A DNA stretch of 41,535 nucleotides from NCBI GenBank assembly GCA_016201015.1, contig JACQDQ010000167.1, positions 1 through 41,535 of the forward strand, given 5' to 3'. Position numbers and translations under genes: made by a program. The stretch is from Pseudomonadota bacterium (GTDB taxonomy: Bacteria; Pseudomonadota; Alphaproteobacteria; CACIAM-22H2). Each line of letters starts with the position of its first letter. Positions within the stretch are counted from its first letter, which is position 1. Shown in pieces: positions 1 through 41,535 of the stretch. Under the pieces are notes generated by a model, which was not told the DNA's origin, did no database searches, and saw only the letters and a list, made by a program, of their open reading frames with translations.

Positions 1-781
1 ATCCGGCGACCTCGACCGTGGTGCCGACATCGGCGGCATTCCGCGCGCGCGCTGTCAGAAGATTCATCTTCGGGCTGCCGATGAAGCCGGCAACGAATTT
101 GTTGGCCGGTCGATTGTAGAGGTCGAGCGGCTGTCCGACCTGTTCGATGCGCCCGGAGCGCAGCACGACGATCTTATCGGCCATTGTCATCGCCTCCACC
201 TGATCGTGCGTCACGTAGATCATGGTCGAGCCGATATCCTGATGGAGCTTGGCGATCTCGACCCGCATCTGCACGCGCAATTCGGCATCGAGGTTCGACA
301 GCGGCTCGTCGAACAGGAAAATGCGCGGCTCGCGCACGATCGCTCGGCCGATGGCGACGCGCTGGCGCTGGCCGCCGGACAACGCCTTCGGCTTGCGGTC
401 GAGCAAGGCTTCGATCTGCAGGATCCGGGCCGCCTTGCGCACGCGCATGTCGATCTCGGCCCGCGGGAGACGAGCGGTTTCGAGGCCGAAGGCCAGATTC
501 TTATAGACGGTCATGTGCGGATAGAGCGCGTAGGACTGGAATACCATCGCGATCCCGCGCTGGGCGGCGGGCATTTCGTTCATGCGCGAGCCGTCGATGA
601 AAAGCGTGCCGTCGCTGATCTCCTCGAGCCCGGCGATCATGCGCAGCAGAGTGGATTTGCCGCAGCCCGAGGGACCGACGAAGACGACGAATTCGCCGGG
701 CGCGATGTGGAGATCGACGCCGTGGATCACCTCCACTTCGGCGTAACGCTTGCGGATTCTCTCAAGATCTATGCTGGTCAA
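1..781 (-). CDS. Carbohydrate ABC transporter ATP-binding protein (MalK/UgpC family), 3' end beyond window edge
   Basis: Absent from the ORF track. Manual translation from TTG at 781 gives [24 protein letters not shown]...GPSGCGKST (Walker A), [36 protein letters not shown] and [10 protein letters not shown]. Confidence 0.95.
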
Positions 782-943
782 TGGCGGATCGTTCCCATTG
801 GCGACTGTTGAGCGGATGCTTGGATAGGCCGGGCGGGGCGCCGGCTTCGACACTTCGGATGGCGAACGCCGAGGCGAGCGGCGTGCGGCCAGTCGCGCGG
901 TCGATGATCGGGGCGGTCTTCAGAAGTCCCTCACGTTTCCTGG

Positions 944-1825
944 TCAACGCTTGAGGCCGGTCGTGGCAACGCCTTCGATCAGCAGGCGCTGGAAGAACAA
1001 GAAGAACGCCACGACCGGCACGAGAACTAGCACCGACATGGCGAACAGCGCCCCCCAGTCGGACTTGCCGCTCGAGTCGACGAAGGCGCGCAGGCCGAGC
1101 TGGACCGTGTAGGAGCCGATGTCGTTCAGGTAGATGAGCGGGGCAAAGAAATCGTCCCAGGTGAAGATGAAGGTGAAGATCGCCGCCGTTGCCAGCACCG
1201 GCAGCGACAGCGGCAGAATCACCTTGCGGTAGATCCGCCACGGGCTGCAGCCGTCCATCATCGCCGCCTCGTCGAGCTCACGCGGTATGCCACGGAAGAA
1301 CTGAACCATCAAGAAGATGAAGAAGGCGTCGGTCGCCATGTACTTGGGCACGACGAGCGGCAGGATGGTATCGACCCAGTCAAGGCTGAGGAAGAGGATG
1401 TATTGCGGGATGAGGGTGACGTGATAGGGCAGCATCAGCGTGCCGAGCATCAGGGCGAACCAGAAATTCTTGCCCTTGAAGCGCAGGCGGGCAAAGGCAT
1501 AGGCCGCCAGCGAGCACGACAGCACGTTGCCGATGACACAGAGGACCGAGATGACCAGGGAATTCCAGAAGAACCGGCCGAAGCCGATCTTCAACCCCGA
1601 CCAGCCCCGCACATAGGCGTCGAAATCAAGGCGCGACGGCCAGATCGACATGCTCGAGAAAATCTCGTTCTCGGGTTTGCACGAGCTGGCAAGCATCCAC
1701 AGCAGTGGATAGAGCATCACCAATGACGTGCCGCATAGCAGCAGGTGGATGCCGAGCGAGAGAGCGCGGGCCCTCACCACCGTTCCCGATCCCACGATCG
1801 GTCGGCGGTGCATGCCGTCAGTCAT
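944..1825 (-). CDS. Carbohydrate ABC transporter permease (MalG-like)
   Basis: Several hydrophobic helices; EAA loop 'ELDEAAMMDGCSPWRIY'; start overlaps the stop of the upstream permease. Confidence 0.93.
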   Translation of the reverse strand: MTDGMHRRPIVGSGTVVRARALSLGIHLLLCGTSLVMLYPLLWMLASSCKPENEIFSSMSIWPSRLDFDAYVRGWSGLKIGFGRFFWNSLVISVLCVIGNVLSCSLAAYAFARLRFKGKNFWFALMLGTLMLPYHVTLIPQYILFLSLDWVDTILPLVVPKYMATDAFFIFLMVQFFRGIPRELDEAAMMDGCSPWRIYRKVILPLSLPVLATAAIFTFIFTWDDFFAPLIYLNDIGSYTVQLGLRAFVDSSGKSDWGALFAMSVLVLVPVVAFFLFFQRLLIEGVATTGLKR

Positions 1826-2753
1826 CGTAATGCACCCAGTATCGTGCGGTGATGAACGAGACTGCCGTGAAAAAGGCGATGATCAGCACCAGAACCCAGG
1901 CCAACGCCGCGGCATAACCCATGCGGAAATAGGCGAAGGCCTCTTGGTAAAGATACAGCGTGTAGAACAGCGTCGACCTGACCGGGCCGCCGGTACCCTC
2001 GCTGATGATGAAGGCGGGAGTGAACGCCTTGAAGGCATCGATCGTCTGCACGATGGCGTTGAAGAAGATGACGGGGGTGAGCAGCGGCAGCGTTATCTTG
2101 AAGAACTGGCGCCGCTTGCTGGCACCCTCGAGGCTTGCCGCCTCGTAGACGTCGTGCGGGATCTGCCGCAAGCCGGCGAGGAAGATGATCATCGGCGAGC
2201 CGAACTGCCAGACGCTGAGAACAACCAGGGTATAGATCGAATAGTCGGGATCTGAGATCCAGCTTGGGCCGTGGATGCCGACCAGCGCGAGGACCTTGTT
2301 GACGAGCCCATCGCCGGAAAATAGTTTCCGCCACAAGACGGCGATCGCAACGCTCGCCCCGAGCAGCGAGGGGAGATAGAAGATCGCGCGATAGAGCGGC
2401 AGGCCGCGGATGCCCTTGTTCAAGGCCATGGCGACGGCGAGCGCGAAGCCGAGCTTCAAGGGCACCGCGAACGCAACGAAGAAGAACGTGACCTTGAGCG
2501 AGGCGATGAAGCTCACATCGTTCGTTGCAATCCGCACGTAGTTCGCGGCGCCGATCCAACGCGGGGCTTGGATCAGATCGAAACTGGTGAAAGACAGGAA
2601 AAGCGAGGCGAGCGTCGGCCCGGTGGTGAGGCAGAAAAACCCCGCGAACCAGGGAAGCAGGAATAGGTAGGCCCGCGTATCGTTGGCCGAAGCCCGCGAC
2701 ACGCGGCTCCTACGGACAAGACGCCGTGCACCAATGGCGCCAGCGCTGTGCAC
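1818..2753 (-). CDS. Carbohydrate ABC transporter permease (MalF-like)
   Basis: EAA loop 'VYEAASLEGASKRRQFFKITLP'; C-terminal 'YQEAFAYFRMGYAAALAW'. Confidence 0.93.
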   Translation of the reverse strand: MHSAGAIGARRLVRRSRVSRASANDTRAYLFLLPWFAGFFCLTTGPTLASLFLSFTSFDLIQAPRWIGAANYVRIATNDVSFIASLKVTFFFVAFAVPLKLGFALAVAMALNKGIRGLPLYRAIFYLPSLLGASVAIAVLWRKLFSGDGLVNKVLALVGIHGPSWISDPDYSIYTLVVLSVWQFGSPMIIFLAGLRQIPHDVYEAASLEGASKRRQFFKITLPLLTPVIFFNAIVQTIDAFKAFTPAFIISEGTGGPVRSTLFYTLYLYQEAFAYFRMGYAAALAWVLVLIIAFFTAVSFITARYWVHYDD

Positions 2754-2756
2754 GCC

Positions 2757-4049
2757 TCACCCTCGGGCTAGAATCGACTGTGCTTCCTCAATGAACTGCT
2801 TGCCGGCAGCGTTCACCGTCGTGCGGGCGAAGCCGACCTCTTCATTGATCCGGCGCAGCGTCCGCTGGATCTCGCCGGCGCCGTTAGGCGGCGGCGCGGG
2901 CAACGGCCCCACCCGGTCCGAGACAAGCGAGATGTACCTGATGCTTTGCTGATCGAGCTCATTGAGGTCCGGGGTGATAAATTTGCGCATCGCGGCCGAG
3001 GCCGGGACGCCGCGCTCGACTGTCAAGACCTTCGCCGCCTCCTGGTCCTCGACGAAGAAATTGACGATACGCGCCGCCTCCTCATTGAATTTGGTCCGCG
3101 CGTACACGCTCCACATCTGGGACGGCTTGAGATATTGCCCCGGCTTCGCCCCTGGGCCGCCGGTCGGATACATCGTCATCGACAGTTTCTGCGGATTGAG
3201 CGTTTGGTAGCCGACGAGCAGGTTCGAGTGCTCGAACGCGGTCGCCGCCTTGCCGAGCGACAGCATGGCGCTGTCGTTGCTGCCCCGATCGAGGGCCTGT
3301 ACGTCCGGCGGCACGCAGGCCTTGCGCTTGCGCATATCGTCCCAATAGCCGTACCACTCGGCTATGTCTTTCGCGTCGAAGCCCAGTTTGCCTTCCGGCG
3401 TATAGAGCGCCTTGCCGCGCTGCCGCATCCATATCTCGAGTCCCGGCTCGACGCCGCCGCCGTCCTGACTGCCCCAAAAGCCTTCCTTCTTGGTCGCCTT
3501 GGTGAGTTCGGCGCAGATTTCGGCGAATTGCGCCCATGTGGTCTCGTGCGTCGGCGGGTTGACGCCCGCCGCTTCGAATGCCGTCTTGTTATAGAGGATC
3601 GCGGTCGAGTTGAGGCCGAGACTCACGCCATAGACCTTGCCGTCGACGCGGCCGCTGTCGATTGCGTCCTTGCCGAAATCGGCGATGTTGAGGACCGCCG
3701 GCATGAACTCGTCGAGCGCCAGCAGCGCGCCGCGCCGCGCATATTCGAAGATGTAGCGGTAGTCCATCTGAATGATGTCGGGAGCGTTGCGGCCGGCTGC
3801 CTGCGTCGCGAGTCGTGGCCAGTAATCGCCCCAACTCAGCGTCTCGCCATCGATCTTCACTCCCGGGTTGCGAGCGGAATACAGGTCGTTAACCTTGAAG
3901 GTTCGTTCGGCGCGTTCCCTTGAGCCCCACCAGTACATGCGCAACCGCTTTTCCTGCGCGACGGCGGCGGGGACACCACTCGCAGTGAGCGCCAGTGCGC
4001 TGGCGCCGGTCTTGAGCAGCGTTCGCCTGTCGATAAAGGCTGTCGTCAT
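2757..4049 (-). CDS. Sugar ABC transporter substrate-binding protein (family 1) with Tat signal
   Basis: ATG at 4049 follows a GGAGG RBS; Tat motif 'DRRTLLK' and AVA cleavage site; 'LRMYWWGS...APDIIQMD' is typical of oligogalacturonide/YesO-like binding proteins (substrate inferred). Confidence 0.9.
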   Translation of the reverse strand: MTTAFIDRRTLLKTGASALALTASGVPAAVAQEKRLRMYWWGSRERAERTFKVNDLYSARNPGVKIDGETLSWGDYWPRLATQAAGRNAPDIIQMDYRYIFEYARRGALLALDEFMPAVLNIADFGKDAIDSGRVDGKVYGVSLGLNSTAILYNKTAFEAAGVNPPTHETTWAQFAEICAELTKATKKEGFWGSQDGGGVEPGLEIWMRQRGKALYTPEGKLGFDAKDIAEWYGYWDDMRKRKACVPPDVQALDRGSNDSAMLSLGKAATAFEHSNLLVGYQTLNPQKLSMTMYPTGGPGAKPGQYLKPSQMWSVYARTKFNEEAARIVNFFVEDQEAAKVLTVERGVPASAAMRKFITPDLNELDQQSIRYISLVSDRVGPLPAPPPNGAGEIQRTLRRINEEVGFARTTVNAAGKQFIEEAQSILARG

Positions 4050-4460
4050 CTGGCTTCCTCCCATTTGCGTGCGCGTCTGCCGCTAGCGCATCGTTTGCCG
4101 GTATCTAATCCTATCACTCGAGGCGGCCGGTCATCGACTCACGCAACCCCCCGTCTTCAGGAATTCGGCCAGCCAAGCGCAGCGACCGCGACAACCATGT
4201 TGATATTATCATCCTGCAACGCGCCGGTCAGCCCTCGGCGGCGTTGTCGCGCTGTGTTCGCGGTCTACGGGGGAGGCGGACGGAATCGCAGCTTAAGCAG
4301 CAGCACCGGCCCGTCTCGCACGAGACGTCAAGACGGCGCGTTAGACAATATAGGCAGGAAATCAGTGTGGGCGGTCCGTGTCTTGATCATCGACGGACAC
4401 TATGCCGCCGCTCGCCCTCAGCCAGCCGGCAGCCGCGTCCATCCCCTTTGAGCCAGCCGC

Positions 4461-6419
4461 TCACTCTCCGGGCGGCTTCTTCTCCTTCGACTTCTGATTG
4501 TTCGGCCCATTCGAGTGCTGCCCGCCGCCATGCGCCGGCGACTGCACGCTCGGCTGAACGCCCTGCGGCTGCGGCCCACGTTGCTGCGCACCCGGCTGAG
4601 CGGCCTGCTGTGGCGGTTGCGGTTGACGCGACCAACCCTGCGGCGTCGGCCTGATCTGCGTTTGCTGCTCAATGTGCCGGGCCGCCGCTGTCGGCGCCCC
4701 GGTCCCGGCTTGCGCGTGCCCGTTATCCACCGGCGGCTTAGCGGCGGTCGCGGGTTGCGGCGTCGCGGCGTGTGTCGTCGTGCCCGAATGGGCAATCGGC
4801 GGGCCGGGTGCAACGGTGGAAGACGGCTTCGCCTGCGGCCCCGCGGGCAGCGATGCCGGCGCTGTGGGTCCGCTATGCGCGAGTCCCTGCCCGCCGGTCG
4901 CGCCTGGCGCGGCGGCGCTCCGGTTGATTCTCGGCCCCGGAGATTTCGGTACAACCGGCACCTGCGGAACGGAGGTCGCACCGGCAGCGGTCGTACCCCC
5001 GGTCGGTGGTGTATTTGCGGCAACCGGTCCGTTCGCAACGGTGGCTGACGTGTTTGGACCGGGCAGATTCGTGGCGGCAGACACGGCAACCCCGGCCTTC
5101 GCCGCGGCGCTTGGTTGCAGGTGGCCGACATTCTCCGTCACCGGGACCCGGGCGAGCTGCTCGCGGGGCAACGTCAGCGTCGCGTTGCGCACCGACGCTG
5201 CGTTGGTGAAGGCGGTCGCCGGTACGACCGTCGTCGCCTGCTGATTGACGAACTTTGTGACGGTCACGTTGTTAGTGACGGAATTGACATTCGTAATGTT
5301 GTTGATGACCGTCGCGTGGACGCTGGTGACGTTGACATTCCGCACATAGGCCACGCTTGCCGGATAATAGGGGCGGAAGACCTCGAACGGCGCCAGCGGT
5401 ACCCACCCAACGGCCACGAACGGGTTGGCACCGATCGCAATGGAAACACCCCAGTGAGCGCCACCGACGAATGCGACGAGCGCCGGCGCGTAGACCGGTC
5501 GCTCAACGAGCACGCCTGGGCTCCAGGCCCAGACGCCGTCGATCAAGACCCAGCGGCCGTAATGGAAGGGCGCAAAGCCCCAGGGCGCATCGTCGACCCA
5601 GGTCCAGCCCCACGGCGGTACGAAGGCCCAGTGGCCGAAGCGATAGGGCGCCCAGCCTACCGGCACCGCCGTCGGATACCAGACCGGCCCGTAGGTCGGC
5701 ACGGTGTGCCAGCGACCATTGGCATCGAGATCCTGGTAGCCAGTCATGTGCGGCGAGACGTAGCGGCTCGTCTCCGACGCAACTTCGCGGCGCTCACGCG
5801 CCAGCGCCCAGTTGTCGAAGGGCGTCGCGTTGCCCTCCACCAGGGTGAAGGTCACCGGATCGCCGCTGATGACGGCACTCTCGCCCGGCAGAATCTCAAG
5901 CGTCGCGCGCGGACCGTTGACCCGCGCCTGGCCTTCCAGCACCGTGACTTTGACCTGCTCGGTCGGCGCCTCGCCGTTCGGATGCCCGGCATCGACATTG
6001 TAGCTGCCCGCCTGCAGCAAGTTCACGTCGCCACGCGGCGTTTGCACCTGCATTCCGCCGGGCGGCACCGTGTGCAGATGGACATTGACGATGCCCTGGT
6101 TGACGCGGAATTGCGTCGCCGAATCGTCGAGGCGAAGCATGTCGACCGCGGTCGTCTGATCCATGCGGATTTCCGCCGCACCGACCTGGATTTCCGTCCG
6201 AGCGTTCGGCTCGGTCCAGAGCGAGTTCCCCGACGTCACTGGAAAGTTCAATGTCGCCGGCGACCATTGCTCCTGGTCGGCCGCATGGAACGACACCGTG
6301 CCTTCCGTGTAGCTGAGCCGTCCGGCATGGCCGGGCGGATCGGCAAGGGCAGCGGCGCCGCCGCCGAGCAGGATGAGCGTTGCTGCGGCGAGGCGGCGTG
6401 TCATCGGCATGGCAGACAT
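4461..6419 (-). CDS. Secreted protein with FecR-like N-terminal region, DUF6600-like aromatic domain and Pro/Ala/Gln-rich tail
   Basis: Signal peptide ending 'AAALA'; 'GRLSYTEGTVSF'; DUF6600-type motif 'WAPYRFGHW...WGWTWVDDAPWGFAPFHYGRW'; about 200 aa of low-complexity C-terminus. Start could be 6443, 6419, 6410 or 6404. Confidence 0.85.
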   Translation of the reverse strand: MSAMPMTRRLAAATLILLGGGAAALADPPGHAGRLSYTEGTVSFHAADQEQWSPATLNFPVTSGNSLWTEPNARTEIQVGAAEIRMDQTTAVDMLRLDDSATQFRVNQGIVNVHLHTVPPGGMQVQTPRGDVNLLQAGSYNVDAGHPNGEAPTEQVKVTVLEGQARVNGPRATLEILPGESAVISGDPVTFTLVEGNATPFDNWALARERREVASETSRYVSPHMTGYQDLDANGRWHTVPTYGPVWYPTAVPVGWAPYRFGHWAFVPPWGWTWVDDAPWGFAPFHYGRWVLIDGVWAWSPGVLVERPVYAPALVAFVGGAHWGVSIAIGANPFVAVGWVPLAPFEVFRPYYPASVAYVRNVNVTSVHATVINNITNVNSVTNNVTVTKFVNQQATTVVPATAFTNAASVRNATLTLPREQLARVPVTENVGHLQPSAAAKAGVAVSAATNLPGPNTSATVANGPVAANTPPTGGTTAAGATSVPQVPVVPKSPGPRINRSAAAPGATGGQGLAHSGPTAPASLPAGPQAKPSSTVAPGPPIAHSGTTTHAATPQPATAAKPPVDNGHAQAGTGAPTAAARHIEQQTQIRPTPQGWSRQPQPPQQAAQPGAQQRGPQPQGVQPSVQSPAHGGGQHSNGPNNQKSKEKKPPGE

Positions 6420-6610
6420 CGGAGAACCTCTTCCTTGCGGCATTTGCGACGAACGGCGTCGACGCCATTCCCCGAGTTCTCCCCCGAAGTCGCCTTGCGC
6501 AAGGCGGGCGGCCCGAACTACGAGGAAAGGTCATCACGCTCGGCTCTCAGTCGACAACAAGGAACTTGGTGGTCCTATTCCGCCGCGTGGCGTGATCATT
6601 CCGGGCGGCG

Positions 6611-6629
6611 CTGTGACATCTCTGTGACA
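6611..6629 (-). promoter_or_regulatory. 11-bp-period direct repeat (OmpR/PhoB-type box candidate)
   Basis: Minus strand reads TGTCACAG-AGA-TGTCACAG, about 190 bp upstream of the DUF6600 gene; resembles the Pho box CTGTCAT-N4-CTGTCAC. Confidence 0.4.
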
Positions 6630-6678
6630 CGCGCCGTTCGACGCCACTCTCTGTCCGCGCGGCAGCTTCGCCGTCCGC

Positions 6679-7497
6679 TTAGCCGGGCATTTGCTCCGGG
6701 TGATGGCCGACGCGGAAATCGTTGCATCCGCTGCGATCGACACCGCGCAGCAACCAGATCGGCCTTGCGGCGAAGTCGACCGTATAGCCGCTCGCCGCAG
6801 TTCGCGGCATCAGCCCCCGGTCGAAATGCGAGGTCGCCGGCATGTAGCGAATGGCCACGCCGGCCCGCCGTTGCGGCGAGCGGTTCGCGTTGGAGCCATG
6901 GATGAGGTAGACGTCGTGCATGGACATCTCGCCGGCTTCGAGCTCCACATCGAACGCCGCGCCCGGATCGAACGCGCCGGCCTTCACCGTCTGCGTCAGC
7001 ACCACATCGGCGCGGTCCTCGCGCATGTGGTCGTAAAGCCGCCGTTCGCAATGCGAGCCGGGAATCACCCGGAGGCAGCCGTTCTCCACTGTCGAGGCGT
7101 CGAGCGCGATCCACACCGTGCATGTCGCCAGCGGCCGGATCGGCCAGTAATGCCCGTCTTGGTGCCACGGCACCGCCATGCCGTCGCCGCCGGGCTTACA
7201 AAAGATTTGGCAACCCCACAGGATGATGCCGGAGCCGATCAGCTGCGCGACCATGTCGAGGATGCCGGGATCGCGCGCGAGATCGAGGAAGTCGCGGCTG
7301 CCGCGCACGCCCTCGCCGTTCTCGCCCTCGATATGCGCGCTCACCAACCGCTCGGGCCGAACGGTAGGATTCTCCGCGATGAGGCGGTCGAGCGTGCGGC
7401 GCAAGCCATCCACCCTCGCCGCCGGCAGCCGCAGGGCGGGAACGACGATTCCGGTAGCGTGATAGCGTTCGATGTCGGGCTGCGACAAGCGAAGCAT
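6679..7497 (-). CDS. Phytanoyl-CoA dioxygenase (PhyH) family Fe(II)/2-oxoglutarate dioxygenase
   Basis: 'FCKPG...WHQDGHYW' (HxD), 'WIALD..TVENGCL.VIPGSH', distal 'HGS' and 'RRAG'. Confidence 0.92.
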   Translation of the reverse strand: MLRLSQPDIERYHATGIVVPALRLPAARVDGLRRTLDRLIAENPTVRPERLVSAHIEGENGEGVRGSRDFLDLARDPGILDMVAQLIGSGIILWGCQIFCKPGGDGMAVPWHQDGHYWPIRPLATCTVWIALDASTVENGCLRVIPGSHCERRLYDHMREDRADVVLTQTVKAGAFDPGAAFDVELEAGEMSMHDVYLIHGSNANRSPQRRAGVAIRYMPATSHFDRGLMPRTAASGYTVDFAARPIWLLRGVDRSGCNDFRVGHHPEQMPG

Positions 7498-7589
7498 GCC
7501 GCGTTCTCCTCGACTCGTTCTAGCACATGACCGCGTTCATGACGGGGGATGATGCGGCGTCGGGTCCGGCCCGGGTTGAGTCCGGCGCC

Positions 7590-8699
7590 CTAGCGGCGGA
7601 GCACCTCTTTCAGCGCCGCCAGCACCGCGTCAGTGTCCTCTGCCGTCCCTGCCGTGATACGGATGAACGTGTCGTAACCGGGCATGCGCCAATTGGCAAT
7701 GATGATCCCACGATCGGCAAGGGCAGCGAGCACTGGCGCGGCGGGGTGGCCGATATCGGCCGAGATGAAATTGGTAACCGTCGGCAGCGGATTCAGGCCC
7801 AGCGTGATGAGGCCGGAGGCCAGCCGCGCTATCTCGCGCTGGCACCCGGCAATCAGCGCGTCGCGATATTCAGGCTCTTTCAGAGCGGCCAGAGCCGCGG
7901 CATAGGCCAGCTCGCTAACCGCGAAGGCCTGACGGACCTTGCGGTACTGCACAGCCGTCGCCGGCGAGTCGCACAACGCGTAGCCGACGCGCATGCCGGC
8001 GATGGCATAGGCCTTGGAGAAGGTGCGCAACACCGCCCACGGCGCCGCCCGCCGCTTCAGCGGCACGAACACGTCCGGCGCACCCGCCGCTTTGGCGAAC
8101 TCGAAATAGGCTTCGTCGAACACCAGCAGCACATGCGCCGGCACGGCATCGACGAGCCGCGCAAGCTCGGCGGCGCTCAACATGCCGCCGGTCGGATTGT
8201 TCGGATTGCAGCAGAACAACACGCGCGTGCGCGGCGTGACCGCCGCCGCCAACGCGTCGACGTCGTTGGCGCCGCCGGCGGCGGTTTTCACCTGCACCGG
8301 CCGCCCGCCTAGCAGCAGCGTCGACATCTGGTAGCGCTGGAAGCTCGGGACCGGCATCACCGCCTCGTCGCCCGGATCGAGCGTGATCATGCAGCTCGCA
8401 TGCAGCAGCTCCTCGCTGCCGTTGGCAAAGGTGATGCAATCGGCCGGCACGCCGGTCTGCTCGGCCAGTGCGGACGCCAGGCTGGCGCTGACCGGCTCGG
8501 GATAGCGGTTGGAACCGCGCGCCGCCGCATCGATCGCGACGATCACCGCCGGTGACGGCGGCAGCGGACTTTCGTTCAGATGCAGCACCCGCGCTTTGGC
8601 GCCGCCGGGACGCCGCCAAATCTGCGATGCCGCCGTCGGCCCCGGAGAGGCCGGAATCGCAGCAATCGCCGGCCGAAACGGGCCGGTGGTGGTCGTCAT
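7590..8699 (-). CDS. Histidinol-phosphate transaminase-like PLP aminotransferase (class I/II)
   Basis: 'LHLNESP', 'NRYPE', 'NPNNPTG', 'DEAYFEF', 'RTFSKAYAIAGMRVGY' (PLP lysine). Not in a his operon, so probably a paralog. Confidence 0.9.
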   Translation of the reverse strand: MTTTTGPFRPAIAAIPASPGPTAASQIWRRPGGAKARVLHLNESPLPPSPAVIVAIDAAARGSNRYPEPVSASLASALAEQTGVPADCITFANGSEELLHASCMITLDPGDEAVMPVPSFQRYQMSTLLLGGRPVQVKTAAGGANDVDALAAAVTPRTRVLFCCNPNNPTGGMLSAAELARLVDAVPAHVLLVFDEAYFEFAKAAGAPDVFVPLKRRAAPWAVLRTFSKAYAIAGMRVGYALCDSPATAVQYRKVRQAFAVSELAYAAALAALKEPEYRDALIAGCQREIARLASGLITLGLNPLPTVTNFISADIGHPAAPVLAALADRGIIIANWRMPGYDTFIRITAGTAEDTDAVLAALKEVLRR

Positions 8700-8789
8700 G
8701 GAATACGCTCCTTGAAATCCGCGCGAGAGTTCAGGCGATCAAGAATATCTGCTGATTTGATTGGCGTCGTGCGTTGGATTGTACCGAAA

Positions 8790-8842
8790 CAATTCGAATC
8801 GAATGCGCAGGCGGCGGTCGCGACGTCCAATTCGATACGAAT
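8790..8842. promoter_or_regulatory. Two copies of the palindrome ATTCG-N3-CGAAT (candidate operator pair)
   Basis: CAATTCGAATCGAAT at 8790-8804 and CAATTCGATACGAAT at 8828-8842, in the AT-richer gap upstream of the aminotransferase. Confidence 0.5.
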
Positions 8843-8850
8843 ACCGCCCG

Positions 8851-9912
8851 TCAACTCCGCCGCCCGGCGCTCATCGCGCGCTCGATGCGAGCGCTGTAGC
8901 GCGACAGGCTGAAGCAGATCACGAAGAACACCGCGCCGGCGAAGAAATACGCGGTGGCCCGCACTTGGTCGCCGATCAGCCATTCCGGATCGACGATCCC
9001 GCCCTGCAGCACGCCGAGGAAGTCGAACAACCCGACGATCAGAATGATCGTCGTTTCCTTCACGACCGACACGCAGACATTGACGATGCCCGGCAGCGAC
9101 GCCGTGATCGCCTGCGGGATCACGATGCGCACGGCGATCTGCCACCGCCGCAGACCAAGCGCGATGCCGGCTTCGCTTTGCTGCCATGGCACCGACTGCA
9201 GGCCGCCGCGGAACACTTCCGCGAAATTCGTTGCGTTGAACAGCGTGAAGGCGACGAGCGCGCGCACCAGCTCGTTGATCTCGATTCCGGGCGGCATGAA
9301 CAGCGGGAACATGACGATCGCCAGGAACAGGATGCCGACCAGCGGTAACCCGCGCACGATGTCGATATAGCAGGCCGACACCGCCGCCACCACGCGCAGC
9401 GCCGAGCGCCGCCCAAAGGCGAGCAACAAGCCAAGTGGGATCGAGGTGCCGATCGTCCACGCTGCGACGGTGACGGTAAGCATCAGGCCGCCCCATTGCG
9501 CGGCCGGCACCGCTGGCAGGCCAAGCACGCCGCCGCGCAGCAAAATTCCGGCGACCGGCGGATAAGCGAAGAGTAGCCCGGCGGCGATCGCGGTCTTGCG
9601 GCGGATTCCGGGCAGCAGCAGCACGACGAGGCCGACCACGCCGATCAAAGCCGCAATGTTCACCCGCCAATGCTCGACCGGCGGATAGCGGCCGTAGAGA
9701 ATCTGGTTGGCGCGCATGCGGATGAACAACCAGCAGGCGGCGTCGCGAGCGGCGCAATCGCGGCCGGAGCTGCCGCTCCACACCGCATCCAGCAATGCCC
9801 ATCGGAACAGCTCCGGCAGTGTTGTCGCCAGCCAGACCAAAACGACGATGCTGAGCAGCGCATTGAGCGGCGTCGATACGCAACTGCGCAGGAAGTCGCG
9901 CATGCCCGCCAT
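8851..9912 (-). CDS. aapM: General L-amino acid ABC transporter permease
   Basis: 'GRDC...AACW', 'YGRYP..EHWR', 'QWGGLMLT', 'AEVFRGGLQSVP..QSEA'; follows aapJQ. Confidence 0.88.
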   Translation of the reverse strand: MAGMRDFLRSCVSTPLNALLSIVVLVWLATTLPELFRWALLDAVWSGSSGRDCAARDAACWLFIRMRANQILYGRYPPVEHWRVNIAALIGVVGLVVLLLPGIRRKTAIAAGLLFAYPPVAGILLRGGVLGLPAVPAAQWGGLMLTVTVAAWTIGTSIPLGLLLAFGRRSALRVVAAVSACYIDIVRGLPLVGILFLAIVMFPLFMPPGIEINELVRALVAFTLFNATNFAEVFRGGLQSVPWQQSEAGIALGLRRWQIAVRIVIPQAITASLPGIVNVCVSVVKETTIILIVGLFDFLGVLQGGIVDPEWLIGDQVRATAYFFAGAVFFVICFSLSRYSARIERAMSAGRRS

Positions 9913-9915
9913 GCG

Positions 9916-11127
9916 TCAGCGCTCGACCAACTGGACGCGGCGGTTGAACGCGTTTGCGGCCACCGCAATGCCAAGGCACAGCATCAGATAGGTGGCCATC
10001 GTTATGCCCATGATCTCAAGCGGTTGGCCGGTCTGGTTGAGCGCGGTGCCGGCGAAGATGAGCATGAGATCGGGATAGGCGATCGCCGCGCCCAAGGACG
10101 AGTTCTTGAGCAGGTGGATATATTGCCCGGCCAGCGGCGGCACAATGGCGCGTAGCGCCTGCGGCACGACGATTTGGAGATAGACGCGCCATCTGCGTAG
10201 ACCGAGCGCCAGCCCGGCCTCACTTTGGCCCTTGTCGACCGAGAGCACGCCGGCGCGCACCAGTTCGGCGATGAATGCTGCGCCATAGATGGTCAGGCCG
10301 ACGATCATCGCGACGAATTCCGGGATGATCGCCGCGCCGCCACGGAAATTGAAGCCGCTCAGCGTCGGTATGTCCCAGGATACAGGCGCGCCGGCCCATG
10401 ACCAGGCAAAGACCGGCAAGCCGAAAGCCAGCGCTGGTCCGATCCAGCGCGGCGACCACGCTTCGCCGGTGTCGACGCGATGCCGCCGCGCAAAGTGCCC
10501 CAGCATGATCCAGCCGGCGATGCCGGCGGCCACGGCCACGGTGAACGGAGCGAGCCCGGGCTCGGCGACCGGTGCGGCAACATACAGCCCGCGCTTGTTT
10601 AAGTACGCCACGCCGAGAAATTCGAGGCTTTGGCGCGGCAGCGGCAGCGTGCCGAGCACGGCGAAGTACCAGTAGAAGAGCTGCAGAAGCAGCGGGATAT
10701 TGCGCACCAGCTCGACATAGGCCGCCGCCACTGCAGCGACCAGCCGGTTGGTCGACAGCCGCGCGAGGCCGATGACGAAGCCCAACGCGGTCGCCAACGC
10801 GGCGCAAATTGCGGCGAGCACGACGGTGTTCAGCGTGGCTGCCACAAAGGCGACCAGATAGCTCGAGCGCTCCGAGTATTCGATCAGATGCTGCGCGATA
10901 TCGAATCCAGCAGGCCGCGCCAGAAAGCCGAAGCCGGTATGGACGTTCAGTCGAGCGATATTGGCCACGACGTTGCTGGCGATGAAACCGAACAAAGCGG
11001 CAAGCGCCAACAGTAGGCTGCCCTGAACCAGCAGCGCACGCGGTCCCATGCGTGCAAACGCCAAGCGCCTGGGCGGTGGCCGCTTCAGACCGGCGGCCGG
11101 GACTTGCACGACGGCATCGGTCATCAT
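9916..11127 (-). CDS. aapQ: General L-amino acid ABC transporter permease
   Basis: 'GFGFL..PAGFDI', 'YVELVRNIPLLLQL', 'GFNFRGG..IIPEF', 'LKNSSL..AIAYPDL...GTALNQTGQ'. Confidence 0.9.
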   Translation of the reverse strand: MMTDAVVQVPAAGLKRPPPRRLAFARMGPRALLVQGSLLLALAALFGFIASNVVANIARLNVHTGFGFLARPAGFDIAQHLIEYSERSSYLVAFVAATLNTVVLAAICAALATALGFVIGLARLSTNRLVAAVAAAYVELVRNIPLLLQLFYWYFAVLGTLPLPRQSLEFLGVAYLNKRGLYVAAPVAEPGLAPFTVAVAAGIAGWIMLGHFARRHRVDTGEAWSPRWIGPALAFGLPVFAWSWAGAPVSWDIPTLSGFNFRGGAAIIPEFVAMIVGLTIYGAAFIAELVRAGVLSVDKGQSEAGLALGLRRWRVYLQIVVPQALRAIVPPLAGQYIHLLKNSSLGAAIAYPDLMLIFAGTALNQTGQPLEIMGITMATYLMLCLGIAVAANAFNRRVQLVER

Positions 11128-11155
11128 CGGCCGCCCGTCACCGCGCCCGACGACC

Positions 11156-12175
11156 CTAGCGGATCGGCGGCGCGATCATCAGGCCGCCGTCGCGCCACAG
11201 CGCGTTCAAACCCAGGCCCAGCCGCAGCGGCGACTTGTCGCCGATGTTACGATCGAAGATCTCGCCGTAATTGCCGATCGCCTTGATCACGTTGTAGGCC
11301 CAGTCGGCCGACAGGCCGAGCTTCTGTCCCAAATTGTCGCCGACGCCGAGCAGCCGCTTCACTTCCGGATTGGTCGAGCCCTTGCGCAGCTCATCGACAT
11401 TCGCCGATGTAACCCCCAACTCCTCGGCCGCGATCGTCGCGTAGTAGGTCCAGCGCACGATATGAGACCACTGGTCGTCGCCCTGGCGCACGACCGGCCC
11501 GATCGGCTCCTTCGAAATCGTCTCGGGCAAAATGACATGATCCCCGGGGGTCTTCAGCGCCACGCTGCGCGAGGCGAGCGAGCCGCGATCGTTCGACCAG
11601 GCGTCGCATCGCCCCTCGTCATAGGCGAGACGGGTCGCGTCAGTGCCGTTGAAGGCAACGATCTTGTATTGCATGGCATGGGCGTTGAAATAGTCGGCGA
11701 CATTGAGTTCCGTCGTCGTGCCCTGGGCGACACAGATCGCCGCGCCCTTCAGTTCGTTCACGCTTTTGACGCCGAGCGACTTGCGCACCATGAAGCCCTG
11801 CCCGTCATAGAAGATGGCCATGGGAAACTCGACGCCGGAGCCGTTGTCGCGGTTGTAGGTCCAGGTGAAGCGGTGCGTCAGCACGTCGACGGTGCCGGCG
11901 GTCAACATGGTGAAGGCATCGCGCGGCTCGGCGACGCGGGTCTCGATCTTGCTTGCATCGCCGAACACGGCCGCCGCCAGCGCATGGCAAAAATCGATGT
12001 CGAAGCCGCGGAACTTTCCCTGATTGTCGGGAAACGCGAAGCCTGGATTGTTGGGTGCGGTGCCGCAGCGCACCACGTTGCGGGCCTTGACGTCGTCGAG
12101 CGTCGCGGCCTCAGCGGCCGACCACACCGCGGCCGCCGCCATCGCACCGAAGAAAACAATATTCCTGACAACCAT
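11156..12175 (-). CDS. aapJ: General L-amino acid ABC transporter substrate-binding protein
   Basis: ATG at 12175 after an AGGAG-type RBS; signal peptide ending 'AEA'; 'TLDDVKAR', 'FYDGQGFMV', 'GTTTELNVADYF', 'ISKEPIGP', 'GNYGEIFDRN'. Confidence 0.92.
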   Translation of the reverse strand: MVVRNIVFFGAMAAAAVWSAAEAATLDDVKARNVVRCGTAPNNPGFAFPDNQGKFRGFDIDFCHALAAAVFGDASKIETRVAEPRDAFTMLTAGTVDVLTHRFTWTYNRDNGSGVEFPMAIFYDGQGFMVRKSLGVKSVNELKGAAICVAQGTTTELNVADYFNAHAMQYKIVAFNGTDATRLAYDEGRCDAWSNDRGSLASRSVALKTPGDHVILPETISKEPIGPVVRQGDDQWSHIVRWTYYATIAAEELGVTSANVDELRKGSTNPEVKRLLGVGDNLGQKLGLSADWAYNVIKAIGNYGEIFDRNIGDKSPLRLGLGLNALWRDGGLMIAPPIR

Positions 12176-12216
12176 TTTCGCTCCTCTCCTATTTCTTTCA
12201 ATAAGAGCTGCCGTGG

Positions 12217-13842
12217 TCAGCCGCGCACCTTCGGCAACTGGATAAACGGCCACGGGCTCGGCATCACGCCGCAGGGAACTTCGATCAAAATCGGCTCATT
12301 GGCACTGAAGGCCGACTCCAGCGCGCGCCGCAGCGCATCCGGCTTTTCCGCGCGCACGCCCTTGATGCCAAAACTTTCGGCAAGCCGGACGAAGTTGGGA
12401 TTCAGCAGGTCGCTGGCGATAACCCGATTGCCGTAATTCTCCTCCTGCATGCGGCGGACATTGCCGTAGGCGCTGTCGTTGAAGACGACCACCGCCAGCG
12501 GAATGCGATGGCGCACGCAGGTCGCCAGCTCCTGTACGTTGAACATGAAGCCGCCGTCGCCGGAGATCGAGACCACGGGCACGTCGGGTCGCGCGTCCTT
12601 GGCGCCGAGCGCGGTCGGAAAGCCCGAGCCGAGCGTGCCTTGGTAGCTCGACGACAGAAAGGCGCGCGGTCGATAAACCGGGAAGGCGATGCGCGAGGTG
12701 TAGCCAACCTGGGTCAACTCATCGACGAAGATGCCGTTCTCCGGCAGCACATCGCGGATCGCCCGCAGATAGGCAAGCTGCGGCTCGAGGACCGCCATCT
12801 CGCGCGCCACCTGCGCCTTGACCGCCGCGATCTCATCCTTGCGCGAAACAGCTTCAGGATGGCTGGCAAGTGCCGCCTCCAACCGCCGCAGCACCGCAGG
12901 CGCATCGCCGATCAGGGCCAGCGCCGGAGCGCGGAAGCGGGCGGGCTCGGTGGGATCGATGTCGATCCGGATCACTTTCAGCCGGTCGTCCACGCCCCAC
13001 AGCGCCAGCGGCGTCTGCAGACGCGTACCGATCGCCAGCACCACATCGCAGTACCTCCACAAGCGGTGCCCGGCCGGATAGTTCAGGCCGAGCGGGTGCC
13101 GATCATCGAGCACGCCGCGCCCCATGCGATAGCTCACCACCGGCGCCTGCAATCGTTCGGCAAGCCGCCGCACGGCATCCGCCGCCTCCAAGGCGCCGCC
13201 GCCGACGAAGATCAGCGGCCGCTTGGCGTTGGCCAACAGCGTGACCGCCTGCTCGAGAGCCGCCTCGTCGAGGGGCGGCTCCGGCTTGGGGCCGAGCGGC
13301 GCGGCGGGCGCGAACACGCCTTTCGTCTCCAGGATGTCGGGCGGGATTTCAATGCCGACGGGCCGCTGCCGGCCCGCGAGCATCTCCCGGAAGGCGAGTG
13401 CCACCTTGCTCGCGCCCTCGCCCGGCGTCGCGACGCGGTCCGCCCATTTGGTCAATGACTTCAGGATGCCGAGCTGGTCGGGGATTTCGTGCAGCAGGCC
13501 CAGGCCGCGGCCGATCGCCTTGCTCGCGATCTGGCCGGTCAGACAGAACACCGGCGCATTGGCGCCGTAGGCGGTCGACAGCGCCGCCGTGGTGTTCAGA
13601 AAGCCCGGTCCCGGAACGACCGAATAGAGCGACGGCCGTCCGGTCGCCATGGCCGCGCCCAAGGCCATGTACGCGGCACCCTGCTCATGGCGCGTGTGTA
13701 CTACGCGGACCGCCTCGCCCAGATCGAACAGCGCGTTGAAGAACCAGTCGTTCTGAACCCCGGGCAAGCCGTAGATCGTATTCACGCCATGGGCGACGAT
13801 GGTTCGCGCGACGGCCTCGGCGCAGGTCATTGTGGTGGTCAC
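12217..13842 (-). CDS. Thiamine diphosphate-dependent enzyme (acetolactate synthase / 2-oxo-acid decarboxylase family)
   Basis: 'YGLPGVQND', 'TRHEQGAAYMA', ThDP motif 'GDGGFMFN...VVFND'. Start is approximate (GTG 13848/13842 or ATG 13830), not 14058. Confidence 0.9.
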   Translation of the reverse strand: MTTTMTCAEAVARTIVAHGVNTIYGLPGVQNDWFFNALFDLGEAVRVVHTRHEQGAAYMALGAAMATGRPSLYSVVPGPGFLNTTAALSTAYGANAPVFCLTGQIASKAIGRGLGLLHEIPDQLGILKSLTKWADRVATPGEGASKVALAFREMLAGRQRPVGIEIPPDILETKGVFAPAAPLGPKPEPPLDEAALEQAVTLLANAKRPLIFVGGGALEAADAVRRLAERLQAPVVSYRMGRGVLDDRHPLGLNYPAGHRLWRYCDVVLAIGTRLQTPLALWGVDDRLKVIRIDIDPTEPARFRAPALALIGDAPAVLRRLEAALASHPEAVSRKDEIAAVKAQVAREMAVLEPQLAYLRAIRDVLPENGIFVDELTQVGYTSRIAFPVYRPRAFLSSSYQGTLGSGFPTALGAKDARPDVPVVSISGDGGFMFNVQELATCVRHRIPLAVVVFNDSAYGNVRRMQEENYGNRVIASDLLNPNFVRLAESFGIKGVRAEKPDALRRALESAFSANEPILIEVPCGVMPSPWPFIQLPKVRG

Positions 13843-13855
13843 GGTCACTCCAATT

Positions 13856-15118
13856 TCAGGTGAGTAGATTGCGAAGGTCCAACGCCAGGCAGTCCTGTTC
13901 GCTCCGGCCGGGACAGGCTCGCTGGAACCGGTTCCGAATGAATTCCCGAGACAGCGGCTTGCCGGGATCGCCGTCGATCTCCAAGGCGGTCTCGGCAACG
14001 CGGTCTCCGCCGGCCAGCGCGATGGTAACCCGGGACGGCCAGCGCATGGGATATTCACGGTCGAGATCCGCGCCGGCCCGCACTTTGACCTTCGCGGCGA
14101 ACGCGATCAGCTCAGGCGAGGGGGCGGTGCCGCGGGCGACGTCGTCGAGCATATCGGGGCAAAGGATGGCTGCCGCGATCTGCATCCCTTGGCTGCTGAT
14201 CAGCGACAGCCGGTTGGCCGGATCGGCAGGCCGATTCAGCATGCCGAGATAGGCCCCAGGCACTTCGACCTCGATGGCAGCGATCTGCTCTGGCCGCAAC
14301 GCATGTCGATCGACCAGCGCGCGGAATGCGACCACGCCGTTCGCCGCCTGCCGCGACGTGCAAAACGGCTTGGCGGAGATCGCCAGTGCCGCCATCGGAT
14401 CGATCGGCGCGGCGAGTCGCTCGGCGGCGGAGTCGGGCAGCAAGCCGGCGTCAAGAGACGGGTCGGTGATCAGCCCCGCAGCCGCGGCGAACGCAGCCTT
14501 GAGTCCATCGGCGACCGCTTCCCCCACCAGATACCAGCGGCCGGGCAGCGGCGGCACCGTCTGGCCGACACGACTGACCGAACGCAGCAACGCCAAGCGC
14601 AACGCATGCGCCGTCCGCTCGGCGGGCAGCCGCAGCAGTGCCGCCGTGGTAGCTGCCGCGCCGAGCGGTGCAGCTGCCAGGGTCGGCCAGATTCCGCGCG
14701 CCAGCGCCGCAGCGCCGCCGAGCAGTCGGCCGTAGCGGAACAGCACGTCGTAGCCGACCGTAACCGCCCGCGCCGCCGCCGCGGGTGCGGTGCCATGCGC
14801 GGCGGCCAGCGCCAACGCCGGCGGCAGGATCGCGGCGCTTGGCGTGATGCAGGTTTCCAGATGGATGTCGTCGATCTCGGTCAGGCGGATCGTCCCGGCC
14901 GCCGCCGAAACCGCCGCCGGATCGATCCCCCCAGAGCTGCGATCGCCGAGCCGCCACGCTCCGATGCTATGGACCCGCGCCAGCGCGCGCCCCTCCTCGG
15001 TTGCGGCGCCGCTGAACAGAGCCGCGACGGTGTCGAGCACGCGCAGGCCGAGCGCGTCGAGCGGCAGGCTCGACGGAGCAAATGCGGCGATGCGCTCGGC
15101 AAGCACCTCAAGCGCCAT
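13856..15118 (-). CDS. MmgE/PrpD family protein
   Basis: 'IRLTEIDDIH', 'ITPSAAILP', 'KPFCTSRQ', 'YPMRWPSRVTI...GDPGKPLS'; ATG at 15118 overlaps the upstream stop. Confidence 0.85.
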   Translation of the reverse strand: MALEVLAERIAAFAPSSLPLDALGLRVLDTVAALFSGAATEEGRALARVHSIGAWRLGDRSSGGIDPAAVSAAAGTIRLTEIDDIHLETCITPSAAILPPALALAAAHGTAPAAAARAVTVGYDVLFRYGRLLGGAAALARGIWPTLAAAPLGAAATTAALLRLPAERTAHALRLALLRSVSRVGQTVPPLPGRWYLVGEAVADGLKAAFAAAAGLITDPSLDAGLLPDSAAERLAAPIDPMAALAISAKPFCTSRQAANGVVAFRALVDRHALRPEQIAAIEVEVPGAYLGMLNRPADPANRLSLISSQGMQIAAAILCPDMLDDVARGTAPSPELIAFAAKVKVRAGADLDREYPMRWPSRVTIALAGGDRVAETALEIDGDPGKPLSREFIRNRFQRACPGRSEQDCLALDLRNLLT

Positions 15119-16063
15119 CGTCGAACGCCGGCTGCACCAGCAGCGCCGCCGCCGCGCCGTCCATGCCGACCAGCGCTGGCGCGCCGAGCAGCACCGGCAG
15201 GCCATCGATCTCGACGGCGGCTTGAACCGAAACGAGCGCGCCGGGCGCCGGCGGCGCGGGTTCAGTCACCGTCGAACCCATCAGAGGGTCCAGCGGTTGG
15301 GCGACCCGGCAGCCCTCGACCAGCCACGATGCCAGGCCGGAGAATCCGGCCTCGCCCGGCAGTCCGGCGACCGCAGCGGCGAAGCGGTCGGTTGCCCGAG
15401 CGGCCGCCGATGCCCCGTCGCGACCTATCGTGCGCACCATGCGCACCCATATCCCCTTGTAGGCGACCGTGGCACGCAGCGCGAACGCGCGGCCCGTCGC
15501 TGTTGTCCCCTCCATGCGCACGAGTCGCCGGCTGCGCTCGAGGTCCGGCGCGGCCGCCACATAGACTTCCTCGGCGCCAAGAAGGCGCGCCTCGGCTTCA
15601 ACCGCCGCGATGGCCGCGGCCACGTTCAAATGCCGCGGCGATACTTCCGACAACGCGCGGTGCGCGATAGTCGCCGCCTTCGTCGCCAAAGCAATCTCGG
15701 CCGGATCGGCGCGCGCGCGCAGTTGCTCGACGACAGCGCTGCCGTTGCCGCTTCGCTGCCGACGCGTGGCGCACAGGTGACGCCGGCGGCGTGCGACGTG
15801 CGCTCGAGCCAGTCCTGAACCCGTTTCGACAGCGCGACGACCAGTTGCGGCCCGCCGGCGCGCAACAGCACCAGCAGTCCCTCCGACCAATACGGCACGA
15901 AGCCGGTGAACCACGACACGCCGGCCGGGCGCGTGTTGTTGGTGTAGAGGACCAGAGCGTCCAGGTTGGCCGCGGCCATTGCCGCCCGGGCGCGCTCGAC
16001 GCGCCGGTCGAACACCGCTTCCGGCAGTTCGGCCCTCGACCAGGCGATCAGACCGCGGCGCAT
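15108..16063 (-). pseudogene. Creatinase/aminopeptidase-P-like (M24-fold) protein, frameshifted near 15745-15755
   Basis: N-terminal creatinase-type domain 'RRVERARAAMAAANLDALVLY...SWFTGF' lies in the frame of ORF 15626..16063. The C-terminal part 'EQLRARADPAEIALATKAA' (equivalent to R..K.P.EI) lies in a different frame (ORF 15108..15914). Confidence 0.72.
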
Positions 16064-16079
16064 GCTTGCTCTCCTGCCG

Positions 16080-17177
16080 TCATGCCGGGACCTCGAACAA
16101 CTCGCGCGGCGTGCGGGTCAGCACATCGGCGCCGGTCGCGGTGACCACGACCGCATCGCCCAGCACCATGTAGCCGACCTCCGGATGATAGGTGTTCGGG
16201 TGCACGACGATGACCATGCCCGCCTCGAGCACGACGTCGACGTCCTCGAGGATGTGCGGCTTGCTGTCGACGAACATCCCCAGCCCGTGGCCGCGCACGC
16301 GGGTATATTTGTTGGTCACGTAGTCGCCGAGGCCGTATCTGCGAAATACGTCGTTCTCGGCGCGCGCCACATCGGCCGCCGTGACGCCCGGCCGCACCGC
16401 TGCAATGCCGACCTCCATCGCCTCGAGATAAACCCCAAAAGCCCGCTTCTGCGCGTCATTCGCCCGCCCGACGACCAGCGTCCGGCAGATTTGCGCGTAA
16501 TAGCCGTCGACCGCCGGTGTGAGCTCGGTGGTGACCAGGTCACCGGGCGCCAGCCGGCGCGGAGAGGGCGGTGCCATGCCGCGGACATCGACGCCGCCGG
16601 AGCCCATGATCATGAAATTGTCCGGGCAGCCCTTGGCGCGAAAGAACGCCTCGACGTCGGCGACCAGCTCATATTGCCGCCGCCCGGTCACCGCTGCGGC
16701 GCGGAACACGCCGTAACCGTCATCGGCGAGCTGGGCGGCGCGCCTGATGTCCGCAATCTCGCCCGGCAGCTTGTGCAGCAGCAGCTTGTCAACCAGCGCC
16801 GTGCCATCCTCGAGGGCGAAGCTGCGCCCGGCTTCGGTCAGCCAATGCGGCATGAAGCGGCGTGGCGCGGCGGCCAGCCGATGATTGGCCATGCGATCGA
16901 GATCGCCGCCGACCGCGCTCGCGACATCGCGGGCCAGACGAATGTCGAGGCCGGCGGTCTCGCCCTCCGCCCGTTCCACCTCGACCACGCTATCGAGAAA
17001 GAGCCGGCACGCGCCGTCCGCGGTCACCACGGCGAGCCCGTGGCCCTCCAGAATTCCGAAATCGGAGACATAGCGCAGATAGTCGCCTTGCCACGCATTG
17101 CCGTAGACCACCATGGCCTCGAGGCCCGCCTCGACCATCGCACCGACCAGGCGGCGGCGCCGTTCTTCAGCCAGCAT
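16080..17177 (-). CDS. M24-fold (Xaa-Pro peptidase/creatinase-like) hydrolase with non-canonical metal ligands
   Basis: 'KLPGEIADIRRAA', 'GYYAQICRT', 'RGHGLG', 'VVHPNTY', 'VLGDAVVVT'. Confidence 0.88.
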   Translation of the reverse strand: MLAEERRRRLVGAMVEAGLEAMVVYGNAWQGDYLRYVSDFGILEGHGLAVVTADGACRLFLDSVVEVERAEGETAGLDIRLARDVASAVGGDLDRMANHRLAAAPRRFMPHWLTEAGRSFALEDGTALVDKLLLHKLPGEIADIRRAAQLADDGYGVFRAAAVTGRRQYELVADVEAFFRAKGCPDNFMIMGSGGVDVRGMAPPSPRRLAPGDLVTTELTPAVDGYYAQICRTLVVGRANDAQKRAFGVYLEAMEVGIAAVRPGVTAADVARAENDVFRRYGLGDYVTNKYTRVRGHGLGMFVDSKPHILEDVDVVLEAGMVIVVHPNTYHPEVGYMVLGDAVVVTATGADVLTRTPRELFEVPA

Positions 17178-17185
17178 GACGTCGC

Positions 17186-18877
17186 CTACTCTGCGGCATT
17201 GTCGCGCGCCGGCTCGTAGCCATAGTCCCGGCGCGCGGCCTCCACGGTGACGTAGCCGTGGACGATGTCGTCCGCGATGGCGGTGCCGTCGCGAATGCGG
17301 GGCTCGCCCCAGCCACCGCCGCCGGCGGTGAGGAACGTCACCCGGTCGCCCGCATCGAGCTGGATACCGGTGCCCTTGAACACGACCTGCTCCGTGCCGT
17401 CGCGGCGCTGGACGATCGCCTTGTTGATCGCCGCCGGCCGGCCGCCATGCAGCCCCCAGGGCGGGTCCAGCGTGCGCTCGAAATTGATGTTGACGCTCGT
17501 CTTTTGCAGCGCGCGATAGGTGATCTCGACGCCAAACCCGCCGCGATAGCGGCCGGCGCCGCCACTATCGGGGCGCAGTGCGTGGCGCTCGATCACGAAC
17601 GGATACTGGATTTCCTGCAGCTCGACCGGCGCGTTGCGCACATCGCCTTGGCAGATCGAAACCGAGGCATCCTCGCCGTCCTCGTGCGGACGCCCGCCCC
17701 AGCCGCCGCCGACGATGTTCATCAGCAGGAATCGCTTGCCGTCTTCCTGGCGGAAGCCGGAAAAGGAGTATCCGCCAATCTCACCCTTGTGGCCGGCGGG
17801 AATGCGGTCGGCCAGAGCCGGCGCCAGTGCCTTGAGGATGGTATCGATCACCGTCGGCAGAGGCACACTCCACTGGCCGAGCGCCGCCGGCGGCCTGGCA
17901 TTGAGCAGTTTGCCCTCGGGCAGGATCATGTCCAGCGGCCGGAAGCAGCCTTCGTTGACCGGCGCGTCGGGTTGGGTCAGGCATTTGAAGGCGATGCGTG
18001 CCGCCGCCATCCCGCCGGAATAACCGGAGTTCAGCGGACCCGGCACCTGCTCGTGCATCTCCGAGAAGTCGATGGTCATCTTCGATCCGTCGACGATGAC
18101 TTTGACCTTGATGCGCAGCTTGACGTCCAGATTGCGCCCATCATTGTCGAGGAAGCTTTCGGCCTCGTAGACGCCGTCGGGAATCTTCTCGACGAAGGCG
18201 CGGGCCTCGCGTTCGGCGTTGTCCCAGATGCTGTGGATGCAGGATTGCACCGTCTCGATGCCGTAGCGCCGGACCAGCTCGCCATAGCGGCGCACGCCGA
18301 GTTGGCACGACGCGACTTGCGCCCGCAGATCGCCCAGGCAGGACTCGGGGAAACGCACATTATCCTCGATGATCTGCCACAGCGTCTCGTTGCGCTTGCC
18401 CGCCTCATAGATCTTGAGCGAGCGGAATTGCAAACCCTCGTGGAAGATTTCCGTGGTCGCGGTCGAACCGAAGCCGACCCGCATGCCGCCGACATCAACC
18501 CAATGCGCGCGATTGGCGGCGAAGACCACCACCTTGCCTTCGTGAAAGCAGGGCGCATAGATGACTATGTTGTTCAGATGCTGGCCGCAGATATGACCGT
18601 GGTTCATGATCACCACGTCACCCGGCTTGAAGCCGTTGAGGCCGATGCGCTCGATGCCGTCCTTCACCGCGATGCCGAGATCGGCGAGGAAGATCGGCAG
18701 CCCGCCCTTGTTCTGCGAGATCATGCGCGACTCGGTATCGATCAGACCGCAGCAGAAATCGCGCACCTCGTAGATCATCATATTGTAGGCCGACTTGCAC
18801 AACGCGGTCGCCATCTCGTTGGCATAGGCATTGACGGCGTTGCGAACGACTTCGATGGTGATCGGGTGGGCGCGCAT
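17186..18877 (-). CDS. Hydantoinase B / 5-oxoprolinase family subunit
   Basis: 'EVRDFCCGL', 'GQHLNN', 'RAHWVDVGG', 'EIFHEGL', 'DSGGAGRYRGG', 'TAGGGGWG'. Confidence 0.93.
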   Translation of the reverse strand: MRAHPITIEVVRNAVNAYANEMATALCKSAYNMMIYEVRDFCCGLIDTESRMISQNKGGLPIFLADLGIAVKDGIERIGLNGFKPGDVVIMNHGHICGQHLNNIVIYAPCFHEGKVVVFAANRAHWVDVGGMRVGFGSTATTEIFHEGLQFRSLKIYEAGKRNETLWQIIEDNVRFPESCLGDLRAQVASCQLGVRRYGELVRRYGIETVQSCIHSIWDNAEREARAFVEKIPDGVYEAESFLDNDGRNLDVKLRIKVKVIVDGSKMTIDFSEMHEQVPGPLNSGYSGGMAAARIAFKCLTQPDAPVNEGCFRPLDMILPEGKLLNARPPAALGQWSVPLPTVIDTILKALAPALADRIPAGHKGEIGGYSFSGFRQEDGKRFLLMNIVGGGWGGRPHEDGEDASVSICQGDVRNAPVELQEIQYPFVIERHALRPDSGGAGRYRGGFGVEITYRALQKTSVNINFERTLDPPWGLHGGRPAAINKAIVQRRDGTEQVVFKGTGIQLDAGDRVTFLTAGGGGWGEPRIRDGTAIADDIVHGYVTVEAARRDYGYEPARDNAAE

Positions 18878-18886
18878 GGAATTCCT

Positions 18887-20944
18887 CTAGCTGCGTTCGG
18901 CGAGCGTGATGACGATGTGGCCCCAGCGGCTGATGGCCGCGCGGTCGCCGGGGTGGATGAGCGTGGTCGAGCCGGCCTCCTCGATGACCGCGGGGCCGAC
19001 GATCTCGGTGCCGGCGGCGAGCGCCGGCCGCCACAGCACGCGCGCCTCGATCGGGCCGACGCCATCGTCGAACACCACGCGGCGGCGCTGCTCCTCGGCG
19101 GCGGCTGTCGGCGTCCAGGATTGCGACAGCCAGTCGCCGATCGTGTCATCCATGCGCGGCACGGTGACGACCAGGCGAAGATTGACGATCTCGATCGACT
19201 GATCCGGCGCCGCATGGCCATAGCGCCGATCGTGCTGTTCATTGAAGCGCGCGCGGCTCACGGCGGTGGCCGAGGTCAAATCCTCGGGCCGACCGATGCG
19301 GATGGCGATGGTGTGCTCCTGGCCGCGATAGCGCAGATCGGCGGCATACTCGAATTTGCCGCTGGTCGCGGCGAAGCGGTCGCGCATCAGGGCTTGCTCG
19401 CCGGCGGCCCACAACTCGGCGAAGGCGTGCTCGGCATCGAGTGGCCGGATGCGGCCGAGTTGGCCGAACAGCGTGCGCACGAAATCCTTCCGCCATTCCG
19501 CCATCAGCATGCCGAGCGCGGAAAAATTGCCCGGCAGCTTCGGCACGATTACGGTCGGCACATAGATCTCGCGGGCGATGGCCGTCGCGTGCAGTGGCCC
19601 GGCGCCGCCGAACGCGATCATGACGGTGTCGCGTGGATCGATGCCGCGATTGACCGACACCGCGCGCACCGCCAGCGACATCGCCGTGTCGGCGATGCGG
19701 ACGATGCCCAGCGCCGCCTCGGTCAACTCGAGGCCTAGCGGCTCTGCGACCTTGCGGCTTATGGCAGCCTCGGCGAGCGCAGTGTCGAGGCGCATGTCGC
19801 CGCCCAGGAAACGTTCGCCATTCAGGCGCCCAAGCACGAGGTCGGCGTCGGTGACGACGGGGTCCTCGGCGCCGCGGCCGTAACACGCCGGCCCCGGTTC
19901 GGCGCCGGCGCTGGTCGGGCCGACATGCAGACCGCCACCCTGGTCGCACCAGGCGATCGAGCCACCGCCGGCACCGACCTCGACGATATCGATCACCGGC
20001 AACTGCATCGGCTGGCCGGTGAACTCGTCGCCGATCAGGTAGCCTTCCTCGATCGGCGGCACGCCGTCGATGATGAAGCTCGTCTTGGCGGTGGTGCCAC
20101 CCATGTCGAAACCGATTGCGCGGTCGATGCCCATCAGGCGCGCCAGCCGGCCGGCGCCGATCATGCCGGCCACCGGGCCGGACTCCATCATGGCAACCGG
20201 CTCGCGGCGGGCCTGGTCGATCGACATGGTGCCGCCGTTCGAACGCATGATCTGGATCTTGCCGCCGAAGCGCGCCTGGCGGGCGAAGCCCTCCAGCCGC
20301 CCGAGATAGCGGTTGACGCGCGGGCCGACAAAGGCATTGAGCGTGGTCGTCGACGTGCGCTCGTATTCGCGGAACTCGCGCAGGATTTCGTGACTGAGCG
20401 TCACGAACAGATCGGGCAGGCGGCGCCGCAGGATCGCCCCGGCCGCGGCCTCATGCGCCGGGTCGGCGTAGGCGTGCAAAAAACAAAGGGCGACGGCCTC
20501 GATCCTAAGCGCCGCCAGCCGTTAGGCCAGCGCCTCGACTTGAGCCGGATCGATCGGTACCAGCTCCTCGCCGCGCGCCGACATCCGCTCGGCTACCTCG
20601 AAGGTAAGGTCGCGCGGCACCAGCGGGCGCGTGCGGTGGAAGAACAGGTTGAACGCGTCGGGACGGTTGCCGCGACCAATGGCGTAGACATCGCGGAATC
20701 CCGCGGTCGTAACAAGCGCGGTGCGCGCGCCCTTGCGCTCGAGCACCGTGTTGATGGCAATCGTCGAGCCGTGCAGCAACTCGTCGATCGCCGCGACATC
20801 GCAGCCGGCGAGGCGCAGACTCTCGGCCGCACCCTCGGTCGGATCGCTGGGCACGGTCGAGGTCTTGGCGGTGACGACGCGGCCGTTCTCATAGCCGACG
20901 AGATCGGTGAAGGTGCCGCCGATATCGATACCGACGATGTTCAA
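18887..20944 (-). pseudogene. Hydantoinase A / oxoprolinase ATP-binding subunit interrupted by an in-frame TAA at 20522-20524
   Basis: TTG start at 20944 after GGAGGAG; 'GIDIGGTFTD', 'HGSTIAINT'. ORFs 20522..20944 and 18887..20479 share a frame and read VEALA*RLAALRIEAVALCFLHAYADP across the stop; later 'ESGPVAG', 'DMGGTT', 'VGAGGGSIAW', 'FGGAGPLH'. Confidence 0.85.
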
Positions 20945-20957
20945 GAACTCCTCCGCA

Positions 20958-21758
20958 TCATTGCTTCCAGCGCGTGAACCGCAGCTCGACCCGGCGCACC
21001 AGCTCGTTAATCGCGACCGCCATCAGAGCGAGCGTGGCAATCAGCGCGAAGAGCGGCGCCGGATTGAAGGTCTCGGCGTAAACCTGGGTGAAGTAGCCGA
21101 TGCCGCCGGTCGAGACGAATAGCTCGGCCAGCAGCACGCCGAGCAAGGTCATCGTCATCGCCAGGCGCAGCCCAGCGAACACCGTGGCGACCATGTGCGG
21201 GAACACGACGTAGCGGATCACCTGGAGGCGCGAGGCGCCCATCGATTCCGCTCCCCGCACCAGCAGCGGGCTAACATTGCGCATCCCGGCGATGGTGTTG
21301 ACGATGATCGGGAACACGCCGTGGCTGACGCCGAAGGCGATCTTGCCAGCCGGCCCCAGCCCGAAAATGAGCACGACCAGCGGCAGCAGCACGACCTGCG
21401 GGATCGCGTAAAGGAACAGCACTATCGGGAAAAGCCCGCGGCGGCCGATTTCTCCGATCCCGACCAAAAGCCCGAGGGCGATGCCGAGCGCGACGGACAT
21501 CAAGAAAGCAACGCCCAGCTCGACGAAGGTCAGCAGCACTGCGCTCCGAACCTTAGGATCTCCGAATACCGTCGGACCAAGCGCGCCGATCACGTCGGTG
21601 GGTGGCGCCACCATGCCGGCGCGCCCGAACAGCCGAGCATAGACTTCCCACAGCACGAGCAGGCCGAGGACGAGCAGCACACGGGTCGACGCTACGCCGA
21701 GCCGCTGCTCGTTCGGCATGGCGGCGGCGGCGAACCGCGAGGTATCGATCGTGGCCAT
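20958..21758 (-). CDS. NitT/TauT-family ABC transporter permease
   Basis: Hydrophobic helices; 'GAESMGASRLQVIRYVVFP', 'AELFVSTGGIG'. Confidence 0.9.
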   Translation of the reverse strand: MATIDTSRFAAAAMPNEQRLGVASTRVLLVLGLLVLWEVYARLFGRAGMVAPPTDVIGALGPTVFGDPKVRSAVLLTFVELGVAFLMSVALGIALGLLVGIGEIGRRGLFPIVLFLYAIPQVVLLPLVVLIFGLGPAGKIAFGVSHGVFPIIVNTIAGMRNVSPLLVRGAESMGASRLQVIRYVVFPHMVATVFAGLRLAMTMTLLGVLLAELFVSTGGIGYFTQVYAETFNPAPLFALIATLALMAVAINELVRRVELRFTRWKQ

Positions 21759-21762
21759 GTCG

Positions 21763-22518
21763 TCAGTCCCGCCTCGTCCGCGATTCGGCGGCCAAGACGA
21801 CGATGTTCAAGATCATCGTCGCCAGCACGACGAAACCAATCCAGGCGAACATCCGTGCCGTCTCCATGAGCTCGCCTGACAGCGCAATCGCGCGGCCGAT
21901 ACCGGCGGCGGAGGAAATCGTCTCGCCGCCAAGCACGGCGGCGAAGCTGATGAAGAAGCCGATCCTCAGGCCCGTCAGCACTACCGGCATCGCCGCCGGC
22001 AGATAGACATGGCGGAACAACTGGTACCGGCTGGCGCCCATGGCCTTCGCCGCGCGCAGGAAATGCGCATCGACATTGGAGAAGCCGGCGATCGTGTTGA
22101 GCGCGATCGGAAAGAAGCCGTAAGCGGCGCCATAGGCGACCTTGGAGTCCGGACCGATCCCGAAGAACAGGATGAACAGCGGGAAGAATAGGGTGATCGG
22201 GATAGCGAACATCCCCGACAGCACCGGCTCAAGCAGCCGCACCAGCCGCTCGGAGCGGCCAACCAGGAAGCCGACCGCAATGCCGAAGATCGCGGCGATG
22301 GCGAAGGCCTTGGCGATAGTTGGAATCGTCACCAGCGCCGCGGCGTAGAGTCGTCCCGATGCGGCAAGCCCGACCATCTCGCTCCACACCCGCGGCAGGC
22401 GCGGCAGGAACAGGCTGGTGATCTGGCTGCCCTCGGTGACGACATACCAGACGCTGAACAGGACCGCCAAAAAGGCGGTCTGCATCGACAGGGCGCCGAG
22501 TCGTTCGCGGCCGCTCAT
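21763..22518 (-). CDS. NitT/TauT-family ABC transporter permease
   Basis: 'AAKAMGASRYQLFRHVYLPAA', 'GETISSAAGIG'; ATG at 22518 preferred over 22572. Confidence 0.9.
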   Translation of the reverse strand: MSGRERLGALSMQTAFLAVLFSVWYVVTEGSQITSLFLPRLPRVWSEMVGLAASGRLYAAALVTIPTIAKAFAIAAIFGIAVGFLVGRSERLVRLLEPVLSGMFAIPITLFFPLFILFFGIGPDSKVAYGAAYGFFPIALNTIAGFSNVDAHFLRAAKAMGASRYQLFRHVYLPAAMPVVLTGLRIGFFISFAAVLGGETISSAAGIGRAIALSGELMETARMFAWIGFVVLATMILNIVVLAAESRTRRD

Positions 22519-22531
22519 GATGCCCAGCCTC

Positions 22532-23389
22532 TCATGGCCGCGCGCCATCGCGTGCTTCGCGCATAGCCGCAACGGTCTGGCGAATTTCGTCGCGCAGCAA
22601 CGCGAACAGATCGTTGCGGATGGTCGAGAATTGCGGTGCCAGCATGAAGTCGGGCGAGCGCGGATGCGGCGCGGGCACGTCGATGATTGCCTTGACGCGG
22701 CCGGGCCGGGCCGTCATCACGACGATGCGGCCGGCGAGGAATACCGCCTCGGCCAGCGAGTGGGTGACGAACACGATCGTCCGGCCGGTGCGCGCCAGCA
22801 GCACCGACAAATCCTCGCCCAACACCATCCGCGTCTGTTCGTCGAGGGCGGCGAAAGGCTCGTCCATCAATATGATGTCGGTCTCGACGCAGAGGCCGCG
22901 CGCCAAATTGATGCGCTGCTTCATGCCGACCGAAAGCTGACTGGGATAGTGCTCGGCGAAATTCTCCATGCCGACCGCGCGCAACGCCGCCATCGCACGA
23001 TCGCGCCACCCCCCGCCTTCGACGCCTTGAAACTTCAGGGCGATGCGGAAATTCTCCAGCACCGTGTACCAGGGAAACAGCGTGCTTTCCTGGAACACGA
23101 AGGCGATCTCGCGCGGCCGCGCTCCGTTTACAGTGTTCCGGCCGATGCGCACCGATCCCGCGCTCGGCGCGATCAGGCCGCCGACGATGTTGAGCAGCGT
23201 GCTCTTGCCGCAACCGGATGGCCCGATCAGGCACACGAACTCGCCGCGGCGGATTTCCAGCGACACGTCGTCGAGAGCGAGCATCGGGTTGGTGCCGCTG
23301 CGTCCGGGGAAGCGCTGGCTCACGCGATCGATCGCGATCGCCACCGCCTGCGTCGGTTGCGCGGCGCCGTTGCGCATGTCGACCGTCAT
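22532..23389 (-). CDS. NitT/TauT-family ABC transporter ATP-binding protein
   Basis: GPSGCGKST; 'YPSQLSVGMKQR'; 'LMDEPFAALD'; 'FVTHS..EA'; 'RPGRV'. Confidence 0.94.
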   Translation of the reverse strand: MTVDMRNGAAQPTQAVAIAIDRVSQRFPGRSGTNPMLALDDVSLEIRRGEFVCLIGPSGCGKSTLLNIVGGLIAPSAGSVRIGRNTVNGARPREIAFVFQESTLFPWYTVLENFRIALKFQGVEGGGWRDRAMAALRAVGMENFAEHYPSQLSVGMKQRINLARGLCVETDIILMDEPFAALDEQTRMVLGEDLSVLLARTGRTIVFVTHSLAEAVFLAGRIVVMTARPGRVKAIIDVPAPHPRSPDFMLAPQFSTIRNDLFALLRDEIRQTVAAMREARDGARP

Positions 23390-23404
23390 CTACCGGCCGG
23401 CGGT

Positions 23405-24379
23405 TCAGAACTTCACCGGAATGAATCGCTCGATATACATGGACTTCGCATCGGGCACGGTGTCCATGATGCCGAGTTCCTTCAGCGAATGCCGGATGAC
23501 CTCGATCGCCGCCGGATTGAAGCGGCCGTCATCGGACATCATCTGCATTTCGGCGGCATAGGTCTTGGCGATCACGCCCTCGCTGAGCTGCATCGTCTTG
23601 GCGACGGATTTCACGGTGAAGTCCTTGTTCGCCTTCATATAGGCCACGGTCTTGAACCAGCCCATGAGGAAGCGCTCGACCAGCGACGGCTGCTTCGCCA
23701 CCAGCTCGTCGCGCGCAAAGATGATGTGCGTGTGGAAATCCTTCACCAGATCGCCGAACACCATCAGCACCTTGGCTTCGCCCTGTTCTTCCAGCTCGTA
23801 GCCGTTGGCGGTCGTCTGGACCGTACCGGCAAGTTCGCCGGTTGCCATCGCCGCAAGACGGGCACGCATCTGTCCCATCGGAATGGCCTCGATGCCCTCG
23901 CTGCCCCAACCCTGCTGGCGCGACAATTCACGGACCAGCCAGTCGGTCAGCGACCCGGCGGTGGTGACGCCGACGCGCTTACCCTTGAGATCGGCGACGG
24001 TCTTGATCTTGCTGTCCTTGGCAACCAGCAGCGCCATGTTTTGCGGCCGGTCCGCCAACGAGGCGACGGCGATGGCCGGCACGCCTTTGGAGCGGTAGCC
24101 CATGCCCGGGCCCGAGCCGAGCCCGAAATCGGTCGAGCCGGCGGCCATACCCTGTTGCAATTGCGCGTCGCCCCTGAACGCAGAAATTTCGAGTTCGAGG
24201 CCGACTGATTCCCAGATTCTGGCGTCGACCCCGACTTCCAAGGTCGAGAACGCGAAGGAGGTCGGCACCGCTTTGCCCACCCTGACCTTGTCGAGGGCCG
24301 AGGCGGCGCCGCTGGCCAGTGCCACGACTGCGGCAGCCGCTGCGGTCGCCGTCACCAATCGCTTCAGCGCTTCAGCCAT
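23405..24379 (-). CDS. NitT/TauT-family ABC transporter substrate-binding protein
   Basis: Signal peptide ending 'AASA'; 'IKTVADLKGKRVGVT..GSLT' (SsuA/TauA/NMT1-like). Confidence 0.9.
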   Translation of the reverse strand: MAEALKRLVTATAAAAAVVALASGAASALDKVRVGKAVPTSFAFSTLEVGVDARIWESVGLELEISAFRGDAQLQQGMAAGSTDFGLGSGPGMGYRSKGVPAIAVASLADRPQNMALLVAKDSKIKTVADLKGKRVGVTTAGSLTDWLVRELSRQQGWGSEGIEAIPMGQMRARLAAMATGELAGTVQTTANGYELEEQGEAKVLMVFGDLVKDFHTHIIFARDELVAKQPSLVERFLMGWFKTVAYMKANKDFTVKSVAKTMQLSEGVIAKTYAAEMQMMSDDGRFNPAAIEVIRHSLKELGIMDTVPDAKSMYIERFIPVKF

Positions 24380-24411
24380 CGGCTCTCCTCCCCTACCATG
24401 GTGTCCGCGAA

Positions 24412-25242
24412 TCAGCTTTTCTTTGCGTCTTCGCTACCCGGCAGCAAGCTGTCCTTCAAGTGGTAGCGGCCCATCGTCTTGCCGCGCAGCTGGTAGAGAT
24501 AGTCCAGAATGTCCTTGTTCGACATGTACTTGCTCATGTCGTAGGTCTCGCGATGGACGATGTCCTCGAGGTCGCGGCGACTGCCCGACGTATGGGTGAT
24601 GTCGGGATAGCCAATCGAGATGATCAGATAGACCTCGATCAGGTCGGGCACGCCAAGCACGCGCTTCAGCGGCTCCTGGATATGCACCGTGCCCCAATGC
24701 GAGCCCAGGCCCAACGAGGCGATCGCGAGTTGCATATGCGTCGACGTATTGGCCAGGCCGTCGGTCAAATGGCTCGCGTGGCGACCGAAGGTCATGGCGC
24801 CGTTCACCGTGCCCCATTGCCGGCGCCCGTCGCCGAGCACGACGATAACGACCGGCGCCTCGTGCCACGGCCGGTTCTTGCTCTCGGTCTTGTGGCGGAT
24901 CTTGTACCAGGCCTCTTCAAGCGTATCGCTTTTCACCTGGAAGGCCGGATGGCGCAGCTCAAAGACGCGCATCTGCTCCATCCAGAAGATGAACTCCATG
25001 TTCGTGTCTTGAAACGCGTCATAGAGTTCCTTCTTCTTCTTGGGATCCTTGATCACCAGGTATTCCCAGGGCTGCGAATTGGCCCCCGACATTGCCCAGC
25101 GCCCGGCCTCCAGGATCTTACCGACATAGTCGTCAGGAATCGGATCGGTCTTGAGGCGGCGCACACTCATCCGCCGCGTCATGATGCGGTGGAGCGCCTC
25201 ATAGTCGCTAAGATCGCCTGCCGCGGCGACATCGTTGGCCAT
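24412..25242 (-). CDS. Nitroreductase-family FMN-binding protein
   Basis: 'RRMSVRR', 'AGRWAMSGANSQPWEY', 'MQLAIASLGLGSHW', 'ISIGYP'; GAGGAGG RBS. Confidence 0.88.
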   Translation of the reverse strand: MANDVAAAGDLSDYEALHRIMTRRMSVRRLKTDPIPDDYVGKILEAGRWAMSGANSQPWEYLVIKDPKKKKELYDAFQDTNMEFIFWMEQMRVFELRHPAFQVKSDTLEEAWYKIRHKTESKNRPWHEAPVVIVVLGDGRRQWGTVNGAMTFGRHASHLTDGLANTSTHMQLAIASLGLGSHWGTVHIQEPLKRVLGVPDLIEVYLIISIGYPDITHTSGSRRDLEDIVHRETYDMSKYMSNKDILDYLYQLRGKTMGRYHLKDSLLPGSEDAKKS

Positions 25243-25333
25243 GATGTTCCCTCCTCAGCGGCCGCGAGGCCGGCCGCATCGTTTGTTCCTTCTCGCTCAA
25301 AAATCTGCCCCGCGGCCAAATATTGCAACGGAT

Positions 25334-25367
25334 CAAAAGACTTTTGGGCTATAGTGTATTGGCTATA
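25334..25367. promoter_or_regulatory. Inverted repeats in the divergent LysR/nitroreductase promoter
   Basis: CAAAAG-A-CTTTTG (25334-25346) and TATAG-N8-CTATA (25350-25367) in an AT-rich intergenic region. Confidence 0.45.
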
Positions 25368-25378
25368 ACTCGAGAAAC

Positions 25379-26290
25379 ATGATGTTTCCGTCGACGCTGC
25401 GCCGGCTCGAGGTGTTCATCGCGGTGGTGGATGCGGGCAGCTTCGCCGCCGCCGCCGAACGACTCGGGATCTCGCAGCCGTCGATCAGCGGCCATGTCGC
25501 CGCCCTCGAACAGCAGATGCAGCAGAAGCTGTTCAACCGCCGCCGCGGGACCTCGCCCGCCTTGACCGAGCAGGGGCGGCGCCTCTACGAGCGTGGCACG
25601 GAGTTGCTTGGCCAGGTCGAGCGCATGACCCAGGAGCTCGGCCTGGATCAGAAGCGTGTGCGATCGAAGCGTCTGGTCATTTCCGTGCAGCGCTTCCTCG
25701 CCAACTATGTCCTTTCCCACCCGCTGGTCGACTTCGCCAAAGAGCATCCGAATATCGAGATGGTGATCGACATCGGGACCTATGAGGACGTCATGGCCGA
25801 CCTGCTCGAAGGGCACGCGGATATCGGCTTCTTTCTGTCACGCGCCGCCGTAGCGGATATGCCGTCCGAATTGGTCGGCGTGCAGGCGCTCGGCTTCTAT
25901 GCCGCGCCGGGCCATTCGCTCGCTGGCCGCGAGGACATAGCGCCGGCGGAGATAGCAGCCGAGGCCTTTGTCGGCGCGCATAAAGGATCGCGCTTCGGGC
26001 AGATGATCGACGAAATCCTGGGCTTCGCCGGCATCGCGAACTATCCAGTGGCGTACCAAGCGAAGGAGGCCGCGATCATCGCCGAACTGGTGAAGGTCGG
26101 GCTTGGGATATCCTGCTCGCTGGCGCTGAGCGTTGCCCACGAGGTGCAAAGCGGGAAACTGATTCGCTTGCCGGTGAGCGTGCCGACCCTGCAGGTCGAA
26201 GTGCGGCAGGCTCTATCGCCGCGCCATCATCCGTCGCAATCGACGCTGCTCTTTGCGAATTATCTGAAGACGAAGAATGTCTTTGCCTGA
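25379..26290 (+). CDS. LysR-family transcriptional regulator
   Basis: HTH 'LRRLEVFIAVVDAGSFAAAAERLGISQPSISGHVAALE', 'LTEQG'; divergent from the long operon. Confidence 0.95.
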   Translation: MMFPSTLRRLEVFIAVVDAGSFAAAAERLGISQPSISGHVAALEQQMQQKLFNRRRGTSPALTEQGRRLYERGTELLGQVERMTQELGLDQKRVRSKRLVISVQRFLANYVLSHPLVDFAKEHPNIEMVIDIGTYEDVMADLLEGHADIGFFLSRAAVADMPSELVGVQALGFYAAPGHSLAGREDIAPAEIAAEAFVGAHKGSRFGQMIDEILGFAGIANYPVAYQAKEAAIIAELVKVGLGISCSLALSVAHEVQSGKLIRLPVSVPTLQVEVRQALSPRHHPSQSTLLFANYLKTKNVFA

Positions 26291-26311
26291 GCCGCAGGTA
26301 GAAGCGGCTCA
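26288..26311. terminator. Hairpin between convergent genes (possible bidirectional terminator or pause)
   Basis: TGAGCCGC-N8-GCGGCTCA; the arms contain the stop codons of both convergent genes; no U-tract. Confidence 0.35.
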
Positions 26312-27196
26312 CCTCCGCGCGCCGCCGACGCTGACCGACTTGCCCGCCGCGTCCTCGCGCCGCGCCAGGAAGGCGGTCAATGCGCCCGTCTCCTGCTTGG
26401 TCCCGGCAACATCCGCCGCCAACCGCTCGTAGAGCCGCGCCACGCCTTCGAAGATCTTCCGCGCCGCCGCATCTTCCCCGGAGAATTCGGCGATCTCCTC
26501 CATTTCCGCCACCCAGCGATAGGCCTTGGGATACATGTCCGGCATGTTGCGCGTGAATCGGGCGAGCAGCTCCGGCTGACTCTCGGCGAGCTCATGGCGG
26601 AGCGCGTCGGCCACGCCGGCGCGCGCCGCCGCCAGCATCATCGCCGCCGCCAATGCGGTGAGGCCCTTGGTGATGCCGGCATAGGACATCTTCAGCGCCG
26701 AAGCCGCGCCGATAGCGCCATCGAGCACGCGCACCTCGATCCCATATGGGACGAGTGCGGCGAAGCGCGCGGCGGCCTCGCCCGAGGCGTAGAATATCGG
26801 CCCCTTGGCGCCGGGTTTGGGTGGTCCGCCGATGATGCCGGCATCGACGAAGGGACAGCCGGACTTGGCCACGACATCGGCGATGAGCGCGACCGTCTTC
26901 GGGCTGACCGCGTTGCAATCGACATAGATCGGTTTGCGCTGAGCGCCGCGCAGCAGGGGAGCGAGCCGTTCGGCGAGCGGCAGAGCCTCGGCCGGCGGCA
27001 CGATCGACAGCACGAAATCGGCAGCCACCGCCTGCTCATCCGCGGCGGCAATCATGCCTGCCGCACCGGCGCGCGTCGTGCTGGCCGCGCTGCGCCCGGA
27101 GAGCGCGGTGCGCACTTCGATCCCGTGATCGACCAGCCGCTTGCCGACGGCGCCGCCCATGCTGCCGGGTGCGATGATCGTGACGACTGGTTTCAT
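26309..27196 (-). CDS. NAD(P)-dependent oxidoreductase, 6-phosphogluconate dehydrogenase-like (DUF1932-type)
   Basis: ATG at 27196 after GGAGG; Rossmann variant 'IIAPGSMG', 'YVDCNAVSP', 'VDAGIIGGPP', 'ASALKMSYAGITKG', 'KAYRWVAEMEEI'. Confidence 0.88.
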   Translation of the reverse strand: MKPVVTIIAPGSMGGAVGKRLVDHGIEVRTALSGRSAASTTRAGAAGMIAAADEQAVAADFVLSIVPPAEALPLAERLAPLLRGAQRKPIYVDCNAVSPKTVALIADVVAKSGCPFVDAGIIGGPPKPGAKGPIFYASGEAAARFAALVPYGIEVRVLDGAIGAASALKMSYAGITKGLTALAAAMMLAAARAGVADALRHELAESQPELLARFTRNMPDMYPKAYRWVAEMEEIAEFSGEDAAARKIFEGVARLYERLAADVAGTKQETGALTAFLARREDAAGKSVSVGGARR

Positions 27197-27311
27197 GAAT
27201 TCCTCCGCTTGAATTTGCATGTCATTCTAGGATGAGAAGCGTCGTCTTGTGAATGACCTCGGCCGACACCACGATATCCGACCGATCGCAGACGATGGAA
27301 TTCTCTGCCGA

Positions 27312-27342
27312 TTGCTCGCGAAAGAAAAGGTGGTATACTGAT
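27312..27342 (+). promoter_or_regulatory. Sigma70-type promoter for the Rieske oxygenase genes, with an overlapping palindromic-core site
   Basis: TTGCTC (27312-27317), 16-nt spacer, TATACT (27334-27339) with an extended -10 TG; overlaps GGTATACTGAT. Confidence 0.5.
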
Positions 27343-27430
27343 GAATGTGGACGGCCCATCGGCAATACCGCAGGCAAGCTCACGGACAGCACCCGCCGCC
27401 GCATCCGGCGGCTAGATCGAGGGAGGTCCC

Positions 27431-28720
27431 ATGTATAGCGTCGATACCGTCATCGGACATCCCGGCTCTTCGCCCAAGGAGCGCCAGGAGATTCAGCTTA
27501 AATGGCCGCAGGAAGGGCTGACCGCCGTTCCGGATTGGATTTATACAAATCCGGACATCTACAGCCGCGAAGTCGAGCGCATCTTCCACGGCCGTACCTG
27601 GAACTTCGTCGCCCTGGCGGCGGAGATTCGCAGCCCTGGGGATTTCAAACGGTCCTATGTCGGTCCGACGCCCATCGTCGTCGCGCGCAATACGGACGGA
27701 TCGATCCACGTCTTCGAGAATCGCTGCGCGCATCGTGGCGCCGAGTTCTGTCGCGACCTGCGCGGCAACGTGAAGGAATTCGTTTGTCCCTACCACCAAT
27801 GGTCCTACGACCTCTGCGGCAATCTGCGGGGCGTCCCGTTCAAGCGCGGCCTCAAGAAGGAAGGCGGGATGCCGAAGGACTTCCACAACGAGGATCACGG
27901 CCTGCGCCGGCTCAACGTCGCGATCCTGCATGGCGTGGTGTTCGCCTCGTTCGTCGCCGACATGGAGCCGATCGAAGACTATCTCGGAGCGGAAATCCTG
28001 CGCGACTTCGAGACCGTGTTCAAAGGCCGCGAACTCAAGATCTTCGGCTATTACCGCAACGAGTTGCCGGCCAACTGGAAGCTCTACCATGAAAATCTCA
28101 AGGACCCCTACCACGCGACGCTGCTGCATTCCTTCCTGGTGAATTTCGGCCTGCTCGTCGCCGGCAACAAATCGGCGATGATCGCCGACAAGTCGGGCCG
28201 CCACGGGACCATGGCGTCGGCAAAGGGCGACGATGTCGGCACCAATGTCGACGCATCGAGCCGCAAGGAAATGCGGGCGTTCCGGGACGACATGAAGCTC
28301 AACGATTCGCGGCTCCTCGACTACGTGCGCGAATTCGACTCGCCGTGGTCGGTTACCATGCAGACGATCTGGCCCAATCTGATCGTGCAGCGCGAGCTGA
28401 ACACGCTCGGCATCCGCCACATCGTGCCGAACGGGCCCAACAGCATGATCATGATCTGGACCATGTTCGGCTACGAGGGCGACAGCAACGAGATGACCCG
28501 CCACCGGCTGCGCCAGGGAAACCTCATGGGCCCATCCGGCTTTCTCGGTCTCGAGGACAACGAGGCGATGAAGTTCGTCCAAGAGGGCGTGCGGCGCTCG
28601 CCGACTGACAAGGGCGTGCTCAAACTCGGCGGCGATAGCGAGGGCACGTCCGCCTCGCTGATCTCAGAATCCGCCATCCGCGCGATGTACCGTCACTATC
28701 GCGAGGTCATGGGACTGTAG
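27431..28720 (+). CDS. Rieske aromatic ring-hydroxylating oxygenase alpha subunit (salicylate 5-hydroxylase / AndAc / PicB1-like group)
   Basis: Rieske motifs 'NRCAHRG' and 'CPYHQW'; mononuclear iron site 'ENLKDPYHATLLH' and 'EDNEA'; GGAGG RBS. Confidence 0.93.
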   Translation: MYSVDTVIGHPGSSPKERQEIQLKWPQEGLTAVPDWIYTNPDIYSREVERIFHGRTWNFVALAAEIRSPGDFKRSYVGPTPIVVARNTDGSIHVFENRCAHRGAEFCRDLRGNVKEFVCPYHQWSYDLCGNLRGVPFKRGLKKEGGMPKDFHNEDHGLRRLNVAILHGVVFASFVADMEPIEDYLGAEILRDFETVFKGRELKIFGYYRNELPANWKLYHENLKDPYHATLLHSFLVNFGLLVAGNKSAMIADKSGRHGTMASAKGDDVGTNVDASSRKEMRAFRDDMKLNDSRLLDYVREFDSPWSVTMQTIWPNLIVQRELNTLGIRHIVPNGPNSMIMIWTMFGYEGDSNEMTRHRLRQGNLMGPSGFLGLEDNEAMKFVQEGVRRSPTDKGVLKLGGDSEGTSASLISESAIRAMYRHYREVMGL

Positions 28721-28722
28721 GC

Positions 28723-29232
28723 ATGATCCCGGGCTACGACCTGACGCCGCCCGATCCAAAGGCCGTGCGCGAGCTGCGCCTCGAAATCGAGGAGTTCCAT
28801 GCCGCCTATTGCTGGACGCTCGATCGCGGCGCCATCGAAAAGTGGCCGGATTTCTTCACCGACGACGCGCTGTACCGCATCACCGGCCGCGAGAACGCCG
28901 AAGTCGCGCTGCCGGTGGGCCTGGTCTATGCCGAGGGCAAGGCGATGATCCGCGACCGCGCCTTCGCCATCGCCCGCACGCAGATGTTCGCGCCGCGCTA
29001 CATGCAGCATTTCGTCAGCAACGTGCGGGTCGTCGCGGCGCAAGAGAGTGCGATCAAGGCACAGTCCAACTATCTGCTGCTGCAGACGCTGATGGAGGGG
29101 CCGACGACGATTCATCAATCGGGCCGCTACTACGACAGCTTCGCGCGCCAGGGCGGCCGCCTGCTGCTCAGCGAACGGCAATGCGTCTACGACACGCTGA
29201 TCATCCCCAACGATCTGATCTATCCGGTCTAA
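28723..29232 (+). CDS. Aromatic ring-hydroxylating oxygenase beta subunit
   Basis: 'WPDFFTDDALYRI..REN', 'GRYYD', 'VYDTLIIPNDLIYPV'; directly follows the alpha subunit. Confidence 0.92.
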   Translation: MIPGYDLTPPDPKAVRELRLEIEEFHAAYCWTLDRGAIEKWPDFFTDDALYRITGRENAEVALPVGLVYAEGKAMIRDRAFAIARTQMFAPRYMQHFVSNVRVVAAQESAIKAQSNYLLLQTLMEGPTTIHQSGRYYDSFARQGGRLLLSERQCVYDTLIIPNDLIYPV

Positions 29233-29738
29233 CCCATGCGCAGCAGCGTCCGTCCATATGCGTTGTTCGCCTCGATGAGGCGCACCAGCGTCGCCATGAA
29301 GCGGGCGCGCTCCTTCTGCGGCAGCACCGCCAGCAGGCGATCCTGCGCGCGCTGCATATCCGGGAACATGTGTGTCATGATCTGGCGCCCCTTGCTGGTC
29401 ACGGAAGCGAGCTTCGCACGACGATCGGCCGGATCGGACTTGCGGCGCAACAAGCCGCGCGATTCCAGCCGGACCAGCACGTCGGCGACGTTGGTGCGGT
29501 CGATACCCAGCTCGGCTGCGAGCGAGCCCTGGTCGAGCGGCCCGCGCATCGCCAGTGCCGTGAGCAACCCGTACTGCACGGGCGTGATGTTGAAGGCGCG
29601 GCATTCCTCGAGGAATAGCGCGTAATGGATCTGATTCAGCCGTCGCAGCAGGAAGCCCGGCCGCGACCACAGCGGCAGCCGCAGCACCGCTACGGGATCG
29701 AGTCGCTGCTTCCGTCGACGGCTTGCGTTAGAGGACAT
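29229..29738 (-). CDS. MarR-family transcriptional regulator
   Basis: 'RPGFLLRRLNQ', 'ITPVQYGLL', 'LGIDRTNVADVL.RLE.RGL', 'DRRAK'; start approximate (29738 or 29759). Confidence 0.92.
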   Translation of the reverse strand: MSSNASRRRKQRLDPVAVLRLPLWSRPGFLLRRLNQIHYALFLEECRAFNITPVQYGLLTALAMRGPLDQGSLAAELGIDRTNVADVLVRLESRGLLRRKSDPADRRAKLASVTSKGRQIMTHMFPDMQRAQDRLLAVLPQKERARFMATLVRLIEANNAYGRTLLRMG

Positions 29739-29934
29739 GCGGCTGCGCCGTGATTGCACGTGGAGTATCTCTCGGTTGCGATCGGCTTGACTGCGACGGA
29801 ATCGGTGCGAGTGTAGCGGCTTCCCGGAACGAGGTCATCACAGCCGCGGGCCCGCGATATGATAGAGGCGGATAAGTCGGACGGTGACGAACGGCGATGG
29901 GTTTGCGGAAACACAGGTGTACAAGGCGGTGAGG

Positions 29935-32292
29935 ATGGCCGGTCAGGGCATAGGATCGCGCGTTCAACGCAAGGAAGACGTGCGATACCTTCACGGACGC
30001 GGCAGCTTCGTCTCCGACATGATGCTGCCCGGGCAAAGCGAGGTGGCCTTCCTGCGCAGCCCGATCGCGCATGGCCGAATCCGCCGGATCGTCAAGCCGG
30101 CGGGGTCGGAGGACGCGGTGTTCGTGCGGGCCGACCTGGCGTCGGTGAAGCCGATCGTGGCGCCGTCGACGCTGCCGACCTACAAGCTCTCGGGCCAGCA
30201 CCCGCTGGCCCACGGCAAAGTGCGGTTCGTGGGCGAGGCGGTCGCCATGTGCGTCGCCCGCACCCGCGCCGCGGCCGAGGACATCGCCGAGCGCGTCGAG
30301 ATCGATATCGAGGAGCTGCCGCCGCTGGTCGACGCGCATGCGGCCCGGGCGGATCGCTCGGTGCGCGTCCACGACGACTGGGACGACAATTTGTTTCTCA
30401 CGATCAACTATGAAAACGGCTTCGAGGCCAAGGCCAAGGAGGCGGCGGTCGTCGTCAGGCGCCAGATATCGCTGGCGCGCCAGGCGATGGTGCCGCTGGA
30501 AGGCAAGGCCGTGCTGGCGCATTGGGACGACCGCGCCGATCAGCTCATCGTCTATTCCTCGACGCAGACGCCGCACATCATCCGGGTCGGCATATCCCAG
30601 ATGCTCGGGCTCGACGAGGGGCAAGTCCGCGTCATCTCGCCCGATGTCGGCGGCGGCTTCGGCTATAAATGCGTGCTGCAGCCGGAAGAGCTGTGTATCG
30701 CCTGGCTCGCTCACAAATTCCGCCGCCCGTTTCGCTATGTCGAGGATCGGCGCGAGCATCTCGTCGCCGGCGCCAATTCGCGCCAGCACCACTACGCGTT
30801 GACCGCCTACGCGGACGAGAAAGGCCACCTATTGGCCCTTGACGCCGAGGTCACGGTCGACGGCGGTGCCTATTCGATGTGGCCGTTCACGATCGGGCTC
30901 GAACCCGGGCAGGCCACCGGCAATCTGCCGGGACCCTACGACTTTCGCGGCTATCGCTGCCGCACCTTCTGCGTCGCGACCAACAAGCCGGGCTTTCTGC
31001 CCTATCGCGGCGTCGCGCGTACCGGCGTCTGCTTCGCCATGGAACTCACCATGGACGCCATCGCCCGCGCCGTGGGCCGCGAGCCTTGGGAGGTGCGGCA
31101 CGACAACCTCGTGGCCGCCGAAGCGATGCCTTACAACAACGTCAGCCGCAAGCATTTCGACAGCGGCGACTACCGCAAGAGCCTGCTGCTCGCCAAGGAG
31201 AAGATCGGCTTCACGGCGTGGCGGGCACGACAGCGGGACGGCTTGCCGGACAGTCGCCGTATCGGCATCGGCTTCGCGACCTATTGCGAGCAATCGGCGC
31301 ACGGGACGAGCGTGTTCGCGGCCTGGGGCCTGCCGCTGGTGCCGGGCTACGATCAGGCGACCGTGCGTCTCACCGCGGACGGCGGTCTCGAGCTGCGCGC
31401 CGGCGTGCACTCGCACGGCCAGGGGATGGAAACGACGCTCGCCCAGATCGCTCACGAAGTGCTGGGTATCGATCTCGCCAAGATCCGCGTCATCCTCGGC
31501 GACACCGGCCAGACTCCATACTCGACCGGCACCTACGCCTCGCGCAGCATCGTCATGGCTGGTGGCGCCGTGGCCAACGCCTGCAAGACGCTGCTGCCGC
31601 GCTTCGTCGCCATCGGCGCCCATCTCATGCAATGCGCTGTCGCAAGCGCCCGCTTCGCCGATGGTCAGGTGGTCGGTCCGCAACGCGCCGTTTTGCTGCG
31701 CGACATCGCCGAGGCGTGGTACCTGCGCCCCGAGCGGCTGCCGCCCGACGTCGATATGGGCGGCCTCGAGGCAACGGTCGGCTTCCGCCCGAAAGTCGAT
31801 ACCGGCGTGTTTAGCTATGCGTCGCACGCGGCTATCGTCGCGGTCGATACGGAGGTCGGCCATATCGAGATTCTCGACTATGTGATCGTCGAGGATTGCG
31901 GCACGATGGTCAATCCGATGGTCGTCGACGGGCAAACCATGGGCGGCGCCGCGCAGGGGATCGGCACGGCGATCTACGAGGAAAGCCCGTACGACGCCAA
32001 CGGCCAGCCGCTCGCCTCCACCTTCGCCGACTATCTGTTGCCCGGCCCGACCGAAGTGCCGTCCTTCCGCATCTATCATCTGGAGACGCCGTCGCCCTAT
32101 ACGGAATTCGGCATCAAGGGCATGGGCGAAGGCGGCGCCATCGCGCCGCCGGCAACGATCTTCAACGCGGTCAACGATGCGCTGCGGCCGCTCGGCGTCG
32201 AGCTGGCGGAAACGCCGCTGACGCCGCGGCGGCTCCTCGAAGCGCTGTCCCGCGCCAAAGCGCCCACCGCGATCGGAGGCAAGGCGGCATGA
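29935..32292 (+). CDS. Xanthine dehydrogenase/CoxL-family molybdopterin-binding large subunit (Mo hydroxylase)
   Basis: 'RKEDVRYL.GRG', 'DVGGGFGYK', active-site loop 'PYRGVAR', 'HGQGMET', 'GTYASRS', 'KGMGEGG'; ATG at 29935. Confidence 0.94.
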   Translation: MAGQGIGSRVQRKEDVRYLHGRGSFVSDMMLPGQSEVAFLRSPIAHGRIRRIVKPAGSEDAVFVRADLASVKPIVAPSTLPTYKLSGQHPLAHGKVRFVGEAVAMCVARTRAAAEDIAERVEIDIEELPPLVDAHAARADRSVRVHDDWDDNLFLTINYENGFEAKAKEAAVVVRRQISLARQAMVPLEGKAVLAHWDDRADQLIVYSSTQTPHIIRVGISQMLGLDEGQVRVISPDVGGGFGYKCVLQPEELCIAWLAHKFRRPFRYVEDRREHLVAGANSRQHHYALTAYADEKGHLLALDAEVTVDGGAYSMWPFTIGLEPGQATGNLPGPYDFRGYRCRTFCVATNKPGFLPYRGVARTGVCFAMELTMDAIARAVGREPWEVRHDNLVAAEAMPYNNVSRKHFDSGDYRKSLLLAKEKIGFTAWRARQRDGLPDSRRIGIGFATYCEQSAHGTSVFAAWGLPLVPGYDQATVRLTADGGLELRAGVHSHGQGMETTLAQIAHEVLGIDLAKIRVILGDTGQTPYSTGTYASRSIVMAGGAVANACKTLLPRFVAIGAHLMQCAVASARFADGQVVGPQRAVLLRDIAEAWYLRPERLPPDVDMGGLEATVGFRPKVDTGVFSYASHAAIVAVDTEVGHIEILDYVIVEDCGTMVNPMVVDGQTMGGAAQGIGTAIYEESPYDANGQPLASTFADYLLPGPTEVPSFRIYHLETPSPYTEFGIKGMGEGGAIAPPATIFNAVNDALRPLGVELAETPLTPRRLLEALSRAKAPTAIGGKAA

Positions 32293-33119
32293 AGGCGGCG
32301 ATCTTCGACTACGTCCGACCGCGGGACCTCGCCGAGGCTGCACGCCTGCTTGCCGACGCGAAAGGGGGCGCGAAGCTGCTCGCCGGCGGTCAGTCGCTCG
32401 GGCCGATGCTCAATCTGCGGCTGGCGCGCCCGCGTCTTCTCGTCGACGTCGCCCGGCTCGGCGAGCTGCGCGGAATCGAGGCGCGCGACAGCGCCTGGCG
32501 GATCGGCGGCGGTGTCACCCACGCCCAGATCGAGGACGCCGCCGGCCGCCTGCCCGGTGCGGAGGTGCTGTGCGCCGTCGCCGCCGGCATCGCCTACCGC
32601 GCCGTGCGCAATCGCGGAACGATCGGCGGCTCTCTCGCCCATGCCGACCCCGCGGCCGATTGGCCGCTGGCGCTCGCGGCGCTTGGCGCCGACATCGAGA
32701 TCTGCGGCATCAGCGGTGCGCGAACTGTTGCCGCCGACCGCTTCATGAAGGGGGCGTTCACCGTGGACCTTGCCGAAGACGAGGTGGTCGCCGCCGTGTC
32801 GGTGCCCAAGCTGTCCGGCGGCGCGCGCTGGGGCTACTACAAATTCTGCCGCAAGACCGGAGAATTTCCCGAAGCCAGTGCCGCCGCGTTGTTCGATGCC
32901 GAGCGGCGCAGCGCACGGGTCTTCATCGGCGCCCTGTCCGGCGCGCCACAGCGGATTCCGGCCTTGGCGGCGGCAATCGCCGAGCGCGGCGCCGCCGCGT
33001 GCACGCGCGAGGCGACAGAGGCGGCGGTGACGGCGGCCGCGCCCGACCTCGACGTCATCGACCGGCGCATGCACGCGGCGGTGCTGTTGCGTGCCTTGCA
33101 ACAGGTGGTCCGCGCATGA
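32289..33119 (+). CDS. Mo hydroxylase FAD-binding medium subunit (CoxM-like)
   Basis: ATGA overlap at 32289; 'FDYVRP', 'LAGGQSL', 'RNRGTIGGSLAHADPAAD'. Confidence 0.93.
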   Translation: MKAAIFDYVRPRDLAEAARLLADAKGGAKLLAGGQSLGPMLNLRLARPRLLVDVARLGELRGIEARDSAWRIGGGVTHAQIEDAAGRLPGAEVLCAVAAGIAYRAVRNRGTIGGSLAHADPAADWPLALAALGADIEICGISGARTVAADRFMKGAFTVDLAEDEVVAAVSVPKLSGGARWGYYKFCRKTGEFPEASAAALFDAERRSARVFIGALSGAPQRIPALAAAIAERGAAACTREATEAAVTAAAPDLDVIDRRMHAAVLLRALQQVVRA

Positions 33120-34273
33120 CGCCGATCGCCATGAACGTCAACGGCCAGCGCGTCGAAGCGCTGGTCGAGCCGCGCACCCATCTGGCCGACTTTCTCCGCG
33201 AGCACTGCCGCCTGACCGGCACGCATCTCGGCTGCGAGCACGGTGTATGCGGTGCCTGCACGGTCCTGATCGACGGCGCGCCGGCGCGCTCGTGCATCGC
33301 CTTCGCCGTCGCCTGCGACGGCTTCGACATCCGCACAATCGAGGGCTTCGACGACGATGCGATCATGCAGCAGATGCGCGAGGCGTTCTCGCGCGAGCAC
33401 GGCCTGCAATGCGGCTTCTGCACGCCGGGCATGCTGATCGCCGCGCGCGACCTCGTCCTGCGCCTCCCGGCGGCCGATGAGCGGCGCATCCGGGTCGAGA
33501 TGTCGGGCAATCTGTGCCGCTGCACCGGCTATGTCGGGATCGTCAACGCGATCCGCAGCGTCGTCGAGGCGCGTCGCGCGCCGGGCGAAACGGGCGCGCC
33601 GGAGCCGCCGCCGGCCACCACGCCCGCTGCCGCATCCTTCGCGACTTTCGCGCCGACGCCGAGCGCGGCGTCAGCCGCGGCGGCGACCGCGGCCCCTGCC
33701 GCGACGCTGGCGAAGCAGGGCTGGACCCGTTTCGAGGAGAGCTTCGTCGTCAAGCGGCCGCCTGCGGAAGTCTGGCGCATATTCGCCGACCTGCCCGCCG
33801 TCGCCGCCTGCCTGCCGGGAACGCAGCTCGGCGAACATGATGAGTGCACGGTCAGGGGCAAGATGACGGTGAAGCTTGGCCCCATCGTCGCCGGCTTCGC
33901 CGGCTCGGCGACCATCGAGCGGGACGAGGCGACGATGACCGGGGTCATCCGCGGCGCGGGCGCCGACAGCGGTACAGGAACGCGCACCAAGGGCGAGGTG
34001 ACCTATCGGCTATCGCCCGGGGATGGCGGTGCGGCAACGCGCGTGACGGTGGTGGCGGAGTACAGCCTGCAAGGCACGCTCGCCCAGTTCTCGCGCTCGA
34101 GCATCGCCCAGGACTTGGGCAAACGGCTGGTCGGCGAGTTCGCGGCGAATCTGAATGCACGGCTCGGTGCCGTCGGCGCAGCGCCGCCGCCAGCCGCGCC
34201 GGCCTCGCTCGACGCCGGACGGCTGCTATGGGCCTGGCTCAAGGATCGATTGCGCCGCTTGGTCGGCCGCTGA
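33116..34273 (+). CDS. Mo hydroxylase 2x[2Fe-2S] small subunit (CoxS-like) fused to a CoxG/SRPBCC domain
   Basis: ATGA overlap at 33116; 'GCEHGVCGACT', 'QCGFCTPG', 'NLCRCTGY'; Ala/Pro linker; CoxG-like 'VW..FADLPAVAACLPG...VKLGPI...GTLAQFSR'. Confidence 0.92.
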   Translation: MTPIAMNVNGQRVEALVEPRTHLADFLREHCRLTGTHLGCEHGVCGACTVLIDGAPARSCIAFAVACDGFDIRTIEGFDDDAIMQQMREAFSREHGLQCGFCTPGMLIAARDLVLRLPAADERRIRVEMSGNLCRCTGYVGIVNAIRSVVEARRAPGETGAPEPPPATTPAAASFATFAPTPSAASAAAATAAPAATLAKQGWTRFEESFVVKRPPAEVWRIFADLPAVAACLPGTQLGEHDECTVRGKMTVKLGPIVAGFAGSATIERDEATMTGVIRGAGADSGTGTRTKGEVTYRLSPGDGGAATRVTVVAEYSLQGTLAQFSRSSIAQDLGKRLVGEFAANLNARLGAVGAAPPPAAPASLDAGRLLWAWLKDRLRRLVGR

Positions 34274-34316
34274 TTGGCGCGGTGTTGGCGCTCCGGCGAA
34301 TTCATGGAGGAAGCAG

Positions 34317-34685
34317 ATGGCGCTCATTCCGCTGGCGACCCAAGGGAACTACCTGCATATCTACGACTTCAAGGTAGACCGCGAGAAGATCGACGAGTTC
34401 GTCAAGCTGTTCAATGAATTCGACTACTCGCCGGGGAACCCGATGCACAAATCGGCGGCGCAGGTGAAAGACGGCGTCCTGTGCCAGGACGTGACCGACC
34501 CGACGCATTTCTGGCTGATCGCCGAATGGTCGGACATCGAGGAGCATGCACGTATCCGCAAGATCCTGGCCGAGGACCTGCGGCCCGCCTTCATCAAGCA
34601 CATCGTCGGCGGCAAATTCGTGCCGGCCTACGCCGCGATCGTCTCCAGCACGCCGCAGCACCTCCTCGACGACGCGAAGGGTTGA
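34317..34685 (+). CDS. Small hypothetical protein (122 aa), probable ABM/dimeric alpha-beta barrel
   Basis: GGAGG RBS at 34306-34310, ATG at 34317, typical high-GC3 codon usage; 'FKVDREKIDEF...DPTHFWLIAEWSD.EEH' resembles ABM-type folds. Confidence 0.75.
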   Translation: MALIPLATQGNYLHIYDFKVDREKIDEFVKLFNEFDYSPGNPMHKSAAQVKDGVLCQDVTDPTHFWLIAEWSDIEEHARIRKILAEDLRPAFIKHIVGGKFVPAYAAIVSSTPQHLLDDAKG

Positions 34686-34758
34686 GCGACGGCCCGCGCC
34701 GTGACGCGGTGCGGGGCCGGTGATAGACTCGGGCCTGCGCTGGATCGGGGAGCGACGC

Positions 34759-35631
34759 ATGGCGGCACACGGCATGGTTTCCGAACGGACGCTCGACATC
34801 GTCCCGCTCTCGGCCGTGATGGGCGCCGAAATTCGTGGCATCGACCTCTCGCGGCCGATCGACGACGCCATCTTCACCAGGATTCTCGACGCGTTCCATC
34901 GCCATCTGCTGCTGTGCTTTCCCGGCCAGCATCTGACCGAGGTGCAGCACGTGGCGTTCAGCCGTCGCTTCGGCGATCTGCAGATCCACGTACTCGAGCA
35001 ATACCGGCATCCGGTGCATCCCGAGATTTACGTACTGTCGAATGTCGATCCGAAGACCGGCAAGACCACAGGCCGCCACCCCGACAGAGGCACGCTCGTC
35101 TGGCACTCCGATCTGTCGTTCCAGCGCCGCCCGGCGCTCGCCACGCTCCTCTACGGCATCGACGTGCCACGAACCGGCGGCGACACGCTTTTCGCCAATA
35201 TGTACGCGGCCTACGAGGCGCTGCCGGAGGCGACCAAGCGCCGCATCGCCGGCCTGCGCGGCGCGCACGATCTCGACTACTCGCGCCAGCGCGCCGGCGC
35301 GCCGCCGATGACGGAACAACAGCGCCGCGAGACGCCGACGGTCGACCATCCGATCGTGCGCACGCATCCCGAGACCGGACGCAAGCTGCTCTATATCAGC
35401 CACCATATCTGCCGCATCGAGGGGCTGCCGATCGACGCAGGCGCGGCGCTGCTCGACGAATTGATGGCGCATGCGACCGACAAGCGCTTCGTCTACCACC
35501 ACCGCTGGCGGCGGGGCGACGTGGTGATCTGGGACAATCGCTGCACCATGCATTGCGCCACGCCCTATGACGCGACGGAGGAACGCCGCGTCATGCACCG
35601 CACGGTGGTCAAGGGCGACGTGCCGGTCTGA
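34759..35631 (+). CDS. TauD/TfdA-family Fe(II)/2-oxoglutarate dioxygenase
   Basis: 'GAEIRGIDL', 'WHSD', 'GGDTLFAN', 'HPIVRTHPETGRK', 'WDNRCTMH', 'RVMHR'. Confidence 0.94.
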   Translation: MAAHGMVSERTLDIVPLSAVMGAEIRGIDLSRPIDDAIFTRILDAFHRHLLLCFPGQHLTEVQHVAFSRRFGDLQIHVLEQYRHPVHPEIYVLSNVDPKTGKTTGRHPDRGTLVWHSDLSFQRRPALATLLYGIDVPRTGGDTLFANMYAAYEALPEATKRRIAGLRGAHDLDYSRQRAGAPPMTEQQRRETPTVDHPIVRTHPETGRKLLYISHHICRIEGLPIDAGAALLDELMAHATDKRFVYHHRWRRGDVVIWDNRCTMHCATPYDATEERRVMHRTVVKGDVPV

Positions 35632-35657
35632 GCCGGTCCGCAGCCGCGTTGCGGCAA

Positions 35658-35686
35658 TGGTCATACAATTGTAAAATCACGGTAAC
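35658..35686 (+). promoter_or_regulatory. Pho-box-like triple 11-bp repeat upstream of the phosphoesterase
   Basis: TGGTCAT-ACAA-TTGTAAA-ATCA-CGGTAAC, compared with PhoB consensus CTGTCAT-N4-CTGT(C/A)A(C/T). Confidence 0.5.
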
Positions 35687-35742
35687 GTAACCGGCCGCAT
35701 GTTGTTCGGCCGGCCAATGACATCGCGATGGGGAGGACGACC

Positions 35743-37110
35743 ATGAAACTGCGTGTCGCATACCGGCGCTTCGCCGCTTGGTTCGGGCTGGCCCTCTTGG
35801 CCGCTGCCGCGCCCGCCGCGGCGCAGACTGGCGTCAACAAGCTGCAGCACATCGTCGTCATCTATATGGAGAATCGGTCCTTCGACAATCTGTACGGTTT
35901 GTTCCCCGGCGCCAACGGCATCACCAACGCGGGCGCGGCGGCGATTCAGGTCGACAAGGACGGTAAGCCGTTGGCCAAGCCGGTACCGGTCATCGACACG
36001 CGCCTCAAGCCGCCGGCTCCCGACCCGCGCTTCCCGGCCGACCTGCCCAATACCCCGTTCCGGCTGGAACCCTATGTGCCGCTGGCCGGCGGCTTGACCG
36101 GCGATCTTATCCACGCCTTCTACCACCAGCAGCAACAGATCAACGACGGCCAGATGAACAAATTCGCCGCCGTGTCCAACGCCGGCGGCTTGACAATGGG
36201 CTATTTCGACGGCTCGCCGATGAAGCTGTGGGACTACGCCAAGCGCTACACGTTGGCCGACAATTTCTTTCACGCCGCCTTCGGCGGCTCGTTCCTCAAC
36301 CATTTCTGGCTGATCTGCGCCTGCTCGCCGCGCCATCCCGACGCGCCCGACGCAATCCGCGCCAAGCTCGACGAAAGCGGCAAAATGACCAAGAACGGCA
36401 TGGTGACCCCCGACGGATATGCCGTCAACACCATGCAACCCGAGCACGGGCCGAAGAACCCGACTATCCATCACGAGGAGCTGCTGCCGCCGCAGGACAT
36501 GACGACGATCGGCGACCGCCTGTCCGAGAAGGGCATCGCCTGGGCCTACTACGCCGGCGGCTGGAACGAGGCCAATGCCGGCACGGTCGATCCCGTGCGC
36601 TTCAGCTACCACCACCAGCCCTTCGCCTTCCTCAAGAAATTCGGCCCGGGCACCGAGGGCCGAGCGCGGCACCTCAAGGATCTCGACGATTTCATCGCCG
36701 ACATCGACAAGGGCACGCTGCCGCCGGTCGCCTACTACAAGCCGCGGCGCGGCATCAACCAGCATCCGTGCTGCACCGATGTCGGCGACGGCGACGCGCA
36801 CGCCGCCGATCTGCTGCGGCGGATCGAGGCGAGCCCGTTATGGCCGTCGACCGCTGTCATCCTCACCTATGACGAGAACGGCGGCTGGTGGGACCACGTC
36901 GCACCGCCGAAGGTCGACCGCTGGGGCCCCGGCGCCCGTGTGCCCGCGATCATCATCTCGCCCTTCGCCCGCAAGGGCTTCATCGATCACACGCTCTACG
37001 ACACGACTTCGATCCTGAAGCTGATCGAGCTGCGGTTCGGCCTGGCGCCGCTCGGCGAGCGTGACGCCAAGGCCAACGACCTCACCGCCGCCTTCGATTT
37101 CGGCGGCTGA
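35743..37110 (+). CDS. Secreted acid phosphatase / phospholipase C-like phosphoesterase (AcpA-like)
   Basis: Signal peptide; '[14 protein letters not shown]' (catalytic Ser), 'GGSFLNH', 'YHHQPF', '[15 protein letters not shown]', '[11 protein letters not shown]'. Confidence 0.92.
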
Positions 37111-37118
37111 GCCGCGCG

Positions 37119-37913
37119 CTACGCGTCCTTCGGCTCGACGTCGAGCCGCGCAACGATGCCCTGCAGCTCCGGCTTCGGCGCCGGATAGCGCGCCATCACC
37201 AGCGGGTCGTGGCCGGGGATGATATGGCGCGGCGAGGCGGCCAGCCGGCGCAGCGCGCCGAAGGCTTCGAGCGTGTCGCCCAGGTGATAGACGAAGGGGA
37301 AAGGCCGCCCCTGCTCCATGTTGGCGTAGTAGTGGCTGGCATCGGAGGCGAGAACCAGCCAGCCGCGCCGCGTCCACACGCGCGCCACTTGCAGGCCGGC
37401 GGTGTGGCCGCCGACCCAATGCAGGCTGAAACCGGGCGCGAGTTCCGCGGCGCCGTCATGGAACTGCACGCGGCCGCGAAACACTTCGCGCACCATGCCG
37501 GTCACATTGTCGACATCGAAGCCGCCGCGGAAATAGTCGTGGCACATGTGCCGCCCGGTGACGAAGGCCATCTCGCGGTCCTGCAGGTGAAACGTCGCCT
37601 GCGGGAACAGGTCGTGGTTGCCGACATGGTCGTAATGCATATGCGTGATCACCACGTCGGCGACGCCCTTGGCCTCGATGCCGAGACGGCTGAGCCCGTC
37701 GGTCGGACAGCGCAGGAATTCCCGCCGCCGCCGCGTCGCCGCTACCTGGTTGAAACCGGTGTCGACGATGAAGCTGCGTTGCGGGCCGACCACCGCCCAG
37801 ACGAAATAGTCCATCGACATCGGCCCGTCATGCGGGTCGGCGGCGATGAAATTCTCCTGCGGCCGGCGATCGACCCGCGCGTAGCGGACGGCGTAAACCT
37901 CGAACGGCTCCAT
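37119..37913 (-). CDS. Metallo-beta-lactamase-fold hydrolase (N-acyl homoserine lactonase family)
   Basis: 'VDTG', HxHxDH 'THMHYDH', 'GGHTAG', 'LASDASH', 'PGHDP'. Confidence 0.9.
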   Translation of the reverse strand: MEPFEVYAVRYARVDRRPQENFIAADPHDGPMSMDYFVWAVVGPQRSFIVDTGFNQVAATRRRREFLRCPTDGLSRLGIEAKGVADVVITHMHYDHVGNHDLFPQATFHLQDREMAFVTGRHMCHDYFRGGFDVDNVTGMVREVFRGRVQFHDGAAELAPGFSLHWVGGHTAGLQVARVWTRRGWLVLASDASHYYANMEQGRPFPFVYHLGDTLEAFGALRRLAASPRHIIPGHDPLVMARYPAPKPELQGIVARLDVEPKDA

Positions 37914-37957
37914 TCATATCCCCATTTCAGACAACGCTTGCGATGCACCAGGACATT

Positions 37958-38869
37958 CTACGGGCCAAGCGTCGTGCCGCTCGCCCGCTCGAGGAACTTG
38001 ACCACGGCGGTGTGATCTTCCGCTTCGCCGAGCGCCTGCGCCGCATCTCCCCAAATCTTCGCGCAGAGCTGAGTAAGCTGGCTGAAGGCGCCCGTCGTCT
38101 TGGCAAGGCGTTCGGCCGTGCGCAGATCCTTCGCCATCAAGCCCAACGAAAAGCCGGAGGCGAAGCCGCGCGACAGGATCTGCTGCTTGAACTTGTTCTC
38201 CGTACTGGTGTTGCGCCCGGTCGAGGCATTGAGCACGTCGACCATCGTCTCCGGTGCCAGCCCGAATTGCTTCCCGGCCAGCAGCGCCTCCGCCGCGATC
38301 CACAGGCCGGCGGCGGAGACCAGGTTGTTGAGCGCCTTCATCGCGTGACCCGAGCCGAGCGGGCCGGTGAGAAATACCTGCTTCGCCATCGTCGCGATGA
38401 GTGGGCGCGCGCGCTCGATGATTTCCGCGGTGCCGCCGATCATCGTCGCCAGCGAGGCGTCGGCGGCGCGCTTGACGCCGCCAGACACCGGCGCATCGAC
38501 GAGGTGCACATCTCGCTTGGCGAGGACCTCGCCCAGCGCGCGCGTGCCGACTGGGTCGGAAGAGCTCATGTCGATGACGATCGTGCCGGGGCGCAGGCGG
38601 TCGGCGAGACCGCCGCCGAGCAGAACCTCGCGCACAACATTGCCGTCTGGCAGCATGGTGATGACCGCGTCCAGCGCTGCGCCGTGGTCGTTGTAGGAGA
38701 GCGCGATCGTGCCGCGATGAGCCGCGAGGAATTTTCGCAACGTCTCCTCATAGTTGTCGGCGGCGTAGACACGATAGCCCGCCGCCACGAGATGCGGCGC
38801 CATCAGCCTGCCCATATTGCCGACGCCGATGAAACCGACCGCGGCCGGCGGCCGCAATGGTGAGCGCAC
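37958..38869 (-). CDS. NAD(P)-dependent beta-hydroxyacid dehydrogenase (3-hydroxyisobutyrate dehydrogenase family)
   Basis: 'GFIGVGNMG..MA', 'IDMSS', 'DAPVSGG', 'GSGHAMKALNN', 'FSLGLMAKDL'. Confidence 0.92.
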   Translation of the reverse strand: MRSPLRPPAAVGFIGVGNMGRLMAPHLVAAGYRVYAADNYEETLRKFLAAHRGTIALSYNDHGAALDAVITMLPDGNVVREVLLGGGLADRLRPGTIVIDMSSSDPVGTRALGEVLAKRDVHLVDAPVSGGVKRAADASLATMIGGTAEIIERARPLIATMAKQVFLTGPLGSGHAMKALNNLVSAAGLWIAAEALLAGKQFGLAPETMVDVLNASTGRNTSTENKFKQQILSRGFASGFSLGLMAKDLRTAERLAKTTGAFSQLTQLCAKIWGDAAQALGEAEDHTAVVKFLERASGTTLGP

Positions 38870-38931
38870 GATTCCCTCTCCTGCCCGTCGAAAAACCGAC
38901 GGGCAGTATACCGCGACCGACTCCCAGCGCC

Positions 38932-40014
38932 CTATTGCAACAACAGCTCGGCGATCTGCACCGCGTTGAGCGCCGCGCCCTTCAAGAGCTGATCGCCGGC
39001 GGCGAACATCGCGATGGACCTGCCGCTGGAATCGCTGAGGTCGGAGCGGATGCGGCCGACCAGAATGTCGTCCCTGCCGGTCGCATCCTTGGGCATCGGG
39101 AAGTAGTTGCGCTCGATGTCGTCGACGACTCGCACGCCGGGCGCCGTTTTCAATATTTCGCGAACCTCATCGGCGGCAATCGGACGCTCGCATTCGACAT
39201 TGAGGGCCACCGAGTGCGCCCGCAGCACCGGCACGCGGACGCAGGTCGCGGTCACTCGGATCGTCGGATCGCCGAAGATCTTCCGCGTCTCGTTCATCAC
39301 CTTCGTCTCCTCGTCGTTGTAGCCGGTGCGCGGATCGATCTTGGTGTTGTGGCTGAACAGATTGAAGGCGTAGGGGTGCGGCAGGATGCGGTTCCTGTAG
39401 ATACGGCCGTCGAGATAGGCGCGCGTCGATTCGCGCAGCTCTTCCATCGCCGCGGCGCCGGCGCCCGAGGCCGCCTGATAGGTGGAGACAATCAGGCGCC
39501 GGATCGGATTCAGCCGATGGATCGGCCATAGCGGCGTGATGGCGACGATCGCCGCGCAGTTCGGGTTGGCGATAATGCCGTTGTGCAGCCGGATCGCCTC
39601 GGGATTGATCTCCGGAATGACCAGCGGCACGTCGGGCTCCATGCGGAACGCCGAGGAATTGTCGATGACGACCGCGCCTTGGCGGACCGCGGCCGGAGCG
39701 AAGTGACGGGAGATGGCTCCGCCCGCAGAGAAAAAGGCGATATCGACGCCCTCGAAGCTGCGCTCAGTCAGCTCTTCGACCTCAACGCCGGCGCCGTTGA
39801 ACGGCAGCGACTTGCCGGCCGACCGGGCCGAGGCGAAGAGACGCAGTTTGGCGAGTGGGAAGCGCCGGTCGCTCAAGCATTGCAGCAATTCAACGCCGAC
39901 CGCGCCGGTGGCGCCGACCATGGCAACCACCGGCGACGCTAGTCGGCCGCCTAGCCGCGTGCCGCTTGCCGAATGCGGCGAAAGAACATCGACGGTCGAT
40001 TGAGTCGGGCACAT
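38932..40014 (-). CDS. asd: Aspartate-semialdehyde dehydrogenase
   Basis: 'GATGAVG', 'ASARSAGK', 'IDNSSAFRM', catalytic 'NPNC', 'STYQAASGAG', 'EETK..NETRKI', 'CVRVPV.RAHS', 'GDQLLKGAALNAVQIAE'; AAGGAG RBS. Confidence 0.95.
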   Translation of the reverse strand: MCPTQSTVDVLSPHSASGTRLGGRLASPVVAMVGATGAVGVELLQCLSDRRFPLAKLRLFASARSAGKSLPFNGAGVEVEELTERSFEGVDIAFFSAGGAISRHFAPAAVRQGAVVIDNSSAFRMEPDVPLVIPEINPEAIRLHNGIIANPNCAAIVAITPLWPIHRLNPIRRLIVSTYQAASGAGAAAMEELRESTRAYLDGRIYRNRILPHPYAFNLFSHNTKIDPRTGYNDEETKVMNETRKIFGDPTIRVTATCVRVPVLRAHSVALNVECERPIAADEVREILKTAPGVRVVDDIERNYFPMPKDATGRDDILVGRIRSDLSDSSGRSIAMFAAGDQLLKGAALNAVQIAELLLQ

Positions 40015-40051
40015 GTCTGTCTCCTTCGTTGAGCCGGAGAGACGAGAGCCC

Positions 40052-40089
40052 GAAACGACAAGGCCCCGTCCGGTGCCGGCGGGGCCTTG
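40052..40089 (-). terminator. Attenuator terminator hairpin (3:4) upstream of asd
   Basis: Perfect 10-bp stem CAAGGCCCCG/CGGGGCCTTG (40059-40068 with 40080-40089), followed on the minus strand by TCGTTTC; about 45 bp before the asd ATG. Confidence 0.75.
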
Positions 40090-40110
40090 AGGGTCGCTAT
40101 GTCGCTCGGA

Positions 40111-40185
40111 TCAGCGCACAAGCACCTCAGACACCCCGGCGGGGGTCTTCTTGGCGGCCGTGCGCTTGGTTGTCGAGCGAAGCAT
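40111..40185 (-). CDS. Putative Thr/Lys-rich attenuator leader peptide of asd (MLRSTTKRTAAKKTPAGVSEVLVR)
   Basis: ATG at 40185 to TGA at 40113-40111; 4 Thr and 3 Lys within codons 5-14; overlaps mutually exclusive hairpins. Below the ORF-track size cutoff. Confidence 0.72.
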   Translation of the reverse strand: MLRSTTKRTAAKKTPAGVSEVLVR

Positions 40186-40193
40186 GGAGCGAA

Positions 40194-40220
40194 ATTATCT
40201 CAGCCGATGCCGCCTGTAAA
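40194..40220 (-). promoter_or_regulatory. Candidate sigma70 promoter for the leader-asd transcript (near-leaderless leader ORF)
   Basis: TTTACA (40220-40215) and extended -10 TG-A-GATAAT (-10 hexamer 40199-40194), 8 nt before the leader ATG; no SD. The 15-nt spacer is short. Confidence 0.45.
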
Positions 40221-40253
40221 GCGGCGCTTCCGTCCGATACGATATGATCCCGC

Positions 40254-40985
40254 TCAAACGTCGATATCGACGACGATGGGGACATGGTCGCTCAAGCCGG
40301 AGCCGCACCAGTCCTCGAATGTGCCGAGGCTGAGGTCCCTCACCTTGCCGATCCAATGCTCGGGGAGGAAAACATAGTCGATGTGATAGGTCGGGCCGTC
40401 CTTCCTGCGGTCGCGCCAATAGAGTGTCGGGACGGTCTCCTTACCCTGTGCTTCGCCACGGATCCTATGATAGGCGCTGACCAGGCCGAGAGCTTCGAGC
40501 ATCTCGACCTTGCTCGCGTGGTTGATGCGCCATCCCGGCTTATCCCAGATGACGTTGCTGTTGAGGTCGCCGGCAACGATGGCCGGCCGCTCGGTGAGGA
40601 AAGCCCGGTATCTGTCGAGCGCCCGGCGCAACGGCCCGGCCTGACGTTTCCGGGTGGCGCCGGCGCTCGCGTTCTGCGCCCACACCGCGAGCAGGTTGCA
40701 CGCCGTCGGCCCGGAGATATGGACCGGCGCAATGTAACGAAGTTTTGGGTCGTAGAGCTCCGACAGGCGCGCGGCGTAGCCGTTGAAGGTGAAGACGGCT
40801 AGGCCCTTGTGCGGGTTCCGCCCGATCCACACTGGCTCACATTCCGTCCAGGCGGACTTTCGACGTGCCCGAAAGCGGCCCGGTTCGGCGCATTCGCAAA
40901 CGATGGCGATGTCCGGTGCGAGACCGAGCAGGACATCGATCTTGCGGTCCAGCGCCATGCCGCAGTTCCAGGCGACGATCCTCAT
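40254..40985 (-). CDS. Endonuclease/exonuclease/phosphatase (EEP) family protein
   Basis: 'RIVAWNC', 'PDIAIVCE', 'VAGDLNS', 'YHIDYVF', 'SDHVP'. Confidence 0.9.
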   Translation of the reverse strand: MRIVAWNCGMALDRKIDVLLGLAPDIAIVCECAEPGRFRARRKSAWTECEPVWIGRNPHKGLAVFTFNGYAARLSELYDPKLRYIAPVHISGPTACNLLAVWAQNASAGATRKRQAGPLRRALDRYRAFLTERPAIVAGDLNSNVIWDKPGWRINHASKVEMLEALGLVSAYHRIRGEAQGKETVPTLYWRDRRKDGPTYHIDYVFLPEHWIGKVRDLSLGTFEDWCGSGLSDHVPIVVDIDV

Positions 40986-41032
40986 CTGCCGATAGGCTCT
41001 CCCGGTATCCGACGGTCAGGGATCAGGCGATC

Positions 41033-41191
41033 CTAAAGGCGGCTGCTGAGCAGCTTGATGCCGGCAAAGGCGAAAAACGCGCCGAGCGTCGCCTGAATCC
41101 ACCGCCGCGCCTTCGAGTAGAGCCGCACCATCACCGCGGTCGAGAAGGCGACGGCATAGAGGCAGTGGATGATCATGGAGAGAATCGTCAT
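41033..41191 (-). pseudogene. 3' remnant of a LysE/RhtB-family translocator
   Basis: Manual translation MTILSMIIHCLYAVAFSTAVMVRLYSKARRWIQATLGAFFAFAGIKLLSSRL* resembles the last two helices of LysE-family exporters; there is no room for the ~150 N-terminal residues. Confidence 0.65.
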
Positions 41192-41264
41192 GTCGGCGGA
41201 AACTGGCATCCAGAGTGAGTGCTGTACTCTCGGCTTCTGGACTGCGGTCTTCGCCGGGGTGACG
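41186..41264. repeat. Degenerate REP/RPE-like palindromic element (GTCA...TCCAG / CTGGA...TGAC type)
   Basis: Termini CGTCA (41186) and TGACG (41264), inner TCCAGA/TCTGGA, and a GC hairpin in each arm (TGTCGGCGGAAACTGGCA; CTGCGGTCTTCGCCGGGG); architecture like the alphaproteobacterial GTCATCCCGGCGAAGGCCGGGATCCAG repeats. Confidence 0.6.
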
Positions 41265-41292
41265 ACATGGGTTAACGCGGTCGCGATCCGCT

Positions 41293-41535
41293 CTAGTCCG
41301 TCTTGACCGCCACCGGCCGGCCGGTTGCGCCGGTTTCGAGCAGCGCGTCGATCAGGCGATGGACGCGCAGCGCCTCGCGGCCGCTGGCCCGCGGCGCGCG
41401 CCGCTGTTCGATCGCGTCGACGAAATCGGCGATCACCCCGCGATGATAGTCGTGCGGGAACGCCATCGGATCGGCGCCGGTGCCGCCGGCGCTGCTGTCG
41501 GCCGCCATTTCCGTGACGCGGCCTTCGTGGTGGAA
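41293..41535 (-). CDS. Gfo/Idh/MocA-family oxidoreductase, C-terminal part (5' end beyond window)
   Basis: 'GGTGADPMAFPHDYHRGVIADFVDAIEQRRAPRASGREALRVHRLIDALL' is a typical C-terminus for this family. Confidence 0.8.
   Translation of the reverse strand, partial: FHHEGRVTEMAADSSAGGTGADPMAFPHDYHRGVIADFVDAIEQRRAPRASGREALRVHRLIDALLETGATGRPVAVKTD

Follow-up and report, generated by a model that had tools for sequence, protein, structure and literature searches.

The element under study occupies positions 40220-40049 on the minus strand of the window (the whole stretch of 41,535 nt that was analysed) and consists of a promoter-like pair, a leader ORF and three alternative helices, followed by the ribosome-binding site of asd. 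The sequence features listed by a first-pass annotation of this DNA were all found at the minus-strand coordinates given here. The -35-like hexamer TTTACA (40215-40220) and the extended -10-like motif TGAGATAAT (40194-40202), the latter conserved in position, are present with a spacing of 15 nt between TTTACA and GATAAT; a simple consensus scan of the element called no promoters and no terminators. The leader ORF MLRSTTKRTAAKKTPAGVSEVLVR (40111-40185) has 24 codons plus a TGA and no Shine-Dalgarno sequence, as annotated before. Because TGAGATAAT ends 8 nt upstream of the leader ATG, the leader mRNA appears to be leaderless or nearly so, and the ORF itself is probably leaderless. Its control-codon block T5 T6 K7 R8 T9 A10 A11 K12 K13 T14 (40144-40173) is encoded by ACA ACC AAG CGC ACG GCC GCC AAG AAG ACC, giving four Thr and three Lys in ten codons.

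Downstream of the element lies asd (38932-40014, minus strand, ATG at 40014), preceded by the Shine-Dalgarno sequence GAAGGAG (40021-40027). The 360-residue protein was identified with NCBIfam profiles as aspartate-semialdehyde dehydrogenase (NF011456, 433.1 bits against a cut-off of 223; TIGR01296, 398.1 bits against 324.2); both profiles align from residue 30, and the protein carries an N-terminal extension of about 24 residues. The product of Asd is the last shared precursor of Lys, Thr, Met, Ile and diaminopimelate. The genome contains two asd copies, the other one residing on contig C337 with 44% identity. The earlier assignment of asd as the downstream gene holds, with the amendment that this asd is the second paralog. 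The flanking genes of the window (HIBADH-like, MBL-fold and EEP-like) were found at 0 of 85 orthologous asd loci, and neither a conserved operon or synteny around asd nor the guess that the HIBADH-like gene works as a homoserine dehydrogenase was retained.

Folding of the window's own copy yielded -87.3 kcal/mol for the full 191-nt leader (z -4.09, none of 200 shuffles equal or better). Segment 1, AGACCCCC (40141-40148), is the 5' arm of the anti-antiterminator and overlaps codons K13, T14 and P15; it pairs with GGGGUGUCU in hairpin 1:2 (40148-40129) at -11.3 kcal/mol (z -1.8, 12/200 shuffles equal or better). The alternative partners of segment 2, GGGGUGUCUGAGG (40125-40137), are segment 1 and segment 3, CCUCAAGGCCCCGCCGG (40076-40092), which is the 5' arm of the terminator and is shared with the antiterminator. 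The antiterminator 2:3, whose apical part in the fold (40093-40124) includes the leader stop codon, reaches -31.3 kcal/mol when 40139-40076 is folded (z -2.96, 2/200), and its flanks taken alone give a z of only -0.79 with 20% of the shuffles equal or better. The terminator hairpin CAAGGCCCCGCCGG/CCGGACGGGGCCUUG (40089-40059), in which segment 4, CCGGACGGGGCCUUG (40059-40073), provides the 3' arm, folds at -27.1 kcal/mol (z -2.9, 2/200). The extended form of 1:2, the leader hairpin, reaches -48.2 kcal/mol. The terminator is followed by UCGUUUC within the weak U-rich tail UCGUUUCGGG (40049-40058), which has fewer than five U in eight and stays below the threshold of the consensus scan, upholding an earlier caveat about a weak U-tract; its T-rich columns are kept in alignment A2.

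A covariance model, R1, was built from the element, and a match was counted at 38 bits or more on the plus strand directly upstream of asd. Matches were obtained at 56 of 85 orthologous asd loci (51/80 from a scan of genome contigs and 5/5 relatives) in Alpha-, Beta- and Gammaproteobacteria, and the expected Thr/Lys-rich sORF proved to be conserved there. Likely carriers among the hits are Reyranella, Asticcacaulis, Parvibaculum, Rhizomicrobium and Steroidobacter-like strains. The case for a feature beyond chance rests mainly on this conservation. The leader ATG is invariant in all 42 aligned leaders of A2, in which the GGG core of segment 2 is nearly invariant. No part of the element is better conserved than the terminator stem: GCCCC and GGGG are invariant in 42/42 leaders and are followed by T-rich columns. 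Of 55 model-positive regions, 51 have an ATG ORF of 14-40 codons that ends 10-60 nt 5' of the terminator core, and a TTTACA/TTGACx hexamer starts 35-40 nt 5' of the leader ATG in 40/51 leaders. The leader peptide sequence itself is not conserved among asd leaders. A scan of Rfam 15 with E values up to 10 gave four chance-level matches only (E 1.2-9.1, 10-18 bits, gathering scores 40-90), all to microRNA and sRNA families and none to a leader or riboswitch; RF00506 was not matched. A dispersed repeat was rejected as the nature of the element, the BLAST search of a 221-nt region against its own genome having returned only short terminator-like matches.

The codon usage of the control region was counted in 49 unique leader peptides (718 control-region residues). 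Thr accounts for 30.9% and Lys for 20.6% in frame, 51.5% together, as against 1.9/1.8% and 7.1/1.5% (Thr/Lys) in the other two frames. None of the 49 has fewer than one Thr or fewer than two Lys. The region is A/C-rich, with only 7.8-12.5% G in the first two codon positions, and A occurs at 61.6%, 24.9% and 10.9% at codon positions 1, 2 and 3, indicating a strong 3-nt periodicity. The enrichment in frame only, together with this periodicity, supports Thr and Lys as the regulatory codons. The first-pass notion of a Thr/Lys sensor is retained with an extension, as some relatives carry additional Ile and Met codons (4.6% and 3.8% of the control region, respectively).

Column-based covariation was of limited use. 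RNAalifold on MAFFT alignments gave a mixed structure for A1, the terminator only for A2 and no pairs for A3, which spans segment 2 to segment 3. The pairing register of the helices differs from lineage to lineage, which is why the program recovers the terminator only or nothing; therefore, duplexes of cognate and swapped arms were compared instead. The antiterminator 2:3 yields -22.1 kcal/mol for cognate against -18.2 kcal/mol for swapped arms, and -7.7 against -5.9 kcal/mol when the invariant core is removed, with 0/10,000 permutations as good in either case, relatedness being ignored. The coreless comparison on 39 cluster representatives gave -7.93 against -5.83 kcal/mol, again with 0/10,000 permutations, and the 2:3 flanks alone have a z below -1 in just 17 of these 39. 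Hairpin 1:2 is present in 45/45 distinct leaders at -5.8 to -15.3 kcal/mol; its cognate arms reach -10.9 against -9.3 kcal/mol for swapped ones (0/10,000 permutations, relatedness ignored). In the terminator, three of ten consensus pairs show compensatory changes. Of the stems expected to covary, the terminator has compensatory pairs and both 2:3 and 1:2 are partner-specific, but RNAalifold does not return 2:3.

The response of the fold to a ribosome was modelled in silico. In transcripts truncated ahead of the terminator's 3' arm, the 5' arm is paired to 88% on average with the footprint on the control codons and to 51% with the footprint over the G-run, a drop seen in 42/42 leaders. At equilibrium in full-length leaders, the terminator falls below 50% in only 14/42 when the ribosome sits on the control codons, and in the window's own leader it stays at about 100% at every ribosome position. 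The footprint geometry fits the attenuator model in 42/42, but the window copy has no equilibrium switch, so that switching must be kinetic, if real. In addition, the antiterminator is already dominant (at least 0.8) in 23/42 truncated transcripts without a ribosome, and the 'off' default would therefore rely on 1:2 forming first.

Searching the own genome with R1 revealed sibling elements before other genes. Three readable leaders precede N-terminally truncated thrS paralogs (G000 C499, G004 L146 and metagenome L183), which lack the N-terminal domains (TIGR00418 positions 170-559 of 565 matched); in these leaders the Thr runs are 4, 7 and 5 codons long and Lys is absent, so that the regulatory codons follow the gene downstream. 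The siblings before dapA contain one to four Lys and show no clear amino-acid bias. The same scaffold, a leader ORF ending in CGC TGA and then a GGCCCCGCC terminator, stands before GNAT acetyltransferase genes in three genomes and before an ABC ATPase gene in one, with no obvious amino-acid bias. Since the dapA, GNAT and ABC siblings lack a clear bias, the scaffold may also report other kinds of stalling. Plain terminators with a GGCCCCGCC-type hairpin are also present at other places in the genome, for example on C369. An order-wide R1 search gave matches in 8/50 genomes, G000 included, and no further gene families; the element in G005 has no downstream gene on its own strand and was treated as an orphan. 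A metagenome scan with the truncated ThrRS kept 80 loci at 48-62% identity, among which R1 matches only L157, truncated by the contig end, and, weakly, L183.

Taking these observations together, we consider it likely that the element is a ribosome-mediated (leader-peptide) transcription attenuator controlling the second asd gene. This proposal of the first-pass annotation is supported by the ATG in 42/42 leaders, the in-frame Thr/Lys codons, the conserved terminator, the partner-specific helices and the footprint geometry in 42/42. As read from the element, asd would most likely be switched on when Thr or Lys runs short. Transcription would start at, or a few bases from, the AUG of the 24-codon leader ORF. 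When charged tRNA-Thr and tRNA-Lys are plentiful, the translating ribosome would reach the UGA at 40113-40111, inside the would-be antiterminator, and segment 2 (GGGG...) would re-pair with segment 1 behind it. The GGCCCCGCCGG/CCGGACGGGGCC terminator could then form, and transcription would halt at the weak U-tract before asd. When Thr or Lys is scarce, the ribosome would be stalled on codons 5-13 and cover segment 1, and segment 2 would pair with the terminator's 5' arm while the 3' arm has yet to be synthesised. With this arm taken, no terminator would form and asd would be transcribed. If the leader is not translated, the long leader hairpin, that is 1:2 in its extended form, is expected to bring about termination by default.

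The stalling could instead report a general slowing of translation, be it through antibiotics, stringent conditions or an arrest peptide, and not specifically the supply of Thr and Lys. The GNAT leaders of three genomes and the single ABC ATPase leader, which use the same scaffold without an obvious bias, fit such a view, as do the dapA siblings with their one to four Lys. It is nevertheless unlikely, as Thr and Lys occur together in 49/49 unique asd leaders and make up 51.5% of a control region whose peptide is otherwise unconserved, and the leaders of the thrS paralogs are Thr-only. The match between codons and gene, Thr plus Lys for asd and Thr for thrS, is a prediction of amino-acid sensing. 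With a similarly low probability, asd is subject mainly to Rho-dependent termination or to translational control rather than to an intrinsic terminator, the C-rich and G-poor control region acting as a rut-like site that is exposed if the leader is untranslated. The A/C-rich composition with its 7.8-12.5% G at codon positions 1 and 2, the weak U-tract and a GTCTC...GGAGAC motif kept around the asd Shine-Dalgarno sequence among close relatives all point in that direction. Against it stand the terminator stem, which surpasses the rest of the element in conservation with GCCCC/GGGG in 42/42 and T-rich columns behind, and helix 2:3, which competes specifically with this stem. Moreover, the hairpin that would sequester the Shine-Dalgarno sequence in the window (40010-40052) does not fold better than shuffled sequences (z 0.02, 88/200 equal or better) and is not claimed here.

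Very improbable is the view that the hairpin merely terminates the endonuclease/exonuclease/phosphatase-like gene upstream (40254-40985) and that the small ORF is fortuitous. The hairpin does lie about 165 nt 3' of the stop codon of that gene on the same strand, and hairpins of its type serve as plain terminators elsewhere, C369 being an example. This view is already contradicted, since the element accompanies asd at 56/85 loci, whereas the upstream gene is present at 0/85; the element also comes with a conserved promoter of its own, at a constant distance, and with an in-frame codon bias.

In our reading, the asd leader is classical attenuation in a new form. More tentatively, and with a likelihood that we would place slightly below even, it belongs to a modular scaffold of leaderless leader-peptide attenuators that Proteobacteria have reused before five or more gene families, the control codons alone setting the specificity. 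The scaffold would combine a fixed promoter-to-AUG distance, a variable control block, a conserved GGGG / GCGC-UGA / GGCCCCGCC switch and a terminator; the families would be asd (Thr, Lys, some Ile/Met), the truncated thrS paralog (Thr only), a second dapA, GNAT acetyltransferases and an ABC ATPase. Under the same tentative view, lysine supply would, as far as the literature searched reaches, be read for the first time by a ribosome-mediated attenuator, the asd leader, and the spare asd, thrS and dapA paralogs would form a back-up set induced by starvation. How the Asd level is matched to several end products is poorly documented outside enterics and Firmicutes. If the proposal is true, one leader peptide counting codons for Thr and Lys, and in some lineages for Ile and Met, would make a compact multivalent sensor at this branch point, and the siblings would provide a natural experiment on how control codons reprogram one RNA switch. 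As the element is found at 56/85 loci in three proteobacterial classes and has no match in Rfam 15, its recognition should improve the annotation of many genomes and metagenome bins, in which the leader sORF is uncalled or 'hypothetical'.

Among known systems, thrL of E. coli, which controls thrABC, combines a short leader ORF, clustered regulatory codons, helices 1:2, 2:3 and 3:4 and an intrinsic terminator with multivalent sensing of Thr and Ile. The asd leader resembles thrL (RF00506) in its short ORF, its clustered codons, its three alternative helices, the aspartate-family gene downstream and its proposed multivalent sensing. It differs in its control codons, which are for Thr and Lys with Ile or Met in addition in some relatives, in the gene it would control, asd, in its probably leaderless ORF without a Shine-Dalgarno sequence and in having no RF00506 match. 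Elsewhere, the lysine riboswitch (L-box) before lysC, asd and dapA couples lysine supply to premature termination or translation control. The L-box is a direct metabolite sensor without an ORF, whereas no Rfam riboswitch was matched at the asd element. In B. subtilis, thrZ encodes a second ThrRS that is induced by Thr starvation through a T-box. The thrS-paralog sibling is likewise a spare threonyl-tRNA synthetase under a leader predicted to sense Thr starvation, but its sensor is a leader peptide with a Thr run and the paralog lacks the N-terminal domains.

The earlier statement that no Thr+Lys attenuator had been described for asd has to be qualified by a partial precedent. In the available text of Hadjeras et al. 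2023 (PMC10117765), the sORF SEP5 in the 5' UTR of S. meliloti asd, with six Thr and three Lys codons, is shown by Ribo-seq and western blot to be translated and is proposed as a leader peptide; that text describes SEP5 as conserved only in Sinorhizobium and gives neither a terminator/antiterminator model nor a distribution. A translation ending in ARKTTAKTTTKTV and a stop was located 113 nt upstream of asd in CP090106.1 (S. meliloti). The annotated SEP5 ORF is longer (56 codons) with its control codons at the 3' end, the asd next to it is only 43.6% identical to the asd studied here, its fold differs, and the best R1 score at the SEP5 region (L156), with filters off, is 6.2 bits. SEP5 and the present leader are analogous, homology not being demonstrable. 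The rest of the claim stands as far as the searches reach: Rfam gave no match, the full texts searched contained no other asd leader-peptide attenuator, and asd goes without mention in the available parts of PMC2965389, PMC3766115 and PMC4833913; an earlier listing in Vitreschak et al. 2004 or Lopatovskaya et al. 2010 is possible. Another comparison is offered by S. meliloti trpL / rnTrpL, described in the available text of PMC10117765 and PMC12612679 as a ribosome-mediated attenuator whose leaderless transcript begins with the leader sORF. It differs from the asd element, for which the Rfam scan was negative, in sensing Trp and controlling trpE(G), and, as far as those texts describe it, resembles the proposed asd attenuator in being ribosome-mediated, alphaproteobacterial and leaderless at its start.

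We consider it likely that the minus-strand leader upstream of asd is a leader-peptide transcription attenuator that reads threonine and lysine, in some lineages also isoleucine and methionine, and controls asd. All the sequence elements listed in the first-pass annotation were found in place on the minus strand (40220-40012). The -35-like TTTACA (40220-40215) lies 15 nt before the -10-like GATAAT (40199-40194), which in turn stands 8 nt before the ATG (40185) of a 24-codon leader ORF, MLRSTTKRTAAKKTPAGVSEVLVR, ending at a TGA (40113-40111). The GC-rich hairpin CAAGGCCCCGCCGG-CA-CCGGACGGGGCCUUG (40089-40059) begins 21 nt past the leader stop and is followed by UCGUUUCGGG. Simple consensus scans called neither a promoter nor a terminator in the window's leader, and the tail is weak, in line with the earlier caution about the U-tract. 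The scan against Rfam 15 gave chance-level matches only; the element stands outside every Rfam family, though it is thrL/trpL-like in its predicted working.

The 360-aa product of the downstream gene is a bona fide aspartate-semialdehyde dehydrogenase, as had been assumed, with 433.1 bits against NF011456 (cut-off 223) and 398.1 bits against TIGR01296 (cut-off 324.2). Both profiles align only from residue 30 onward, indicating a short N-terminal extension (39928-40014, minus strand). Such extensions in the Asd orthologs vary in length and sequence upstream of the VAxVGATG motif. The asd ATG at 40014 is preceded by the strong Shine-Dalgarno sequence GAAGGAG (40027-40021), whereas the in-frame GTG of codon 29 lacks one. 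Around this Shine-Dalgarno sequence, GTCTC...GGAGAC (40010-40052, minus strand) is conserved in five close orthologs; a hairpin formed from it was dismissed, its stability in the window being no greater than that of shuffles.

The orthologs in all five relatives that carry one share the upstream layout of TTTACA, -10-like box, Thr/Lys-rich ATG sORF, GGCCCCGCC hairpin and T-rich tail. Scanning one genome for each species added 80 loci, with proteins 63-80% identical to the window Asd, and 42 leaders were aligned to build the covariance model R1. At 38 bits or more, R1 matched on the plus strand directly upstream of asd at 56 of the 85 loci (51 of the 80 scan loci and the five relatives); five others matched in the terminator part alone and 24 gave no match. 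The positive loci are labelled Reyranella, Rhodospirillaceae, Parvibaculum, Rhizomicrobium, Asticcacaulis and Acetobacteraceae, and also Steroidobacteraceae, other Gammaproteobacteria, one Alcaligenaceae and one 'Marinimicrobia' bin. None of the 11 loci labelled Acidobacteriota, Terriglobia, Bryobacter-like, Elusimicrobia or Phycisphaeraceae matched R1, nor did the other asd copy in the window's genome (L017). Within the window's order, 8 of 50 genomes have a match, that of the window counted. These comparative data are, at the level of sequence, the decisive evidence that the element exceeds chance: the conservation asked for in the earlier check is seen upstream of many orthologous asd genes, where the Thr/Lys sORF and the stems are kept, and the element as predicted is real and conserved.

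The genes flanking asd in the window are present in none of the 85 orthologous loci, indicating that the element belongs to asd and not to the upstream gene. Those downstream, a HIBADH-family dehydrogenase (37958-38869, minus strand; below all equivalog cut-offs) and an MBL-fold lactonase-like protein (37119-37913, minus strand), were sought beside asd and found in none of these loci. The upstream 243-aa ORF (40254-40985, minus strand) has no NCBIfam match; we take it, by sequence alone, to resemble an endonuclease/exonuclease/phosphatase-fold protein. Third in the region downstream of asd (35728-38869), after the dehydrogenase and the MBL-fold protein, comes a candidate 460-aa frame on the opposite strand, which has a signal-peptide-like start and resembles a phospholipase C or acid phosphatase.

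The window's genome (551 contigs, 96% complete) carries two asd genes, the copy on contig C337 being 44% identical to the window copy. An asd match is present in 39 of 40 relatives and an ortholog of the window copy (65-72% identity) in only five (G004, G006, G007, G016 and G019), each of which also has a second asd match. Five other genomes were reached through the loci. Those of a Reyranella-labelled (G041) and a Parvibaculum-labelled locus (G044) each hold one more full-length match (43-47% identity), and in G043 the second match is partial only (query residues 230-359). No further asd match was found in G042 or in G045 (Asticcacaulis-labelled locus), and therefore the leader would control the only asd found in some lineages. 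In G008 (C14:527519-528723), an asd-type leader of 90.9 bits stands before an asd-like frame that shares only 46% identity with the query and contains an in-frame TAG; this frame may be a decaying copy. Sinorhizobium and Rhizobium also have asd copies on accessory plasmids of about 300-500 kb (PLSDB H33-H40), at about 42-43% identity to the window Asd.

The leader ATG is invariant in the 42 aligned leaders. An ATG ORF of 14-40 codons whose end lies 10-60 nt ahead of the terminator core was found in 51 of 55 R1-positive regions, a count that left out the contig-cut hits L021 and L062; one of the remaining four has a non-ATG candidate only and three have no ORF by the same rules. The 51 leaders encode 49 unique peptides, whose control regions (residue 2 to ten residues short of the C-terminus; 718 residues in total) contain 30.9% Thr, 20.6% Lys, 9.1% Arg, 4.6% Ile and 3.8% Met. 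When the same nucleotides are read in the other two frames, Thr makes up 1.9% and 1.8% and Lys 7.1% and 1.5%; the Thr/Lys-rich control codons first noticed in the window are enriched in frame only. Each unique leader has at least one Thr and at least two Lys (49/49; Thr 1-9, Lys 2-4). The frequency of A is 61.6%, 24.9% and 10.9% at codon positions 1, 2 and 3, and 81% of third positions are G or C. By these measures, coding selection acts on the Thr/Lys-rich sORF. Only its composition and the RNA-constrained 3' part are kept, and the peptide sequence as such is not: Reyranella-type leaders read ...TKTTTTTKTTTFGG... and Steroidobacteraceae-type leaders ...KTRKITLKKP.GG..., with Ile and sometimes Met.

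The 191-nt leader folds with -87.3 kcal/mol (z -4.09), as good a value being reached by 0 of 200 shuffles. Within it, the whole-leader hairpin (40192-40094) has -48.2 kcal/mol (z -4.3), the antiterminator (40139-40076) -31.3 (z -2.96), the terminator (40094-40049) -27.1 (z -2.9) and the local hairpin of segments 1 and 2 -11.3 (z -1.8). Across the 42 aligned leaders, three of the ten consensus terminator pairs show compensatory changes, and GCCCC and GGGG are invariant. In the antiterminator, segment 2 (GGGG and about 12 nt) base-pairs with a stretch that runs up to and includes the terminator's GGCCCC, in the window as GGGG...UGAGG/CCUCA...CCCC. Its flanks vary by lineage yet remain complementary (GGGGCUCUGGU/ACCAGAGGCCCC, GGGGUUUUUGG/CCAAAGGCCCC, GGGCCUGG/CCAGGCCC). 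Partner-swap permutations, which ignore the shared ancestry of the leaders, gave cognate 2:3 duplexes of -22.1 versus -18.2 kcal/mol for swapped ones (50 distinct segment pairs), -7.7 versus -5.9 without the invariant core, and -7.93 versus -5.83 when each of 39 clusters was represented once, with 0 of 10,000 permutations as good in every case. Individual 2:3 z-scores are modest (17 of 39 below -1; the window's own -0.79), and RNAalifold on MAFFT alignments did not recover this helix. Hairpin 1:2 is present in all 45 distinct leaders (-5.8 to -15.3 kcal/mol), its 5' arm being the last control codons (AAG AAG CCC C, ACG ACC ACC, AAG ACC CCC); here cognate arms gave -10.9 versus -9.3 kcal/mol when swapped (0 of 10,000 permutations).

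Switching was modelled in silico by masking, codon by codon along the 42 leaders, the footprint of a ribosome (A-site -15 to +12). In transcripts ending before the terminator 3' arm, the mean pairing of the 5' arm with upstream sequence was 88% when the footprint lay on the control codons and 51% when it lay over the G-run. This drop occurred in 42/42 leaders and was at least 0.2 in 41; the productive positions in the window are codons 6-13. At equilibrium, the terminator wins at every footprint position in the full-length window transcript, and only 14 of the 42 full-length leaders let it drop below 50%; in truncated transcripts with no ribosome, the antiterminator is already dominant in 23 of 42. 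The alternative states proposed earlier fit the footprint geometry of truncated transcripts, but no equilibrium switch appears in the window's full-length leader. Terminator dominance at equilibrium and ribosome-free antiterminator dominance together imply that the decision must be kinetic, as in classical attenuators. We propose that hairpin 1:2 would form first, that a stalled ribosome would block it, and that helix 2:3 would then form ahead of the synthesis of segment 4.

R1 also matches sibling elements elsewhere in the window's genome (G000) and in relatives. thrS paralogs without N-terminal domains bear such leaders; the G004 copy matches TIGR00418 at positions 170-559 of 565 with 437 bits, above the cut-off. 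In G000, the full-length thrS is on C437 and the paralog, on C499, occupies two separate frames (7062-7619, 7628-8095), suggesting a frameshift or assembly error; its leader, MPTPRAVLSATTTTRIRARGSPGIDAR, lies at C499:6885-7019 (plus strand; L128 1501-1635). The thrS-paralog leaders have Thr runs without Lys, ...SATTTTR... in G000, ...CTTTTTTTR... in G004 and ...TSTTTTTR... in a metagenome locus (L183), and a fourth (L157) runs off the end of its contig. The contrast in predicted peptides is clear, with Thr and Lys in 49/49 unique asd leaders versus Thr only in 3/3 readable thrS-paralog leaders, and the latter are, as read, a natural specificity control for the former. A second dapA in four genomes, with proteins above the TIGR00674 cut-off, has sibling leaders with 1-4 Lys; that of G000, MEAVRITHLAKCRKSRIETGLKGLCMR (C60:9570-9705, minus strand; L130), lies upstream of the second dapA, which scores 239.7 bits; the dapA with the higher score is on C121. 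Since the siblings in G004, G007 and G016 hold 1-4 Lys codons, Lys specificity is less clear for dapA than the specificities for asd and thrS. Sibling leaders on the same scaffold, without obvious amino-acid bias, precede small GNAT acetyltransferase genes in three relatives (L149, L150 and L151) and a DrrA-like ABC ATPase gene in one genome (G000 C16:7194-7292, plus strand; L129). These leaders may act as another type of stalling sensor, e.g. a drug-responsive one. A 69-bit copy at G005:C1:2320698-2320814 (minus strand; L141) lies between convergent genes with no same-strand gene downstream, its Thr-codon frame disrupted close to eight consecutive T; this copy is perhaps an orphan remnant, or else a small RNA that stands alone.

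A TTTACA/TTGACx hexamer starts 35-40 nt upstream of the leader ATG in 40 of 51 leaders, and the -10-like box ends 6-9 nt ahead of it. This promoter-to-ATG distance and the lack of a Shine-Dalgarno sequence for the leader ORF suggest that the leader mRNA is probably leaderless, given the predicted transcription start. The S. meliloti trpL is leaderless too, as reported in PMC10117765.

The claim that no Thr+Lys attenuator of asd had been described stands only in part. Full-text literature (supplements, Vitreschak 2004 and Lopatovskaya 2010 lying outside the search) described no asd attenuator except SEP5, an sORF upstream of S. meliloti asd with six Thr and three Lys codons (Hadjeras et al. 2023, PMC10117765), which is a published partial precedent. 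Its translation was demonstrated there by Ribo-seq and western blot, and a role as leader peptide was suggested. In CP090106.1, the SEP5 ORF ends in ...ARKTTAKTTTKTV and a stop, 113 nt upstream of the annotated aspartate-semialdehyde dehydrogenase gene. Even with filters off, R1 scores this region no higher than 6.2 bits, and its fold differs from that of the window element, indicating an independent or highly diverged analogue. This precedent makes the functional reading stronger and the element less novel. Similar to thrL and trpL, the window element would work by attenuation, with translation, termination and the response to starvation here predicted from sequence.
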